DNA of 64,000 nucleotides, taken from the NCBI GenBank assembly GCA_947625725.1, contig CANQPI010000008.1, forward strand, positions 3,159 to 67,158, in the 5' to 3' direction. How positions within the stretch are numbered: the stretch's first letter is position 1; the number at the start of each line of letters is the position of its first letter. Both the position numbers and the translations under genes were made by a program. This document shows, piece by piece, positions 1 through 64,000 of the stretch. Below the pieces are notes generated by a model. It was not told the DNA's origin. It was given only the letters and a program-made list of their open reading frames with translations, and did no database searches. Source of the stretch: an uncultured Clostridia bacterium (GTDB lineage Bacteria; Bacillota; Clostridia; Christensenellales; CAG-314).

Positions 1-347
1 GTCTGCTGTTTGCCCACGCGCACCAACGCTATCGGTTGCTCGGCGCGAGATTTCTTTTCGGTCGGGGCGGGTCTGACGGCAACGCTCGTTGGTTGCCGTT
101 CGGTATTCGGTTCGTCATCCCTCAATTGCCAAAGCCCGAAACTCGTCACAGCGGCGATCGCTCCCGCCGCGAACAATATCGCTCCCGCCCAAAAATCGAC
201 GGAAGCCGCCGTGCGGTGGGCTTCTTCGCCGAAATACGGCAAAAAGAAGTAAAGCAAAATAAGCGTCGTTCCCGCCAGCAGCGACAGTATTGCCGATACA
301 AGCGTTATTACAATAGGATTTGTTTTTTTTCTCTTGTTGTTACGCAT
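1..347 (-). CDS. hypothetical small membrane protein (N-terminal part only; runs off window start)
   Basis: My own minus-strand translation from the ATG at 345-347 gives MRNNKRKKTNPIVITLVSAILSLLAGTTLILLYFFLPYF...FWAGAILFAAGAIAAVTSFGLWQL... It has two hydrophobic helices and no stop before the window edge. It is absent from the ORF track because it is truncated. Confidence 0.45.
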   Translation of the reverse strand, partial: MRNNKRKKTNPIVITLVSAILSLLAGTTLILLYFFLPYFGEEAHRTAASVDFWAGAILFAAGAIAAVTSFGLWQLRDDEPNTERQPTSVAVRPAPTEKKSRAEQPIALVRVGKQQ

Positions 348-388
348 AGATCCCCGTTAATTATAACTTTGTGCAAAGTTTGCGAATT

Positions 389-925
389 TTACTTGCCCTG
401 TTCGGTGCGGAATTGCCGCACGAAATTGCGTATCTGACGGCGCGTTTTGAGTACTGTTTTTTTGCCCGAAGTCGCGTTCAGTTTGTCAAACAACGTTTGC
501 CGACGCGCTTTGGTACGCCCCTCCCAAAGTACCCAATGCCGAAAACTGCGGTCGAACTTTTCGGGACAGCCCAGATCGGGTCGGGCGATTTTGCGAAATT
601 TTCGGTAACGTCTGTATGCCGACCAAAAGCAAGTCCAACGGTTGAGCAACAACAAAACGGTCAAATCCGTTTGTTCAAACCGCTCGGGCGCGATCTTGCC
701 CCAATTTCCGTCCAAAACCCAACTGTCGTGTTCCGCTAAAAATTTTCGCACCGTCTGCGATTGTTCTTCGTCGGTGCGTTCCTGCCAATCGCCGTAGAAA
801 TGGGTGCTGTCCAAATGCAACACGGGCAAATCGGCGATTTCGCCGAGTTTTTGCGCAAGAGTGGATTTTCCGCTGCCCGAATATCCGATTATCTGTATTT
901 TCACAAAGACCCCCTTTTTCGGCAT
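389..925 (-). CDS. P-loop NTPase, topology-modulation (FlaR)/adenylate-kinase-like
   Basis: It lies in the C-terminal part of ORF 389..1549. An internal ATG at 925 gives [39 protein letters not shown]...WVLDGNW, with a Walker A motif (GYSGSGKST). The longer N-terminal extension overlaps the upstream permease and is low-complexity. Confidence 0.7.
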   Translation of the reverse strand: MPKKGVFVKIQIIGYSGSGKSTLAQKLGEIADLPVLHLDSTHFYGDWQERTDEEQSQTVRKFLAEHDSWVLDGNWGKIAPERFEQTDLTVLLLLNRWTCFWSAYRRYRKFRKIARPDLGCPEKFDRSFRHWVLWEGRTKARRQTLFDKLNATSGKKTVLKTRRQIRNFVRQFRTEQGK

Positions 926-942
926 GCAACGCTTGAAAGTGT

Positions 943-2280
943 TCAGGTTTTGAGCAATTCCAAAACGCTCTTGCGACGAATACGCAACAACGCAAACACA
1001 AAAAACAACATAGCCGCCGCGAACACCGCCGCTATCGACAGCGCCAACAACTGCGCCATAAGCGTCGGAGATAAACTCATAGAAATTTTTGTGCCCAACG
1101 CCACCAATTCCGTAATTGCGGCGTAGCCCACTACCGAACCGACAAGCGCGAGCGGCAAAGACGCGGCAAACATCAACACCACTTGCGCAAAGAGCAATCT
1201 GTACAAGTTGTTCGAGCCGAGTCCGCAACTGAGCAAAATGCCGCCCGTCCGCGAAAAGGCGAGGACAAACTTGTTCATCACAAGCATCACCGTCAATACC
1301 AGACTCAACGCCAACACCGAACCCACAACATAATATACGTTGAGTACTACCGTTTTGATTTTGTTCAAAAATTCCCGTTGTTGATATGCTGCCACGCCGC
1401 AGTAGGTAAGTCCGTATTCGGAGGCAATATCGCCGAGTTCGCCCTCGCCCAGGTCGCTCCACTCGTTCAACAGGTACACGTGGCGCGTTACGGGCGGGAG
1501 ATTGACGCCGTTTTCGCGCGAAAATATCACGCTGGGACGTATTTGCCAATCTTCGCTGTGTCCCGACAACTCGTAGTACTCCTTGACGATCACTCCCGTC
1601 ACGCGGACATAGCGCATACCTATCACGCTCATGTAGTCGTCCACTTCTATATCGCCGTTTTCTCCCAAACGGATACTCAAATTTTTACCCAAAACGTCCT
1701 CGGCGCGCAGACCGTAACCGTTGAGCATGCGCTCGGATACAAGCGCGTCGTTTTCGCCCGAGGGCAGTTCGCCTATGTAAAAAGAATCTTTGCCGAAACG
1801 CAGTTTGAGTTCGCTCGCGTCCGCCTCGGTAAACGGATAAAATTCATCGTCGGAAGCGTTTTGCAGTTTGTACAGCCACAAATATTGCGGCTCCTGCTCC
1901 GCGTCGAAGCGGAAACTGCGATCCGTGCCGTAAAAAGTGACGGTGACGTAGTTGGTAGTTACCGTCGGAACGTTTACGCCGACGTTCTTTTCCATAAATC
2001 CGCTAAGGTCGTATATGCCTATTTCGCTGTGACGGAACTCGGGCAAACTCCGTTGCGCCAATTGCGCCGACACATCCTCGTCGCCGAAAAAGTAGTTGGA
2101 GGAAACGGTTTGTTCAAACAAATCTTGACGGCGCGTTTCTATCGAAAGCGTAAACGCCGCAAAAAGGCAAATAAGTACGGAAAGACAAGCGAACACAAGG
2201 CACAGTTTGGCATTTATCCACTTGTGGGCGCGCATACAGTACGCCGCCAATTTGAATACGGGTTGGCGTTTGCTATTCAT
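943..2280 (-). CDS. ABC transporter permease, FtsX/MacB-type
   Basis: 445 aa with an N-terminal TM helix, a large extracytoplasmic domain, and a C-terminal 3-TM FtsX-like bundle (…GGILLSCGLGSNNLYRLLFAQVVLMF…). It overlaps the upstream permease stop by 8 nt. Confidence 0.75.
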   Translation of the reverse strand: MNSKRQPVFKLAAYCMRAHKWINAKLCLVFACLSVLICLFAAFTLSIETRRQDLFEQTVSSNYFFGDEDVSAQLAQRSLPEFRHSEIGIYDLSGFMEKNVGVNVPTVTTNYVTVTFYGTDRSFRFDAEQEPQYLWLYKLQNASDDEFYPFTEADASELKLRFGKDSFYIGELPSGENDALVSERMLNGYGLRAEDVLGKNLSIRLGENGDIEVDDYMSVIGMRYVRVTGVIVKEYYELSGHSEDWQIRPSVIFSRENGVNLPPVTRHVYLLNEWSDLGEGELGDIASEYGLTYCGVAAYQQREFLNKIKTVVLNVYYVVGSVLALSLVLTVMLVMNKFVLAFSRTGGILLSCGLGSNNLYRLLFAQVVLMFAASLPLALVGSVVGYAAITELVALGTKISMSLSPTLMAQLLALSIAAVFAAAMLFFVFALLRIRRKSVLELLKT

Positions 2281-3460
2281 AGCGCACCTCCTGCGCGACG
2301 GGCAGTCGCGATCTACGCCAAGACGTCAACGCAAACGCCGCCGTAGCGACAATCGCGCCCGCGCCTGCCACCGACAACGGCAACCACACGCGGTAGTGAT
2401 AGGGGTAAACCGAGCCGAACATCTGCGTGCAAACGTTCAACAAATGTTTGCTCAACAGGACGGACAGTCCCGAACCCAAGACTACGGAAAGAATTATCAA
2501 CGTCACCGCGATAGAACAATACACCGTCGCTATCACGGCGTTTGTCGCTCCCAACAATTCAAAACGGCACATTTGCCCTTTGCGTTCGCGGAAAAACGTT
2601 GTTATGAGCGCGTACAAAACAAACAGCAACATCACGCCCAAAAGCGCGGCAAGAGAGCCGTACAACGTTTGTACCAACGCGATATTTTCTCTGTTGACGG
2701 TCATTGCCCAAGATATTACGTAGGGCGTGCCCTCTTTGTCCAGACGGTCGCACAGTTTGTTGAGGCGCGCGCAGGAGGCAAAACCGAAATACACTTCGTC
2801 GCAGACGGCGTCGTCCGTTTGCTCCACCACGTAAAAATAAGTTGCGGGCAACAAAACTTCGTCCATGCCGTACTTGTGCGAAACAGATTCGCGCTCATAC
2901 ACGCCCAAGACGACATACTCTTGTTCGTCGTCGCTCCCTACCGCTTTGAAGCGCAACTCGTCGCCCGTTTCGACGTCCAATTCCCTTGCGACGTAGTCGG
3001 AGAGCAACACGCCGCGACGGGGTTCGAATTCGACAAGTTTTTGCAAGCGGTCGGCATAGCGCAGATCCGTCAAATAACCGTGACGTTCGTTGCGGTACTC
3101 CATGTCGCCGCCCAACTGCGTTATTTCGTCCGTCAAAAACACTTTGCCGACGGGCGAAATCAACTCGACGTTTTGCGTTTTGCCATCTGCCGCCGCATAG
3201 CAGACAGCCGCTCCGTAGTCCGAAGCGCGACTCATGCTCACATCGTCCAAACGCACGGCAAAACTTTCTCCGCCAAGTGCTTCGAAGTAATGCTTTTTGC
3301 TTGAATCCATACCCTCTACCATGCCGACGGGCGTATCTATCAGCACCGAAGTTACGCTCAAAAAGGCTGCGGCAAACGCAGTGAGTATCACGAAAGTGAC
3401 CGCAAGCGAACGTTTGAGGAAGGACGCTTCCAACAAGATAAGTCTAACCAACTTTTTCAT
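2273..3460 (-). CDS. ABC transporter permease, FtsX/MacB-type
   Basis: 395 aa with the same architecture as 943..2280: one TM helix, an extracytoplasmic domain and a C-terminal TM bundle. It overlaps the ATPase gene by 17 nt. Confidence 0.75.
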   Translation of the reverse strand: MKKLVRLILLEASFLKRSLAVTFVILTAFAAAFLSVTSVLIDTPVGMVEGMDSSKKHYFEALGGESFAVRLDDVSMSRASDYGAAVCYAAADGKTQNVELISPVGKVFLTDEITQLGGDMEYRNERHGYLTDLRYADRLQKLVEFEPRRGVLLSDYVARELDVETGDELRFKAVGSDDEQEYVVLGVYERESVSHKYGMDEVLLPATYFYVVEQTDDAVCDEVYFGFASCARLNKLCDRLDKEGTPYVISWAMTVNRENIALVQTLYGSLAALLGVMLLFVLYALITTFFRERKGQMCRFELLGATNAVIATVYCSIAVTLIILSVVLGSGLSVLLSKHLLNVCTQMFGSVYPYHYRVWLPLSVAGAGAIVATAAFALTSWRRSRLPVAQEVRYE

Positions 3461-4130
3461 CGGCGCAGACGTCCCCCACTATTTTGCCGTCGGACATGGT
3501 AACTATACGGCGCGCGCGAGCGGCGTCCTCGGCGTCGTGCGTTACCATGACTATGGTTTTGCCCGAATCGTGCAGTTGACACAGCAAATTCATTATGTTT
3601 TCGGAATTTGCCGAATCCAGATTGCCGCAAGGCTCGTCGGCGAGAATGTACTTCGGGTCGTTGACGATTGCGCGGGCGATCGCCACGCGTTGTTGCTCTC
3701 CGCCGGACAGCGTGCGAGCCTTATCTCGCGATTTGCGGCTCAACCCCACCAACTCCAACGCCGAGTTTACGCGCGAGGCATTGTCCCCCACCTTGCCCGC
3801 AAGTATAAGCGGCAATTCCACGTTTTCAAACACGGTAAAACTCGGTTCGAGATAGAATGCCTGAAAAACAAATCCGACCGTTTTGTTGCGATAGGAGGCT
3901 ATTTGTTTGGAACTTTGTTGGAACAGATCCGTCCCGTCCACAAGCACGCTGCCTGAACTTGGTACGTCCAACGTGCCCAATATGTTGAGCAACGTGGATT
4001 TGCCGCTGCCGGACTTGCCTGTAATGGCGACAAAATCTCCGTCGGCAATTTCCAAATCCACGCCGTCCAAAGCATAAAAATCCTGCTTGCCCGAAATGTA
4101 TTTTTTGCTGAGTTGTCGAATGGAAATCAC
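3444..4130 (-). CDS. ABC transporter ATP-binding protein (MacB/LolD-like)
   Basis: Walker [10 protein letters not shown], signature [14 protein letters not shown], Walker B ILADEP. GTG start at 4130 preceded by AAGGAG. Confidence 0.9.
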
Positions 4131-4387
4131 TTTTGTTCTCCTTGTCGCGATTCGGATATGTATATATGATAATATTTTATATTAAATTTGTCAAAACGTA
4201 AATAGTTTGCGACGAATTTTATCCCCGACGTTTGCACGAGTTGCGGGTTGCATTTTTCAAAAAACGTTTACAAACGTCCGAAATGGTGATACAATATTAA
4301 ACAACAGCGAATTATTGGCGGTCAAAACCCGTCTGCCTGCTCTGAAAAATTTGTACAACAGTCTGTAAAGCGAACGCTTAACAAAAT

Positions 4388-5101
4388 ATGAGCAAGAATA
4401 AAGACGTAAAACAATATCCGAACCAACCCGTTTGGAAAGGAACGGCAAAATTTTTGAGAATGTTTTTCAAAAAGCCGAAAATTTTGAGTCTGTCGGGCGA
4501 ACTGAACGACAGAGCCGTTTTTGTTGCCAATCACGCGGCTATGTTCGGTCCCGTCATGTACAATTTGTATTTGCCCGCGCAATTTGCGCAATGGGGAGCG
4601 TGGCCCATGTTGGGCACCTGGAAACAACGCTATCACTACTTGCACGACGTGTATTTCATTCAAAAAAGGCACAAAAACAAATTTGCGGCAACGCTGTTGG
4701 CGTTGTTCGAGGCGGGATTTTCGCCAATGTTTTACAAAGGACTGCGCGTTTTGCCAAGTTACAACGACCAACGCTTTTTGATCACGTTGCGCAAAAGTAT
4801 TCAAGTGCTGGACAGCGGCAAAGGCGTGATTATCTTCCCCGAAAACAGCGACGACGGCTATCACGAAACATTGACGGAGTTCTACGCGGGGTTTGTGGAA
4901 CTTGCCAAATACTACCGCAAAAGAAAGGGCGAGGACGTCCCCATTTATCCCGTCTACTATCACGCCAAACTCAAAAAGATCGTGATCGGATTTCCGTCAT
5001 ATTACAGCGAATACGAGGCAAAAGGAATGGATCGTAAACAAATAGCCAACGAATTTTGCCGACAGGTAAACGAACTGTTTGAACAACACATCAAAGAATA
5101 A
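4388..5101 (+). CDS. acyltransferase-like protein (PlsC/LPLAT superfamily, degenerate HX4D)
   Basis: 237 aa. The motifs VANHAAMFGP and IIFPENSDDG resemble acyltransferase blocks I and III, but the Asp of HX4D is not present. Confidence 0.55.
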   Translation: MSKNKDVKQYPNQPVWKGTAKFLRMFFKKPKILSLSGELNDRAVFVANHAAMFGPVMYNLYLPAQFAQWGAWPMLGTWKQRYHYLHDVYFIQKRHKNKFAATLLALFEAGFSPMFYKGLRVLPSYNDQRFLITLRKSIQVLDSGKGVIIFPENSDDGYHETLTEFYAGFVELAKYYRKRKGEDVPIYPVYYHAKLKKIVIGFPSYYSEYEAKGMDRKQIANEFCRQVNELFEQHIKE

Positions 5102-5139
5102 ACAAACTGTTGCAAAAAAATTTACACATTTTAGCAGAT

Positions 5140-5165
5140 CCGCCGCCGTTGCGGCGGGTTTTTTT
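5140..5165 (+). terminator. Rho-independent terminator after the acyltransferase-like gene
   Basis: Stem CCGCCGCC GUU GCGGCGGG followed by a T-run. Confidence 0.6.
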
Positions 5166-5256
5166 GCGCCGTGACGCTTTTGCGCGCACTGACCGTTGCA
5201 GACGTTTTTCGCGTACCCGTCGCGACGTTTTGGGCGACAAATACAACAAAATACAC

Positions 5257-5304
5257 AAAAAAAACTTGCCCCATGTCGTCATTTTGACGTTTGGGGCAAG
5301 TTTT
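5257..5304 (-). terminator. Rho-independent terminator after the surface-protein gene
   Basis: On the minus strand, CUUGCCCCA...UGGGGCAAG forms the stem, followed by U8. Confidence 0.55.
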
Positions 5305-5310
5305 GTTAAA

Positions 5311-7962
5311 CTACTTTTTTCTGCGTTTGACAACGACTATGACGACCGCCGCGACAGTCGCCGCCGCACCGACGCCTGTCACTATCCACCACCACGGGAA
5401 CGTACCGTTCGGGTCGGTCGGAGCAACGGGATCGCTCGGCGTAGTAGGATGTACCGAACCGTTCTCCGAAATAACAAGAACAAACTCCTTGGTTTGGGGA
5501 ACGTTGAAGTTGGCGGTATCGTCAACGGCGAATATCACTTTGACGGCATATTCTCCCGCGGTCGTAGGCGCGCCGTCCAACTTTGCACCATTCGAATAGT
5601 ACTCTACCGCTGCCGTTACGCCCGCGGGCAAATTGATTACCGTCAACTCTTTGGGCAAGCCGTTGTAGGCAACGGAAAAACCGTCGGCGGCGGGGGCGGA
5701 GTCGTCCACTCGGTATTCAACGCGCGTCATGTCGATATCCGCTTGCAAAACGGTCAAAACAAACGTGACCGAGTCGCTCGTGCCGTCGCGCCATTGCCCC
5801 TCCTTGGGGGACGCGGTCAACGCGTACACGCCTACATTCACCGCAGACAAACCGCCGCTATCCAACGTCGCGCCTTGCGGCACGGGGCCAAAGGACATTT
5901 TGCCTGCGCTCGGGATAGCAAGAGTGATTTTGTTGCCGTTGTAGGTCCTTGTCAGAGTGAGTTGATCGCCGACGGGCTTTGTGGGAGGAAGTTTGTCGTC
6001 CTCGATCACAAGCGTAAAAGTCGCCGTATATGTACCCATGACATTTACAACGTACTCGCCCGACTCCGAAGGAGGTTCCGAAAGTTCCACTCCGTTTTGA
6101 TAAAACTTGACGGAACGCGACTTAACGTCGATATTGAGCAACCCCACATGCTTTTGTTTGCCGTCGTAGGGTACGGTAACGGAGCCGTTTTGAACAAGAT
6201 AGCCCGAAACAAGTATCGCGACGTCGTCGGAGGGCAACACGGTGTAGACGCATTCTTCTACCCAACCGAACGCCGCGCTCTTTACAAAGGTCACGTCGTA
6301 ATTGTTGTAAACGCCGTTTTGTATTTCCACATCATAAGTGCCGACAGGCATATCGGCGTCAAACGGATATACTTTGCCGTCCGCGCGGCTTGTCAAAACG
6401 GGAGATATTTCGCCCAGATCTTCTATGTCGTCATCGCCGACAAATGCGCCGTACAGCGCGCCCAATCTCAGATTTTTTACGGTGGGAGTTTGTCCGAAAA
6501 CGTGAAAACCGCCCTCCGTATCGCCGTAAATATGCACTTCCAACGGACGCGGCTCGATAGTCAGAGTAAATTCAACGGGGTCTGCCGTGCCGTCCGCCCA
6601 CTTGCCCGACTTGGGAGCGGCTTCGAGCGTGTACGTACCCGCGTCAACCGCGGAAAGAATACCGTAACCGAACGCCGCGCCGTCGGGTATGTCGCCGAGA
6701 TCCATCTCGGTGTAATCGGGGATCGCCAACGTGTGCGTACACCCGTCGTACTGCGCGACAACCGTTTGCGACTGCGGTTTGCCAACGTTTTCGTCATGTT
6801 GAGAACCGTTTTCTATTGCGGTGAGATTGAGGTGTATTGCAGGACGAACATATTGCGATTGATTGCTACGGCTATCAACGTTTTTCGTACCCATACTGCC
6901 CGTTATATCCAGCGCATAAGCCGCGTCGCCGCTTGGGCGCGTTTCCGTTTGCGTATTGCCCGAACGCAGCCAAGAGCCGTGCGCATGACTGTCCGTCGTG
7001 GTCTGATCCCAGACGGTGTTCCACAAACCCGCGTCATACTTTTTGCCCTCGGGGAAATAATATGTGCCGTGTTCGTCCGTTTGAAAAGACGTAAAAGTGC
7101 CGTGTCCCGTTTCGGAAAGAGATGGCAACCACAGTTTATCTGTTTTCCAATCGGCATATCCGTTTTTTGCACGGTAGTCATAGCCGTCTTGGACATTGTA
7201 GTTCAGCCCGTCCTCGGCATAACCCTCGTTCAAATTGTCAAAAGGATCTTGCAATATATTGCCGACATTATCTCTGAACTCGGGCAGCAAAACGGAACTG
7301 CGCTCATTGGCTTGGTAGGCGATATTTTCAGGCGCGACAAGATATTTGTCAAAGGATGAGAGAAATATCTTCCACTCGTCCGCTTGCACGCTCTTGCCGC
7401 TTGTAAGTTGCGTTGCGCTTGCCTCCGCCAAATAGTCGGTACCGTTGAGGTAGGCGCGAATGTAACTGCTCGAATACATATTCATTGGATACGGGTCATA
7501 CTGCGTTTGAGGCGTGTTTTGCCAAGTAAAACCGTCCAACTGACAAGCCGACCACGGTTGCGCGTCTGACGTCCACGCCAACCAAAGCGTCAAAATTACG
7601 TTTCCGTCGCAGTCCGTCGTGAGATGCACGGGAGTCCATTTTTTGTTGCCCAGCATAACCGTAAAACCCAACTGCGCAAAGTCGCCCGCACCCGTTCCCG
7701 TCGCTCGATATTCCTCCGAGGCGACTTTGTTCGCGGCGGTATTTAACTGTTGTAGCGACGTTGCGCCGCTTACCAACTGACAGTACAGTTTGGAAAGTTC
7801 GCTCTTGACAAACGAGCCGTTGCCATCGTCCAAAACCGCAGTCGAAGTCGGTTCGGAACGCCATGCGTTCGCTTGCCGAGCGGGCATGCTCAAAGCGATT
7901 GCCAACGCCGAAAACAAGATCAAAGCCAATATCGAAAGGTACACATATCTGTTTTTTGTCAT
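5311..7962 (-). CDS. large cell-surface protein with repeated Ig-like (MBG-like) modules and a C-terminal TM anchor
   Basis: 883 aa. Signal peptide MTKNRYVYLSILALILFSALAIALS. The N-terminal domain carries DKLWLPSLSE...GSWLRSGN motifs. At least 4 modules follow the pattern Y(D/N)G...AG(T/E/V)Y...(F/T)(T/V)L(T/V)I. C-terminal anchor WWWIVTGVGAAATVAAVVIVVVKRRKK. SD GGGAGG upstream. Confidence 0.8.
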   Translation of the reverse strand: MTKNRYVYLSILALILFSALAIALSMPARQANAWRSEPTSTAVLDDGNGSFVKSELSKLYCQLVSGATSLQQLNTAANKVASEEYRATGTGAGDFAQLGFTVMLGNKKWTPVHLTTDCDGNVILTLWLAWTSDAQPWSACQLDGFTWQNTPQTQYDPYPMNMYSSSYIRAYLNGTDYLAEASATQLTSGKSVQADEWKIFLSSFDKYLVAPENIAYQANERSSVLLPEFRDNVGNILQDPFDNLNEGYAEDGLNYNVQDGYDYRAKNGYADWKTDKLWLPSLSETGHGTFTSFQTDEHGTYYFPEGKKYDAGLWNTVWDQTTTDSHAHGSWLRSGNTQTETRPSGDAAYALDITGSMGTKNVDSRSNQSQYVRPAIHLNLTAIENGSQHDENVGKPQSQTVVAQYDGCTHTLAIPDYTEMDLGDIPDGAAFGYGILSAVDAGTYTLEAAPKSGKWADGTADPVEFTLTIEPRPLEVHIYGDTEGGFHVFGQTPTVKNLRLGALYGAFVGDDDIEDLGEISPVLTSRADGKVYPFDADMPVGTYDVEIQNGVYNNYDVTFVKSAAFGWVEECVYTVLPSDDVAILVSGYLVQNGSVTVPYDGKQKHVGLLNIDVKSRSVKFYQNGVELSEPPSESGEYVVNVMGTYTATFTLVIEDDKLPPTKPVGDQLTLTRTYNGNKITLAIPSAGKMSFGPVPQGATLDSGGLSAVNVGVYALTASPKEGQWRDGTSDSVTFVLTVLQADIDMTRVEYRVDDSAPAADGFSVAYNGLPKELTVINLPAGVTAAVEYYSNGAKLDGAPTTAGEYAVKVIFAVDDTANFNVPQTKEFVLVISENGSVHPTTPSDPVAPTDPNGTFPWWWIVTGVGAAATVAAVVIVVVKRRKK

Positions 7963-8094
7963 GATTACCTCCCAAAAGTAATCTAAACTAAAATATAAAC
8001 AAAATTTTTTTATTTGTCAATATATGCCAAAACAATGATTTGCGAATTTTTTTCACCCGTAACGGCGCGCCGTATGCCGAGCAATTTTGCCCGA

Positions 8095-8133
8095 AACAAA
8101 AACCAACCTCGCGGTTTGTGAGGTTGGTTTGTT
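8095..8133 (-). terminator. Rho-independent terminator after the ABC exporter pair
   Basis: Minus strand AAACCAACCUC-loop-GAGGUUGGUUU followed by UUGUUU. Confidence 0.6.
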
Positions 8134-8167
8134 TGAACAACAAACAAGATATTCGAAGTTTTTAATA

Positions 8168-10111
8168 TTAGGACAGTTCGAACATACCCGTGTACAATTG
8201 GTAATATTTGCCTTTTTGCGCTATCAAGTCGTCGTGACTGCCTCGTTCGATAATCACGCCGTTTTCCAACACCATGATTGCGTCGCTGTTGCGAACGGTG
8301 GAGAGTCGGTGCGCGATTACAAAGGTCGTGCGCCCCTCCATCAACGCGTCCATACCCTTTTCGATAAGCCACTCGGTACGCGTGTCGATACTGCTTGTCG
8401 CTTCGTCCAAGATCAGCACGGGCGGATCGGCAACGGCGGCGCGAGCAATGGCGATAAGTTGCCGCTGACCTTGGGACAGGTTTTCGCCGTCGCGCGTGAG
8501 CATTGTGTTGTAGCCCTCGGGCAAATGTTTGATGAATTGGTGCGCGTTGGCGGAACGGGCGGCGGCAATGCACTCCTCGTCGGTGGCGTCCAACCGTCCG
8601 TAGCGGATATTGTCCAAAACCGTACCCGTAAACAGGTGCGTATCCTGCAACACCATGGCGAGCGAACGCCTCAGATCCGCCTTTTTGATTTTGTTGATAT
8701 TGATACCGTCGTAGCGAATTTTGCCGTCAGGCACGTCGTAGAACCTGTTGATAAGGTTGGTTATCGTGGTTTTGCCCGCGCCCGTACTGCCCACAAAGGC
8801 GATTTTTTGCCCCGGGTGAGCGTACAGCGACACGTCGTGCAACACCGTTTTGCCCTCCTCGTAGCCGAAAGTCACGTCCTCGAACACCACGTCGCCTTTC
8901 AGTTCCGTATAGGTGACGGTGCCGTCACCGTGAGGATGTTTCCAAGCCCAATGTCCCGTGCGCGCGTCGCTTTCGGTTATGTTGCCCTGTTCGTCAACAA
9001 CGGCGTTTACCAACGTTACGTAACCTTCGTCCGTTTCGGTCGGCGTATCCATAAGCGCAAACACGCGCTCGCCGCCCGCAACCGCCATGAACAACAAATT
9101 GATCTGTTGAGAAACTTGCTGTATCGGCATTGTTATGGTGCGCACATACAGCAAAAACGCCGCAATTGTACCCACATAGTTGAGCGGATTGTCGGATTTG
9201 ACGGCGATTATCGCGCCGAAAATGGCGATCCCCGCGTAGAAGAAGTGGGACATATTGTTCATTATCGGTCCCATGATGTTGGCGTAACTGTTGGCGCGCG
9301 TCGATACCGTCGCCCAATGACTGTTGATTTTGTCAAATTCTTCCGCGGCGATCTTTTCGTGGTTAAACACTTTTACCACTTTTTGTCCTTCCGTCATTTC
9401 TTCGATGTAGCCGTTGAGTTTGCCCACCGCGGCTTGTTGCGCCACAAAGTTCTTTTTGGAGCGACCGCCGATAACCTTGACGAGAATGCCCATCACCACC
9501 AACATCCCCACCATTACCAACGCCAATCTCCATTCCATTACGAACATTACCACAAACACGCCCAAAATGGTGACAAAACTGCTGACGAACTGCGGCAAAG
9601 CGCGAGCGATAAACTCGTTCATCATGTCGATATCGTTGGTGTAGCGGCTCATCAATTCGCCGTGAGTTGTTCCGTCAAACACTTTGACGGGCAATGACTG
9701 CATGTGCGTGAACAATTCGTCGCGCAAACGCTTTATCGTAGAGGTGGATACGGCTATCAGCAGACGGTTGAACAGGTAGTTGGAAAGCAAAGCCAACACG
9801 TATATCCCTGCCATCAGTCCCACTACCGCGCCGAGGTATGTCAATTTGTCGCCCGAAATGGCGTACTTGTCGATAAAGGACAGACCTGTAAGAGCAACGT
9901 CGGTAGATTGAGCGTCCATAGCCAAGCCGTTTATCAACGGTTTGAGCAGCGACGTTGCCAAAACGTTTGCAACGCTTTGCACAAACACGCACACAAATAC
10001 CACCACCATGCGCCACTTGAACGGTTTGAGATAGCCGATCAATCTGCCCAATGTGCCTTTGATATTTTTGGGACGCTGTGCGCCCATATATTTATTACTG
10101 CGCGGAGGCAT
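8168..10111 (-). CDS. ABC exporter, fused permease/ATPase (type I half-transporter, subunit B of a heterodimer)
   Basis: 647 aa with 6 TM helices plus an NBD. Walker A GSTGAGKTT, signature LSQGQRQLIAIARA, Walker B ILDEATS. The start shares 1 nt (TGATG) with the upstream gene's stop. Confidence 0.9.
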   Translation of the reverse strand: MPPRSNKYMGAQRPKNIKGTLGRLIGYLKPFKWRMVVVFVCVFVQSVANVLATSLLKPLINGLAMDAQSTDVALTGLSFIDKYAISGDKLTYLGAVVGLMAGIYVLALLSNYLFNRLLIAVSTSTIKRLRDELFTHMQSLPVKVFDGTTHGELMSRYTNDIDMMNEFIARALPQFVSSFVTILGVFVVMFVMEWRLALVMVGMLVVMGILVKVIGGRSKKNFVAQQAAVGKLNGYIEEMTEGQKVVKVFNHEKIAAEEFDKINSHWATVSTRANSYANIMGPIMNNMSHFFYAGIAIFGAIIAVKSDNPLNYVGTIAAFLLYVRTITMPIQQVSQQINLLFMAVAGGERVFALMDTPTETDEGYVTLVNAVVDEQGNITESDARTGHWAWKHPHGDGTVTYTELKGDVVFEDVTFGYEEGKTVLHDVSLYAHPGQKIAFVGSTGAGKTTITNLINRFYDVPDGKIRYDGININKIKKADLRRSLAMVLQDTHLFTGTVLDNIRYGRLDATDEECIAAARSANAHQFIKHLPEGYNTMLTRDGENLSQGQRQLIAIARAAVADPPVLILDEATSSIDTRTEWLIEKGMDALMEGRTTFVIAHRLSTVRNSDAIMVLENGVIIERGSHDDLIAQKGKYYQLYTGMFELS

Positions 10112-11994
10112 CAGTTTTCACCCCCTTTGTCGGAATTTTCAACGCCGTCGGAATCCACCGTGCCTTTTTGTTGCGAACGGTAAATTTCGCGGTAAATAGA
10201 GTTGGTAGCAAGCAATTCGTCGTGAGTGCCCACGGCGTTGATCTTGCCGTCGTCCAAAATTACTATCTTGTCGCAATCCTGCACCGACGACAGACGTTGA
10301 GCGATTATTATCGTGGTCATATCGGCGGAAAGTTCTTTGAGCCCTTTGCGTATCTGCGCGTCGGTAGCGGTATCCACCGCGCTGGTAGAGTCGTCCAAAA
10401 TCATTATTTTGGGCTTTTTGAGCAAAGCGCGGGCAATGCACAGCCGCTGTTTTTGTCCGCCGGAAACGTTTACGCCGCCTTGACCGAGATCCGTTTCGTA
10501 ACCGTCGGGGAAGGACATGATAAAATCGTGCGCGCAAGCGGCTTTGCACGCCGCTTCGATCTCCTCCTGCGTGGCGTCCTTGTTGCCCCACAAAAGATTT
10601 TCGCGTATCGTGCCGCTGAACAGCACGTTCTTTTGCAACACCATGGACACGCCCTCGCGCAAGTTGTGCAGTCCGTAATCCCTCACGTCCGTGCCGTCCA
10701 CAAGAATTTGACCGTTTAGCACGTCGTAGAAACGGGGTATCAATTGCACCAGACTACTCTTGCCGTCGCCCGTGCCGCCGATTATGCCTACCGTTTCGCC
10801 CGTGGCGACGGACAGGTTGATATTTTCCAAAGTGAGGTTATCGGCATTGTCGGAATAACTGAAATCGACGTTTTTGAACTCGATATTGCCGCTGTTCACC
10901 GTTTTGTCCGTCTGCGCGCCGTCCTTGATGGAAGAATCCGTTTCCAACACTTCATAGATACGGTCGATACTTGCGCGGGACATAACGAGTTGCACCGCAA
11001 TGAAACATATCATCATTACGCTGCTCAGTATCTGCGTGCAGTAGTTCATCATGGCAGTGAGCGTGCCGCCCTGCATGTCGCCGACGGCTATATCTTTACC
11101 GCCGATAATTAGCAAGCCGATGATCGTTGCGTACATGATAAGACTGGTTAGCGGATTCATCAAAATCATCAATTTTTCCGCTTTGAGTTGCGCCTTGCGC
11201 ACTTGCTCGGTAGATTCGCGGTACTTTTGCTCCTCGTAGTCCTCCCTGACAAACGCTTTGACGACGCGTATCGCGACGAGATCTTCCTGCACGTCGGCGT
11301 TCATCTTGTCGTAGCGTTTGAGCATGGCTTTGAACAGAGGATGTACTCGCGTGGCAATGAGAAACATCACGATACCCAATGCGGGTATCGCCCCGAGAAA
11401 CACCCACGCCATTTTCGGCTCGGTTTTGAACGCCATCACAGTACTGAAAACAAGCATTGCGGGCGCACGAATGACGGTGCGAATGATCATCATAAAGGCG
11501 TTTTGAGCATTGTTTACGTCCGTAGTGGAACGCGTGACAAGACTTGCCGTGCTGAATTTGTCCACGTTGGCGAAACTGAATCCCTGTATTCTGTCAAACA
11601 GCCGAGCGCGCATGTTTTTGGAAAATCCCGCGCCCGCAACCGCGCACAACCAGCCCGCCAAACTGCCGAACGTCAGGGACAACACTGCGCAAACCACCAT
11701 CAAAATACCATAACTGTACACCGTGTTGAGCAAAATATTTTTGTCCCCCAACACGAGCGTGCTTGCGGCATAGGTCTTTAATGCGTGCGTGCCGCCCTGA
11801 AAATCGTAGACGGTCATAGCCGAAGCCAAGCCATTCATCTCCTCGTCTACCGCGAACAGTTGCATGGTGTTGAGGATATTAGCCATGAATATCGGCAACA
11901 CTACTTCCAACGCCGTTTCGCACAATACCAACAGTATCGTAAAAACAGACGGGGCTTCGTAGCCCTTGGCTCCTTTCAAAAGTTTTCTTACCAA
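10111..11994 (-). CDS. ABC exporter, fused permease/ATPase (subunit A of a heterodimer)
   Basis: Walker A GGTGDGKSS, signature VSGGQKQRLCIARA, Walker B ILDDSTS. The ORF track starts at a TTG at 12045. I prefer the TTG at 11994 (LVRKLLKG...), which lies 7 nt after GAAGGGGG. The exact start is uncertain. Confidence 0.88.
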   Translation of the reverse strand: MVRKLLKGAKGYEAPSVFTILLVLCETALEVVLPIFMANILNTMQLFAVDEEMNGLASAMTVYDFQGGTHALKTYAASTLVLGDKNILLNTVYSYGILMVVCAVLSLTFGSLAGWLCAVAGAGFSKNMRARLFDRIQGFSFANVDKFSTASLVTRSTTDVNNAQNAFMMIIRTVIRAPAMLVFSTVMAFKTEPKMAWVFLGAIPALGIVMFLIATRVHPLFKAMLKRYDKMNADVQEDLVAIRVVKAFVREDYEEQKYRESTEQVRKAQLKAEKLMILMNPLTSLIMYATIIGLLIIGGKDIAVGDMQGGTLTAMMNYCTQILSSVMMICFIAVQLVMSRASIDRIYEVLETDSSIKDGAQTDKTVNSGNIEFKNVDFSYSDNADNLTLENINLSVATGETVGIIGGTGDGKSSLVQLIPRFYDVLNGQILVDGTDVRDYGLHNLREGVSMVLQKNVLFSGTIRENLLWGNKDATQEEIEAACKAACAHDFIMSFPDGYETDLGQGGVNVSGGQKQRLCIARALLKKPKIMILDDSTSAVDTATDAQIRKGLKELSADMTTIIIAQRLSSVQDCDKIVILDDGKINAVGTHDELLATNSIYREIYRSQQKGTVDSDGVENSDKGGEN

Positions 11995-12167
11995 ATTTTT
12001 GCCCCCTTCTTGTCCCGCTCTCTCCCCGAGAGAGCATGAGCGCAATTTAACAAAGTATAGATAGAGGTATTATATACTAATTAAAAAATTTTGGATACCG
12101 AATTTACACCCAATGTTACAAAAAATTCACTTTTGTACCGTATTTACCGCCCCAATGCCCTCGGTAC

Positions 12168-12200
12168 GAAAAAACAGCCGAACTTCGAGAACGACTGTTT
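12168..12200 (-). terminator. Rho-independent terminator after dnaE
   Basis: Minus strand ACAGUCG-loop-CGGCUGU followed by U6. Confidence 0.55.
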
Positions 12201-12303
12201 TGAAGTTCAAAGCGAATATGCAGGCGACTTTTTTACGCAACGTTCGTCGGGCAAGTCGCGTTCGACAAAGTTTGTCCGATTGCCCTGCGGCTAACGGTCG
12301 AAA

Positions 12304-15300
12304 CTATTTTTCGAAGAAAATGACGTTTTTGTCGCCAAGTATCGCGGCAAGTTCGTACACTATGCCCGTGCAATTGCGAACGGTCGTTTCCAAGGCGTAG
12401 GTTTTGCCCTCGATACGGAACTTGACGGGTATGTCGCCGGGGTACTGTTGAAGTTTTTTCAACGTCCTGTCGTATTTTTCCTCGTCGCGTTCTTCCATTT
12501 TGAGCCAAAGAGTGACGTTACGCGCCTGCTCGGCGTGTGATTGCTCCTCCGCGGGTTCGCCGTCGCGCGGGTTGATCAGTTCGCGTATGACGATCTTGTA
12601 ACCGTCGCGCGAATCCCCCAACATTCCTTTGATCACCAAAAAGGCGTCCTCCGCAAACAATGTTTTGTATTTTTCGTAAGCGGAAGCGTACAAACCGACT
12701 TCGATAGAGCCGAATTTGTCCTCCATAACGCCGAAAGCCAACTTTTGATTATCTTTGCCGACGGTGACGCGCACCTCATGCAAAATACCGCCCGTAACAA
12801 CCGCGCGTTTGCGAACAGTGGGACGCACGTAAACTACGTCCTCGCCGTCCTCCTGCTCGACGGGGTTGGTTTCGTTGGTATCGAAATCGAAGCGATAGCG
12901 CGACTTGATGTCGTCGTAGTCGTCCAGAGGACTGCCCGTCATGTACACGCCCAACACGTCGTTTTCGAAGTTGTAGAGTATCTGTTTGGGAAACTCTTTG
13001 ACCTGCGTATGCGCGGGGCGCGACGAACGTTGAATATCCGGCACCAAATCGAAAATGGAAATTTGACCCGTGGCGCGGGTTTTGAGGCTTTCCAAAGCCT
13101 CGTTGAACTCGTCGTTGTAGTACTGCATCATGTCGGCTCGGGTACGTCCGAAGCAGTCGAACGCGCCGCCCTTGATAAGGTTCTCCACCATACGCTTGTT
13201 GAGGAAACTTTGTCCCTCGCGCGCCGTCGCAGTCGTTTCGCGCTCATAACAACGTTCGAACAGATCCTGCATATCTCTGAATTCGCCGCCGCGTTCGCGC
13301 TCGTCAACGATCTTTTTGACAACGCCCACGCCTATGTTGCGTATTCCGCCCAAGCCGAAACGGATCGCGCCGTTTTCCACGCGAAATTCGTCGCGGCTCT
13401 TGTTTATGTCGGGAGGCAAAACGGCAATTCCCTGCGATTTGGCGTAAGCCATGTATTTTTTTATTTGCGAAATGTCGTTGATACGATTGTTGAGCAACGC
13501 GCAAATAAACTCAACGGGGTAGTAATTTTTGAGCCAAGCGGTTTGATACGTCACGTAAGCGTAACACGTGGCGTGCGATTTGTTGAATGCGTATTGCGAA
13601 AAGTCGAACAGTTGTTTCCATATAGCCTGCGCGATTTCCGCGCTGACGCCGTTGTTTATGCAACCGGGAACGGTTTCGCCGTTGGTCCAAGTGCCGCCGT
13701 TGATGAACAACTTGCCCAAGTCCTCCATCATTTGCACTTTCTTTTTGCTCATGGCATAGCGAACGTTGTCCGCAAGCGCCATGGAAAATCCCGCCAACTT
13801 TTGCACCAACTGCATTACCTGCTCTTGGTACACGATACAGCCGTTGGTAACGCTCAATATCGACTCCATCAACGGGTGGAGATATTTGATCTTGGATTTG
13901 TCGAATTTGCAATCTATATAGTCGCCGATAAATTGCATCGGTCCTGGACGATACAGACTTATTCCTGCGATAATCTCCTCCAAATGCGCGGGCTTCATTT
14001 TGTGCATAAGGTCGCACATGCCGCCGCTCTCCAATTGGAAAATACACATTGTGTCGCCGCTGCTGATCAAATCGAACACTTTGGGATCGTCGTAGTTGTC
14101 CGCGCCGAACTCCACCTTGACGCCGTAGTCCTCGTACACGTAATCGCACGCCTTTTTGATGTCCGTCAAAGTGCGCAGACCGAGAAAGTCCATTTTGAGC
14201 AATCCCAATTCTTCCACTTCCGTCATGGTGTACTGCGTGGTTACGATACCGCCCTTGGCGAGAGAACCGCCGTTGGTTTGCAAGGGAACGTGGTCGGATA
14301 CCTTTTCGCGGCAGATCACCACGCCCGCGGCGTGCATTCCCGTTTGACGGGGCGAACCCTCTATACGCTTGGCTATGTCTATGAGATTGTGCGTGGCAGG
14401 GTCGTCGTAGGCGCGTTTGAGTTCGTCGGAGATATAGGTATCTTCGGGGTTTTTGTAAGGCACTTCGCCCAAAAGGTGGCGCAAAGTGTACTTGAAGTTG
14501 TCGGGGACCATTTTGGCAAGGCGGTTGGACTCGGACATGGGAAAACGCATCACACGCGCAACGTCGCGAATGGCGTTCTTTGCCGCCATAGTGCCGAAAG
14601 TAACTATCTGACACACGTTGTCGTTACCGTACTTGCGATGAACGTAGTCGATAACCTCGCCGCGACGATCCATGCAAAAGTCCACATCGAAATCGGGCAT
14701 GGACTTGCGCTCGGGATTGAGAAAGCGTTCGAACATCAGATTGAAACGGAAAGGCTCCACCTCGGTGATCCCTATCAGGTAGGCGATAACGCTGCCCGCG
14801 CCGCTTCCGCGACCGGGTCCTACCGGTATTCCGTTGGTCTTGGCGTAGTTGATGAAGTCCCAAACGATAAGGTAATAGTCTACAAATCCCATTTCGCAAA
14901 TGACTTTGTACTCGTACTCTATGCGTTTGATAACTTCTTCGCTCGGGTCGGGATACTTTTTTGTCAAGCCCTCTTGCACCAACTTCCACAGGTAATCCGA
15001 CGAGGACATGCCGTCGGGCGGCGTGTAGAGAGGCAAAAGTTTTTCTTTGCCGAAATCGACGTCGCATTTGTCGGCTATTTCCAAAGTGGTTTCCATAGCC
15101 TCGGGAACGTTGGGGAACAACGCCGCCATTTCGTCGTAATCTTTGAGATAAAATTCCTCTCCCTGAAACTTCATTCTGTCGGTGTCGTCCAGATATCTGC
15201 CCATTTGTACGCACAGCATGACGTCTTGCAGTTCGGCGTCCTCCTTGCGAAGGTAGTGAACGTCGTTGGTGACTACGATCTTTATGCCCAATTCGTGCGC

Positions 15301-15870
15301 AAGTTCGATCAATTGCGGCATAACGGCGTCCTCCTCGGCAATGCCGTGCCGCTGTATCTCGATATAGTAGTCCTCGCCGAAAAGAGCCTTGTACCTGAGA
15401 GCCAACTCGCGCGCTTCCTCGGGACGATCGGCAAGCAACAGACGGGGCAACTGTCCCGCGATACAAGCCGAAAGGCATATCAAGCCCTCCGAATACTTTG
15501 AAAGCGTTTCGAAGTCGATACGGGGCTTGTAGTAGAAACCCTCCACCCATGCTATGGAGTTGAGTCGGCACAAATTGTAGTAACCGACGTTGTTCTTGGC
15601 AAGCAGTATCAAGTGGAAATATTCTTTGTTTTCAAAGCCGACGTTGTGCAAATTTTCGCACAAGTAAAACTCGCAGCCGATTATCGGTTTTATGCCTGCG
15701 GCATGCGCCGCCTTCAAAAACTTCCAGGCGCAATACATGTTGCCGTGATCGGTCACGGCAATGGCGGGCATGTTGAGTTCCTTGCAACGGGCGAGCATTT
15801 CGTCTATACGCGTAGCGCCGTCCAAAAGGCTGTATTCGGTGTGAAGATGAAGATGAACAAAAGGTTTCAT
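12304..15870 (-). CDS. dnaE: DNA polymerase III alpha subunit
   Basis: 1188 aa. N-terminal PHP domain (FVHLHLHTEYSLLDGA, VTDHGNM), polymerase core (GLLKMDFLGLRTL) and a C-terminal OB region. Confidence 0.95.
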   Translation of the reverse strand: MKPFVHLHLHTEYSLLDGATRIDEMLARCKELNMPAIAVTDHGNMYCAWKFLKAAHAAGIKPIIGCEFYLCENLHNVGFENKEYFHLILLAKNNVGYYNLCRLNSIAWVEGFYYKPRIDFETLSKYSEGLICLSACIAGQLPRLLLADRPEEARELALRYKALFGEDYYIEIQRHGIAEEDAVMPQLIELAHELGIKIVVTNDVHYLRKEDAELQDVMLCVQMGRYLDDTDRMKFQGEEFYLKDYDEMAALFPNVPEAMETTLEIADKCDVDFGKEKLLPLYTPPDGMSSSDYLWKLVQEGLTKKYPDPSEEVIKRIEYEYKVICEMGFVDYYLIVWDFINYAKTNGIPVGPGRGSGAGSVIAYLIGITEVEPFRFNLMFERFLNPERKSMPDFDVDFCMDRRGEVIDYVHRKYGNDNVCQIVTFGTMAAKNAIRDVARVMRFPMSESNRLAKMVPDNFKYTLRHLLGEVPYKNPEDTYISDELKRAYDDPATHNLIDIAKRIEGSPRQTGMHAAGVVICREKVSDHVPLQTNGGSLAKGGIVTTQYTMTEVEELGLLKMDFLGLRTLTDIKKACDYVYEDYGVKVEFGADNYDDPKVFDLISSGDTMCIFQLESGGMCDLMHKMKPAHLEEIIAGISLYRPGPMQFIGDYIDCKFDKSKIKYLHPLMESILSVTNGCIVYQEQVMQLVQKLAGFSMALADNVRYAMSKKKVQMMEDLGKLFINGGTWTNGETVPGCINNGVSAEIAQAIWKQLFDFSQYAFNKSHATCYAYVTYQTAWLKNYYPVEFICALLNNRINDISQIKKYMAYAKSQGIAVLPPDINKSRDEFRVENGAIRFGLGGIRNIGVGVVKKIVDERERGGEFRDMQDLFERCYERETTATAREGQSFLNKRMVENLIKGGAFDCFGRTRADMMQYYNDEFNEALESLKTRATGQISIFDLVPDIQRSSRPAHTQVKEFPKQILYNFENDVLGVYMTGSPLDDYDDIKSRYRFDFDTNETNPVEQEDGEDVVYVRPTVRKRAVVTGGILHEVRVTVGKDNQKLAFGVMEDKFGSIEVGLYASAYEKYKTLFAEDAFLVIKGMLGDSRDGYKIVIRELINPRDGEPAEEQSHAEQARNVTLWLKMEERDEEKYDRTLKKLQQYPGDIPVKFRIEGKTYALETTVRNCTGIVYELAAILGDKNVIFFEK

Positions 15871-15888
15871 AATTTTTCCTCTGTAAAA

Positions 15889-16821
15889 TTACTCGACAAG
15901 ATCGAGCAATCGGGCAAAGCGGTGATTTGCGCCGCTCTTGGATATGTGAAGCAAAGCGGCGATCTCGTCCAAAGTGGCTTCGGGATTTTGCTCGCGACAC
16001 ACGGCGATCTGTTTGAGGCTGTCGGGCAAACCGTCAAACGCTCCGCGTTGTCGCAAAGTTTGTATCGCGTCCAACTGTTTCGAAGCGGCGGCGACCGCCT
16101 TTTCGATATTGGCAACCGTGCAGTTGCTCTGTCTGTTTGCCACGTTGCGAACGCTGCGCGCAACAAGAACGTTTTCCAATTTCAGATACGTTTGAGTGGC
16201 GTCTACGTACACCAAATAGTCGGCAATGCGTTCGCTTTCTTTCAAATAGAGGACAAAGCCGTTTTTGCGCGGCGTAGATCTGAAATCGACGTCGGGATAA
16301 GCGTCAAAGACGGCTTGGGCAAACTCTTTGTCGGAAAATCTCACTTCGAGATGATATTTGGAGCGGCCCGACCCTTCTTGGGGATTTTCGCTTTGCGGAA
16401 TGGTAACGGAGCCGCACGCGACAAACAACCCTTGCATAAAAGCGCGCTTGCAACAGGGCGAATCGGGCACGAGCGACTTTGCGTCGGAAATGACCAACAG
16501 TCCGTTTGAGTCCAACTCCGTCAAATGCAATTTCGCGCCCAAGGCGGAATCGAACTTGCAAGTGTACACAGCCGTCTTTTTGGCGCTGAGATTGTAGGGT
16601 TCGATCGTAGAGTTGACGTTCAAACGCTCTGCCGCCAGACGACTGCAAAGGTTCAAAAAATCAACGTTGTCGCTCTCGACGCTGAAACAATAACCGCCTC
16701 GCCCGAGCGTGATCGAACCGACAGACTTCAAAACGGCGGCAAGAAACGCCGTCGCGCAACATGGCTTGGCGTTTCTAACCGATCTCATAATTTCATTCTT
16801 GGCGCTTTGCGAAATCGTCAT
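15889..16821 (-). CDS. whiA: DNA-binding protein WhiA
   Basis: LAGLIDADG-like core (FMQGLFVACGSV) and a C-terminal HTH (LDEIAALLHISKSGANHRFARL). The start is taken at the internal ATG at 16821 (MTISQSAKNE). Confidence 0.88.
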   Translation of the reverse strand: MTISQSAKNEIMRSVRNAKPCCATAFLAAVLKSVGSITLGRGGYCFSVESDNVDFLNLCSRLAAERLNVNSTIEPYNLSAKKTAVYTCKFDSALGAKLHLTELDSNGLLVISDAKSLVPDSPCCKRAFMQGLFVACGSVTIPQSENPQEGSGRSKYHLEVRFSDKEFAQAVFDAYPDVDFRSTPRKNGFVLYLKESERIADYLVYVDATQTYLKLENVLVARSVRNVANRQSNCTVANIEKAVAAASKQLDAIQTLRQRGAFDGLPDSLKQIAVCREQNPEATLDEIAALLHISKSGANHRFARLLDLVE

Positions 16822-17734
16822 CGTCCTTCCACCCCACAAGACAAAGTTCCGTTTTGGCGCAAATGCCGTACTTGTCCCAAAGGGTTTCCTTTATGTGTTG
16901 TATAATTAAGTATATATCCAAAGAGGTCGCTTTGTCAATATTTAGGACGAAACCCGCGTGTTTTGTTGATATTTGCGCGCCGCCCACCGCGTAACCTTTG
17001 AGTCCCGCTTGGTCGATCAGTTTGGACAAAGCGACGCTTTCGTGATAGACAACGCAACCCGCCGAACGAAACTCCAACGGTTGCGACAAAGCCTTGGAAC
17101 GGCGCATGCGCAAAATATTGCGCTCCACCTGTTGCGGATCGCCGACTTCGAACGTGAACTTGGCGGCAAGCACCACCCAATCGGGATGTCGCCTAAAAAC
17201 GCTGTTTCTCTTGGAAAAATTACATTTTTTTGCACCCATGTGTACAATTTTGCCATTTTTGTACACCGTCACCGAGCGCAAAACGGATTGTACGTCTTGC
17301 CCAAAACAACCCGCGTTGCCCACTACCGAGCCGCCCACCGTGGCAGGTAAACATGCAAAAAATTCGCCGCCGCAAAGGCCCTTTTCCCGCAAGACTTTGG
17401 ATAAATACACGGTGGACGTGCCCGCCAAAACGGTTGCCGAACGCCCGTGCGTTTTGACGCCCGTTGCCGACATGACCACCGCCACGCCGTCGAAAAAGCC
17501 GTCGTTAGCCAACACGTTGCTGCCCTTGCCCAACACCACGCGCGGGACAGCGAGTTGGTCTATGAGCCGAAGCGTTCGCACCGTCTTGCGCAGATCGTCG
17601 GGAAAGACGGCAAGGCGTATTTTGCCGCCCGTACCCAACGTCGTAAGTTCGGCAAAACTTGCGTCCTCGCGACAAGTCACCGCCATGTCGCCAAGCGCGC
17701 GAATAAGTTTGTCAAAAACGTCTGCGCTACACAT
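16793..17734 (-). CDS. murB: UDP-N-acetylenolpyruvoylglucosamine reductase
   Basis: 313 aa. FAD-binding motifs TTLGTGGKIRL and GKGSNVLAND, plus a C-terminal MurB domain (SAGCVVYHE). Confidence 0.9.
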   Translation of the reverse strand: MCSADVFDKLIRALGDMAVTCREDASFAELTTLGTGGKIRLAVFPDDLRKTVRTLRLIDQLAVPRVVLGKGSNVLANDGFFDGVAVVMSATGVKTHGRSATVLAGTSTVYLSKVLREKGLCGGEFFACLPATVGGSVVGNAGCFGQDVQSVLRSVTVYKNGKIVHMGAKKCNFSKRNSVFRRHPDWVVLAAKFTFEVGDPQQVERNILRMRRSKALSQPLEFRSAGCVVYHESVALSKLIDQAGLKGYAVGGAQISTKHAGFVLNIDKATSLDIYLIIQHIKETLWDKYGICAKTELCLVGWKDDDDFAKRQE

Positions 17735-18869
17735 TGAGAGTATCCAATGCCATTTGCCGTTGCCGTTTGATAGCCTCGGCGTTGCCGAAAACGTTCGGAA
17801 CGTAAGCCGAGTTCAAACCCGCTTCCGTTTGGGCATACCTGTCGGCAGTATAAAAAGTTTTGTCCAACACCGAAAACATCGACAGGCTTGTCAACGTGGA
17901 TTGCGATTGTTCGGACAGCAAGTACTTGACAAAAACTTTGCATGCGAAGGCTTTGTCCTCGGCAAACGCGCTTATGCCGACGTACTGTACCAGATCCGTG
18001 TAGCCCGCAAGCGGCGCAAATACCAGACTGTCGATTTTGCCTGCGGATTCCTTTTGTCCCAATCGGTACATGTCGCGCTGCGTGCCCAACAGCGTGACCG
18101 CCGTGCGGTTGGCGACAAATTGTTCATAGGCTTGGTACTGAGTCGTACTTTCCGACACGTTAGCGTTGCCTCGTCCGCCCGACATAGCCAAAGCGGACAA
18201 AGGACTGTTGTAGGGGGTAAATCCGCAAATCAAAGGCTGCAACGTAAAGGTGGTCTTGCCCACCTTGCGCGTGTATGTTTGACTGAGCGCGTTGCCGAGC
18301 AATTTTTCCTGCGACAACATTTCCGCGCGGGCAAACAGACAGTACGCGCCGGCATACAGAGGCAGGGCATACTGCGTGCCGTTTAGTTGTCCCGACGGCA
18401 GAAAGTTGTCGCGAACGGCGGTTTCGCCGTCTATCGGAGCAAGGTCGTCTTTGACGATCTCTCCCGCGCCGCGAGAGAAACAAACGATGTCAAAGTTGTC
18501 GCCTGCAGCAAGTTTGTCTTGCAGTTGCTCCACCGTCAGCGTGGTAACGTGTACAAACAAGCCTTCGTTTTGCTGTTCGAACTTGGCGGCGCGGCTTTTG
18601 AGCCAACTTTCGCGACTTCCCACGCCGCCCTCGAAACTCTCTACATTCCAAAGTTCCACAATGCCCTTGTAGTTTGCGCCGCTTTGAGTTTGGGGCTTTT
18701 GAGGCAGGTGCGGCAACGCCCAGATCAACGCTCCTGCGGCAAGCGCAATCGTCAAAACTACCGAAAACACGCTCCAAAAGGCGCGTTTGGTTAGGTTATG
18801 CTTTTTTTCGCGCCGTTTTGACGGTTGCGGCGGTTCTTTCGACGGCACGACAGTTTTCCATCTTGTCAA
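17727..18869 (-). CDS. membrane-anchored hypothetical protein, solute-binding-protein-like ectodomain
   Basis: 380 aa. TTG start 7 nt after AGGAGG. One N-terminal TM helix (FWSVFSVVLTIALAAGALIWAL), then a region resembling family-1 SBPs (IVELWNVESF...KFEQQNEGLFVHV...LAAGDNFDIV). Overlaps the murB start by 8 nt. Confidence 0.6.
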   Translation of the reverse strand: MTRWKTVVPSKEPPQPSKRREKKHNLTKRAFWSVFSVVLTIALAAGALIWALPHLPQKPQTQSGANYKGIVELWNVESFEGGVGSRESWLKSRAAKFEQQNEGLFVHVTTLTVEQLQDKLAAGDNFDIVCFSRGAGEIVKDDLAPIDGETAVRDNFLPSGQLNGTQYALPLYAGAYCLFARAEMLSQEKLLGNALSQTYTRKVGKTTFTLQPLICGFTPYNSPLSALAMSGGRGNANVSESTTQYQAYEQFVANRTAVTLLGTQRDMYRLGQKESAGKIDSLVFAPLAGYTDLVQYVGISAFAEDKAFACKVFVKYLLSEQSQSTLTSLSMFSVLDKTFYTADRYAQTEAGLNSAYVPNVFGNAEAIKRQRQMALDTLNV

Positions 18870-19152
18870 AGTATTGTCCTCCTTTGCTGTGGATACGTCC
18901 TAGTTTATGCACGGAGATCGGCGCAAATGGCTTCGGCAAAGCCGACAAAATCGTTTTTGATGATACTTTTTGTCGAGAGCGAACAATATTGCCCTCGGCG
19001 ACGCAACGTTTAAATTGCATATTTACAACGGTATAATTTTGTTGTATAATAATATCGATTTGAAAACGTTTTGTACTTTTTGAAGAAATTTTGTAAATTA
19101 CGGTTTTGAATTGTTTTTAGGCGCAACGCATATTTGAAATTAGGGGAAGATT

Positions 19153-20955
19153 ATGAAACTGAATTACAAGCGTACGATTTTGGTTGGGTTTGCATTCTTT
19201 TTGATAAGCGCGTTTTGGCAAGCCTACGACACGATAATCCCGCTCATGCTCACAAACAAATTCGGTTTGGATCAAACGTGGTCGGGAGTGATAATGTCGC
19301 TGGATAACATTTTGGCGTTGTTTATGTTGCCGATATTCGGCGCGCTGTCGGACAAAAAGGACACGCGCTACGGCAAGCGCATGCCGTTTATCGTTATCGG
19401 CGCGATTGTCGCCATAGTTTGTTTTGTGGGATTGACGTTTGCGGACAACGCCCAACTAGCCAAAATATCCGAGGGTACAAAGGGTACCTATTGGACGGAA
19501 AACTACACTGTGGAAAACCGCGAGTATCACAACATCACCAACAAGGACGTACCCGCCGAATACACGGTGCGCGACTACGCCGCAAAGGTATATTTCAACA
19601 AAACTTACGACCAACTGACCGCCGAGCAACAACGGCAGACGGAAGCGTGGTACAAAGGCGAGGATCTCAACTACGACACGGTGTACGTTTACTCCAAACC
19701 CACCGACGGCGTAGAGGAAAACTACCGCTTGTGCAAAACGGAAAACGGCAAGTTGGTGTACGCCGACGACGGAAGTCCCGTCAGCGAACGCACCGCCAAT
19801 GCCTACTCGTCGCTGGTATCCGACGCGGAGGCGCAGTTTGCCAAGAGCGTTACCAAAGCAAATTGGTGGATACTCGTCATATTTATCGTGATACTGTTGG
19901 CGGTACTTGTAGCCATGGCAACATTCCGCAGTCCCGCCGTCGCGCTAATGCCCGACGTGACGGTCAAACCCTTGCGAAGCAAAGCCAACGCCGTAATAAA
20001 CCTGATGGGCACCGCGGGCGGACTGCTTGTGTTGCTACTCGGATTGGTATTCGGCACGGGCAAAGTATCCAATCAACTGATGAGTTACAGTTGGTTTGTG
20101 GTTGCGGTATGCGGTATCATGGCGGCGGCGTTGATCGTGTTTATGTTCACCGTAAAAGAAAAGCGTTGGAATCGCGAGATGTTGGACGCTCAGGCTGTGT
20201 TGGACGCAGAGGAAGAACGCGCGTCGCGCGAGCAAGCCTCTACCGAGCAAGGCGACGAACAGAAAGAAACAAAACCCGCCGCCGACGAAGCCGAGGCAAG
20301 CGACGACGAGATCAGCGCGCCGCAAACGCGCGAAAAACTGCCGAAAGACAAGATGAAATCGTTGATACTTATACTTGCCTCCGTTGCGCTGTGGTTCACG
20401 GGATACAACGCCATTACAAGCAAGTACAGCGTGTACGCGTTGAACGTACTCAACAAAGACTACAACGCCACGCTGATGATCGCGCAGGGCGCGGCGATAA
20501 TCGCCTACGTGCCCGTGGGCATGATAGCCTCCAAGATCGGTCGCAAAAAATCCATACTGTCCGGTATAGTAATGTTGACGGCGGCGTTTTTCGGAGCGAT
20601 ATTCATCAATTCGTCAAGTCCCGACTTTGTGCTGTGGATACTGTTTGCGTTGGCAGGTATCGGTTGGGCAACGATAAACGTCAACAGTTTCCCGATGGTC
20701 GTCGAGTTGTCCAAGGGCAGCAACATAGGCAAATACACGGGCTACTACTACACCGCGTCTATGGCGGCGCAAGTTATTACGCCCATTTTGAGCGGCGCGC
20801 TAATGGACGCGTTCGGCACAATGTCGATACTGTTCCCCTACGGCGCGATATTCGCCGCGGCGTCCTTTGTGACAATGCTGTTTGTCAAGCACGGCGACAG
20901 CAAACCGCAAACGCCCAAAGACAAGTTGGAAATGCTGAACGGCGCGGACGATTAG
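19153..20955 (+). CDS. MFS transporter (SLC45/GPH-like) with large hydrophilic insertions
   Basis: 600 aa. N-terminal motif GALSDKKDTRYGKRMPF is typical of this MFS clade. 12 predicted TM helices are interrupted by an insertion of about 140 aa and an acidic loop of about 70 aa. Confidence 0.85.
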   Translation: MKLNYKRTILVGFAFFLISAFWQAYDTIIPLMLTNKFGLDQTWSGVIMSLDNILALFMLPIFGALSDKKDTRYGKRMPFIVIGAIVAIVCFVGLTFADNAQLAKISEGTKGTYWTENYTVENREYHNITNKDVPAEYTVRDYAAKVYFNKTYDQLTAEQQRQTEAWYKGEDLNYDTVYVYSKPTDGVEENYRLCKTENGKLVYADDGSPVSERTANAYSSLVSDAEAQFAKSVTKANWWILVIFIVILLAVLVAMATFRSPAVALMPDVTVKPLRSKANAVINLMGTAGGLLVLLLGLVFGTGKVSNQLMSYSWFVVAVCGIMAAALIVFMFTVKEKRWNREMLDAQAVLDAEEERASREQASTEQGDEQKETKPAADEAEASDDEISAPQTREKLPKDKMKSLILILASVALWFTGYNAITSKYSVYALNVLNKDYNATLMIAQGAAIIAYVPVGMIASKIGRKKSILSGIVMLTAAFFGAIFINSSSPDFVLWILFALAGIGWATINVNSFPMVVELSKGSNIGKYTGYYYTASMAAQVITPILSGALMDAFGTMSILFPYGAIFAAASFVTMLFVKHGDSKPQTPKDKLEMLNGADD

Positions 20956-21035
20956 TATTCGCCCGACGAGCGCAAAAAAACAAAACCGTTGCGCGCAGAT
21001 CCGCCTTTCAACGCGGTTCACCAACTTAAAAATAT

Positions 21036-21071
21036 AAAAAAAAACCGACTTTCGCAAAAGTCGGTTTTTTT
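21036..21071. terminator. bidirectional Rho-independent terminator
   Basis: A9-CCGACUUUCGCAAAAGUCGG-T7, with an A-run and a T-run flanking a perfect hairpin. Confidence 0.7.
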
Positions 21072-21335
21072 ACTCCGACCAAACGCAAGTCGGTTCGGTT
21101 GACTAATGCTCCGCGCAACCGACCCCTACGGGGCGCATGTGCGCCGACTTGGTCGGACTGCTAAGGAAGTCGCTACACGCGCCTTCTCTGATTTGACTTT
21201 CGTCGGGGGTCTTGCCCCGACACCCCCAAGATTGTCTGCAATCGCCGCACAGGTCGCCGATTGCAGAAGGGATTTGAGTTTTGCTCGCTTGTGCGTTGTG
21301 TCCACACACACCCCGCGCTCGCTCAAATCCCTAAT
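21072..21335. ncRNA. candidate structured non-coding RNA or hairpin cluster (class unknown)
   Basis: GC-rich stretch inside a 470-nt convergent intergenic gap. Eight consecutive hairpins can be read directly: 21075-21093, 21123-21133, 21132-21145, 21144-21156, 21165-21186, 21202-21221, 21236-21266 (9 bp) and 21269-21331 (10-bp closing stem). Three overlapping 70-80-aa ORFs in different frames argue against coding. Confidence 0.3.
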
Positions 21336-21541
21336 TAGTTGAAATTTTGTTTGCAAAAATTAGCCGAAAACTATATTAGCATCCGTTCTTTAATAACTTG
21401 GCTGGGTACTTATTTTTGCATAGTAGGTTTGAAACAACTGTTTTTCTACTACTGTCTAATCACACAATCCCAACATTTATTATAAAACAATTTTTATCCC
21501 CGTTATATATTTGCAAAAACATACGGCACTTGCGGCGGTTG

Positions 21542-22360
21542 TTACAACAAGTCCAACACGCGCGAAAACTCCACGCCGAAACGGCGGTCGGTGCACTCGG
21601 TCGCGCGAGCGGCTTTTTCCACAAAATTAGCCGCTACCTGCGTGGCAACAAACAAATCGACGCCGCGCATAACTTCGCCCAGAACAACGGAACTGAAAAC
21701 GTCGCCCGTGCCCGAGTAAGTAATTTGCACGCGCTCGTTTGTTACAAAACGCACCGCAGAGCCGTCCAACACCACGTTACCGATATATTTTCCACATTCA
21801 ACGCCCGTTATCACCGCGCTCTTTGCGCCTGTTTTGCTCAAAAAGTTCGCAAACGTTTTGCCGACGCGCGCAAGAAAAGCGGGTTCGTCGCGATAGGACG
21901 TCAATTTGAAATAGTCCTCGTCGGCAAGCAAACACGCCTCCGTCAAATTGGGAGTAATACAATCCGCCAAGGCGACCAATTTGCGCATTTCGTCAAGATA
22001 CCCGCCGTCGAAAACGGGATATAACTTGCCGTTGTCGCCCATTATCGGATCGACAAGCACAAAGGAGTCCGAAAGTTGCGAACTCTGCACAAAACCCGTG
22101 ATCGCGGACAAAATTTCGCTGTCGTTGCCAAAGCCCACGTATATTGCGTCGGGCTTGCGGTAGTCGGTCAAAATTTCCGCAAACTTCGCCACGTCGCCGT
22201 TGCGCTGACATCTGAATCCGTCAAAACCCGTCTGACAACTGTAATTGCCCGTCACAAGGGGCATTGCGTAGTGTCCCAACTTGGCAAAAACGGGCAAATT
22301 TGCGCCCAAAGAGCAATTGCCCAAGCCGGATATATCGTTGAATATCAATATGTTTTTCAT
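21542..22360 (-). CDS. pyridoxal/pyridoxamine kinase (ribokinase superfamily)
   Basis: 272 aa. ILIFNDISGLGNCSLGANLPVFAKLGHYAMPLVT at the N-terminus and the C-terminal GTGDVFSS anion hole are typical of the PdxK/PdxY family. Confidence 0.78.
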   Translation of the reverse strand: MKNILIFNDISGLGNCSLGANLPVFAKLGHYAMPLVTGNYSCQTGFDGFRCQRNGDVAKFAEILTDYRKPDAIYVGFGNDSEILSAITGFVQSSQLSDSFVLVDPIMGDNGKLYPVFDGGYLDEMRKLVALADCITPNLTEACLLADEDYFKLTSYRDEPAFLARVGKTFANFLSKTGAKSAVITGVECGKYIGNVVLDGSAVRFVTNERVQITYSGTGDVFSSVVLGEVMRGVDLFVATQVAANFVEKAARATECTDRRFGVEFSRVLDLL

Positions 22361-22374
22361 AATTTTAGTCTGAC

Positions 22375-23061
22375 TTAATCGCGCGGTTCGGTCGTATCTT
22401 GTCGTTGGTCGGGGTCGCTTTCGTCGCTATCGACGTTTTGTTGTTCGTCACCCTGCGCGTCGTCCGCTTGCGAACTCGGCTGTTGCTCGGCAGATTGCAC
22501 GGATTGTTTGTCCGCGGCAAAATCCGCCAACCCGACAAACAGTCTGAGCGGCAACGCCCGCAAAATAAACCACACCGCAAATCCCACAATTATTCCCGCC
22601 AAAACGCCCACAAGAGCCAACCAAGGCATGTAGGCGAACATTTCGGGCGTGTTGCTGACCAAGCAAAACACCACGTTCTGCGCCAAATTGTGCATGACCG
22701 CCGCCACTATGGAAATTGCCACAATGGAAACGCGCGGATATGCAAACTCCACCAACACCGACGAAACCGCCACGCTGACAAGTCCCGCAGTCATGCTGTA
22801 CAGCAATGTGGAAACGTTGCCCGTAAACACGCTGCCCAACGCCGTCCGCACAATCACCAACACAAACGCCTCGGTAGGTCCCAACACAAAAAGGGCAAGC
22901 AACGAAAATATGTTGGAAAGTCCCATCTTTGCGCCCGGCAAAAACAACGGCGGAAACAGGCTCTCTATCATGAACATGATGAGTCCCATTGCCGTCAGTA
23001 CCGACAGCGTAGCAATGCGCTTGGCGGAAAAGAATTTGGGTTTGCCGCTGAGATTTGTCAC
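22375..23061 (-). CDS. Gx transporter family membrane protein (Hpre_diP_synt_I-like)
   Basis: Polytopic, with LFLPGAKMGLSNIFSLLALFVLG and an acidic C-tail. Preferred start is the GTG at 23061, 7 nt after AAGGTGG, forming a GTGA overlap with the upstream stop. Confidence 0.72.
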   Translation of the reverse strand: MTNLSGKPKFFSAKRIATLSVLTAMGLIMFMIESLFPPLFLPGAKMGLSNIFSLLALFVLGPTEAFVLVIVRTALGSVFTGNVSTLLYSMTAGLVSVAVSSVLVEFAYPRVSIVAISIVAAVMHNLAQNVVFCLVSNTPEMFAYMPWLALVGVLAGIIVGFAVWFILRALPLRLFVGLADFAADKQSVQSAEQQPSSQADDAQGDEQQNVDSDESDPDQRQDTTEPRD

Positions 23062-25103
23062 TCTGTTACCACCTTTAACCTGTTGGGACTGCACACTATC
23101 GCGCCGCCCGAACGCGTGACGGCAGGAAAGTTGCGCACGCAATCCTGATGAAAACCGCACACGGAATTTGTCATTTTGACGTTGGCGGACCTGCCGCGCG
23201 TCACAGTCAGTTCGTTAAAACGTTCGTCGCCGTCTATTTGGCGACTGAAACGGACGGTAACTCCGTTATCCGTCGGAGTACATTCGATTTTCCATCCGTT
23301 TGTGTTGCCGTAGTTTGCAATGTATTCGTCGCGTTGCATGTTGTACACAAACAATTCCTCGCCCGTTTGGTCGTCGATAACGCGCACAAGTTGTATCTGC
23401 GTGTTGTCCGTATCGAACACAAACACCGCAAACAAAATCAATATCACAAGCACAACGCCCATGTAGACAAGTATATCGCCGAATTTGAAAGGTTTGTCCT
23501 TGCGCGCCGACTGCACCTTGGCGGCAGTGGACTTGCGCCCGCGAACAAAGTGATAAACCACCAATCCGATAACCGCCGCGCCCAACACGCAACCCAAAAC
23601 TATCACAAGAGTTTTGTAGGGATCGCCCGCCACGTTGAATTTGACGTTTGGGTCGTAAAAATAATTGCCGTCCTCGTCCAAAACAAGCGCCCAACCGAAC
23701 TCGGCAAAACTATCCGACGCGGCTGTCAGTTCATCTGTCGAATAGTTGGTAAGCAGTTGTTTGCGCCCGTCGGGGGTTTGGTATTGCACGGCGATCTTTA
23801 TTCCGCGCTCTTTGAGGTAGCCGTTGACAAAGTCCACAATGAGATCTCTGTCCATTACCGTCAACGCGGTGGTCAGACAATCGCCCTTTGCCGCCCAATT
23901 GTCGCCCGCGCTGTCGGGTATCACAACCGTTACCGACTTGACGCCCGTTTGCGCGGGTTCGCCCATTGCGCCGTCCAGAATGTGCGCATACTCCACGCCG
24001 TCCACGGTGTACTTGCGCACGTTTTGTCCGCTGGTAGATACACTGCTGTCTTGCAGTTGCAGGCTGAACAACGCCGTCGGGAACAATGCCGAAGCGGGAT
24101 CGAACGCGTCGATAACGCCCAAATTTGCCTCTCCCTTGTACGCCATACTGCTACTGCCCGCGTCCACGTTGAATTTGTCAAAGTTCAAATCGCTGTCGGA
24201 TAGCATTTGTTTGATACCGTCCACCGCGTAGCCCTTGGCGATACCGCCGAGATCTATCCACTGTTCGTAGGCTTTGCCGTCGCCCTCGACGCGCGCCGCT
24301 CGGACGCGCTTGGTAACGAAATACTCGTCGCCCTCGCAGGACAACTCCACCGACTGCGGAGAAAAATCCGTAAACGCGGGGTCGGAGAAAGCCTTTGTAT
24401 ATTTTTCGTCGGGCAAGGGGTAGCCGTTTTGCCCAAATTCGGCTGCGCTGACGGCTCTATCATAGGGTTCGCCGTAGGGTTCGCCGAATTCGCCCCTGCT
24501 GTAAATACGCGAGGAAAATCCCCACAAGTCCACCAAACGGTACACCGCGGGGTCAAACGCGCCCTCCGTCGCCGTGTACATCTCCTGCGCAATGGCAAGC
24601 ATGTTGTAGGTGAGTCGGTCGATTTGCAACTTGTCGCCGTAGGTCGCGCAATTGTAGCGGTACACGTCGGATACGGGAAGCGACGATCCGTCGTCGAATT
24701 CTCTGCCGTCGTAGGCGGCGTTTGCAAGACGGTCCACTTCGGTTATGTAGTTGTGCACCTCGTCGAAAAGAGCCACCAAACGATTGCGTACTTGCATTTG
24801 CGCTTGATCGAGGTTGTCGTCGCCCAAGAAAAAGTTCAAACTGTCCGAATAGACGTCCGCGCACACCACGATACCGCTCGTTCCAAAATAGTACCCGCTA
24901 AATCGCACTCCGACAGGCTTGTTCTCCTGCGAGTTGTTGACAATGGTAACAAGATTGTATTTGACGTTTCCCTGCTCGTCAGCGACCAAGTAGCCTGCCT
25001 CGCCGTTCGAATCGGCGCGCGCAAAATCACCGCACGAAACGAGCGATACAAGCAAAACGCCGCACAACAGCAATATGGCAAACGTCAAACAAAATTTTTT
25101 CAC
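23058..25103 (-). CDS. lipoprotein fusion: FAD:protein FMN transferase (ApbE) + TM segment + NusG domain II-like (DUF1312) module
   Basis: 681 aa. Lipobox LVSLVSC. ApbE motifs FDPAVYRLVDLWGF, IDLGGIAKGYAVDG and VSTSGQNVRKY...YAHILD. Mid-protein TM helices. The C-terminus (...CGFHQDCVRNF...GGAIVCSPNRLKVV) resembles NusG_II proteins. Confidence 0.8.
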   Translation of the reverse strand: MKKFCLTFAILLLCGVLLVSLVSCGDFARADSNGEAGYLVADEQGNVKYNLVTIVNNSQENKPVGVRFSGYYFGTSGIVVCADVYSDSLNFFLGDDNLDQAQMQVRNRLVALFDEVHNYITEVDRLANAAYDGREFDDGSSLPVSDVYRYNCATYGDKLQIDRLTYNMLAIAQEMYTATEGAFDPAVYRLVDLWGFSSRIYSRGEFGEPYGEPYDRAVSAAEFGQNGYPLPDEKYTKAFSDPAFTDFSPQSVELSCEGDEYFVTKRVRAARVEGDGKAYEQWIDLGGIAKGYAVDGIKQMLSDSDLNFDKFNVDAGSSSMAYKGEANLGVIDAFDPASALFPTALFSLQLQDSSVSTSGQNVRKYTVDGVEYAHILDGAMGEPAQTGVKSVTVVIPDSAGDNWAAKGDCLTTALTVMDRDLIVDFVNGYLKERGIKIAVQYQTPDGRKQLLTNYSTDELTAASDSFAEFGWALVLDEDGNYFYDPNVKFNVAGDPYKTLVIVLGCVLGAAVIGLVVYHFVRGRKSTAAKVQSARKDKPFKFGDILVYMGVVLVILILFAVFVFDTDNTQIQLVRVIDDQTGEELFVYNMQRDEYIANYGNTNGWKIECTPTDNGVTVRFSRQIDGDERFNELTVTRGRSANVKMTNSVCGFHQDCVRNFPAVTRSGGAIVCSPNRLKVVTE

Positions 25104-25165
25104 GCGGACTCCTTGTTACATCAACATTCTACTATAATACGACAAATTTGGCAAGCATTGCATTT

Positions 25166-26122
25166 TCAGGATTTGTGAATGACAATTTGAGGATAGGGTA
25201 TGTCAATGTGATTTTCGTCAAACATATTTTTGACGGCGGCGTTCAACTCGCGACCCGCGTCAAATATATCCGCCTCTTTGCTGTGGCAGGTAAATTGCAA
25301 CGTAACTCCGCTCGCGCCCAGATTGGCAACGCCGTTGTAGGCGACTTCGTCCAAAGCGTGGGGTACTTTGAGTTCGCCGAGATGCGCGCCGATCACCTTT
25401 TCGATTTCAGGCAGGCGAGCCTCGTACTGCACGTCGATCAGAGTTTTTACCACGGATACGTCGTTATCCAGATTGATAACTCCGCGCAAATCGCTGTTGT
25501 TGATTATCTTGACGTTGCCTGCGGCTTTCAACTTGGTGGTACGGATACCGATAGACACCACTTCGCCGCGGAAGTCGCCCACCGTCACCCAATCGCCGAC
25601 GTTAAATTCGTTTTCGAACACAATGAACAAGCCCGCGACAATGTCGCCGATAAGCGACTGCATGCCGAGTCCTACGATCAAGGTCAACACTCCCGCTCCC
25701 GTGATGAGCGCGGTGGTATCCACGCCGAAGTCGGACAGCACAATGATAACGGCAATTATCGCCGAAAGCCAATTGAGCAGGTTGATAAGCAACCGCGAAA
25801 CCGTTATGCCGCGCTGCGTTTTGCGGAAACACTTTTGCAAAATGAGCGAAACGATCGTAACGATAAACAACAAAATGGTAAGCGAACGTATGCACTTTAC
25901 CAACGTGGGCACGATCCCGATCACGTCATTGAGCAACTTGCTGCCGGTATTGGGAGAGAGAAACCAACTTTCCTCGCCGAACAGTTGCTCGTAAAACACG
26001 TAACTCAACACCGTAACTACCAACATCAAGGACAAAATGATCCATCTTGCGGGCGATACGGCTCTGATACGCTTTTTGACGTTTTCGACTTCTTGCTTTG
26101 TTTTTTCTTTGATTTTAGACAT
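25166..26122 (-). CDS. mechanosensitive ion channel (MscS family)
   Basis: 318 aa with 3 TM helices. The pore helix/beta domain motif is GAGVLTLIVGLGMQSLIGDIVAGLFIVFENEFNVGDWV. Confidence 0.9.
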   Translation of the reverse strand: MSKIKEKTKQEVENVKKRIRAVSPARWIILSLMLVVTVLSYVFYEQLFGEESWFLSPNTGSKLLNDVIGIVPTLVKCIRSLTILLFIVTIVSLILQKCFRKTQRGITVSRLLINLLNWLSAIIAVIIVLSDFGVDTTALITGAGVLTLIVGLGMQSLIGDIVAGLFIVFENEFNVGDWVTVGDFRGEVVSIGIRTTKLKAAGNVKIINNSDLRGVINLDNDVSVVKTLIDVQYEARLPEIEKVIGAHLGELKVPHALDEVAYNGVANLGASGVTLQFTCHSKEADIFDAGRELNAAVKNMFDENHIDIPYPQIVIHKS

Positions 26123-26349
26123 ATAGCAAATTCTCCTTTTTTAGAGTGATAGGCATATTATACAACTTTTCGAATATAAACACAATAAAAACGCTTGCGC
26201 AAAACTTCTTTTTGCGTACAAAAACAAAACGATTCGAAACGCGACGGCAAACGCGCGCAATATACCTAAAATTTCGACAAACCCCATATCTATAAAAAAT
26301 TCTTATGGGTTTGCCAAAAAAATTTTAGGCGAAACCCCTATCAAATCGT

Positions 26350-26378
26350 TTGGCGAGTAGGGGATAATATGCTATAAT
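26350..26378 (+). promoter_or_regulatory. sigma-A type promoter for the FMN-binding lipoprotein gene
   Basis: TTGGCG, 17-nt spacer, TATAAT, with a TGn extended -10. Confidence 0.5.
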
Positions 26379-26500
26379 TACGCTGGAAATTGTGTTTGCA
26401 CGGTCGCTTGGTCAACCGAGCAAAGCGTTTCCCCAAAACAGTTTTCACGGCGAAAGCCTTGAAATACAAAAAATATATTTTTTGAAGGAGAAACAGAATT

Positions 26501-27004
26501 ATGAAAAAAGTACTTGTTATTGCTCTTGCAGTGATACTTGTAGTTTCCGCAGTTTGCGTTCTCGCTGCTTGCGACAACGGTGAAGTCTACGAGGGTCAAT
26601 GCAGTTACACGGTCAGCGATTGGAATACCACCTACGGTGCCAAAGTAAAAGTTCACGTAAAAGGCAATACGATAACCGAGGTTGAACTTCTTACCGACGA
26701 AGAAACCGGTTGGCATCGTACGACATCCTCTTGGCAGAAGGATGCAACTCCCGGCGATCTTGGTTACACTGACGCCGAAGCGGCCTATGATTCATATCTT
26801 GCAAAATTTAAGGGCAAAACCGTTGACGAAGTTAAAGCCATCCAAGTCACCGTTCTCAGTGGGAACGTAACCCAAGCACAGTCTTACACTGTAACAGTTG
26901 CAAATAAGACCGGTTGGTGGAATCTCACGGGCGCAACTCAATCTTCTGCTCGTATCATTGCTGCTATTCAAAACGCTTTGAGCAAAATCCCCGCTGCGGA
27001 ATAA
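26501..27004 (+). CDS. FMN-binding domain lipoprotein (likely ApbE substrate)
   Basis: 167 aa. Lipobox VLAAC. The C-terminal LTGATQSSARII matches the [S/T]GA[T/S] flavinylation motif of FMN_bind domains. Confidence 0.75.
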   Translation: MKKVLVIALAVILVVSAVCVLAACDNGEVYEGQCSYTVSDWNTTYGAKVKVHVKGNTITEVELLTDEETGWHRTTSSWQKDATPGDLGYTDAEAAYDSYLAKFKGKTVDEVKAIQVTVLSGNVTQAQSYTVTVANKTGWWNLTGATQSSARIIAAIQNALSKIPAAE

Positions 27005-27016
27005 CCTTTATTTCAC

Positions 27017-27050
27017 AAAAAAACTCGATCCTTGCGGACCGAGTTTTTTT
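27017..27050. terminator. bidirectional Rho-independent terminator (FMN lipoprotein gene / proS)
   Basis: A-run, ACUCGAUCC UUGC GGACCGAGU, then T7. Confidence 0.6.
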
Positions 27051-27122
27051 GTTGTAAATTTTTGCCGAATGACGAGAGTTTGGCAATACCGAGCGTTACC
27101 GCGCGACCTTTGCCGCGCAATA

Positions 27123-28559
27123 TCAATACGCTCTCGCGACAATGGCGACCGTGAGATCGTCGCCGCCCTTGCCGCAACAGGTACATACGTTTTGGAAAGG
27201 TTCTTCGTCCAACATTACGCGGACGGTGGCTTGGAACTTCTCCTTGAACAGAGCCTCGCAAGCGGGGTCTTTGTCCCACACCACTTTGGCGAAACACTTG
27301 CTGTCCAGAATTTCGCCCAACTCGCGCATGTCGTGAGCGTACTTGACGTGACTGTCGCGAAATGCGAGAGATTTGTTGTACATTGCGATTTGAATTTCAT
27401 CCATAAGCGCGAGAACGCCGTCCGCAATGCCGTTGAGCGGCAAAGTAAACTTGTCGCACGTGTCGCGGCGCGAGCAGGTGGCGACGCCGTTTTCGATGTC
27501 GCGCGGACCTATCTCCACGCGTAGAGGCACGCCTTTCATCTCCCACTCGTTGAACTTCCAACCGGGGGATTGGTCGCGAGTATCCAACTCTACGCGCAAG
27601 CCCTTGGCTTTGAGTTGCTCGGCAACTTGGGCGGCTTTGTCCGATACGCCCTCCTTGTGAGCGGCAACGGGAATGACCACAACTTGCACGGGCGCGACCT
27701 TGGGCGGCAACACAAGTCCGCGTTGATCGCCGTGCGCCATGATAAGCCCGCCGATAAGTCGCGTGCTGACGCCCCAACTTGATTGCCACACATATTTGTG
27801 CGTGCCGTCCTTGTCGAGGAACTGAATGTCGTAGGCGCGGCTGAACTTTTGCCCGAAATGGTGAGTTGTACCCGCCTGCAAACTTTTGCCGTCCAACATC
27901 ATTGCTTCCATGCCGAAAGTCGCTTCCGCACCGGCGAATTTTTCCTTTTCGCTCTTTTGCCCGACAAAAGTGGGCATTGCAAGGAAATCGCGCGCAAAAT
28001 CTTGGTAAAGGTGCAACATGTCGATTGTTTCCCGCAGAGATTCCTCGCGCGTGGCGTGGATCGTGTGACCCTCCTGCCACAAAAACTCCGATGTGCGCAA
28101 AAAGGGTCGAGTCGTCTTTTCCCAACGCACCACGTTTGCCCATTGGTTGAGTTTGAGGGGCAGATCGCGGTAACTGTTGATCCACTTGGAATACATACTG
28201 CAAATGATGGTTTCGCTCGTGGGACGAATGACTACGGGCTCGGCAAGTTGTTCGCCGCCCGCCACGTTGACGACTGCCACCTCGGGCGCAAAGCCCTCGA
28301 CGTGTTCCGCCTCCTTGGTGAGCAAACTCATGGGAATGAGCATTGGGAAGTAGGCGTTTTGGTGTCCCGTGGCTTTGAAACGGGCGTCAAGTTCGCGCTG
28401 AATGTTTTCCCATATTGCGTATCCGTAGGGGCGAATGACCATTGTGCCCTTGACGGGACCGTAGTCCACAAGTTGCGTTTTGAGTACCACGTCGGTGTAC
28501 CATTGCGTAAAGTTCTCGTTGATGTCGGCTATTTGCGTGACAAACTGTTTTTCGGACAT
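27123..28559 (-). CDS. proS: proline--tRNA ligase (archaeal/eukaryote-like short form)
   Basis: 478 aa. Class II motifs (IRPTSET, FLRTSEFLWQEGHT, GVSTRLIGGLIM), an anticodon-binding domain and a C-terminal Zn-like domain. No INS editing domain. Confidence 0.95.
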   Translation of the reverse strand: MSEKQFVTQIADINENFTQWYTDVVLKTQLVDYGPVKGTMVIRPYGYAIWENIQRELDARFKATGHQNAYFPMLIPMSLLTKEAEHVEGFAPEVAVVNVAGGEQLAEPVVIRPTSETIICSMYSKWINSYRDLPLKLNQWANVVRWEKTTRPFLRTSEFLWQEGHTIHATREESLRETIDMLHLYQDFARDFLAMPTFVGQKSEKEKFAGAEATFGMEAMMLDGKSLQAGTTHHFGQKFSRAYDIQFLDKDGTHKYVWQSSWGVSTRLIGGLIMAHGDQRGLVLPPKVAPVQVVVIPVAAHKEGVSDKAAQVAEQLKAKGLRVELDTRDQSPGWKFNEWEMKGVPLRVEIGPRDIENGVATCSRRDTCDKFTLPLNGIADGVLALMDEIQIAMYNKSLAFRDSHVKYAHDMRELGEILDSKCFAKVVWDKDPACEALFKEKFQATVRVMLDEEPFQNVCTCCGKGGDDLTVAIVARAY

Positions 28560-28645
28560 ATTTTTCTCCTGAATGAGTTATTTGTTGTAATGTTACGAGG
28601 GCGAATTGAGTCCTACCCTATTGCTTTATTTGGTCATTTTCGATA

Positions 28646-28858
28646 GTCGAAACTCATTCTACACCTAGCGGTGACACCTCCTCTTGCATCTTCAAGAGAA
28701 GGCTTAGTTGAGCCATTGTCGACTTGTTCCTCTCGGACAAACTTATCTCAAAATGTTGGTACGAACTCGCCTCGAGGAAACAAACAAATTGCGGCTTTTG
28801 AGGCCTTCCCTTGACGACGCAAGGGAAGGGGGACCGCCGAATGGCGGTGGATGAGTTT
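28646..28858 (-). promoter_or_regulatory. structured 5' leader of proS (copy A of a duplicated leader; class unknown)
   Basis: Lies downstream of the promoter at 28864-28891. Hairpins are CCUUCCCUUG-CGUCGU-CAAGGGAAGG, UUCCUC...GAGGAA, GGCU-CAACUA-AGCC and CUUCUCUUG-AAGAUG-CAAGAGGAG. It ends in an SD-like AGGUG plus AUG that opens a 7-codon uORF (MSFDYRK). AUGAGUUUCGAC (28657-28646) is complementary to 28862-28851. Confidence 0.5.
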
Positions 28859-28863
28859 CGACC

Positions 28864-28891
28864 ATTAAAGCCCATTAAATTCTGCTGTCAA
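28864..28891 (-). promoter_or_regulatory. sigma-A type promoter of the proS leader
   Basis: Minus strand TTGACA (28891-28886), 16-nt spacer, TTTAAT (28869-28864). Confidence 0.55.
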
Positions 28892-28911
28892 GTCGTACGA
28901 CTTACATTTTG

Positions 28912-29316
28912 TTACCGAGGTAATTCGTGTTTTGCTATCAATTCATTCAAATATTCGCATACTTCGCGAAATTTGTATTTGATCGCATTGTTTGGAAATC
29001 GCACGACCGACAATCCATACCGTTCCATACGTTCTGTACGAACGGCGTCTTTCAAAACCATACTCGGTTCGTAGTGTTGACTACCGTCCAATTCGACAAC
29101 AATATTCGCGCACGGAATGTAAAAATCCGCGACATAATCTTCTATCACATACTGTCTGTGTACTGTGATGTCCAACAATTTGAAGTAGTCATACCAAAGA
29201 TGTTTTTCTTCTTTGGTCATGTTCCTTCGCAATGTTTGAGAAATTCTTGTAAGTCGCTTGCTATGACGAACTATCATTGTTGTTGAATTTGTTTTGTTTC
29301 TATTGTCGAAACTCAT
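28912..29316 (-). CDS. DUF559 (Vsr-like/PD-(D/E)xK endonuclease-fold) domain protein
   Basis: 134 aa. RRNMTKEEKHLWYDYFKLL...HRQYVIEDYVADFYIPCANIVVELDGSQH...RTERMERYGLSVVRF is the typical DUF559 pattern. The first 13 codons come from the leader uORF AUG. An alternative start is the ATG at 29277 (MIVRH). Confidence 0.8.
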   Translation of the reverse strand: MSFDNRNKTNSTTMIVRHSKRLTRISQTLRRNMTKEEKHLWYDYFKLLDITVHRQYVIEDYVADFYIPCANIVVELDGSQHYEPSMVLKDAVRTERMERYGLSVVRFPNNAIKYKFREVCEYLNELIAKHELPR

Positions 29317-29495
29317 TCGTCACCTGGCGGTGACACCTTCTCTTGCGTCCTCAAGAGAAGGCTTAGTTTAGCCGTTGCCGACTTGTTCCTCACGGACAAA
29401 CTTATCACAAAATATTGGTACGAACTCGTCCCGTAGAAAACAGGTTGATAGTGGGTTTTGTTGTTTTCCCTTGACGACACAAGGGAAACTGTCGA
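29305..29495 (-). repeat. copy B of the proS-type leader, preceding the DUF559 gene
   Basis: By eye it aligns with 28646-28830 at roughly 85-90% identity over about 150 nt. Changes in the stems are compatible or compensatory: C-G to U-A in the CCCUUG hairpin and G.U to A-U in the CUUCUCUUG hairpin. Confidence 0.55.
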
Positions 29496-29500
29496 GTTTC

Positions 29501-29529
29501 AGTATAGTTTATTCATGGATTTTTGTCAA
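29501..29529 (-). promoter_or_regulatory. sigma-A type promoter of leader copy B (inside the 3' end of the upstream CDS)
   Basis: Minus strand TTGACA (29529-29524), 17-nt spacer, TATACT (29506-29501). It occupies the same position relative to GAAACUC as the copy A promoter. Confidence 0.6.
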
Positions 29530-30208
29530 TCTCTTTATCGTCGATCTTGTCGTCGGAGCAGGAGGCAACGTCGGCGAGCGACGCGTTTTTGTCGGCGGCT
29601 TCCCCGTCGGATTCGGGCGTTGCCGATTCTTCACCGAGCAAGCGTATTCGCGCGCGGACGTTAAGTTTGACAAGGGGCGCAAACGCCGTGGCAAACAGCA
29701 CCGCGTTGCACACTATCTGCGTGACGAAGAAAGATACGCCGTTTGCGTACATCACCGCAAAGCGGGCAAGCACATTGTCGAAATCGGCAAAAAACCCCTC
29801 GCCCGTGTAGCCTATCATAACGTCCACAAAGGATGTCAACACGCCGAAAAGCACTGTAAGCACTACTGCGGCGACGGTTGCGACGACTATTTCAACAGCC
29901 TTGCGCTTGTGGCGAATTTTGCTCAACAGCACAAACGTCAACGCGACGATATTCCAATGGATAAAGTAGGAAATTATCCAAGTATTTACACCCCATATCG
30001 CCATATCCACCGCTATGAACACGTTGACCGCGGGAAAAACCGCAACGGCTCCCCACACGTAGGCGCAGACGGCTACAAGCAGCGTTACCACCTCGATATT
30101 GGGCAACGCCGCAAGCGCCTCCTTGCCGCCGACAAGCAACGCGGCGTACATTGCGGATACAGCAATGAGTCCCGCACCGTATTTTGTTTTGGAACGGTCC
30201 CTTTTCAC
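29513..30208 (-). CDS. polytopic membrane protein, putative ECF-type S component (cobalamin-regulated)
   Basis: 231 aa with about 6 TM helices and an acidic C-tail. GTG start lies 1 nt after the DUF4430 stop. It is under the upstream B12 riboswitch. Confidence 0.55.
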   Translation of the reverse strand: MKRDRSKTKYGAGLIAVSAMYAALLVGGKEALAALPNIEVVTLLVAVCAYVWGAVAVFPAVNVFIAVDMAIWGVNTWIISYFIHWNIVALTFVLLSKIRHKRKAVEIVVATVAAVVLTVLFGVLTSFVDVMIGYTGEGFFADFDNVLARFAVMYANGVSFFVTQIVCNAVLFATAFAPLVKLNVRARIRLLGEESATPESDGEAADKNASLADVASCSDDKIDDKEIDKNP

Positions 30209-30209
30209 G

Positions 30210-30707
30210 TCAATAGGTATCTACCTCAAAGTAGATAACCGCGCCCGCTTCGACGGACATCTCCGACACGCCCACCGCCGATGCCGCCAATGTGACGTCC
30301 CCGACATTGTAGGTTTTTACGCCCGCCCAAGTTCCTTTGTCCTTTTGCACGCTCGTCATAACGTTGACGAACTCGCTTGTGCCTGCGCTCGGCTTTGCGC
30401 CGCCTATTCCGTTGATAAACTTGCCGTACTCGGAGTCCTGCCAATCGATTTGCAGATCGGCTTTGTCCGCCAAGTAATTCAGCACGTCCTCGCCCGTTTG
30501 CATGTCGTCTGTGAGCGTTACCGTGTAACTTGTGTAATCCTTGTCGCCGTTTTTGATAATGACAGCCATTTGATTGTCGCCGAGTTGAGGCAAAGCAAGT
30601 TCCGTCAATTGTTTGGCTTGCGGTTTGTCCACGCAGGCAACCAGCGCAAGGCTTGCAATCAACAGCACGACCGCCAAAATCCACGTCAGTAGTCTTTTTT
30701 GTTTCAT
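30210..30707 (-). CDS. DUF4430-like lipoprotein (transcobalamin-beta-domain-like)
   Basis: 165 aa. Lipobox SLALVAC. DVLNYL...IDWQDSEYGKFINGIGG...WAGVKTYNVGD resembles DUF4430. SD AAGGAG. Confidence 0.68.
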   Translation of the reverse strand: MKQKRLLTWILAVVLLIASLALVACVDKPQAKQLTELALPQLGDNQMAVIIKNGDKDYTSYTVTLTDDMQTGEDVLNYLADKADLQIDWQDSEYGKFINGIGGAKPSAGTSEFVNVMTSVQKDKGTWAGVKTYNVGDVTLAASAVGVSEMSVEAGAVIYFEVDTY

Positions 30708-30749
30708 GTCTTTTCTCCTTGTGTTTATTCAACCGCAAGCGTACCGCGA

Positions 30750-30966
30750 CAAAAAAAGACTGCCGATATTGCGACAGCACAAAAGACCGAGCGGTCCCTT
30801 TCCGTCGAAGAAATGCTCTTTGTATGCGCCGCGGTCGGGCGTTAGGACTTGTTTGCTGCCTTGGCAAAAAGCAACACTTTACCTCAGCGGGACTGTCAAC
30901 GATTTGCACGTTGTTTCCCCGCAAATGCGCTCGGATATGCGCAACCCGCAACGAATATTCGGTTGT
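30750..30966 (-). promoter_or_regulatory. cobalamin riboswitch with terminator expression platform
   Basis: The minus-strand core GGGGAAACAACGUGCAAAUCGUUGACAGUCCCGCUGAGGUAAAG aligns with the E. coli btuB core AGGGAAUCCAGUGCGAAUCUGGAGCUGACGCGCAGCGGUAAGG. AAGUCCUAACGCCCGACC is B12-box-like. The terminator is GCUGUCG-CAAUAU-CGGCAGU plus U7. Confidence 0.8.
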
Positions 30967-30972
30967 GAATGT

Positions 30973-31001
30973 ATTGTAGCGCAAAAAACGAATTTTGGCA
31001 A
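30973..31001 (-). promoter_or_regulatory. sigma-A type promoter upstream of the cobalamin riboswitch
   Basis: Minus strand TTGCCA, 17-nt spacer, TACAAT. Confidence 0.55.
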
Positions 31002-31002
31002 C

Positions 31003-31037
31003 AAAAAACCGTTGCAAGCGCGTGCTTGCAACGGTTT
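31003..31037 (-). terminator. Rho-independent terminator after the DUF5050 lipoprotein gene
   Basis: Minus strand AACCGUUGCAAGC-ACG-GCUUGCAACGGUU followed by UUUUGUU. Confidence 0.65.
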
Positions 31038-31059
31038 GAAAAGCGAATTTAATATTATT

Positions 31060-32598
31060 TTATTCCTCGACGGCTTTTGCTCGGAGCAGAAGCGATATGG
31101 ACGTTTGCGCCTTGTCGCGATTGGACGGGTCAAACCGAACGATACTCAACGAACCGGTTGTACTCGTGGAAATGATGTAGTGAGTTTCGCCGTAGTCCAC
31201 AAAGTCGGGAGCGGCCCAACCTGCAACGCTTGCAAGGCTCTTGGCATAGGGAGTGCCTTCCTTGACGGAAACTTCGTCGATCGCTTGGCTCAGATCCAAC
31301 GTAAACTTGACGCTGCTTGCCGTGTAGTACAGAATGTCGCCCTCTATGCGGTCGATCGTTACCGATTGATCGTTGAACTCGGGAGATAACACGTAATGCT
31401 TGTCCGTCCCGTCGATAACCGCAATGCCGTAGAGCGTTGTGCCGTCCTTTTGTTTGTCCGTGGTGGTTACGACGACTTTGCCGTCCTTCCAGCCGCGCGC
31501 GCCGCTGAGGCTATCCGTGTAACCTGCAACGTGGTCGTCGTCGGGAGAGGAAGTTTCCTGTGCCCAATACAGCACCGCGCCGCTGACGTCGCTATTCTTT
31601 GCGTTCGACATGGTGTAGTAGACTTGTCCGTTGTTGACGGAGTTGATCGTGTACGATATGTCGCCCGCTTCTACGTGAGTACTGTCCTCCTCGCTGTGTA
31701 CGTGGATACTGTCGGGATCGGTGTTTTCCACTATCACGTCGTACTGTTGCGCGCCCCAATTGAGTTTGCAGATGTTGAACAGTTTGTCCACAAAGAACAC
31801 GCATTTGCCCGCAACGTCCCAATTTGTTGCGCTCAACGTGATAGAGTTCTCCGCTTTCGCGCTGTCGGTATAAAGTTGTTTCATTGAGTCGGACAAAGTT
31901 TGTTCGTTGACGGTAACTTCCTTGCTTTCGCCTTGGTCAACGTCCAGATAGTACAACTTGCTTCCTACAAAGTAGGTAGCGACAACCTTGTCGCCGTTTT
32001 GCACAAGGCAGATCTGCGCCGTGTTGTCGGTAAACTTGAAGTGTTGTTTTTCGTCGCTGCCGTCAAGTTTGTAACTGGTGAGCCACAATTGACTTGTAAG
32101 CGGATCGCCGTTGGACGTGAGGTCGGTGTTGGGAGTTGTGATGTACAGTCTGTTGCCGAAAATGTACAACCCCGTAAATTGAGTCGTTGTGGTGTTGCCG
32201 CTGTAATAGAACTTGGGAACGACCGTTTCGGCATGATCGCGCACATACTGTTCGATCTCGTCGGATTTTTCCGTAGACGTTTTGTTGGTGCTGTCCTGAA
32301 TTTCGAAAAGTTGTTCGATATCCGACAGTTTGATACGAACGACGCTTCCCACGCGCGGAGCGTCCGTTACGTCCGTATAGGTGTTTTCTGCGTTGACGTC
32401 GCTTTGATAGCCGTTGACGTAGTACAACCAATCGCCGTATTTGACGGCAAGTCCGCCGTTACCCTCCGCAGTTGCGGTCGCAGGCATCTCGACGGGTTTG
32501 AAATCGTTTTTTGAACAAGCCGCAAAAACCAACGTTGCAAACAGCAAAATCGCCGCGAGCAATATCAATGATTTTTTCACTAATGTGTTTCTAGACAT
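31060..32598 (-). CDS. lipoprotein with DUF5050-like beta-propeller repeats
   Basis: Start at the internal ATG at 32598, preceded by AAGGAG. Lipobox LVFAAC. Recurrent (L/V)YY(V/T/L) blades: DWLYYVNG, NRLYITT, SKLYYLDV, GQVYYTMS, DILYYTAS. Confidence 0.68.
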   Translation of the reverse strand: MSRNTLVKKSLILLAAILLFATLVFAACSKNDFKPVEMPATATAEGNGGLAVKYGDWLYYVNGYQSDVNAENTYTDVTDAPRVGSVVRIKLSDIEQLFEIQDSTNKTSTEKSDEIEQYVRDHAETVVPKFYYSGNTTTTQFTGLYIFGNRLYITTPNTDLTSNGDPLTSQLWLTSYKLDGSDEKQHFKFTDNTAQICLVQNGDKVVATYFVGSKLYYLDVDQGESKEVTVNEQTLSDSMKQLYTDSAKAENSITLSATNWDVAGKCVFFVDKLFNICKLNWGAQQYDVIVENTDPDSIHVHSEEDSTHVEAGDISYTINSVNNGQVYYTMSNAKNSDVSGAVLYWAQETSSPDDDHVAGYTDSLSGARGWKDGKVVVTTTDKQKDGTTLYGIAVIDGTDKHYVLSPEFNDQSVTIDRIEGDILYYTASSVKFTLDLSQAIDEVSVKEGTPYAKSLASVAGWAAPDFVDYGETHYIISTSTTGSLSIVRFDPSNRDKAQTSISLLLRAKAVEE

Positions 32599-32682
32599 TA
32601 CACTACTCCTTATGTAGATACAACATACGGATTTCATTATAAAACATAATTACAAAAAAAGCAACAATTTTGCGCGAAGAAA

Positions 32683-33537
32683 CTACACCAATCCGTTGAT
32701 TGCGGATATTTGTCCGCTGTCCGCGTCCTGAAACAACATCCAAAACGCCGTCGGAGAGTTGTCTACGTACACAAAGTCCTTGTCGGTAATGCCGTCACGC
32801 TCGGCGGGCAGTCCGTAACAGATGTATCTGATAACGCCATCCTTTTGCAATACTCCGAGAACAAAATACTCGTCCGATTTGGGAAAATCTATCCTTACGA
32901 AAAACGAATCGCGGTATTTGCGGATCAACGGATAGTAGGGAGGAAACTGCACAAACACTTTGCCGATCTCGCGCTTGACGCTGTCGTAGTAATCGGAGTG
33001 TCCGCCCGAAGCGTAAAATCTTTCAAAGGCGTCGCTGTACTCCGAAACGCTGCGATAGCGATTGTTCGCCTGCAATTTGAGTTCGCGAACATCCGACTGC
33101 GGATAAAAATTTTGCGTGGAAGCCACAAATTGTTCGTAGGCGGTAGGGTCTTGCTCGTCGGCGCGAGGTTTTGTCAAGTCGTCCATCTGACGGTAAAGCG
33201 CGTCGCAGGCGTTTACTTCGAGATACGCGCGCGCCGCCTCGAAACAACGATCTTCCTTTTTGACCAAAAGACAACTGATTTTGTCCAGATTGCGTTGCGG
33301 AATGGAGAAAACGCAATTGTTGAGCGTTGTGAGTTGAACGGCAAAGGGTTCGCGATTGAAAGCGCAGAGCAACCACCACTCTCCCAACATCGCGACGTCG
33401 GCGTTTGTGACGAATACCGTAACGTCCGTCACGTCCCGACCGTTGTTGACAAATTTTACCAAGCCGCAAAGTTCCTTGCCGCGTTCGGCAAAACGCGTGT
33501 TTGTTTGCTGTAAGATGAGAATTCGCTTGCAGTACAT
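32683..33537 (-). CDS. hypothetical protein
   Basis: 284 aa from the internal ATG at 33537, preceded by AAGGAGGG. No motif I recognise and no TM helices. Confidence 0.55.
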   Translation of the reverse strand: MYCKRILILQQTNTRFAERGKELCGLVKFVNNGRDVTDVTVFVTNADVAMLGEWWLLCAFNREPFAVQLTTLNNCVFSIPQRNLDKISCLLVKKEDRCFEAARAYLEVNACDALYRQMDDLTKPRADEQDPTAYEQFVASTQNFYPQSDVRELKLQANNRYRSVSEYSDAFERFYASGGHSDYYDSVKREIGKVFVQFPPYYPLIRKYRDSFFVRIDFPKSDEYFVLGVLQKDGVIRYICYGLPAERDGITDKDFVYVDNSPTAFWMLFQDADSGQISAINGLV

Positions 33538-33663
33538 AGATACCCTCCTTGCGGTACGACACAATTGTACCGCACGACGCGCACAAAAAAGGCGCAAATC
33601 CTGTCGAATTTGCACCGATATTGGATAGTATGGTTTGGCGTGTTTGCCCTGCGGCAAAGCGAG

Positions 33664-34503
33664 TCACTTTTTCATTGCCGATTTGTAACTGTTTTCCGAC
33701 AACTCTTTGAAAAGGATCTTTGCGCTGATACGGTTCAAAATCGCCTTCATAGCCAGATCCATTGCGCCGCCCTCACGATAGTTGCTCTCGACATAAAAGT
33801 CCACGCGGTCCTCCTTGACAAGATAACTTGCGTCCTGCGGATTGCGATAAACGCCTATCGCGTAGCCTCCGCGAGTGCGAGTCAACTTCATGCTGGGCAC
33901 GTCGGTCAACCCGTCGCCGATGTAGATCATGTTTTCAAAGGGCACCACCCGCTCGCTTTGGGGCATGTACATGTTGAGTTTTTTGTGTTCGCCGACGTCC
34001 TCCACGCCCTTGTTGATGCGATACAAAAATTGGGTCTTGCTTGTGTAATTGATGGCTACGCTGGGCCAAATGACCTCGCCGTTGTCGTCGTAGAGATAGT
34101 CGCAAGCAAAAATGTTGTAGAACTCGTTCCCTATCGGACAGCCCTCTATCATTGCTTTGAGTCCGCAGGATATGATGTAGTGTCGGATCTCCAAACCCAA
34201 ACTTGCGCCGAAGTCGTTGATACGCTTGAACCAAGTTTCCACTCCCTCGAAAAATTCCACTTCGCTACCCATCTTTCGCAATGATTCGCGAGAGAGGTCG
34301 ATACCCTTTTCGCGCGCCTTTTGCGCCATCAAATACATATAAGCGAGAATGTGATCCATGTTGCGTTCGTGAGATATTTTGTCGCAACTTGACCAAAACT
34401 CGCTCGGGGACATGCCCAACGCGGGAATAAACGTAAACTCCTGCATATCGCGCGTGGAAAGAGTGTTGTCGAAGTCGTAAATAAGCGCTACTATATTACT
34501 CAT
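33664..34503 (-). CDS. HAD-superfamily hydrolase
   Basis: N-terminal DxDxT motif (IYDFDNTL) and C-terminal GDGLTDVPSM (motif IV). SD AAGGAGG. Confidence 0.8.
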   Translation of the reverse strand: MSNIVALIYDFDNTLSTRDMQEFTFIPALGMSPSEFWSSCDKISHERNMDHILAYMYLMAQKAREKGIDLSRESLRKMGSEVEFFEGVETWFKRINDFGASLGLEIRHYIISCGLKAMIEGCPIGNEFYNIFACDYLYDDNGEVIWPSVAINYTSKTQFLYRINKGVEDVGEHKKLNMYMPQSERVVPFENMIYIGDGLTDVPSMKLTRTRGGYAIGVYRNPQDASYLVKEDRVDFYVESNYREGGAMDLAMKAILNRISAKILFKELSENSYKSAMKK

Positions 34504-34512
34504 GTTGCCTCC

Positions 34513-36063
34513 TTAATTTTGAAAAATAACTGCCGTTTGCGGCGCAAGTTCGGTGACGTTGCCGCGCGCCGTCGCTTTGCCCGAGATGTAAAGAACGTTT
34601 GTTACCGCTCTGTTGAGCGTTTGCGCTTTATCGGCGGGGTTGATCGCCACATAGGTATGCTCTCCGCGACGGTAACACAACACGCCGCCGTCGTCGCACT
34701 CCTCTATCCGCAACGGACTGCCCGCTTGCAAATCGGGGCAGGAATGTCGCAGTTGATTGAGCGCGCGAATGTGACTCCAAAGCGTATCCTCCGACGCAGT
34801 TTGTTGCGCAACGCAAGGCGCGTCCTGCCGACGGTCCACATCCAGATACAGTTTGTCGGCGGGCGCGGTAGAAAACCCGAGATTGACCCGATCGGCGTCC
34901 CACTGCATGGGCGTTCTGCTACCCGTGCGATGAAAACCGCCCTCCTTGGACTGTTGTGGAATGTAGCGCATGCCTATTTCGTCGCCGTAGTACACAAACG
35001 GCACGCCCGGCAACGTCAACAAGAACACAAACGCCAAACGCCGCTCGCTTTCGTCCAAAAAGTAACTCAAACGCTCCACGTCGTGATTGCCGCTGACGAC
35101 GGAGATGTAGCCGTTGTCGCGAGTTTGTTCGAGTTCCCTCAAATAGGTGGACAGCATTGCGGTCGCGGATATATGCGCCGTTTTGCAGAAATACGCCGCG
35201 CTTGCGCCCTCTTGATTGCGACGGTAAAAGGCGTGATCCGTGAGTTTGTTGCCGTGATTGAGCAAAAAGTCGCAATGAAAACCCGCCTTGTTGATGGCGA
35301 CGGGAGCGTTGCACCACTCGGATACCAACACCGCCTCGGGATAGTGTTCGTTCAACATTTTGCGCGCTTTGCGCCACAAATAGGACGTGCCCGTCTTGTC
35401 GGGGTCGTTTTTTACCAAACTGTCCGCCATATCCACGCGAAAACCGTCCGCGCCCTTATCCAGCCAAAAGCGCATAACTTTGAGCATGGCGTCGAATGTG
35501 GGCTTGACTCGCTTGTCCCTGTAAGAAATTTGCCAATCGGGTTGCGTTACGTTGTAGAACCCATAGTTGAGCGCAGGTTGACCGAGGAAAAAATTGAGCA
35601 TGTACGCGCCGTTGCGATCGGCATTGCCCGTCACCCAATTGTATCCGTCGGGGCGCGACCAACCGTTGTCGCTCCAAATGTAGCGATCGCTGTAACGGTT
35701 GCGAACAGGCAACGCGCTTTTTTTGAACCAACGGCATTTGTCCGACGTGTGTCCGGGGACAAGATCCAACAAAACGCGTATGCCGCGCTTGTGCGCTTCT
35801 CGGAACAGTCGCGCAAGATCGTCGTTTGTGCCGTAGCGCGGCGCAACCTTGAAGTAATCGCGAACGTCGTAGCCCGCATCCTTGAACGGCGAATCGAAAC
35901 AAGGGTTTATCCACAGAGCGTTGAAACCCGTTTGACGTATGTAATCCAATTTGGAAATTATGCCGTTAAGGTCGCCGATACCGTCGCCGTTGCCGTCGTA
36001 AAAAGATTGCGGATAAATTTGATAAAAAATCGCGTCGTTAAGCCACTCGGGCATGTTGTGCAT
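34513..36063 (-). CDS. GH13 alpha-amylase-family glycosidase (alpha-glucosidase/oligo-1,6-glucosidase-like)
   Basis: IFYQIYPQSFYDGNGDGIGDLNGI, RVLLDLVPGHTS, GADGFRVDMA, VSEW and SGNHD are GH13 conserved regions I-IV. Start taken at the ATG at 36063 after GAAGGAA. Confidence 0.9.
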   Translation of the reverse strand: MHNMPEWLNDAIFYQIYPQSFYDGNGDGIGDLNGIISKLDYIRQTGFNALWINPCFDSPFKDAGYDVRDYFKVAPRYGTNDDLARLFREAHKRGIRVLLDLVPGHTSDKCRWFKKSALPVRNRYSDRYIWSDNGWSRPDGYNWVTGNADRNGAYMLNFFLGQPALNYGFYNVTQPDWQISYRDKRVKPTFDAMLKVMRFWLDKGADGFRVDMADSLVKNDPDKTGTSYLWRKARKMLNEHYPEAVLVSEWCNAPVAINKAGFHCDFLLNHGNKLTDHAFYRRNQEGASAAYFCKTAHISATAMLSTYLRELEQTRDNGYISVVSGNHDVERLSYFLDESERRLAFVFLLTLPGVPFVYYGDEIGMRYIPQQSKEGGFHRTGSRTPMQWDADRVNLGFSTAPADKLYLDVDRRQDAPCVAQQTASEDTLWSHIRALNQLRHSCPDLQAGSPLRIEECDDGGVLCYRRGEHTYVAINPADKAQTLNRAVTNVLYISGKATARGNVTELAPQTAVIFQN

Positions 36064-36212
36064 AAGACTGTTCCTTCGGGAAGGTTTGCAGGGCAAACTC
36101 CCCTTATATATTATGTCAGTAATATACTACTACAAATTGCGCCCCTTTTCAATACTTTTTTACATATTTGCAAAAAAAAATACCGACCGAATCGGTCGGT
36201 AAATGAATTTTG

Positions 36213-37736
36213 CTACAACAGCGGCGCGATTATTTTGAGCAATGCGCGCGCAAATTTGCCGGGCAAATGTTCTTTCATCATGCGCGCGTCCACGATCATG
36301 GATTTGCTTTGCGTTTCGCAAAAATCCCGCTCCATATCCGCAATTGCCGGAACGCGATACATCCAAACGCCGTTTTCGAAATGGTGAACGAGCGATCTGT
36401 AATCGAGATTTATCGTGCCCACTATCGCCGTGTCGCCGTCGGCGCTATACATCTTGGCATGAATGAAACCGGGAGTATATTCGTAAATTTTTACTCCCGC
36501 TTCCACCAGACGCGGGTAATAACTGCGAGTCATGGAAAACACCGCCTTTTTGTCCGGTATGTGAGGCGTTATCAACCGCACGTCCACGCCGCGCAAGGCG
36601 GCGTTTTCGATAGCCTGTTCCAATTCGTTGTCCACTATGAGATACGGGCTGGTCATGTACACGTGGTGCTTTGCCTGTCCCAACAAATTTATGAGCGCGA
36701 CCTTTGCCACCTGCCTTTCGTACAAAGGTTTGGGTCCGTCGCCGAATGGCACCACGTAACCTCCCGGCGATACCTGCGGCGACTGCTTGTAGTACGAGCC
36801 GATGTTTTCGCCGCGAGAAGAATTCAGTCCGAAGTCCGCCAAATACAGTCGCGTAAACTCGTTGACGGCATTGCCTTCAAGACGAATACCGACGTCTTTC
36901 CAATGACCGAAGCGCACGCGCTCGTTGATGTACTCGTCGGCGAGATTGAAACCGCCCGTATAGGCGATCTTGCCGTCTATGATAATTATCTTGCGGTGGT
37001 TGCGATTGTTGAATTTGTTGTTTGCCTGCGCGCGCAATCTCGAAAAGGTTACGCATTTTATGCCCATTTTGTTGAGAGTCTTGAAGTAATTGCCCGGTAA
37101 AGTGCGCATGCAACCTATGTCGTCGTACATCACCCTCACCTCTACGCCTTGCGCAACTTTTTGTCGAAGAATTTGCAAAACGGAGTTCCAGAACTTGCCC
37201 TCCTGAATGATAAAGGACTCAACGAACACAAACTGTTCGGCACGGTTCAGATCGTCCAACAACGCGGGGAAAACATGCTCGCCCAACGAAAAATATCTTA
37301 CGTAGGTATCCGTATAAATGTGGGTTTGGGACAAATTTTTGAGCAAAGTTGCCTGAGAATACGCGCGCTCGCTGTCGGAAACAAGTCTGCATGCGTCGGC
37401 GCTGTCCGTCAGAACGTCGTTTTGTTCGATCCAGGCGCGCAGTTTGCGGCGTTGATCGGCGCTCAGTTTGCGCGAATAAAACATAAAGTAGCACATAAAG
37501 CCGACGACAGGTATTATCAACACAAAGAAAAGCCAAGGCACTTTGTAATCGGGATTGTCGCGACCGGCGATTATCACTATCGCAACTGCCAACTGCGTTA
37601 CCGCCTCGGCAATGAGCATATAGCGGCTATGAATGGTAACAAGCACCACCAACGCCATTACCGATACTATTTCCAAGAGTATCAGCAGTATGTTGAACAC
37701 AAACCTGAAAGGCATGTATTTGCGATACTTTTTCAT
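36213..37736 (-). CDS. cls: cardiolipin synthase
   Basis: Two HKD motifs (NRNHRKIIIIDGKIAYTGGFNLADEY and GFIHAKMYSADGDTAIVGTINLDYRS) and N-terminal TM helices. Start at the ATG at 37736 after GGAGG. The longer ORF would overlap the divergent gene. Confidence 0.9.
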   Translation of the reverse strand: MKKYRKYMPFRFVFNILLILLEIVSVMALVVLVTIHSRYMLIAEAVTQLAVAIVIIAGRDNPDYKVPWLFFVLIIPVVGFMCYFMFYSRKLSADQRRKLRAWIEQNDVLTDSADACRLVSDSERAYSQATLLKNLSQTHIYTDTYVRYFSLGEHVFPALLDDLNRAEQFVFVESFIIQEGKFWNSVLQILRQKVAQGVEVRVMYDDIGCMRTLPGNYFKTLNKMGIKCVTFSRLRAQANNKFNNRNHRKIIIIDGKIAYTGGFNLADEYINERVRFGHWKDVGIRLEGNAVNEFTRLYLADFGLNSSRGENIGSYYKQSPQVSPGGYVVPFGDGPKPLYERQVAKVALINLLGQAKHHVYMTSPYLIVDNELEQAIENAALRGVDVRLITPHIPDKKAVFSMTRSYYPRLVEAGVKIYEYTPGFIHAKMYSADGDTAIVGTINLDYRSLVHHFENGVWMYRVPAIADMERDFCETQSKSMIVDARMMKEHLPGKFARALLKIIAPLL

Positions 37737-37857
37737 AAAAACCTCCGTCAGCCCGACAGGTAGTGTACCCCAAAAGCCGAACGTTGTCAATAGCGGCGAA
37801 GTAAAGTTGACATTTTGAGAGCAAAAGGTTATAATCGGCGCAGGAGGAACAAAAGAT

Positions 37858-39135
37858 ATGTCAAACGAATTGCCAAAGAACGCCGCGCGGGAGGTTTCCA
37901 TCGACCGTCTGCGCGGACTGTGCATATTTATCATGGTGGGATCGGTACTGTTGGGAATGTTCGGCGATACCTTTATGGCTATCGGCGGATTGTTTCAACA
38001 CGGCGACAAGGGTTGGCAGGTAGTGCCCGGCAACGCAAACTTTGTAAACGGCGGTTACAGCGGCATTGCCTTTGCCGACGTGTTTGCGCCGCTGTTTATT
38101 TTTGTTATCGGGTTGACCTACTGCGACAGTTTCCGCTCGCGTAGTCAAAAGTTCGGCGCAAAAAAGGCGTACTTTCAGATGGCGGTCCGCTACCTTGCGC
38201 TGATAGGTTTCGGCGCGGCTGTGGACGGATGTGAAATGTTGTTGGACGTTTTCGACGGGAAATGGGCGGAAATGCCTGCGGGCGACAGAGTTTTTTCCGT
38301 TGCGGCAATCGCTTTGCTGTTGACGCTGATTTTGTTGGGAATATCGCTGTTTGTAAAAAACGACAAATTCAAACGCGTTGCGAGCGCGACTTTTCGCTAC
38401 ACAACGGCGGTTATAGGCGTGTTTACTTTGATTGTGGCGATAGCGTCGCTTGGAGAACGCATAGGCGCGGCTTTCGGCACGAACACGCTGTACGAAGGGT
38501 CGGTTTTCGGCGGAAACGTGTGGGACACGTTGCCCAACATAGGCTTGGCGGGTCTGTTGGCATTGCCCTTTGCAAGTTTTGACAAATGGGGGAGGCTCAC
38601 CGTTGTAGCCGTCGGTTGGACGGCGTTGACGATACTGTATCAATTCAACGGCTTTGCCATCGGCGAATGGATGTTGGAAGGCGGTATCGTTGGCGGAATA
38701 GGCTGGTGCGGCATTTTGCTGATGGGCTCGGTACTGCGCGACTTCAAACGAGATGGCAACAAAGCGTGGTTTTGGGCAATGAGCGGCGGCATGATCATCG
38801 TTTCCGTAATACTGATAACGTTGTGCGGCTTTGTCGCTTCCAAGAGGGGCGGCACGCCCGTTTACTGCATGTTCTGCACGGGCGTGGGCGGTTTGCTGTG
38901 GGGCGTGATCGCGCTACTCGACAATTGGCAACCCAAATTTGCCTTCTTCCGTTGGTGGGGCGGCAGTTGTTTCCTGACTTACGTGCTGACGCTCGTATTC
39001 GGGTTTGCAATGGAAGCGGCTATGGGAAACGGCACTCCCGTGTGGTTGGCGTTGATAATAGGCGTTGCCTGGTACGCGGTCATGTCCGTAATGAATTGGT
39101 TGCTCGCGCGCTTTGACAAGCACATTCGAATGTAA
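37858..39135 (+). CDS. polytopic membrane protein, DUF5009/HGSNAT-like acyltransferase family
   Basis: 425 aa with about 11 TM helices. The N-terminal SIDRLRGLCIFIMV motif is typical of this family. SD AGGAGG. Confidence 0.6.
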   Translation: MSNELPKNAAREVSIDRLRGLCIFIMVGSVLLGMFGDTFMAIGGLFQHGDKGWQVVPGNANFVNGGYSGIAFADVFAPLFIFVIGLTYCDSFRSRSQKFGAKKAYFQMAVRYLALIGFGAAVDGCEMLLDVFDGKWAEMPAGDRVFSVAAIALLLTLILLGISLFVKNDKFKRVASATFRYTTAVIGVFTLIVAIASLGERIGAAFGTNTLYEGSVFGGNVWDTLPNIGLAGLLALPFASFDKWGRLTVVAVGWTALTILYQFNGFAIGEWMLEGGIVGGIGWCGILLMGSVLRDFKRDGNKAWFWAMSGGMIIVSVILITLCGFVASKRGGTPVYCMFCTGVGGLLWGVIALLDNWQPKFAFFRWWGGSCFLTYVLTLVFGFAMEAAMGNGTPVWLALIIGVAWYAVMSVMNWLLARFDKHIRM

Positions 39136-39175
39136 CGTTGCGCCCTAAGGCTTGCGCTACGCGATCTGACAATAC

Positions 39176-39215
39176 AAAAAGGCTCGCTTCCGTTTGAGAA
39201 AGCGAGCCTTTTTTG
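39176..39215. terminator. bidirectional Rho-independent terminator
   Basis: A5-GGCUCGCUU-loop-AAGCGAGCC-T6, between convergent genes. Confidence 0.65.
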
Positions 39216-39232
39216 ATTGATTGCGAAAGCAA

Positions 39233-42200
39233 TTATTTGCCTGTTGCGGGAGAATTTTCGTCGGATGGGGTGGAATTTTCGTCGGAAACGTCCTGCGCCT
39301 CGTCGGTACTGTCAACGGTATTTGCGCTGTCGGATTCGCCGACGGCAACGGAGTCTTGCTCGGCGGAAGGCGCGTTTTCGCCTTGTCCCTCGCCGCTTTC
39401 GTCGCTTGCGACCGCCCGTTTGTCAAAGCGAATACGCTTGATAAGGCAATAGAAACAGGGTATGAGTATCAACGTGACCGTCGTGCCCAACAGCAAGCCG
39501 CCCAAAACGACTATGCCCATTGGTTGCATCAATTCGCCGCCACGACCGAAGCCCAACGCAAGGGGCACCAACGCGAGTACCGTCGTCAACGTCGTCATAA
39601 GTATGGGGCGCAAACGGGATTTGCAACCGTCTATCACTGCTTCCTGCGGAGTCATGCCCTCGGCAATGAGCATGTTGATTTTGTCTATCATTACGATTGC
39701 GCCGTTTACTATCACGCCCATAAGCATGATCAATCCAACAAAGGACACCACGTTCAGCGTCATTCCCGTGATCGCCAACGCCAAAAAACCGCCCGTAAAA
39801 CTGAACGGTATGGACATTATCACGACAAACGGCTTGCTCAAACTCTCGAACTGGCATGCCATCACGCTGTAAAGCAGTACAAACGCCGCTATCAATGACA
39901 CGACCAGCCCGTCAAAAGCGTCGTTGAGGTAACTTGCAACGCCGCTCTCGACGTATTCCACTCCGTCATAACCCGCAAGCGCCTCGTTGACGGTGCGGGA
40001 AATGACCTTGCCCACCGAGCCGCTGTCTATGCCGTAGATTTCCAAATCTATGCTTGTAGAATACTTGCCGTCCCTCTTGTTAATGGAAGAAGCAACGGAA
40101 TTTGTCGTGTAGGGCAAGCCGTCGTCGTTGTATTGCAATACATCGGCAAGTTTGACAACGCCGTCGGAATCGAACCCTACGACAATATTCGCAAGTCCGT
40201 CCAGATCGTACTTGGCGGCGGCGGAAAACAGAACGTTGACTTGACGACTTTCGCCGTCGATCGTGACGTTTGCCGCGGTGTAACCGCTAAGCCCCACGCG
40301 CAACAGCATTACCGCCGTTTGATAGTCCACTCCGCGTTCCGCGCATAGCGTGCGATCGAACTTGAACGAAACTTCAGTATTGAGCGACGGTGTGTTGTCC
40401 ACTGCGGACACAATGTGTTGAGGATCCGCTTCGAGCAATCTTTGCGTGACGGTCGCCGCCGCGGAGCGCAATGTTTCCATATCGTTGCCCAGCAATGTGA
40501 CGGACTGTCCCGCCATTCCGCCGGTTACTTCCGCGACAACGCCGTCCATTTCTCTCACGGCGACGCTCTTGGCGGTTACGTCAAGCGTTTTTATGAGTTC
40601 GCGTATCTCCTGCACGGTTTTGGAAGTGTCGAGTCTTTCTTTGGCGGGTTTGTTTGCGTCCGTCTGTATGCGTATGACGCCGCTGTTGGAGGTCGCCAAC
40701 AAGCCTTGCTGCCCGACCGTCATCGAAACGTATTGCAACTTGTCGCCATAGCGTTCGCGCACGGCGTCGGCGACAAGCGAACTGCAAGCGGTCGCCTCAT
40801 CCAAACTTGTTGACGGGTCGAAATCCAAGTCCACTTCTATCACGCCTTTGTCAACGCTCGGCATAAATTCTGTACCCGTGGTAAACACCAACGCCACGCT
40901 TGCGCCAAACAGAGCCAACGCCACCACGCACACAAGCACGCGTTTTGTCAATATTTTGGAAAGCGCCTTGCCGTAACCCTGTTCCAACTTGCCGAAAGAC
41001 GCCTTGTTCAACTTGGCGCGCAACCGCTCCACGCGCTCCTTGAACGCCTTGCGACGTTGCAGGGATTTTTCGTTGCGGTTGTTGATATTTTCGCGGGGTT
41101 CCGTTTGGTAAGCGGTGATTTTGGAATACGTTCCGTCGGGGTTCTTTTTGTAGCGTTTGCGCCGATCTTTGCGATAGATAAGGTGATACAACGACGGAAT
41201 GACCGTGACCGCCACAATAAGGGACATAACAATGGAAAACAGCACCGCCCACACCAGGTCGTAGAAGATTTCCCTCGTCAATCCACGCGCAAACAGTATT
41301 GGGAAAAACACGCACACGTTGGTAAGCGTGGAGGCGAGCAAACTGCCCGCAACCTCCTTGGTGCCGTTGAGGCATGCGTCATACACGCTGTCGCCCATAT
41401 CGCGCCGTTTTGTTATGCTTTCCAACACGACGATACTGTTATCCACCAACATTCCTATGCCTACCGCCAAGCCGCCCAACGATACCAGATTGAGGTTGAT
41501 ACCCATTGCCCACAGTCCCGCAAGCGCGACAAGCACCGACAACGGCATGGTGACGGACACCACCAACGAACTGCCCGCCTTGCGCACGAACAGGAAAATG
41601 ACTATGATCGCCAACACGCCGCCTATCACAATGGAACCAAGCACGTTGTCGATACTGTCGGAAATGAATTGCGCCTTGTCGTCCAACAACACCACCGCGC
41701 TTGTAAGTTTGGTGTCGGCAATTACGTTTTTGATAGCGTCCACGACCGCGGTCGTGTTGGCGTCGGATACGGCGTACACCTCGATCGTTACCGCCAACAA
41801 GTTGTTATACTCGGCATAGGCAATATTGTTGAGGTACATTTCCGCATGCCCCAGATAGGCAAGAGGTACGACTATACTGTCGGGATAGACGGTTTGCGTA
41901 GAGTCGGCCGCGCCGCTTTCATCCGAAACGGACGTTTGAACGCCACCGAAATCGCAAGTGCGCACAAAACGCACAATATCGCGAGTAACGGTCATGCCCA
42001 AACTTTCCCCGAGGCAAAACATATTGCAAATATCCAACGTTTCGTCGTCGCTGAAAACCACGTAATCGCCATAGGAGTAATAATTGGCGGCTATTTGGTC
42101 GTCGCTGAGCGTCAACGGCGCGCCATTGTCGTCCACGGGAACGTTGTCCGCATTGACTACGCGCCCGAAAGAGTTTACATAGTACCGCACGCCGTTGATT

Positions 42201-43393
42201 TCCGCAATACGTTTGCCGTTTTCGTCCGTTACTACGGGCTTGCCGTTGGCGTAGACGGGCGCGCCGTCCGCGTTGACGTGCGCTTTTTTGAGCAGATACA
42301 GTTTGCCGACAATGCTGTCGGGGTCGGCGTTTGCGGTGTTGTCGGCAGTCGCGCCCTCCCTGCGAACAAAAAAGTTTTCCTGCCTCATCAAACGCACAAC
42401 GTCCGACGAAAGCAGTTCGTCGATATTTTGGGGCAAAGTGATGCCCATTGCTTCAAACAAATGCAGGCTATCCATTGCCTTTATCCAATTCAGCAACGCG
42501 TCGCGCACTTCTTCGTCCGACTGCGCGGGGTCGTCAAACGCATGAGAATTGTTTTTGAGCAAGATCAGCATATCCAGCAAACTTGTCACGTCGCCGAGAG
42601 AGGCGTTTTCCAACCCCGACAACAACGATTTGGCTTGATCCAACTTGCCGAACAGTTCGCCGCCCAAACTCAACTCAACGGGCAAACGCATAACGTCCAA
42701 CAGACTTGCCGCGTCGGTAGCGTTGCGGATAGATACGGTCGTGCCGTCCTGCATAACGGAGCCGAGCGGTATGTTGAGATTTTCGTTGGTGAGAGCCTGC
42801 ACAACAAGCAATGCCGATATTTCCAAACCGTCCAGGGCGGTTATGCGAATTTGCTTTTCGGGAGTGCCCAGCACGTTGACCGAGCCCACGCCCTCGATAC
42901 CGCTCAATTTGGCGGCAAGCGCGTTGGCGTCGGCAGTCAACGCGTCGGGATCGCCCGCGGCGTTGTAGACGGAAATAGTTGCCGTAGCCGTACCGTTCAT
43001 GTCGATTTTGATGTAGTCGGGAGTTTGACAACCCTCGGGAAAGGCGACGGAATCGAAAGCGTCCTCGATAACTTCGATCTTGGCGTCAATATCCGTACCG
43101 TAGTCGAATGTCAACACCGCAACGCACACGTTGTCGTAGGATGTCGCGTCCAATTCGGTTATACCGGGCACAGTTTGCAGCGCCTTTTCTATCTTGCTTG
43201 TTACGCCGTCCTCAACGCTTTGCGCGCTTGCCCCGGGGTACACCACCGAGATACCCAACATCGGCATTTTGATGTCGGGTAGCAAATTGGTGGGCATGTT
43301 GAGCGTTGCCAAAACGCCCACCGCCATCAATACTACCACCAATACGCAAACAGTTACGGGCCGCTTGATAGATGTTTTTATCAGTGAATTCAT
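39233..43393 (-). CDS. RND-family efflux permease (AcrB/SwrC-like) with a large insertion and an acidic tail
   Basis: About 1386 aa from the ATG at 43393 (MNSLIKTSIKRPVTV), preceded by GAGGTGG. 12-TM RND topology and conserved TM4 region (GGLAVGIGMLVDNSIVVLE). An extra segment of about 330 aa sits in the first extracytoplasmic loop. The C-terminal tail of about 60 aa is rich in D, E and S. Confidence 0.9.
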   Translation of the reverse strand: MNSLIKTSIKRPVTVCVLVVVLMAVGVLATLNMPTNLLPDIKMPMLGISVVYPGASAQSVEDGVTSKIEKALQTVPGITELDATSYDNVCVAVLTFDYGTDIDAKIEVIEDAFDSVAFPEGCQTPDYIKIDMNGTATATISVYNAAGDPDALTADANALAAKLSGIEGVGSVNVLGTPEKQIRITALDGLEISALLVVQALTNENLNIPLGSVMQDGTTVSIRNATDAASLLDVMRLPVELSLGGELFGKLDQAKSLLSGLENASLGDVTSLLDMLILLKNNSHAFDDPAQSDEEVRDALLNWIKAMDSLHLFEAMGITLPQNIDELLSSDVVRLMRQENFFVRREGATADNTANADPDSIVGKLYLLKKAHVNADGAPVYANGKPVVTDENGKRIAEINGVRYYVNSFGRVVNADNVPVDDNGAPLTLSDDQIAANYYSYGDYVVFSDDETLDICNMFCLGESLGMTVTRDIVRFVRTCDFGGVQTSVSDESGAADSTQTVYPDSIVVPLAYLGHAEMYLNNIAYAEYNNLLAVTIEVYAVSDANTTAVVDAIKNVIADTKLTSAVVLLDDKAQFISDSIDNVLGSIVIGGVLAIIVIFLFVRKAGSSLVVSVTMPLSVLVALAGLWAMGINLNLVSLGGLAVGIGMLVDNSIVVLESITKRRDMGDSVYDACLNGTKEVAGSLLASTLTNVCVFFPILFARGLTREIFYDLVWAVLFSIVMSLIVAVTVIPSLYHLIYRKDRRKRYKKNPDGTYSKITAYQTEPRENINNRNEKSLQRRKAFKERVERLRAKLNKASFGKLEQGYGKALSKILTKRVLVCVVALALFGASVALVFTTGTEFMPSVDKGVIEVDLDFDPSTSLDEATACSSLVADAVRERYGDKLQYVSMTVGQQGLLATSNSGVIRIQTDANKPAKERLDTSKTVQEIRELIKTLDVTAKSVAVREMDGVVAEVTGGMAGQSVTLLGNDMETLRSAAATVTQRLLEADPQHIVSAVDNTPSLNTEVSFKFDRTLCAERGVDYQTAVMLLRVGLSGYTAANVTIDGESRQVNVLFSAAAKYDLDGLANIVVGFDSDGVVKLADVLQYNDDGLPYTTNSVASSINKRDGKYSTSIDLEIYGIDSGSVGKVISRTVNEALAGYDGVEYVESGVASYLNDAFDGLVVSLIAAFVLLYSVMACQFESLSKPFVVIMSIPFSFTGGFLALAITGMTLNVVSFVGLIMLMGVIVNGAIVMIDKINMLIAEGMTPQEAVIDGCKSRLRPILMTTLTTVLALVPLALGFGRGGELMQPMGIVVLGGLLLGTTVTLILIPCFYCLIKRIRFDKRAVASDESGEGQGENAPSAEQDSVAVGESDSANTVDSTDEAQDVSDENSTPSDENSPATGK

Positions 43394-43774
43394 AAACCAC
43401 CTCTGCCATGCGACAGTTTGTTCTGCCGACAAATCGAACAAATTGCAAACGGAGTAAATTTTCGGTCCATTCGGTTCATCGCAGATATATAATGCAACAA
43501 GTTGGTAAAGTGCAACATCAAGATCAAAACGACCTTGTTAAGACGAGTTCCTTTCATTTTCTTGACCTGCCCATCTCCGATCTTGCATACTCCGCTTATT
43601 TGCAAATAAATTATACCACCGCAACATTCAATGTCAATTTTTTTGCGGCTCTTTTGTCACGCGTATTTTTGAATTTTTTTGCCTTTGCGCAAGTAGAATC
43701 GTTATGCGCCGCAAACGAACTTTTTTGCCGAAACGGATCGGGCAAATTTCAGACTCGCCGCAATCGAACGAAAT

Positions 43775-43803
43775 TCAAAAGGACTCCCCGCGGGAAGTCC
43801 TTG
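43775..43803 (-). terminator. Rho-independent terminator after the zinc-ribbon membrane protein gene
   Basis: Minus strand AAGGACUUCCC-GC-GGGGAGUCCUU followed by UUGAAUUU. Confidence 0.55.
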
Positions 43804-43843
43804 CTAAAATTACAGTTCTTTGGCGAATCGAAATGTCGTCTGT

Positions 43844-46648
43844 TTACAAAAGGAAACAACAAACACTCCACGCAAGCGTCAGCAACAAGTCGTCCGTTGC
43901 GGTTTCCAAAACGTAAGCCTTTTCGTCGGTTTCCTTTTTGACGCGTTTTACTATGAACGTGACCAACACCTCTATCAGCGCGGCGATCAATCCTATAATA
44001 ATTATAAGTCGCAATATCATGTCACCATTTTGAATCCGACGAATGCTTGATCCTCCAAGAAACATCGCTACGATACCAATCGATACAAGCGACACGGAAG
44101 TTACCATTTTTGCTTTGCGCTTGCGATTGTTCTCATACTTCCTCATGAGCGAATTAGACAGACTAACCACAGCATATATTACTACTCCCCAAACCGTCAT
44201 TTTACAAAGATAACTTGAAATGAGTAGTATCTGGAAAACATCGTTTCTCGTTCTCCACCAAATGGTTCCCAAGACGTAGTATACTCCCCATAACAACCCA
44301 GCCGACAATATGGACAAAAATACCGATTCGCCCGCGATGTGACGTTTCAGCGATTTTTTGTCCGAAGGATCTTGCGCGACTTTGAGCGCTTTTGTGTTTC
44401 GATTCAACGCAATGCTTGTAAGAACGATAAACACCACCGCAAAAACACAATCGAAGGCAAGAGAAATATAAGAAATTGTCCCATTTCCTGTCATACACGC
44501 AAATCCCATTGAAACGAATATACTTGCAAACAGCAGGTTGCAGTATTTGCTCGCTATGTTGATACCGTTACCGTTGTTGCCGCTTATACCCACCTCGGCA
44601 AATGCGACCAAACACGCAATGATTATCTGAACGCCCCAAAAATTAAAATATCCTATCGTAACTTCTATAAAAACAATCGTCGCACAAGCCAAATACGCGA
44701 TAAAACTCCCGGACATCTGCAAATTGTACTTGGAAACGGCGGGATACTGTTCGTTAAGCAGGTTTCTGCGATAAATTTTGCCGGAAATAACGCGATTTAC
44801 AATAGACAGTGCCAAAAGAGGCAACATAATTACCGACATTATCAAATAGTTAATGACCCAATTGACGTTAGTATATGTCGGCGAGATGTCCCCAATAATA
44901 CAAACAAGCATTGGATACATTGCTGCAACGACCAACAAGACGTATTTCTTCGACGGCAATTTGCTTGCATAACCGAGTGCAACAACGGCCATACCGCACA
45001 ATACAAGCGCGGTAGGCAAAATTGCCAAAGTTAATGTCAAACGCTCCGTCCTTTGTATATCGGCGAAATAGTCTTCAACTTGTTGCTGAAAACTTGATTT
45101 GTAAACATCTAATTCGAATTGAATAGACGACGTGTCTGTTTCCGCCGAATACTTGATGTGCCAACCCACATTGTCGTAACCGTCAATGCTCAGACTGCTC
45201 GACAATTCGTAACCCGTAATGTAACGTAATTGATAGTTGCCGTTTTTGAAAAGGACTCTGACGCCCAACGGCGTATTTTCCGTCAAGTTTTCCACAAATT
45301 GGGGTATGGGTTCGACTTTTTTTACCTCGAACTTGTTTTCAGACCCTTCGCTTTCGGTTTGCAAACTGTGCAAACTCATTGCTACCGAACTGACGCCGCC
45401 GGAACTGTCAAACGTTACTACTATTTGTTTGTAGTCCATGCTCAGCAACTCTTGGTGCAGTTGTTCGATTTGTTCTCGCAATTCCGTGGGACTTGTCGCA
45501 TGTTGCGTTAAACTTTGAATTTTGTCGTAAATTCGCTCGGCATTGTTACTGTAATAATGGTAAGTTGAGTCGCTCGACGTATATTCGTTGGGTTCGCCGA
45601 GAATTTTTTTGACTTTCTCGCGAGAGTCGCCGAACTCGATTTGTGACACTTTGCCCACGCGGAAGTTGTTGCACAACGTTATCGGCAAAACTATTGAAAG
45701 CACTATTGCGACAAGAAGTACGCACACAATAACTACCGACCACATTTTGTGAGCGACAACCCACATCTTGCTCTTTGCGACAAATTCCGACGTGCGGGAT
45801 TGTCGATTATTGGGCTTGGGTTCTTTTTGCTCTTCGGGATCGTTTCTGCCGCAATACCAAGAGGCAAATACGGCGCAAGCCTGCAAAAAGGCAAATACCG
45901 CCGTCAAAGAAATTACCACGGCGGGCAAATTGCCGTACAATTCTTCAAACCCCTCTGTAAATTCTTTACATTGTTTCGACAGCACGCTTGCGCACACAAT
46001 TATTGCAATGTGCAATACAAAACTTACGGATGCAGCCAAGTTGCGACCAAATCGATTGCTTTTCCAATAGACAAGAGTCAGTATCAAAAAGTACGCGTCG
46101 GAAATGGCGGCAAATGAAATTAGCGCACGAGCAGAATCAAACATATCCGACATCATGCTTTCTTTGAGCATATCGTACAAATTGACGTTTCGCTCCACGA
46201 AAAATCCGTCGCTTTTTACGATAATGGCGGCATAAAACGCCCACAACAACGCCGCCCACAGTCCAAACAATACCAACGGCAAATATTTGAGTATCTTGCG
46301 ACCGTCAATCGCTATCACCGTTATGGGGCGAGTTGCAAGTTCCTTTTGCGCAATGCGCTCTTCTACCGACGAATGGATCGTTTGTCGTTCGATTTCGTCC
46401 GCACATTTGTCGTTTTGCGATTGCGGCGATTGCTCCGAGTCCGCGGCATGCGCTATTTGATCGATGTCGGTATAGGAAACCGACTCCGTTGCTTTTTCAA
46501 ATTCGCTCCCACATTCGGTACAAAACTTTGCCGCCGCCTTTTGTTGCGCGCCGCAAATCGAGCAAATTTTTGTCGCTTCGTACTTTGTGCCGCACTCGGG
46601 ACAAAATTTTCCTTCGAACTCCGTACCGCACTTACTGCATTTGTTCAT
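43844..46648 (-). CDS. double zinc-ribbon, polytopic membrane protein (unknown function)
   Basis: 934 aa. The N-terminus has CSKCG...CPECG and CSICG...CTECG. About 4 TM helices follow, then a soluble domain of about 230 aa (IEFGDSREKVKKILGEPNEY is BLIP/SmpA-like), then more than 10 further TM helices. GC is lower than in neighbouring genes. Confidence 0.75.
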   Translation of the reverse strand: MNKCSKCGTEFEGKFCPECGTKYEATKICSICGAQQKAAAKFCTECGSEFEKATESVSYTDIDQIAHAADSEQSPQSQNDKCADEIERQTIHSSVEERIAQKELATRPITVIAIDGRKILKYLPLVLFGLWAALLWAFYAAIIVKSDGFFVERNVNLYDMLKESMMSDMFDSARALISFAAISDAYFLILTLVYWKSNRFGRNLAASVSFVLHIAIIVCASVLSKQCKEFTEGFEELYGNLPAVVISLTAVFAFLQACAVFASWYCGRNDPEEQKEPKPNNRQSRTSEFVAKSKMWVVAHKMWSVVIVCVLLVAIVLSIVLPITLCNNFRVGKVSQIEFGDSREKVKKILGEPNEYTSSDSTYHYYSNNAERIYDKIQSLTQHATSPTELREQIEQLHQELLSMDYKQIVVTFDSSGGVSSVAMSLHSLQTESEGSENKFEVKKVEPIPQFVENLTENTPLGVRVLFKNGNYQLRYITGYELSSSLSIDGYDNVGWHIKYSAETDTSSIQFELDVYKSSFQQQVEDYFADIQRTERLTLTLAILPTALVLCGMAVVALGYASKLPSKKYVLLVVAAMYPMLVCIIGDISPTYTNVNWVINYLIMSVIMLPLLALSIVNRVISGKIYRRNLLNEQYPAVSKYNLQMSGSFIAYLACATIVFIEVTIGYFNFWGVQIIIACLVAFAEVGISGNNGNGINIASKYCNLLFASIFVSMGFACMTGNGTISYISLAFDCVFAVVFIVLTSIALNRNTKALKVAQDPSDKKSLKRHIAGESVFLSILSAGLLWGVYYVLGTIWWRTRNDVFQILLISSYLCKMTVWGVVIYAVVSLSNSLMRKYENNRKRKAKMVTSVSLVSIGIVAMFLGGSSIRRIQNGDMILRLIIIIGLIAALIEVLVTFIVKRVKKETDEKAYVLETATDDLLLTLAWSVCCFLL

Positions 46649-46682
46649 ATCTATACGCTCCTTGCTTTATTTGCACTTTAAT

Positions 46683-46702
46683 TATAGTTAAATTTAACTA
46701 TA
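46683..46702. promoter_or_regulatory. perfect 20-bp palindrome, candidate XRE operator
   Basis: TATAGTTAAATTTAACTATA, in the 128-nt divergent intergenic region. Confidence 0.45.
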
Positions 46703-46776
46703 TTGTCAACTCATAATTGTATTAAATAAGGTTAAAAATTGTTGTAGAATTAGTTAAAAAAGGGAGTAGCGAACCT

Positions 46777-47088
46777 ATGGACGTGATAAAAAAACTCAAC
46801 GATTTGCGACTGCAACAGGATATGAGCGTTTACCGATTGGCAGAGTTATCCGGCATAAATCAATCGACCCTTGCAAACACATTTTCGCGCGGAACAACGC
46901 CGTCCGTAAAAAATCTCGAAGCCATGTGCCAAGCGTTGGGAATAACTTTGTCGCAGTTTTTTGCGCAGGACGAAGAAAACGAGTTTCTCACCGCAGGAGA
47001 AAAAAGGTTGCTCGACTGCTACCGCAAATTGCCCGCCAAGGTCAAAGACGGCATTGACAAAATGATAGATATGATCGATAATTCTTGA
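46777..47088 (+). CDS. XRE-family HTH transcriptional regulator
   Basis: 103 aa. HTH motif MSVYRLAELSGINQSTLANTFSRG. Confidence 0.85.
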   Translation: MDVIKKLNDLRLQQDMSVYRLAELSGINQSTLANTFSRGTTPSVKNLEAMCQALGITLSQFFAQDEENEFLTAGEKRLLDCYRKLPAKVKDGIDKMIDMIDNS

Positions 47089-47100
47089 TTGAAAAAAAGC

Positions 47101-47131
47101 AAAACCCCGACGAAAATTCGTGCGGGGTTTT
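47101..47131. terminator. bidirectional Rho-independent terminator (XRE gene / hsp20)
   Basis: AAAACCCCG-loop-CGGGGUUUU. Confidence 0.6.
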
Positions 47132-47153
47132 ACCATAAGAGGAGGAACTAAAT

Positions 47154-47558
47154 TCAGTCAATGGAAATTTGATGTTTGACTTCTTCGGGTCTGTCTTTGG
47201 GGACGGTAACGGTCAAAATGCCGTTTTCGTATTTTGCCTTGATTTGCTTTTCGTCTACGTCGCCCATGTAATAACTGCGGCTGTAACTTGTGGCGCGCTC
47301 GCGACGAAGATATTTGCCGTCCTCCTCGCGTTCTTCTTTCTTGGCGGAAATGGTTACATAACCGCTTTCGAATTTAAGACTGATGTCCTTTTTGTCCATA
47401 CCGGGCATTTCCACGTCCATAACGTAGTTTTTGTCCGTTTCCTTGATGTCCGTCTTCATAAACGTCGAATCGCTGTCGATATAGAAAGGACGGAAAAAAC
47501 TGTCGAATGCTTCGTCAAATAAATCGTTGCTTCTGCGAGGTGTAATATAGTTTTTCAT
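47154..47558 (-). CDS. Hsp20/alpha-crystallin small heat-shock protein
   Basis: 134 aa. Alpha-crystallin domain DIKETDKNYVMDVEMPGMDKKDISL...YENGILTVTVPK. Confidence 0.9.
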   Translation of the reverse strand: MKNYITPRRSNDLFDEAFDSFFRPFYIDSDSTFMKTDIKETDKNYVMDVEMPGMDKKDISLKFESGYVTISAKKEEREEDGKYLRRERATSYSRSYYMGDVDEKQIKAKYENGILTVTVPKDRPEEVKHQISID

Positions 47559-47629
47559 GGTAATATCTCCTTTTTTTTAGAATTTTCGTTAAGTTCGAAA
47601 AGGCTGTTGGCAATCTCGTCGATTGTTTG

Positions 47630-47656
47630 TTAGCACTCTCTCGCTCTAACTGCTAA
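47630..47656. promoter_or_regulatory. CIRCE (HrcA) operator upstream of hsp20
   Basis: TTAGCACTC-N9-AACTGCTAA against the consensus TTAGCACTC-N9-GAGTGCTAA (16/18). It lies immediately downstream of the promoter -10. Confidence 0.72.
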
Positions 47657-47657
47657 C

Positions 47658-47686
47658 ATTATATACCCGCCTTTTACGTTTGTCAA
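47658..47686 (-). promoter_or_regulatory. consensus sigma-A promoter of hsp20
   Basis: Minus strand TTGACA, 17-nt spacer, TATAAT. Confidence 0.7.
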
Positions 47687-47810
47687 TACTTTTTACAAAA
47701 ATTTTTTCTGATTTTTTTCAAATTTATACGCAAAGACAAAAATCTTTTTTTAACAACAAAAAAATCTGTCGCCGCCCGAGTTGCGCGTGCGCCCACTTTG
47801 CTCAAAATTA

Positions 47811-47839
47811 TTGCAATGACATTGTATTTGTGATATACT
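47811..47839 (+). promoter_or_regulatory. sigma-A type promoter
   Basis: TTGCAA, 17-nt spacer, TATACT. Confidence 0.5.
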
Positions 47840-47927
47840 GTTTTAAATAGCGTCTTTACGTCGGAGTGATCCTGCCCCGCCGATCGCGCTAAATACGCAA
47901 CGGCGACAATTTGCAAAGGAGGGAAGA

Positions 47928-49175
47928 ATGAACGCGCTATTGCTGTCCGACAAACTTCCCGATATTTTTTGGCTGTTGATCGCCGTGGTAATTGCGGAAT
48001 TTGTTATTATCGGCTATTTGGTATTTCTCAATATCCGCAAAAAACGTGCCCCCAAGGAAGAATTCGATCCGAACGGTGCCCCGCGCAAAAAATCTACGTT
48101 TTTGGGCAACGTTTTTTTTGTGTTTTCCATTGCGTTGAGTTTGTACTTGATGTACAGTTTTGCAAGCAGCAACGATCTTGGCGACGAGAAAGGTTTTGCC
48201 GAGGTGTTTGCGCAGGCAAACGTCAAGTATTTGCTGTTGGCGTTTGCCGCGCTTGTGGCAATGATCGTGTTGGACGGTTTGAAATATGTTGTGATAATGC
48301 GCGCCACCAACGTAAAACAAGGGTTTGGAACGGCGCTTTCCGTCAGTTTGATGGGCAAGTATTACGACAATATCACGCCGTTCAGTTCAGGCGGGCAACC
48401 CATGCAGATATACCAATTGCACAAAAAAGGCATCGGCGGCGGGCAAAGTTCGGCAATAATTTTCATCAAATTTGCCTTTAACATGACAATGTGGTTGACG
48501 ATTTGCTTTTTGTTGATGATACTCAACCGCGACGCGCTTACCTTGCACGTGGAAGATATGACCCAAAGACAAGTGTTGACCGTGGGCGGCTGGATAGGCT
48601 TTGCCGTAAACTGCGCCCTGCCAATGATGATACTAAGTTGCGCGATTTTTCCCAAAATGACTTGGGCGATAACGCGTTGGGTACTCAAAATCGGCTACAA
48701 ACTCAAAATAGTAAAAAATATCGACGAGCGAATGGATCGCGGCAAGCGCGCCGTAAACGAATTTGTCGCGGCGTTCCTCAGCATGATCAAAAAACCCTTG
48801 CATACCGTCATTTTGATACTGTTGTGCATTGCCGAACCGTTTATTTCTATGGCGTTGCCCTACTTTGTCGTTGTGGGGCTGGGCGGCAACGCGGTTGTAC
48901 CAAGCACGGAATTGATGTTTACGATAATGACCCTCAACGTGTACGCGCAAATGAGCGCAATGATATTCCCCACACCGGGCAACTCGGGAGCGGTAGAAAG
49001 CGCATTTATGCTTGCGTTGAGTACGCTGAGCAGCGGCGTGCTGTTTTGGACGGTGTTCAGTTGGCGTTTCCTCAGTTATTACAGTTATATCATTATCGGC
49101 ACATTGATGACAGTGTTCCGTTTGGTAAAAAACAACAGGCGCACGCGCCGCGGCAAGGAGTTATCCGCGGACTAA
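47928..49175 (+). CDS. flippase-like / lysylphosphatidylglycerol-synthase TM-region family membrane protein (UPF0104)
   Basis: 415 aa, polytopic. GKYYDNITPFSSGGQPMQIYQL is the family's conserved loop. Confidence 0.72.
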   Translation: MNALLLSDKLPDIFWLLIAVVIAEFVIIGYLVFLNIRKKRAPKEEFDPNGAPRKKSTFLGNVFFVFSIALSLYLMYSFASSNDLGDEKGFAEVFAQANVKYLLLAFAALVAMIVLDGLKYVVIMRATNVKQGFGTALSVSLMGKYYDNITPFSSGGQPMQIYQLHKKGIGGGQSSAIIFIKFAFNMTMWLTICFLLMILNRDALTLHVEDMTQRQVLTVGGWIGFAVNCALPMMILSCAIFPKMTWAITRWVLKIGYKLKIVKNIDERMDRGKRAVNEFVAAFLSMIKKPLHTVILILLCIAEPFISMALPYFVVVGLGGNAVVPSTELMFTIMTLNVYAQMSAMIFPTPGNSGAVESAFMLALSTLSSGVLFWTVFSWRFLSYYSYIIIGTLMTVFRLVKNNRRTRRGKELSAD

Positions 49176-49197
49176 ACAAAATCGATAAAACATTCAC

Positions 49198-49234
49198 AAA
49201 AAAAATTCGCTTCCCCAAACGGGAAGCGTTTTTT
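49198..49234. terminator. bidirectional Rho-independent terminator
   Basis: A-run, CGCUUCCC-CAAAC-GGGAAGCG, then T6. Confidence 0.65.
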
Positions 49235-49237
49235 ACG

Positions 49238-50401
49238 TTATTTGCGGGAAAAAGTTTCAATACCGCGTTTCAGACGGTCGAGCCCGTCCGTCAACGTGGC
49301 GCGCGGACAAGCGACGTTTACGCGCACGAAATATCTGCCGTTGCCGCGATACTTGTTGCCGCCGTTGATATACAGCCCCGTTTCGGCGCGCAAATGAGCG
49401 CAAAGTAAATCGGCGTTATCCGTAACGGCGGAACAGTCTATCCACATCAGGTAAGTCGCTTTTTGCTCGACGACTTTCAGTTGCGGCAAGTTTTTTGCCA
49501 AATATTCTTCCGCAAACTTGCGATTTGCAAAAAGATACCGCCGCAAACCGTCCAACCACTCGCCGCCCTCGGTAAACGCCGCCACAGCGGAAACGCATGC
49601 AAAACTGTTGGGTTCAGCCAACTCGTCGTAGTTGAGATGGCGCACGACCCTGTCGCGCAGACGCTCGTTCGGCACAACCACCGCCGCAGATTGCATTCCC
49701 GCAAGATTAAACGCTTTGCTTGCGGAGATCGCCGTAACGGATATATCCGCGCATGTGGGCGACGCGGCGGCAAACGGAGTGTAATCTACGCCCGGTTCGG
49801 TGAGGTCGCAATGGATTTCGTCGGAAATAACGGTAACGGAGCATTGAGCGCACAATTCGCCGATACGGGCAAGTTCCTCCTTGCTCCAAACGCGCCCCGC
49901 GGGGTTGGCGGGATTGCACAGTATCAGCAAGGTCACGTCGTTTCTGCTCAAAACGCGTTCCAGGTTGTCGAAATCGACGTCGTACCGTTTGCCGTCATAC
50001 ACAAGCGGACACTCCGCAACGCGCCTGTCGGTGTTTTGTATGGAATGGAAAAATATATCGTACACGGGCGTAAGCACGCAAACGCCGTCGCCCGCCGACG
50101 TGAGAGATTTGACGCAACTTGTGATCGTCGGAACGACTCCCGTCGCAAAACACATCCATTCCTTGCAAATTTGCCACCCATGTCGCGATTTCCACCAATT
50201 TTGATAGGAAATATACCACTCGTCGGGCACATTTTCGTAACCAAAAACGCCGCTCTTTGCTTTGTCTGAAACGGCTTGTCGCACGCAGGGCGCAGTCAAA
50301 AAATCCATGTCGGCGACCCACATTGGCAACTCGTTGTCCGCAACGTCCCACTTGACGGAATCGGTGTGACGGCGATCGATAGTTTTGTCGAAATTTGTCA
50401 T
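49238..50401 (-). CDS. PLP-dependent C-S lyase (MalY/PatB cystathionine beta-lyase family)
   Basis: 387 aa. DRRHTDSVKWD, MWVADMDF and SASKAFNLAG (PLP lysine) are characteristic. Confidence 0.85.
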   Translation of the reverse strand: MTNFDKTIDRRHTDSVKWDVADNELPMWVADMDFLTAPCVRQAVSDKAKSGVFGYENVPDEWYISYQNWWKSRHGWQICKEWMCFATGVVPTITSCVKSLTSAGDGVCVLTPVYDIFFHSIQNTDRRVAECPLVYDGKRYDVDFDNLERVLSRNDVTLLILCNPANPAGRVWSKEELARIGELCAQCSVTVISDEIHCDLTEPGVDYTPFAAASPTCADISVTAISASKAFNLAGMQSAAVVVPNERLRDRVVRHLNYDELAEPNSFACVSAVAAFTEGGEWLDGLRRYLFANRKFAEEYLAKNLPQLKVVEQKATYLMWIDCSAVTDNADLLCAHLRAETGLYINGGNKYRGNGRYFVRVNVACPRATLTDGLDRLKRGIETFSRK

Positions 50402-51243
50402 TTTTTCTCCGAAATAACCACCGTTGTCGCGGCAGGATCTATGTAACGCTCGTCCAATGTAAGTTCGCCTACGCTATCCGCCTCGATATGCCCCGACGAG
50501 GGGTTGACAATGCTGTCTACGCGTCCGATTATTGTAGCGTTGACGGTGCTGTACTCCATTGCGCGCGTGGTGTTTATCAATTTGCAGTTTACCAATTTGA
50601 GATTTTGCACGTAACACATGCCTTGCAGACTTTCTATCGTGCAGTTGACGAACGTTACGTTGCGCGCGTTCCAGCAAAGATATTCGCCGGAAATAAAACT
50701 GTCGTACACCGTTACGTTGCAACAGTTCCAAAAACTGTCCTTGCTGAGAAGTTTGGAATTGCGTATTGTTACGTCCTCCGCGCCGTCAAAACAGTAATCT
50801 CCCGTCAAAACAAGACCGTCAACGTCGATATGCTTGCAACCCATTGCAAAATATGTGCCTTGCGCAGTAACATTGCGCAAATTTATTTGGGAACAATTCC
50901 AAAGCGTTTCCGCCGCGTTGGGTAGCGAAACGTTGTTGAGCGCGATATGATCGGAGCGACGGAAAGTTTTTGGCGCGCTGATGACGCAGTTGTTGAAAAC
51001 TATCCCGTGCGTGTACCAAATGCCCGCGCGCGCCGTTTCAAAAAAAGTGCTGTCGTTGACGGTTACGTTGTTGCAATACCACAGGGGGTATTTCCACTTG
51101 AACAGGCATGCGTCCACCAACAAATCGGAACTTTCTTTGAGGGGCGATTCGCCCGCGTCGAAAGTACACTCCGTCAAATGCAGATCGGCAGAAGCAAACA
51201 AAGCGCGCTCTCCCACATAGAATTGTCGAACAAGTTCTTTCAT
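50398..51243 (-). CDS. DUF3737 family protein (parallel beta-helix)
   Basis: Start at the ATG at 51243 (MKELVRQFYVGERALF). GESPLKES, FKWKYPLWY, ARAGIWYTH and IESLQGMCY match the DUF3737 pattern as I recall it. Confidence 0.68.
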   Translation of the reverse strand: MKELVRQFYVGERALFASADLHLTECTFDAGESPLKESSDLLVDACLFKWKYPLWYCNNVTVNDSTFFETARAGIWYTHGIVFNNCVISAPKTFRRSDHIALNNVSLPNAAETLWNCSQINLRNVTAQGTYFAMGCKHIDVDGLVLTGDYCFDGAEDVTIRNSKLLSKDSFWNCCNVTVYDSFISGEYLCWNARNVTFVNCTIESLQGMCYVQNLKLVNCKLINTTRAMEYSTVNATIIGRVDSIVNPSSGHIEADSVGELTLDERYIDPAATTVVISEKK

Positions 51244-51392
51244 TGTGTGATCCCTCTTTGATTCAGATGTTCGGTACATAACAAAAACTACTGCCAAAGC
51301 AGTTGTTTTGCGTTAAAAAATTTTTAGTTTTGTTGCCCGCAGACAAAAACGCGGTTATACGCTAGTTTTGCCCGAGAACGACGGAACAGTCG

Positions 51393-52487
51393 TCAAAAAG
51401 CCTTTGTCAGATAGTCCTCGATAAACGCTTGCAGATCGCCGTCCATAACGCCCTCGACGTTGGGGTTTTCGAACCCGGTGCGATGATCCTTGACCAAGGT
51501 ATAGGGACAAAACACGTAGGAACGTATCTGACTGCCCCACTCGATTTTTTTGATCTCACCCTTGATGGACGCCGCCTCTTCCATTTGTTCGCGCTCTTTG
51601 AGTTCGGCAAGTTTGCCGCGCAACATGTTCATTGCCTGTTCGCGGTTTTGGATCTGACTGCGCTCGTTTTGGCAAGATACCACAATGCCCGTGGGCAGGT
51701 GCGTTATGCGAATGGCACTTTCCGTCTTGTTGACGTGCTGTCCGCCCGCGCCGCTACTGCGGTAGGTGTCGATTTTGAGGTCCTTATCGTCGATTACGAT
51801 TTCGCTGTCGGTAGCCAACTCCGGCATAACTTCCAACGACGCAAAACTTGTGTGACGGCGTTTGTTGGCGTCGAACGGAGAAATGCGCACCAAGCGGTGA
51901 ACGCCTTTTTCCGCTTTGAGATAGCCGTAGGCGTTGAGTCCGTCCACCTTGAACGTGACGGATTTGATCCCCGCTTCCTCGCCGTCAAGACGGTCCAACT
52001 CGGTCAACTTGTAGCCGCGACGCTCGCAGTAACGCGTGTACATGCGGTAAAGCATCGATACCCAATCCTGCGCCTCCGTGCCGCCCGCGCCCGCGTGCAA
52101 CGTCAAAATGGCGTTGTTTGCGTCAAACTTGCCGGAAAGCAACGTCGCCACATGCAACTCGTTGACGTCCGAAGATATTTGCGCAAGTTCGTCCGCCGTT
52201 TCGGCAAGCATTGTTTCGTCATCTCCGCACAAGTCCAGCAAATCGGATACATCCGCAAGGCGTTTGCGCAACTTGGAGTAGGAGGAGATCTTGTCCTCGA
52301 TGTTTTTGGCGCGCTGGCTGACTTGTTGGGCGTTTTTTACGTCTTCCCAAAAGTCGGGCGCGTGCTGTTGCTCGGTGAGCGCGGCAAGTTCCTCGTTGAG
52401 TTTGGGTATGTTGAGGCTTTCGCCAATGCCGTCCAATTTGGATTGCAGTTCTTTGATATTAAGTTTCAGTTCTTCTATTTGGATCAT
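51393..52487 (-). CDS. prfB: peptide chain release factor 2
   Basis: 364 aa with SPF (RISPFDANKRRHTSF) and GGQ (SGAGGQHVNKTES) motifs. The frame is uninterrupted. ATGA overlap with the secA stop. Confidence 0.95.
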   Translation of the reverse strand: MIQIEELKLNIKELQSKLDGIGESLNIPKLNEELAALTEQQHAPDFWEDVKNAQQVSQRAKNIEDKISSYSKLRKRLADVSDLLDLCGDDETMLAETADELAQISSDVNELHVATLLSGKFDANNAILTLHAGAGGTEAQDWVSMLYRMYTRYCERRGYKLTELDRLDGEEAGIKSVTFKVDGLNAYGYLKAEKGVHRLVRISPFDANKRRHTSFASLEVMPELATDSEIVIDDKDLKIDTYRSSGAGGQHVNKTESAIRITHLPTGIVVSCQNERSQIQNREQAMNMLRGKLAELKEREQMEEAASIKGEIKKIEWGSQIRSYVFCPYTLVKDHRTGFENPNVEGVMDGDLQAFIEDYLTKAF

Positions 52488-55429
52488 TGTTTTTTACGGT
52501 TGTTTTTCAATTCCTCGGCGCGGCGCAGATCGCGTTCCTGTTCTCTTTGACGGCGTTTCAAAGCCCAACGTTCCTCGTTGGTAAGGGGCGCGTCGGCATT
52601 GCTGTCGGCAGGGGCGTCGCCGTCGGACGACGTTTCGTTGCGAGCCGCCAAATCTTTGGGATAGCAGCAATTTTTGTACTTTTTTCCGCTTCCGCAAGGA
52701 CACGGACCGTTGAGTTTGCGCTCGACGTTGAGATTTGCCTCGACTTGTTCTTGCGGCACAATGCGGTAACGCATAAGTTGGCGCAACGCCTGCACTTTGA
52801 TTTGCTCGTTGAGTTTTTCGAACATGTCGTAGGCTTCCTTTTTGTAAACGGACAACGGATCGTGTTGACCTATCGCCTGCAAACCGACGCCTTTGCGCAA
52901 CTCGTCCAACGAGTCGATGTGATCTATCCACAGTCTGTCAAGACTGCGCAACAACATGTCGCGTTCCAGACGGTGATAGTACTTGGCGCCGTTCTCGCCC
53001 GCTTCCGCAAGACGTTTTTCCAAAAACTCCGTCAACCTATCCGCAAGCATGTCGCACACGTCGCGCGCGCTTGTCAAATCGCTCTGTTTGACCAAAGGTT
53101 CGTCCGTTTCGCAAATAAAGAAACCCGAAAGCACTTTGTTTACTTTGTCGAGATCCCAATGCGAAACGTCCTCGTCGCTGTCGCAAGCCTCCGCCAAAGC
53201 ATAGCGCGCGTAGTCCGGCACCATTGCCAAAATGTCGGCATGCACGTCCTCCGTATCCATGATGCGGTCGCGCTCTTTGTAAATGACTTTGCGTTGCTGG
53301 TTGTTGACGTCGTCGTACTGCAAAACGTTTTTGCGTGCGGAAAAGTGCATGCCCTCGATACGCTTTTGCGCGCTCTCCACCACTTTGGTTATCACGCGAG
53401 ATACGATCGGTTCGTCGTCGTCCTTGTTCATAAAGGACATAACGCGTTGCAACATATCGCCACCGAACACGCGTATCATATCGTCCTCGGCAGACACAAA
53501 AAACATACTGCAACCCGGATCCCCCTGACGTCCCGCACGACCTCTTAGTTGGTTGTCTATGCGGCGAGCGTCGTGACGCTCCGTTCCAATGACGAACAAG
53601 CCGCCCGCGTCCAACACCTTTTGTCTGTTTTGACGAAATTCCTCGGCGTATCTGTCGTAGATTTCGCGATACATTCGTTTGTATTCCAAGGCAGCGGGAC
53701 TGTCGTCCGCAGGATCGGTGGCGGCGACGTACGCGCGTTCCACTGCGGCTGCGATCGCTTTGTCGTCGCGCGTCTTTTTGCGCTCGTTTTGGCGTAACAA
53801 TCGACGAAATTCCTCGTCGGCAAGAGGTTTGGGATCGCCGCCGCCCAACAAAATATCGGTGCCGCGCCCCGCCATGTTAGTAGCAATGGTTATCGCCCCG
53901 GGAATACCCGCCTTGGCTATCGCAAGTGCTTCCTTGTCCTCGTCCGACTTGGCGTTGAGCAGAGTAACTACTTCTTTGGACAATACTCCCGCCTGATTGA
54001 GCCTGCGCGCGAGAGCGATACTCTTTTCCACGCTGGTAGTACCCACCAAAACAGGTTGCCCCCTGTCGTGGCACTCCTTGATTTTGGCGACGACGGCGCG
54101 CATCTTGCCCTCGACCGTGGCGAAAAATTGATCGTCGTAGTCTTTGCGAATGACGGGCTTGTTGGTGGGGATCACTACCACGTCCACGTTGTAGATGGCG
54201 TTGAATTCCTTTTCTTCCGTTTTGGCAGTACCCGTCATGCCGCTCATCTTGCGATACAGACGGAAATAGTTTTGCAAAGTGATTGTGGCGACGGTCTTGT
54301 CCTCGGGCTGAATAGTAACGCCTTCCTTGGCTTCGATAGCCTGGTGCAAACCGTTGGAAAACCGTCTGCCCTCCATTTTGCGCCCGGTAAAGTTGTCAAC
54401 TATTACCACTCTGCCCTTTTCCACAATGTAATCCACGCCCCTGTTCATCAAAGCGTTGGCGTGCAACGCGTTGTTGATGAAATGGTTGATCTCGGCGTTC
54501 TCGGGAGAGGACAGGTTGTCGATTTCGTAGTAGTATTCCGCCTTTTTTATGCCGCGGTCGGTCAGGCGAACGCTGCGACTTTTTTCGTCCACTACGTAAT
54601 CGCCGTTGGGGTCTTCCTTGTTGTCGTTGTTTTTGGCGAAGCGGGCAAACGGGTCGGAAGATTCGCCCTCCACGTTGCCCTCGATGTCCACATTGGTGGC
54701 TTTGTGCAATTTTTTGACAAAGCGATCCGCACGCGCATACTCGCCGCCCGGCTTGTCGCCCCGACCGGAAATGATCAACGGCGTACGCGCCTCGTCGATC
54801 AAAATGCTGTCCACCTCGTCGATGATGACAAAGTTCAGTCCGCGCTGAACGCGTTGATCGCGGCTCGTTACCATGTTGTCGCGCAAGTAGTCGAAACCGA
54901 ACTCGCTGTTTGTGCCATAAGTTATGTCGCAATGATAAGCGGCATACTTGTCGCGCGGATCTTGCTGACTCAACGTCACGCCCACCGTCAAACCCAAAAA
55001 GCGGAAAACGTTGCCCATCCACTCCATGTCGCGCTTGGCAAGATATTCGTTGACGGTAACTATATGAACGCCGTTGCCTGTCAACGCGTTAAGATAAGCG
55101 GGCAACGTTTCGGTAAGAGTTTTGCCCTCGCCCGTTGCCATTTGACAAATGCGCCCCTGGTGAATGGCGATACCGCCCATTACCTGCACGTCGAAATGCC
55201 GCTGTCCCAAGGTGCGTTTTGCCGCTTCGCGGCAGACGGCGAAAGCGTCAGGCAACATATCGTCCAATGTTTCGCCATTGGAAAATCTGTCCCGCAATAT
55301 CTGCGTTTGCGATTTGAGTTCGTCGTCCGTCATTGCCGCGTAAATCGGCTCTTTGGCGTTGACTTGATTGAGTATCTTTTGAAGTTTTTTGAGAGCGCGG
55401 GCGTTTGCCCTGCCGTAGTTTTCTTTCAT
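52484..55429 (-). CDS. secA: preprotein translocase ATPase SecA
   Basis: 981 aa. Walker A MATGEGKTL, DEAD-like IIDEVDSILIDEA, and the C-terminal zinc finger CPCGSGKKYKNCC followed by an extra tail of about 60 aa. Confidence 0.97.
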   Translation of the reverse strand: MKENYGRANARALKKLQKILNQVNAKEPIYAAMTDDELKSQTQILRDRFSNGETLDDMLPDAFAVCREAAKRTLGQRHFDVQVMGGIAIHQGRICQMATGEGKTLTETLPAYLNALTGNGVHIVTVNEYLAKRDMEWMGNVFRFLGLTVGVTLSQQDPRDKYAAYHCDITYGTNSEFGFDYLRDNMVTSRDQRVQRGLNFVIIDEVDSILIDEARTPLIISGRGDKPGGEYARADRFVKKLHKATNVDIEGNVEGESSDPFARFAKNNDNKEDPNGDYVVDEKSRSVRLTDRGIKKAEYYYEIDNLSSPENAEINHFINNALHANALMNRGVDYIVEKGRVVIVDNFTGRKMEGRRFSNGLHQAIEAKEGVTIQPEDKTVATITLQNYFRLYRKMSGMTGTAKTEEKEFNAIYNVDVVVIPTNKPVIRKDYDDQFFATVEGKMRAVVAKIKECHDRGQPVLVGTTSVEKSIALARRLNQAGVLSKEVVTLLNAKSDEDKEALAIAKAGIPGAITIATNMAGRGTDILLGGGDPKPLADEEFRRLLRQNERKKTRDDKAIAAAVERAYVAATDPADDSPAALEYKRMYREIYDRYAEEFRQNRQKVLDAGGLFVIGTERHDARRIDNQLRGRAGRQGDPGCSMFFVSAEDDMIRVFGGDMLQRVMSFMNKDDDEPIVSRVITKVVESAQKRIEGMHFSARKNVLQYDDVNNQQRKVIYKERDRIMDTEDVHADILAMVPDYARYALAEACDSDEDVSHWDLDKVNKVLSGFFICETDEPLVKQSDLTSARDVCDMLADRLTEFLEKRLAEAGENGAKYYHRLERDMLLRSLDRLWIDHIDSLDELRKGVGLQAIGQHDPLSVYKKEAYDMFEKLNEQIKVQALRQLMRYRIVPQEQVEANLNVERKLNGPCPCGSGKKYKNCCYPKDLAARNETSSDGDAPADSNADAPLTNEERWALKRRQREQERDLRRAEELKNNRKKQ

Positions 55430-55432
55430 TGT

Positions 55433-56179
55433 CTACTCCTGTTCGTTTTCGTAATTGAAATCTTCCTTGCGAGAAGCGACCGTCAAAGCCTCTACCCGAG
55501 CCGCTCCCGCGCGTTTGAGTACTTTGGCGCACTCGTTGATGGTCGCGCCGGTAGTTTTGACGTCGTCGATAAGCAAAATATGTTTTCCCTTGACGTTTAC
55601 GTCGGGTTTGATCCGATAACTCCCCACAAGATTGGTTTTGCGATCCGAGCGGGAAAGTTTTTCCTGCGCGGGGGTTTCGCGGATCTTGACAACGGTTTCC
55701 GTCAAAAGTTTTTGCACACCAAGTATATCACAAAATTCCGCCGCGAGCAACTGCGCTTGATTGTAGTGACGAACCTTGCGGGACTTGGCGCTCATAGGCG
55801 CAAATGTAACGAGGTCGTATTGCAAATTTTGTTTGACGGACAAAAACGCCAAATACGGCGCAAATCCGTGCGCGATACTTCCCAAATTTGCAAACTTCAT
55901 TTGCAAAATGGCTTTGCGCACGTTGCCGTCGTAGTTGAAAACGGAGTACGCCCTGTCGAAATAAGTTTTGTCGAAGGCGCAATTTCCGCAGTAATCTTCC
56001 TCGCCGTCGATAGCGACGCCGCAACGTTTGCAAGTTTTGCCGTTGTTGAAGGAAACGTCTTTCATGCACTCGGCGCAAAAAGCCGTCCGTTCAAAAAGTT
56101 CTGCGCCGCAACTAAGACATTTGAAGTCGGACGGAGCGAAAACCTGCCTCAACTTGTGCATAAATTCCGTTCTAGTCAT
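55433..56179 (-). CDS. comFC: ComF family protein (phosphoribosyltransferase domain, ComFC-like)
   Basis: Zinc-finger cysteines CLSCG...CAEC...CKRCG...CGNC and the PRTase motif ILLIDDVKTTGAT. Start taken at the ATG at 56179, overlapping the recD2 end. Confidence 0.8.
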   Translation of the reverse strand: MTRTEFMHKLRQVFAPSDFKCLSCGAELFERTAFCAECMKDVSFNNGKTCKRCGVAIDGEEDYCGNCAFDKTYFDRAYSVFNYDGNVRKAILQMKFANLGSIAHGFAPYLAFLSVKQNLQYDLVTFAPMSAKSRKVRHYNQAQLLAAEFCDILGVQKLLTETVVKIRETPAQEKLSRSDRKTNLVGSYRIKPDVNVKGKHILLIDDVKTTGATINECAKVLKRAGAARVEALTVASRKEDFNYENEQE

Positions 56180-58454
56180 CGCTGTCGTCGGGAGTTGTAT
56201 TGTTGACGGTCGCGCCGAAAAACCGTTGATGAACGGCGTTTTCTTCTTGCAAAAACCTGCACAAATTGGTCGTCCGCGCCGCAATGTAGTTGTTGTGTAC
56301 CATCAAAGCGAGTATCTTTTTGTTGCCCACAAGCACCACCGCGCGCTTGGCTCTGGTAATTGCCGTGTACAACAAATTTTTGTTGATGATAGTGGGCGGA
56401 CCGTTTAGCAACGGCATTACCACCACTTCGAACTCGCTGCCTTGACTTTTGTGAATGGTAATGGCGTACGCCAACTGCAAATCGGTCAACTCCTGCTCGG
56501 TGTAGGTGGCAAGGCGGTTGTCGTCGAAAAGTACTTCGATTATCCCGTTGGCGCGATCGATACGCCGAACAATGCCTATATCGCCGTTGAACACTCCCAC
56601 TCCGTCGCTCAAATTGCCTTGCGCGTCAAAGCGCACAAAGGGCAACTCGTAGTTATTGACGGTTTGCATTACCCGATCTCCCTCGCGCAGAGTCATTTTA
56701 CCCACGTAAAGTTCCGACTTGCCGAACTCGCGGGGATTGAGCGCCTGTTGAAGTTTGATATTAAGATTTTCAACGCCCGCCACGCCGTTTTTCAATGCTC
56801 CCAATACCTGAATCTCCGACGGCGGCAACTGCGTAAATTTGGGCAAACGCGTAGTTACAAGTTCCACCACGGTATCCGCAACCTGCTGAAAATCCGTGCA
56901 ACTCATAACAAAAAAGTCGCGACTGCGGTTGTTGATCTCGGGCATTTTGCCCTTGTTGATGAGGTGGGCGTTGCTGACGATAAGGCTATCCTCCGACTGG
57001 CGGTAGATATGCGTGAGATAGCGAATTTCTATCACGCCGCTACGAATGATGTCCGCGAGAACGTTGCCCGCGCCCACGCTGGGAAGTTGATCCTTGTCGC
57101 CGACAAGCACCAAACGAGTGCCGTTTTCCAACGCGGCGAGCAAACTGTACATAACGGATACGTCCACCATGCTAAGTTCGTCAACAATGACCGCGTCGCA
57201 CGGCAACGTGTTCATTCGGTTATATTTGAAAGCGGGCTTGTCGCCGTGCATTTCGAATCCCAACAGACGGTGGATGGTTTTGGCGTCGCGCCCCGTAGAT
57301 TGCGAAAGGCGCTTTGCCGCCCTGCCCGTAGGCGCGCAGAACTCCACGCGCAGACCGTGAGCGGTCAAAATTTCCGCAATGCACTTGATAATGGTAGTTT
57401 TGCCCGTACCCGGTCCTCCCGTAATGACCGTAACGCCGTTTACTATCGCCGAGCGCACCGCGCCGAGTTGACCGGCGTGAAAATCGATTTTGTGAACGCG
57501 CTCGAATTGCTCTATCATCGAATCCGCGTCCATCATAACGCGTTTTGCGTCGTGGTTCAGCGTGACTAAACGTCCCGCTATGGATTTTTCCAATTTGTAA
57601 TACCGCACAAGGGATATGCACCGCTGTCCCTCGACGTCGAAAGTTTTGACGGCGGGCTCCAATACCAATTTGGTGACGGTGTCCTCCACGAGTTGACCGT
57701 GCAATTCCAGATCCACACCCAACAGTTCCGAACACGCCTTCATCAAATCGTCGAACACAAGGTAAGTGTTGCCTTGTTTTTCGGCGGATTCTTTCAGTTC
57801 GTAAACGATCGCCGCGCGAACGCGAAACTCGCTTATTTGTTCGACGCCCATACTTTGAGCGATCTTGTCCGCAGTCAAAAAGCCCACCCCGTCCACGTCG
57901 TCTATCAAACGGTAGGGATTTGCCAACACCAACGACTTGGTTTGCTCCTTGTAGATATTGTAAATTTTGACAGCAAGATTGACGGTCATACCGTAACTTT
58001 GCAAAAACATGATCTGTTCCTGCATCGCTTTGAGGGACGCGACGGCATTGGCTATATCCATCGCTTTTTTTTGCGAAATGCCCTTGACGTTGGCAAGTTG
58101 CATGGGGTTGTTTTCTATCACGCCGAATGTGTCGTCGCCGAACATTTTGTAGATGTTGTTTGCGGTAACTTCGCCCACGCCCTTTATCAATCCGCTACTT
58201 AAATACTTGATTATCCCCTGCCGCGAGGTGGGGTCGCACACAGTGTAACTTTCTATCGCAAGTTGCTCTCCGTAGGTTTTGTGTACCGACGTTTTGCCCT
58301 TGACGTTGAGTACGGCACCCACCGCAAGCGTGGGAAAATTGCCGACGCAGGTGACGTCGTCACCGTCGGTAGTTTCCAAACTCAATACGGTATAGCCGTT
58401 ATCCTCGTTTCGGTAAATGATAGCCGAAACGGTACCCTTGACGGAAAGTTCCAC
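56172..58454 (-). CDS. recD2: SF1B ATP-dependent RecD-like DNA helicase
   Basis: 760 aa. N-terminal OB/HhH region, Walker A GGPGTGKTT, Walker B VIVDELSMVD, and C-terminal YAITIHKSQGSEF. GTG start after TAGGAG. Confidence 0.9.
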   Translation of the reverse strand: MELSVKGTVSAIIYRNEDNGYTVLSLETTDGDDVTCVGNFPTLAVGAVLNVKGKTSVHKTYGEQLAIESYTVCDPTSRQGIIKYLSSGLIKGVGEVTANNIYKMFGDDTFGVIENNPMQLANVKGISQKKAMDIANAVASLKAMQEQIMFLQSYGMTVNLAVKIYNIYKEQTKSLVLANPYRLIDDVDGVGFLTADKIAQSMGVEQISEFRVRAAIVYELKESAEKQGNTYLVFDDLMKACSELLGVDLELHGQLVEDTVTKLVLEPAVKTFDVEGQRCISLVRYYKLEKSIAGRLVTLNHDAKRVMMDADSMIEQFERVHKIDFHAGQLGAVRSAIVNGVTVITGGPGTGKTTIIKCIAEILTAHGLRVEFCAPTGRAAKRLSQSTGRDAKTIHRLLGFEMHGDKPAFKYNRMNTLPCDAVIVDELSMVDVSVMYSLLAALENGTRLVLVGDKDQLPSVGAGNVLADIIRSGVIEIRYLTHIYRQSEDSLIVSNAHLINKGKMPEINNRSRDFFVMSCTDFQQVADTVVELVTTRLPKFTQLPPSEIQVLGALKNGVAGVENLNIKLQQALNPREFGKSELYVGKMTLREGDRVMQTVNNYELPFVRFDAQGNLSDGVGVFNGDIGIVRRIDRANGIIEVLFDDNRLATYTEQELTDLQLAYAITIHKSQGSEFEVVVMPLLNGPPTIINKNLLYTAITRAKRAVVLVGNKKILALMVHNNYIAARTTNLCRFLQEENAVHQRFFGATVNNTTPDDSDD

Positions 58455-58463
58455 GTTTTGCTC

Positions 58464-59648
58464 CTAGTTGAGATATTTTTTGAGGTCGTCCGCTTTGTCT
58501 GTTTTTTCCCAAGCGAAGCCCTCTCTGCCAAAGTGACCGTAACTTGCCGTGGCTTTGTAAACGGGTTTTTGCAAATCGAACAGATTGATGATGGCGCGCG
58601 GACGGAGATCGAACTCCTCGCCTATGATCTCCGACAAAACCGTGTCGGAAATTTTGCCCGTGCCGTAGGTGTTTACGTCGATACTGACGGGTTTGCTACG
58701 CCCGATAGCGTAACTGACTTGCAATTGAATTTTGTCCGCAAGCCCCGCCGCAACGACGTTTTTGCAGATATATCGCGCCATGTATGCCGCCGAACGGTCT
58801 ACCTTGGTGGCGTCCTTGCCGGAAAAAGCCCCTCCGCCGTGAGCGCAGTAACCGCCGTAGGTGTCTACAATGATCTTGCGACCCGTCAAACCGCTGTCCG
58901 CAGCCGGTCCGCCGATCTCGAACCTGCCCGTGGGATTGATGTAGTACTTGGTTTGATCGTCCAACAGTTCCAACGGCACGACTTTGCGAATAACGTGTTC
59001 GATCATATCGTGCGCAATGGTCGCGCTGTCCACTTCGGAGCCGTGCTGCGTGGACAAAACGATGGTATCCACACGACAAGGCTTGCCTTGCTCGTCGTAC
59101 TCCACCGTTACTTGGCACTTGCCGTCGGGGCGAAGATAATCGACAACGCCCTCCTTGCGCACTTGCGCCAGACGTTGACTGATACGTTGCGCAAGAGTGA
59201 TAGCCATGGGCATGTACTCGGGCGTTTCGTTGCAGGCGTAACCGAACATCATGCCCTGGTCGCCCGCGCCGTACATATCCAAAATTTCACCGCGATCGCG
59301 ATACTCGTCGGAGTGATCGACGCCGAGCGCGATATCGGGAGATTGTTTGTCGAGAGAGATTATCACGCCACAACTGTCGGCGTCAAACCCGTACTTGGCG
59401 CGAGTGTAACCTATTTCGCGCACGGTATCGCGCACGATCTTGGCATAGTCTACGATCGCGGTCGTGGTGATCTGCCCCATGACGAAAACCGTTCCCGTGC
59501 AGACGACCGTTTCGCATGCGACGCGCGCGTCGGGATCTTGTTCGAGAATGGCGTCCAAAATGGCGTCGGAAATTTGGTCGCACATTTTGTCGGGATGCCC
59601 TTCCGTCACGCTCTCGGAAGTAAAAAATCTGTGTTTGCTGTTCTTCAT
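58464..59648 (-). CDS. metK: S-adenosylmethionine synthase
   Basis: 394 aa. [25 protein letters not shown] and GGGAFSGKD. Confidence 0.97.
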
Positions 59649-59680
59649 AAGTTCTCCTTTGCCCTATCGCACTTTTGCTG

Positions 59681-59836
59681 AAAAAAGCGTCCTGCCAAGT
59701 GACAAGACGCGCAAAACAGCCCTTTCGCGGTCCCATCTTTCGACTTGCGTCGCGGAATTTAGCACCTAACTGCAAAAATTTTTAGGTTGCTGTGACTTCG
59801 TCGAGTCCGTCTCTCCGTCACTCTCGATAGGTTAGT
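59681..59836 (-). promoter_or_regulatory. SAM-I (S-box) riboswitch with terminator
   Basis: Minus strand CUAUCGAGAGUGACGGAGAGACGGACUCGACGAAGUCACAGCAACC...GGUGCUAAAUUCCGCGAC...GAAAGAUGGGA matches the S-box consensus. The terminator is GCGUCUUGUC-ACU-UGGCAGGACGC plus U6. Confidence 0.85.
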
Positions 59837-59839
59837 AAC

Positions 59840-59868
59840 ATTGTACCACCGCGCGCACGCGTTGTCAA
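59840..59868 (-). promoter_or_regulatory. sigma-A promoter of the S-box/metK unit
   Basis: Minus strand TTGACA, 17-nt spacer, TACAAT. Confidence 0.65.
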
Positions 59869-59898
59869 GAATATAAACAAATACGCCGCGTATAAATA

Positions 59899-59929
59899 CA
59901 AAAAATGCCGCCCTCAATTATGAGAGCGG
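59899..59929 (-). terminator. Rho-independent terminator of the WYL/nuclease-like/glycosylase operon
   Basis: Minus strand CCGCUCUCA-UAAU-UGAGGGCGG (9 bp, one G.U) followed by CAUUUUUU. Confidence 0.6.
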
Positions 59930-60000
59930 ACATTTGTATGCGAAACACTATTTGTTTCCAACTACCGAACCGATTTTACGAATGTGTGCGATACGTAATC

Positions 60001-60798
60001 TCAAATACGCGAGGGGCAGTTGTTCACAAGGCATTGACCGCACTTGGCGTTTGCTCCGCAAATGTTAATCGGGCCTTCGGCGCAGAAATTCCACAAAATC
60101 GCGTCCAACTCGGCGTCGCCGATGTTCAACGTCACCGCGATTTGGTGCGCGATACGAATTACATCGACTTTTTCCGCGTCATTAAACCCACCGTTCAATT
60201 TTGTCGCTGTAACTTTGCCTAATTTGACTATTCCCAAGCGATAAAACAAGCGGCAAATATGTACGTCCGGTTTGACGACGTTTACGCCGACATTTTTCAA
60301 ATATTCGCAGGCAATGGCAATACCGACAGAGTTGAGTTTGTGACCGCCTATCGCCAACTCCTTTACCAAACCCTCTACGTTGTTCGGTAAAAATTGGTTG
60401 TAGTAATCGTCTATGCTGCCGTGTTCTTTTTCAATTTGTTCCAATGTTTCCACGTTTGCCGCAAGTCCGTTCATTTGCGCGTTTGTACTTTGACCGGCGC
60501 ATTTGATTTTTTTCATTTGATCGACAAAGTATTGAGCCGACGTGTTCTTGATTTTTTGCGGATCGTAGTGAAAGAAAATTTCGTCTATTTGGGGCAGCGC
60601 GGGTGCAATTTTCGTGTTCCAAGCGACGCGTGCGCTGATTATCGCATAGACCAACGCGCGGATATGCTCTTGCAGACTAAACTTGCCGCCGCCGACGCGT
60701 TTCAAAATGTTCGGTTCTACGTTCCGACGGTAGTCGTCCAGATAATTGACGCCCGTAGCGTTCATTGTCGTGATGATGTTTTGAATTTGTTGATACAT
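60001..60798 (-). CDS. HhH-GPD superfamily DNA glycosylase with Fe-S cluster loop (EndoIII/MutY-like, no catalytic Lys)
   Basis: 265 aa. LNSVGIAIACEYLKNVGVNVVKPDVHICRLFYRLG aligns with the E. coli Nth segment [35 protein letters not shown]. The Asp is kept and the Lys is replaced. The C-terminus is C-X5-C-X2-C-X4-C (ICGANAKCGQCLVNNC). SD AAAGGAG. Confidence 0.78.
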   Translation of the reverse strand: MYQQIQNIITTMNATGVNYLDDYRRNVEPNILKRVGGGKFSLQEHIRALVYAIISARVAWNTKIAPALPQIDEIFFHYDPQKIKNTSAQYFVDQMKKIKCAGQSTNAQMNGLAANVETLEQIEKEHGSIDDYYNQFLPNNVEGLVKELAIGGHKLNSVGIAIACEYLKNVGVNVVKPDVHICRLFYRLGIVKLGKVTATKLNGGFNDAEKVDVIRIAHQIAVTLNIGDAELDAILWNFCAEGPINICGANAKCGQCLVNNCPSRI

Positions 60799-60819
60799 GT
60801 TTTTTCTCCTTTTGTTTTT

Positions 60820-62292
60820 TTATTTCTCCGAGATTTCTCGGTAGATTTCTCTGAGTTTTTGCAAAACGTCGTCCATCGTTATGCCCGTAGAATCGCCGAA
60901 CAAAGCGCAGACAAATGACGCCCACGAAAAATCGTCGCGCATTGCGGGCAGTACAATATCGCCTTTTTCAAGATACCTTTTGATGTCTATCGCATGTTCG
61001 CAGATACAACACGTTTCCAAACAGTCGTCGTACACATCCGAAATATCACGCATTGCTTCAAACATTTCGTGCCCATCGTACACCACCACGTCGTAATCGT
61101 CTTCGCCGCAATTCTGCTTTTCCCAAATTGTCGTTATCATTTTATTGGCGACATCTCGCGGCGTATCGGTATCGGACGAACAACAACGCTCTACGGGGAA
61201 GTCGGGGCTGTCGGGCATGTAACGCGCGTACTCAAAGAACGTCGGCTCAGACAACTCTCCACAGTACGTATCCGCGCAAACAACGCCCTTTTGCGTTTGC
61301 AACGTAAGCACGTACGTGGGGGCGTAAAATTTGAACAGCGACTTTACCGAGTCGGCATTTATCAAAATATCTCTGTTTTCGCGTTGGGCTTTGATTTGCA
61401 TCAGATTGCACTTGCTCAACTTTGCGTCGCTCATCAAAACTTGATCGTACGTCGTTACACCCTCATTGTACAAACGCCACTTGTCGTGAAAATTGTACAG
61501 ATTCAAAACGGAATCGGCGGGAAGTCTTGCGCTGCAAGTTTTCCAACGAGGACAATGCTCGCAATGTTTGCCATAGTTAGGCAACGGCTCAAAAGCGTCT
61601 TCCAACACTTCGCACGCAGCAGCGATCTTGGGGGCAAAATAATTTTCCAACTCGTCTTGGTCAAAGGATTTGTCCAACAAATTATCCGTCCATTGCACGC
61701 GGTTGCCAACGACCCGCTTTTCGTCGTTTCCCATGCGGGAGCAACATATTTTTGCCTCTTTGACATCAACGCCGTTTAGCCGCAACAAATACACTTGCGC
61801 TTTGAGGTTGTCCATGTTTTCGGCAATGGCTTGCTCTTGCTGCAATGGGCTGACAAGATACACGCACACTGAGTTATCCGACCTTACAAGCAACGCGTCC
61901 ACCACACAGTAGAGGTGTTTTTCGTAACTTCCCCAAACACTATTGAGCATATATTTCAACGACGGCAATTTGCGATTTAAAAAATTGTTAAAGTACGTTT
62001 TCGTTTCCAATACGGCGTCTTCCACATTTAGCAACCGCACGCCCAAAGCGTTGTATTCCAAATGCGCTTGAAAAATTTTTCCGGACGAACCTATCACAAA
62101 CTTTTTGAATTCTGCCGTTTCATCTCTCATGCGCGCAATTTCTTTGTAGATGGCGTCATTGTCCGCTTTTGCCGGGATGTCTACTACCGGAATATTCTTG
62201 TAATCCAAAAATGCTTTTAATTGACAAGCGTCGAAATCTTTAAGCGTTTCGGCGTTGAGCATTATGTGTTTTTTGGATATTCTTTCGTTCAT
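60820..62292 (-). CDS. DUF2779-like protein: Cas4/RecB-type PD-(D/E)xK fold with a 4-Cys cluster plus a C-terminal RNase-H-like domain
   Basis: 490 aa. An N-terminal Cys (DACQLKAFL) plus CEHCPRWKTC gives a C...CxxCx5C pattern. A QxxxY motif is present (KAQVYLL). The C-terminal blocks YAPTYVLTLQTQ, DTPRDVANKMI and VVVYDGHEMFEAM parallel DUF2779 blocks (LDFET, DPR, YnxxFE) as I recall them. Confidence 0.65.
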   Translation of the reverse strand: MNERISKKHIMLNAETLKDFDACQLKAFLDYKNIPVVDIPAKADNDAIYKEIARMRDETAEFKKFVIGSSGKIFQAHLEYNALGVRLLNVEDAVLETKTYFNNFLNRKLPSLKYMLNSVWGSYEKHLYCVVDALLVRSDNSVCVYLVSPLQQEQAIAENMDNLKAQVYLLRLNGVDVKEAKICCSRMGNDEKRVVGNRVQWTDNLLDKSFDQDELENYFAPKIAAACEVLEDAFEPLPNYGKHCEHCPRWKTCSARLPADSVLNLYNFHDKWRLYNEGVTTYDQVLMSDAKLSKCNLMQIKAQRENRDILINADSVKSLFKFYAPTYVLTLQTQKGVVCADTYCGELSEPTFFEYARYMPDSPDFPVERCCSSDTDTPRDVANKMITTIWEKQNCGEDDYDVVVYDGHEMFEAMRDISDVYDDCLETCCICEHAIDIKRYLEKGDIVLPAMRDDFSWASFVCALFGDSTGITMDDVLQKLREIYREISEK

Positions 62293-62337
62293 TGTTTTTC
62301 TCCTTTTTCTTCGTTTTTGCTTATATGGGGTTAAAAA

Positions 62338-63372
62338 TTATTTGTAGCAGTCCATTATCTTTTGCAACCAATCGAGATATTTCTGCCGTGTGGATTTGTC
62401 CAAAATTTTGATATGATTGCCGTACCCTGCGCACCACCCCCAAAAGACGTCGCTGAGATACACTTCTGCGGTGTATGTGTATTCGCCCGTTGCGGCGTTG
62501 AGCACGCAGTTGATCTCGCCGAATTTTTCCACCACCTCGGGGTGATAGACTTGGGGCAAACTGAAACGTATTTTATCCAATGCGCCGTTGCCGCCCCACA
62601 TGGAAAATCTCATCAACTGCTTCACTTCTTCTGCGCTCGGCGGCGCGACACTGATTGGGACACGTTTTTTTTCTATAACTATATCCGTCATTTTGTCCAC
62701 GCGTACCGAATAAATTTGTCCAACGGAATTGCGCAAGCACAAATAGTAGTACCCGTTGTTGAATATAAGTTCCAAGGGATTTCGGTTTTTGCAAGGGCGC
62801 GCAACGTAAACGCCGTCACTGTACGTAAAGTAGCCGTATGAAATTTGCCTGCGTTCCGCCAAGGCACGATCCAAAACCTCGACATTGTCCAGCGCGCCGT
62901 TGCCCGTAGACTTGTTGTAACTCAACCCCGGAACTTCTTTGCTCCAAAAATCGTGCAATTTCTCGTCGTAGACCGAAACTATCGCGTTTACCGTTCGCGA
63001 CGTCTGTTCCTTGGTGAAACAGGGTGCCGCCTTGACTGCGTCTATCAAAAATCGCGTCTGAGCACGCGTAAGAGGACGTTCGTCAATGTAATATGCGCTC
63101 ATTTTGCCCAAACGGCATTTGTTCATTACGCGTCGCTCTCCGTCGGCACCGTTGAGTACAAACGCCAGCGCATCTGCCGCGGCATAAACCGCACGACGTT
63201 GACAGTTGAGTGCCGCAATGAGTTCTTGGGTAGTAACAGGATGTTCGACGTCGGAATGTACTTTGAGGTAGCGATACAGCAACAGTACTCGCGAGCGTTC
63301 GAGATAATTTGCTTTTTCTGCGGGATCTAACTCTATACCACTGTTTGTTGATTGTGTATCCGCTTTTGTCAT
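62338..63372 (-). CDS. WYL-domain transcriptional regulator (wHTH + WYL + C-terminal WCX-like domain)
   Basis: 344 aa from the internal ATG at 63372 (MTKADTQ). wHTH RVLLLYRYLKVHSDVEHPVTTQELIAALNCQRRAVY. Linker LTRAQTRFLIDAVKAAPCFT. WYL core ISYGYFTYSDG...NPLELIFNNGYYYLCLRN...IYSVRVDKMTDI. Confidence 0.8.
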   Translation of the reverse strand: MTKADTQSTNSGIELDPAEKANYLERSRVLLLYRYLKVHSDVEHPVTTQELIAALNCQRRAVYAAADALAFVLNGADGERRVMNKCRLGKMSAYYIDERPLTRAQTRFLIDAVKAAPCFTKEQTSRTVNAIVSVYDEKLHDFWSKEVPGLSYNKSTGNGALDNVEVLDRALAERRQISYGYFTYSDGVYVARPCKNRNPLELIFNNGYYYLCLRNSVGQIYSVRVDKMTDIVIEKKRVPISVAPPSAEEVKQLMRFSMWGGNGALDKIRFSLPQVYHPEVVEKFGEINCVLNAATGEYTYTAEVYLSDVFWGWCAGYGNHIKILDKSTRQKYLDWLQKIMDCYK

Positions 63373-63393
63373 CTCACTTTTCCTCTCGATTAT

Positions 63394-63422
63394 ATGATAT
63401 ATCAATTGCTTAACAAAGTCAA
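63394..63422 (-). promoter_or_regulatory. sigma-A type promoter of the WYL operon
   Basis: Minus strand TTGACT, 17-nt spacer, TATCAT. The 10-bp palindrome TGATATATCA (63395-63404) overlaps the -10. Confidence 0.5.
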
Positions 63423-63581
63423 TACAAATTTGAAAAATTATTTTTGCTAAATGTGCGTTGCGGTACTTTATTAGGTACAGCAAACGCCGTTTTGCGACAG
63501 ACAAGTGTTTTTCAAAAGAATTGCACTATCGCGCGCGGGCAAACAAATTGCGTTACTGCAAACAAAACAGGGCAAAAGTTG

Positions 63582-63610
63582 TTGACAATATTCGTTTTAT
63601 TTGCTACAAT
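63582..63610 (+). promoter_or_regulatory. sigma-A promoter of the tRNA operon
   Basis: TTGACA, 17-nt spacer, TACAAT, about 36 nt upstream of the first tRNA. Confidence 0.65.
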
Positions 63611-63646
63611 AAATAGGCTTTTTACAGCAGTGAGTAGAAGCAACAT

Positions 63647-63723
63647 GGCGGCGTAGCTTAGTTGGTTATAGCGGCCGGTTCATACCCGGCAGGTCGTTGG
63701 TTCGAATCCGACCGCCGCTACCA
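63647..63723 (+). tRNA. tRNA-Met (anticodon CAU; elongator-like, tRNA-Ile2 not excluded)
   Basis: Cloverleaf GGCGGCG...GCCGG-UUCAUAC-CCGGC...GGUUCGAAUCC...CGCCGCUACCA. It lacks the three G-C pairs of initiator anticodon stems. CCA is encoded. Confidence 0.88.
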
Positions 63724-63730
63724 CAAATAT

Positions 63731-63806
63731 GGCTCCTTGGTCAAGCGGTCTAAGACATCGCCCTTTCACGGCGGTAACACGAGTTCGATTCTCGTAGGAG
63801 TCACCA
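63731..63806 (+). tRNA. tRNA-Glu (anticodon UUC)
   Basis: GGCUCCU...CGCC-CUUUCAC-GGCG...GAGUUCGAUUCUC...AGGAGUCACCA. Confidence 0.9.
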
Positions 63807-63808
63807 AT

Positions 63809-63884
63809 GGGGAGTTAGCTCAGTTGGGAGAGCATCTGCCTTACAAGCAGGGGGTCACAGGTTCGAGCCCTGTACTCCCCACCA
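63809..63884 (+). tRNA. tRNA-Val (anticodon UAC)
   Basis: GGGGAGU UAGCUCAGUUGGGAGAGC...CUGC-CUUACAA-GCAG...GGUUCGAGCCCUGU ACUCCCCACCA. Confidence 0.9.
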
Positions 63885-63943
63885 GATTGAGCGGCTGCGT
63901 TATTTAGTTTCGGCGTTCGCCGAAGGCATAGGTGCAAGCGCAA

Positions 63944-63974
63944 CAAAGAGTCCACGCAAGGTGAACTCTTTTTT
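63944..63974 (+). terminator. Rho-independent terminator after the tRNA operon
   Basis: AAGAGUCCAC-GCAA-GGUGAACUCUU, then a T-run. Confidence 0.55.
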
Positions 63975-64000
63975 CATCGTCGCATGTCTTTCGTCTTCAA

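Follow-up and report, generated by a model that had tools for sequence, protein, structure and literature searches.

A three-gene operon was identified in a 64,000-nucleotide stretch of DNA (hereafter, the window), and we tentatively consider it plausible that it was acquired horizontally and consists of a Dag-like glycosylase gene under the control of a WYL regulator, together with a partner that works non-catalytically. The parts of this module are real, and the three-gene combination is confined to the source lineage, an uncultured gut-type bacterium. The genes are denoted here, in order of transcription, as A (the regulator), B (the Cas4-like/DUF2779 protein) and C (the glycosylase), and the features of the region are as follows:

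62338..63372, minus strand: gene A, HTH-WYL-WCX transcription regulator, 344 aa counted from the ATG
60820..62292, minus strand: gene B, divergent Cas4-like Fe-S domain plus DUF2779 (RNase H-like 3'-5' exonuclease) domain, 490 aa
60001..60798, minus strand: gene C, HhH-GPD-superfamily DNA glycosylase with a C-terminal 4-Cys (Fe-S-type) loop, 265 aa
63394..63422, minus strand: sigma-70-type promoter TTGACT-17-TATCAT, 10/12 consensus match
59899..59929, minus strand: intrinsic-terminator-like hairpin CCGCTCTCATAATTGAGGGCGG followed by a T-run, 9-bp stem with 6 GC pairs
59730-59833: SAM riboswitch, upstream of metK
63647-63884, strand opposite to the operon: tRNA-Met/Glu/Val

Genes A and B are separated by 45 nt, and B and C by 21 nt. 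The Shine–Dalgarno sequence AAGGAGAAAAA is found 5-6 nt 5' of the ATGs of both B and C, while GAGAGGAAAAG precedes gene A, whose mechanically called ORF reaches further, to a TTG at 63504 (ORF list). Identical gene calls of 344, 490 and 265 aa were present in independent metagenome contigs. A second, overlapping TATAAT lies 5 nt downstream of the promoter TATCAT, and the operon ends at the terminator-like hairpin, a short distance before the metK S-box promoter; both promoter and terminator are defined as consensus matches, and promoter-like sites in the region numbered 11, versus 5.7 expected. The anatomy proposed in the initial annotation (three minus-strand ORFs with these gaps, Shine–Dalgarno sequences, a promoter and a terminator) was thus borne out by coordinates and sequence, as was the placement of the operon between the metK S-box unit and a tRNA operon, with the SAM riboswitch and the tRNA genes located on either side. 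The neighbours comprise metK, recD2 (two genes off), a ComF-like gene, secA and the tRNA operon.

The GC content of positions 59899-63422 is 46.2%, versus a window mean of 50.5% (sd 2.2, in 3.5-kb windows), and 7.3% of the 3.5-kb windows are as low; GC3 is 0.56-0.57 in the operon versus 0.65-0.67 in metK and recD2. The dip is therefore real and amounts to about 4 points, and not to the roughly 17 (40 versus 57) previously estimated. No flanking direct repeats marking an insertion were found at the operon, and neither an integrase nor att repeats or further phage genes lie next to it. The locus itself, as judged by inspection of the neighbouring genes, lies outside any defence island. A PADLOC search, bearing on the suggested defence role, matched no system and gave only weak matches to single HMMs. 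The housekeeping neighbours and the lack of a PADLOC system, of an integrase and of repeats were counted against a defence reading.

Gene C would encode the enzymatic effector, a protein of the same kind as the defence-associated glycosylases (Dag), which most likely creates abasic sites in DNA by removing non-canonical bases, whether modified or damaged. It has no match to Pfam HhH-GPD. Its AF2 model (pLDDT 93.4, pTM 0.92) retrieved with Foldseek MjOgg (3knt, TM 0.58/0.71), followed by TmOgg, EndoIII, MIG, MutY and MagIII, all with probability 1.0. With the profile of its family, Ogg2 structures were matched over EYLKNVG..KPDVH..R at E 1.5e-4, while the matches to Tag and to the cluster loop of MIG were weak. 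Residues D178, H180, R183, N169 and C247/C253/C256/C261 are invariant or nearly so in the family. The catalytic Asp is conserved and an Ala aligns with K129 of MjOgg, so that the earlier description as a lysine-less Fe-S HhH-GPD glycosylase holds, and the enzyme is predicted to be monofunctional. The best structural matches are thus the Ogg2 enzymes (MjOgg 3knt/3fhf, TmOgg 3n0u, SsOgg 3fhg) and EndoIII/MIG/MutY; C shares with Ogg2/EndoIII-type glycosylases the motif FLRNVG..(I/P)D(R/V)H(I)xR, which includes the catalytic Asp, and its C-terminal loop, Cys-x5-Cys-x2-Cys-x4-Cys, resembles the Cx6Cx2Cx5C of EndoIII/MIG. However, identity to these enzymes is only 13-18%, the catalytic lysine is missing, Ogg2 enzymes have no Fe-S cluster, the N-terminal half of C is more like Tag, and its distribution is accessory and not core.

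The C family has few members and is not represented by a model in Pfam. Its loci (37 in genomes, 58 in metagenomes and 3 in viral contigs) are phyletically patchy, the genome hosts being Clostridia, Chloroflexi, Planctomycetota, Latescibacterota, Terriglobia, Bacteroidota, Lentisphaerae and two archaeal lineages. Homologues were found next to a Type I R-M system with an SLFN-like helicase; to Type I R-M, YgjP, GIY-YIG, Mrr and GmrSD; and to Hachiman, RT, resolvases and HEPN. In the 26-27 dereplicated groups, the nearby recombinases include 8 resolvases, 5 large serine recombinases and 4 tyrosine integrases, and other neighbours include MTase_I/REase_I, Cas7_IIId/Cas1, HamB, AbiEi/Eii and DRT-like RTs; in about half of the groups, a recombinase or a known defence gene lies no more than a few kb away. 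Mobile elements and defence islands are the main habitat of the family. A dedicated regulator beside C is usual: a divergent XRE gene was present in 21 loci, and a WYL-WCX regulator adjoins the homologue in two others (L055 and L038). Five homologues (L008, L018, L037, L040 and L041) lie among housekeeping genes, and one is near an imuA-imuB-dnaE2 cassette on a plasmid.

The idea of glycosylases acting in defence is already known. Dag1-17 are HhH-superfamily glycosylases, encoded in AT-rich MGE contexts, each of which acts against phages as a stand-alone, single-gene effector (Getz et al., bioRxiv 10.1101/2025.10.29.685425), and Brig3-BapA is an operon of a glycosylase and an accessory protein (PMC13160076). 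Considering these precedents, and that the trio itself is not conserved, the claim of an undescribed system made in the initial annotation cannot be upheld in its original form. Compared by description, C is like the Dag proteins in having an HhH-superfamily fold missed by sequence annotation, a size of about 250 aa, a patchy occurrence across phyla and a location close to recombinases and defence genes in DNA of higher AT content, and it lies, as some Dags do, near Tag, aGOG and MjOgg in fold space. In contrast, Dag1 was reported to be bifunctional, with a catalytic Lys-Asp pair, while C combines the Asp with an Ala where Ogg2 enzymes have the lysine; a 4-Cys loop of the EndoIII/MutY type is present in C, whereas the main text of the Dag report contains neither "iron-sulfur" nor "Fe-S" (bioRxiv 10.1101/2025.10.29.685425); and Dags were found as single integron cassettes in Vibrionaceae, whereas C is one of three genes in an operon, the others encoding a WYL regulator and a dead nuclease. 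The likeness to Brig3-BapA would be that of a defence glycosylase, if the operon has such a role, combined with an accessory protein other than a killing enzyme. However, Brig3 is a member of the UDG superfamily and C of the HhH one, BapA is an active deglucosylating hydrolase while B is a dead nuclease, and Brig3-BapA has no WYL regulator.

The product of gene B has no match in Pfam or NCBIfam. An exhaustive phmmer search returned one 98% variant and then 26 canonical DUF2779 proteins, at 22-30% identity over the matched stretches (16-21% against full-length canonical members in a MAFFT alignment). The proposed identity as a Cas4-like/DUF2779 protein with a C...CxxCx5C cluster was supported by a score of 99 bits to a custom family HMM, built leaving B out, and by the fold matches of its AF2 model (pLDDT 71.5), namely Cas4, AdnAB, ACE1, Exo5 and 3'hExo. 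B shares with the DUF2779/PF11074 proteins (DUF83 plus RNase H-like; RNHL family F.17; MMSYN1_0389) a two-domain architecture of about 490 aa, the D (D132) and QxxxY (Q/Y) motifs and the four cysteines, of which C244/C247/C253, at the C-terminal side, are retained in the motif table, and C23 lines up with the family's first Cys in the MAFFT alignment only. Unlike these proteins, which match the Pfam model, B has the Cas4 E-x-K replaced by L-V-S, the Exo I D-x-E by T-x-Q and S-x-H by A-x-Y, and Exo III is absent. Its nearest relatives keep the exonuclease D and E in 22/22 cases and the Cas4 E and K in 17/20, and of 28 tabulated sequences, B and the 98% variant are the only two that have lost both sites. 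The D/E/K triad has been stated to be conserved throughout the family, whose canonical member is a probable housekeeping exonuclease, quasi-essential in syn3.0 (PMC13621843). The dN/dS of B, 0.32-0.41, is the highest of the three genes (0.21 for C and 0.13 for A), and all five variant contigs preserve an intact ORF of 490 codons, with all four cluster cysteines, D132 and Q/Y. B thus remains under purifying selection.

Gene A matched, over residues 159-339, the PADLOC WYL model PDLC01652 (E 6.7e-16), and scored 19.2 bits against Pfam WYL, under the 21.8 cutoff. In BLASTP, it aligned end to end with a Pfam-verified WYL+WCX regulator encoded by the viral contig L055, and with that of L120 (E 8e-10). 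The profile of its subfamily matched DriD (8tp8, 7tzv) and PafBC (6sj9, 7p5x) with E 1e-10 to 1e-8, and did not reach BrxR or CapW at E 0.1. These results confirmed the earlier WYL assignment. As in DriD, PafBC, BrxR and CapW, the wHTH, WYL and WCX domains occur in the same order within about 340 aa, and the gene heads a unit presumably under its control and adjoins nucleic-acid-acting cargo; the identity to characterised WYL-WCX members is, however, about 20% or less. WYL regulators are known beside defence systems, and they have been described to sense ssDNA (PMC9122601, PMC11662680). By analogy with them, ssDNA is probably the signal for A, which would govern the operon from a promoter of its own, so that expression would rise upon DNA degradation or damage, for example, during infection. 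In sequence, A is closest to the activators DriD and PafBC, yet the promoter looks constitutive and, therefore, repressible. No BrxR/CapW-type 20-27-bp inverted-repeat operator was found at the operon. A 10-bp palindrome, TGATATATCA, overlaps the -10 at 63395-63404; it occurs once in the window versus 0.73 times expected by chance, which is not statistically significant, and is not conserved in the 95-98% variant locus (L011), where no upstream stretch has diverged more than the -10 region.

The similarity of A to DriD and PafBC, both ssDNA-activated damage-response activators, and not to BrxR or CapW, bears on a live rival already raised in the initial annotation, which we judge rather unlikely: that the operon is a damage-inducible repair module of the DriD, PafBC or SiwR kind, in which A would sense damage ssDNA, C would excise alkylated or oxidised host bases and B would be a lesion- or end-binding accessory. 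Such a role would also fit the repair glycosylases (Ogg2, EndoIII, MIG, MutY, MagIII and Tag) being the best fold or profile matches of C, the operon lying amid housekeeping genes close to recD2, the housekeeping or imuA-imuB-dnaE2 contexts of some C homologues, and the probable function of canonical DUF2779 proteins. It fits poorly with a C family that is rare and patchy, unlike core repair enzymes, with the recombinases and defence genes around half of its groups, with the atypical GC3, with a near-consensus -35/-10 that suggests repression and not activator dependence, and with a catalytically dead B, which would add no repair chemistry. The closeness of A to damage activators and of the C fold to repair enzymes, the housekeeping contexts of several C homologues and the restriction of the B-C pairing to one lineage were also counted against a defence reading.

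Co-occurrence of B and C homologues, whose near absence the initial annotation named as refuting it, was not observed: they were never together in about 100 C-family or 6 DUF2779 loci. With no DUF2779 gene at any of the C-family loci, the trio is a feature of this lineage and no conserved system, and functional coupling of B and C, a pairing known from one lineage, is argued from operon structure only. Same-species variants aside, the identity of A and B to any relative stays at about 25% or below. The WYL subfamily of A was found on IMG/VR contigs. In L055 its neighbour is a C homologue, and genes for a capsid protein, a D5-like primase and DnaB-NADAR flank them; in L120/L121 it adjoins RtcB and a canonical DUF2779 gene. 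The trio looks like a merger of two cargo types run elsewhere by the same WYL subfamily. These viral contigs, the isolation of A and B, the unique B-C pairing and the lost catalytic residues and high dN/dS of B would all suit a domesticated remnant of a phage or satellite, with WYL-regulated accessory cargo that is co-transcribed and functionally uncoupled, B being a relic drifting since its inactivation. We consider this unlikely in view of the intact ORF and motifs of B in every variant contig, its dN/dS well below 1, the tight spacing with a strong Shine–Dalgarno sequence per gene and a single promoter and terminator, and the lack of adjoining integrase, att repeats or other phage genes.

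The two-enzyme DNA destruction initially envisaged, in which C would remove a base and the resulting AP site would be cut or resected by a catalytically active, Cas4/AddB-type B, would agree with the fold and Fe-S cysteines of B, its adjacency to C and the need for a separate AP-processing activity when C has no lyase lysine, but it is very improbable given that B has lost motifs that its relatives and, according to the literature, the whole family keep, and that C homologues elsewhere are never paired with a nuclease-fold protein of this family. As both nuclease domains of B are devoid of catalytic residues, canonical AP-site processing is unlikely. Within the preferred WYL-controlled glycosylase module, B, presumably descended from a Cas4-like/DEDD-exonuclease (DUF2779) protein, most likely works non-catalytically, because fold and Fe-S cysteines are kept, both catalytic sites are lost and purifying selection is ongoing. 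It probably lacks AP-site cleavage; binding to DNA ends, to ssDNA or to abasic sites is conceivable, as is a role as partner or modulator of C. A lead is provided by inactivated nuclease folds that we take to serve as DNA-binding modules, such as RecC and the nuclease-like domain of RexB/AddB-type proteins, in which a PD-(D/E)xK or Fe-S nuclease fold is kept without catalysis, presumably to bind or channel ssDNA. These domains sit in helicase-nuclease machines, whereas B is a free-standing two-domain protein.

The three genes considered here, namely A (a WYL regulator), B (a Cas4-like/DUF2779 protein) and C (an HhH-GPD glycosylase), form a compact operon on the minus strand of the window. ORF and signal scans found the three-gene unit, with its spacings, Shine-Dalgarno sequences and promoter-like and terminator-like ends, as the initial annotation had described it. 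The unit and its surroundings contain the following features:

63422-63394, minus strand: promoter-like TTGACT-17-TATCAT, a consensus match
62338-63372, minus strand: ORF of gene A, 344 aa from its ATG
60820-62292, minus strand: ORF of gene B, 490 aa
60001-60798, minus strand: ORF of gene C, 265 aa
59929-59899, minus strand: GC-rich hairpin with a T-run, terminator-like, at the 3' end of the operon
59730-59833, downstream of the trio: SAM riboswitch, followed by metK
Upstream of the trio, on the opposite strand: tRNA-Met/Glu/Val operon with its own promoter

The genes are separated by only 45 nt (A-B) and 21 nt (B-C), a strong Shine-Dalgarno sequence precedes all three starts (AAGGAGAAAAA for B and C, GAGAGGAAAAG for A), and the gene calls of 344, 490 and 265 aa recur in independent metagenome assemblies at 95-100% identity. 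The claim that the unit is low in GC was right only qualitatively: its GC is 46.2%, the mean for the window is 50.5% (sd 2.2), and 7.3% of windows of the same length are equally low. The GC3 of the trio is 0.56-0.57, compared to 0.65-0.67 in metK and recD2. No att-like direct repeats or other insertion scars were found flanking the trio, and its local context is limited to this dip in GC and GC3, with neither defence nor MGE genes adjacent to it in the window. When relatives with or without the trio were sought by means of MetK and RecD2, both proved to be singleton clusters at 90% identity, which yielded no relatives for comparison, and all contigs with an identical MetK that extend far enough carry C upstream of it. 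The gene metK is followed by those for a RecD2-type helicase and a ComF-like protein (double zinc ribbon plus phosphoribosyltransferase; window 56172-58454 and downstream, locus L051), and the immediate chromosomal neighbours of the trio are DNA-processing housekeeping genes. A longer metagenome contig (L009), reaching past the window end and the tRNA operon, contains there (at 544-2634) three small genes of 151-209 aa, devoid of annotation except for a weak DUF6883 match on one of them. GC is lowest (42-45%) elsewhere in the window, at 43844-46648 on the minus strand, in a gene for a multi-pass membrane protein of 934 aa that has a double zinc ribbon at its N terminus and no evident link to the trio.

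Gene C was poorly recognized by existing models, since Pfam HhH-GPD gave no match and the only matches, all of them marginal, were to Pfam Adenine_glyco, PADLOC OGG (E 0.0045) and the NCBIfam N-glycosylase/DNA lyase family. Its homologues fall into 31 clusters with 30-41% identity, none of the 31 containing a Pfam domain, and share an invariant or nearly invariant core made of H45, W60, Q108, D130, EYLKNVG, KPD(V/R)HxxR and C247-x5-C253-x2-C256-x4-C261. The segment EYLKNVG..KPD(V/R)H.xR aligns to MjOgg FLRNVGYDDVAIIDRHILR, D178 being nearly invariant and H180 and R183 invariant. A profile of the family matched archaeal Ogg2 structures (E 1.5e-4) over a region spanning the HhH and the catalytic-Asp motif, besides a weak match to Tag over the N-terminal half and a match to the cluster loop of MIG (1kea) at the C terminus. 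In the profile alignment, K129 of MjOgg corresponds to a conserved Ala in the C family and, therefore, C is predicted to be monofunctional; K154, K168 and K176, the other conserved lysines, could conceivably act as alternatives to the catalytic Lys. The AF2 model of C (pLDDT 93.4, pTM 0.92) was matched by Foldseek to MjOgg (best TM 0.58/0.71), TmOgg, EndoIII, MIG, MutY and MagIII, each with probability 1.0, and the nearly invariant loop C247-x5-C253-x2-C256-x4-C261 would correspond to the cluster loop of the EndoIII/MutY type. The fold, the Asp, the Ala-for-Lys replacement and the four-cysteine loop all agree with the initial guess of a lysine-less, Fe-S-type HhH-GPD protein, and C is, as modelled, a lysine-less HhH-GPD glycosylase with a four-cysteine loop from a family without a Pfam model. 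Ribonuclease inhibitor and LRR proteins, the only hits of a single-sequence PDB search with C, were judged to be due to chance or periodicity. When C was compared with L011, a variant copy of the window operon, 13 of the 14 amino-acid differences were found within residues 179-215 (window 60154-60264), which overlap a lineage-specific insertion of ~12 residues (about 194-205) after the catalytic helix. With a dS of 0.145, C exceeds A and B by a factor of 2.5-5. Recombination over this tract, or hypervariability of a surface loop, may be the cause. One family member (P0005, from ENA, 413 aa) has a C-terminal extension of ~150 aa.

Scans with the family alignment yielded 37 C-family loci in GTDB genomes, 58 in metagenomes and 3 on IMG/VR contigs, which form 27 groups at 70% identity. 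The ~100 loci cover nine or more phyla of bacteria, as well as some archaea: those from GTDB are mostly Clostridia, and others belong to Chloroflexi, Planctomycetota, Latescibacterota, Terriglobia, Bacteroidota, Lentisphaerae, a proteobacterium, Methanobacteriaceae and Methanofastidiosum. Pfam annotation of the surroundings revealed contexts such as a Type I R-M system with an SLFN-like helicase; Type I R-M with YgjP, a GIY-YIG protein, Mrr and GmrSD; and Hachiman, a reverse transcriptase, resolvases and HEPN. The commonest families among 209 flanking proteins were resolvases (8), large serine recombinases (5), tyrosine integrases (4), ResIII/T1R/Methylase_S, RAMPs and AAA_15/21. A PADLOC scan of the flanking proteins, from which seven large non-defence proteins were left out, identified MTase_I, REase_I, Cas7_IIId, Cas1, HamB, AbiEi/AbiEii, DRT-like RTs and a Type II MTase at no more than 4.3 kb from C homologues. 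Several homologues lie in plainly housekeeping surroundings. A tblastn search with C of 50,697 phage genomes gave no match, that of plasmids gave one weak match in Cupriavidus with an uninformative context, and structural matches in BFVD (viral) were weak. The most constant neighbour of C is a dedicated regulator, encoded by a divergent XRE gene in 21 loci. In two loci (L055 and L038) a WYL-WCX regulator gene lies upstream of the C homologue on the same strand; these WYL neighbours were detected only by a bulk Pfam scan and were overlooked by phmmer with A. These loci, L055:7702-10690 (IMG/VR 3300045988_179409) and L038:236-3351 (a Lentisphaerae MAG), represent two more one-strand WYL-x-C arrangements, in which the middle genes are unrelated (82 and 178 aa in L055, a 351-aa ORF in L038). 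L055 also encodes a phage capsid, a D5/NrS-1-type primase-polymerase and an NADAR-DnaB fusion.

The assignment of A to the WYL regulators was borne out by the match of its residues 159-339 to the PADLOC WYL model PDLC01652 (E 6.7e-16) and by profile matches of its subfamily; the Pfam WYL score (19.2 bits) falls under the 21.8 cutoff. The subfamily profile matched the WYL-WCX structures of DriD and PafBC (E 7e-11 to 2e-8), while the same profile did not reach BrxR or CapW at E 0.1, so A is placed nearer to the former group. A can be aligned end to end with the regulators of L055 (E 2e-5, residues 29-344 of A) and of another locus, L120 (E 8e-10), both of which have Pfam WYL and WCX. HTH and WCX models gave no direct match on A, and its N-terminal segment aligns to an HTH-like region of both these regulators. 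A word-indexed search with A retrieved only its 98% variant. Judged from these alignments, A is most plausibly an HTH-WYL-WCX regulator, closer in sequence to the ssDNA-activated DriD/PafBC group; its dN/dS relative to the variant locus is 0.13. The AT-rich palindrome TGATATATCA (10 bp), which overlaps the -10 and had been singled out in the promoter region, cannot be called an operator, because its occurrence does not exceed chance (0.73 matches expected in the window) and the equivalent stretch in L011, TAATATATAT, has diverged more than any other part of the sequence upstream of A. Comparison of window 63373-63425 with L011:250-302 shows ~10 substitutions packed into ~40 nt around the -10 and the Shine-Dalgarno sequence, and the next 87 nt farther upstream of A are identical in both.

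According to the literature, the uncharacterised proteins of the DUF2779 family join a Cas4-like PD-(D/E)xK domain to an RNase H-like 3'-5' exonuclease, and the Cas4 D/E/K triad has been described as conserved throughout the family (PMC3985635, PMC13621843). Pfam and NCBIfam, including PF11074 and Cas_Cas4, returned no family on B at E <= 0.1, and the PADLOC Cas4 model reached only E 0.018. An exhaustive phmmer search of 1.84 billion representatives yielded the 98% variant and then only 26 proteins (E 4e-8 to 6e-4, 22-30% identity), all of them members of the DUF2779 family; PF11074 was present in 10 of the 10 scanned (1e-39 to 1e-47), in most cases accompanied by Cas_Cas4. When 18 canonical DUF2779 members, B excluded, were used to build an HMM, it gave 99 bits on B over profile positions 92-433, and the residues flanking the motifs fit it well (PxYxLxxxT around Exo I, xYxVx around motif III). 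In the AF2 model of B (pLDDT 71.5), the N-terminal half matched the folds of Cas4, the AdnAB nuclease domains, ACE1 and Exo5, and the C-terminal half that of 3'hExo. The Cas4-like/DUF2779 assignment was thus upheld as regards homology and two-domain architecture. An LRR protein matched in a single-sequence PDB search was attributed to chance or periodicity. The state of the family motifs in B and its 98% variant is as follows:

Cas4 motif II Asp: D in the family; kept (D132)
QxxxY: Q and Y in the family; kept
Three C-terminal cysteines: C, C and C in the family; kept (C244, C247, C253)
First cysteine: C in the family; C23, aligned in MAFFT only
Cas4 E-x-K: E and K in 17 of 20 relatives; replaced by L-V-S
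Exo I D-x-E: D and E in 22 of 22 relatives; replaced by T-L-Q
S-x-H: S and H in the family; replaced by A-R-Y
Exo III block HNGxEA...YCxLDTxAM, ~60 positions: present in the family; absent

The absence of the Exo III block is due to the early end of the protein. The four cysteines C23, C244, C247 and C253, arranged as C...CxxCx5C and putatively of the Fe-S type, match those of the family. Among the tabulated sequences, only B and its 98% variant have lost both catalytic sites. Two otherwise canonical DUF2779 proteins, P0044 (K-V-S) and P0057 (F-D-T), have lost the Cas4 E-x-K and kept all exonuclease motifs, indicating that loss restricted to the Cas4 site is recurrent in the family.

The possibility that the trio constitutes a conserved system was examined by co-occurrence and did not hold at the family level. 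No DUF2779-like or B-like gene was found within 7-10 kb of a C homologue in ~45 independent loci of the first scan or in 58 metagenome loci (486 kb), nor was a C-like gene found in six DUF2779 loci, and for this reason the trio is not considered a system. PADLOC-DB v2 contained no system-level match for it, the only hits being to the single models mentioned for WYL (strong), Cas4 and OGG. The 344-aa neighbour of C in locus L007 and the 178-aa (L055) and 351-aa (L038) middle genes showed no relationship to A, B or A3 (the protein encoded directly 3' of Clostridial C homologues). The one connection between the B and C families was provided by their regulators: the WYL regulator adjoining the C homologue in L055 is 35% identical (E 2e-71) to that of L120 and L121, which is encoded on the same strand as an RtcB-type RNA ligase and a canonical DUF2779 protein, 1.8 kb upstream of their genes. 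Outside the species of A, no closer relatives of it than these regulators could be detected. The window operon resembles a fusion of two cargo types, both found under this WYL subfamily on phage-like elements, and only one rarely sampled lineage has the three genes together. L120:2612-7209 and L121 are phage-like IMG/VR contigs (3300045988_179175 and 3300029623_000339), in which the RtcB gene shows 50-55% identity to annotated phage tRNA-splicing ligases and shares 26 nt with the DUF2779 ORF. A role of DUF2779 in a phage nucleic-acid-repair or counter-defence cluster is suggested by this arrangement.

A defence interpretation of the operon, the best supported of the readings considered, is proposed because of the accessory, MGE- and defence-associated distribution of the C family and of published precedent. 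According to it, C would be the effector, a monofunctional glycosylase making abasic sites at some non-canonical base, A would gate expression of the operon on a nucleic-acid ligand, and B would be a non-catalytic derivative that binds DNA or C. A more specific version, which we regard as improbable, envisages a new form of glycosylase immunity, in which the nuclease-dead Fe-S Cas4/DEDD protein B would serve as a sensor or adaptor for DNA ends, ssDNA or C-made abasic sites, either shielding these sites from repair, with lethal consequences for the invader, or generating or presenting the ssDNA ligand of A. In the latter case a feed-forward loop would result, and with the sensor or adaptor role a DUF2779-derived protein would for the first time be assigned a function, as a pseudo-nuclease recruited to defence. 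A serious rival, possible even if not probable, is a damage-inducible repair module, given that the trio lies outside defence islands, that A is closest in sequence to damage-response activators and that the folds closest to C are repair enzymes. A second serious rival, of slightly lower probability, is a domesticated remnant of phage cargo with B drifting. B is not a pseudogene: its ORF is intact in five of five variant contigs (other metagenome copies), and its dN/dS of 0.32-0.41, from 9-10 synonymous and 13-15 non-synonymous differences, is higher than in A and C and well below 1. The initial model, in which the glycosylase works together with an active nuclease, is very unlikely in view of the loss from B of Cas4 E-x-K, Exo I, S-x-H and Exo III.

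Precedent for the defence interpretation comes from Dag1-17, a polyphyletic set of HhH-superfamily glycosylases, which work against 7-deazaguanine phages without a partner, reside in AT-richer mobile DNA and in some cases are close in fold space to Tag, aGOG and MjOgg (bioRxiv 10.1101/2025.10.29.685425). An accessory, MGE- or defence-associated context is common to the Dags and, at the family level, to C, whereas the window trio itself exhibits only the GC/GC3 dip. Among the Dag1-Dag17 supplement entries listed (locus tags and accessions), none corresponds to a C-family motif, taxon or accession. Brig1 and Brig3 are of the UDG type, and Brig3 works with the accessory protein BapA (PMC11078745, PMC13160076). 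WYL regulators occur alongside defence systems and are sensors of ssDNA (PMC9122601, PMC11662680). WYL regulators, HhH defence glycosylases (as a published concept) and DUF2779 are already known kinds, and what is new is an unannotated, putatively Fe-S, lysine-less HhH-GPD family with a defence and MGE context, its presumed control by WYL regulators, and a doubly inactivated yet maintained Cas4/DEDD protein. Should the defence interpretation be correct, the C family, lacking a Pfam model, would join the glycosylase immune effectors and become a candidate source of modified-base-specific enzymes, and the placement of such an effector under WYL control (XRE in most relatives) would fit the idea that its constitutive expression is dangerous. 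B would represent a clean natural case of a Cas4/DEDD double nuclease turned non-catalytic and kept by selection, and through it the ligands of the uncharacterised DUF2779 scaffold might be approached.

A different partner of C was observed in Clostridial genomes and gut metagenomes, where the conserved A3 protein (344-563 aa) is encoded directly 3' of the C homologue in 10 and 14 loci, for example:

L016:10751-12355
L021:10765-12456
L024:2309-3625
L045:10812-12059
L007:8856-9890, and relatives

Pfam, PADLOC and PDB searches gave no match on A3 except for an N-terminal zinc ribbon in L021, and the possibility of its being a hidden relative of B, considered for the partner of 415-563 aa found in 24 loci, the commonest one downstream of C, was discarded (hhalign probability 0.5%). 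The C-A3 pair is preceded by a divergent XRE repressor gene and followed by genes for a resolvase and a large serine recombinase. The pair resembles a two-gene cargo module carried by a serine-recombinase element, and in this C subfamily it may be the 'system' that is really conserved.
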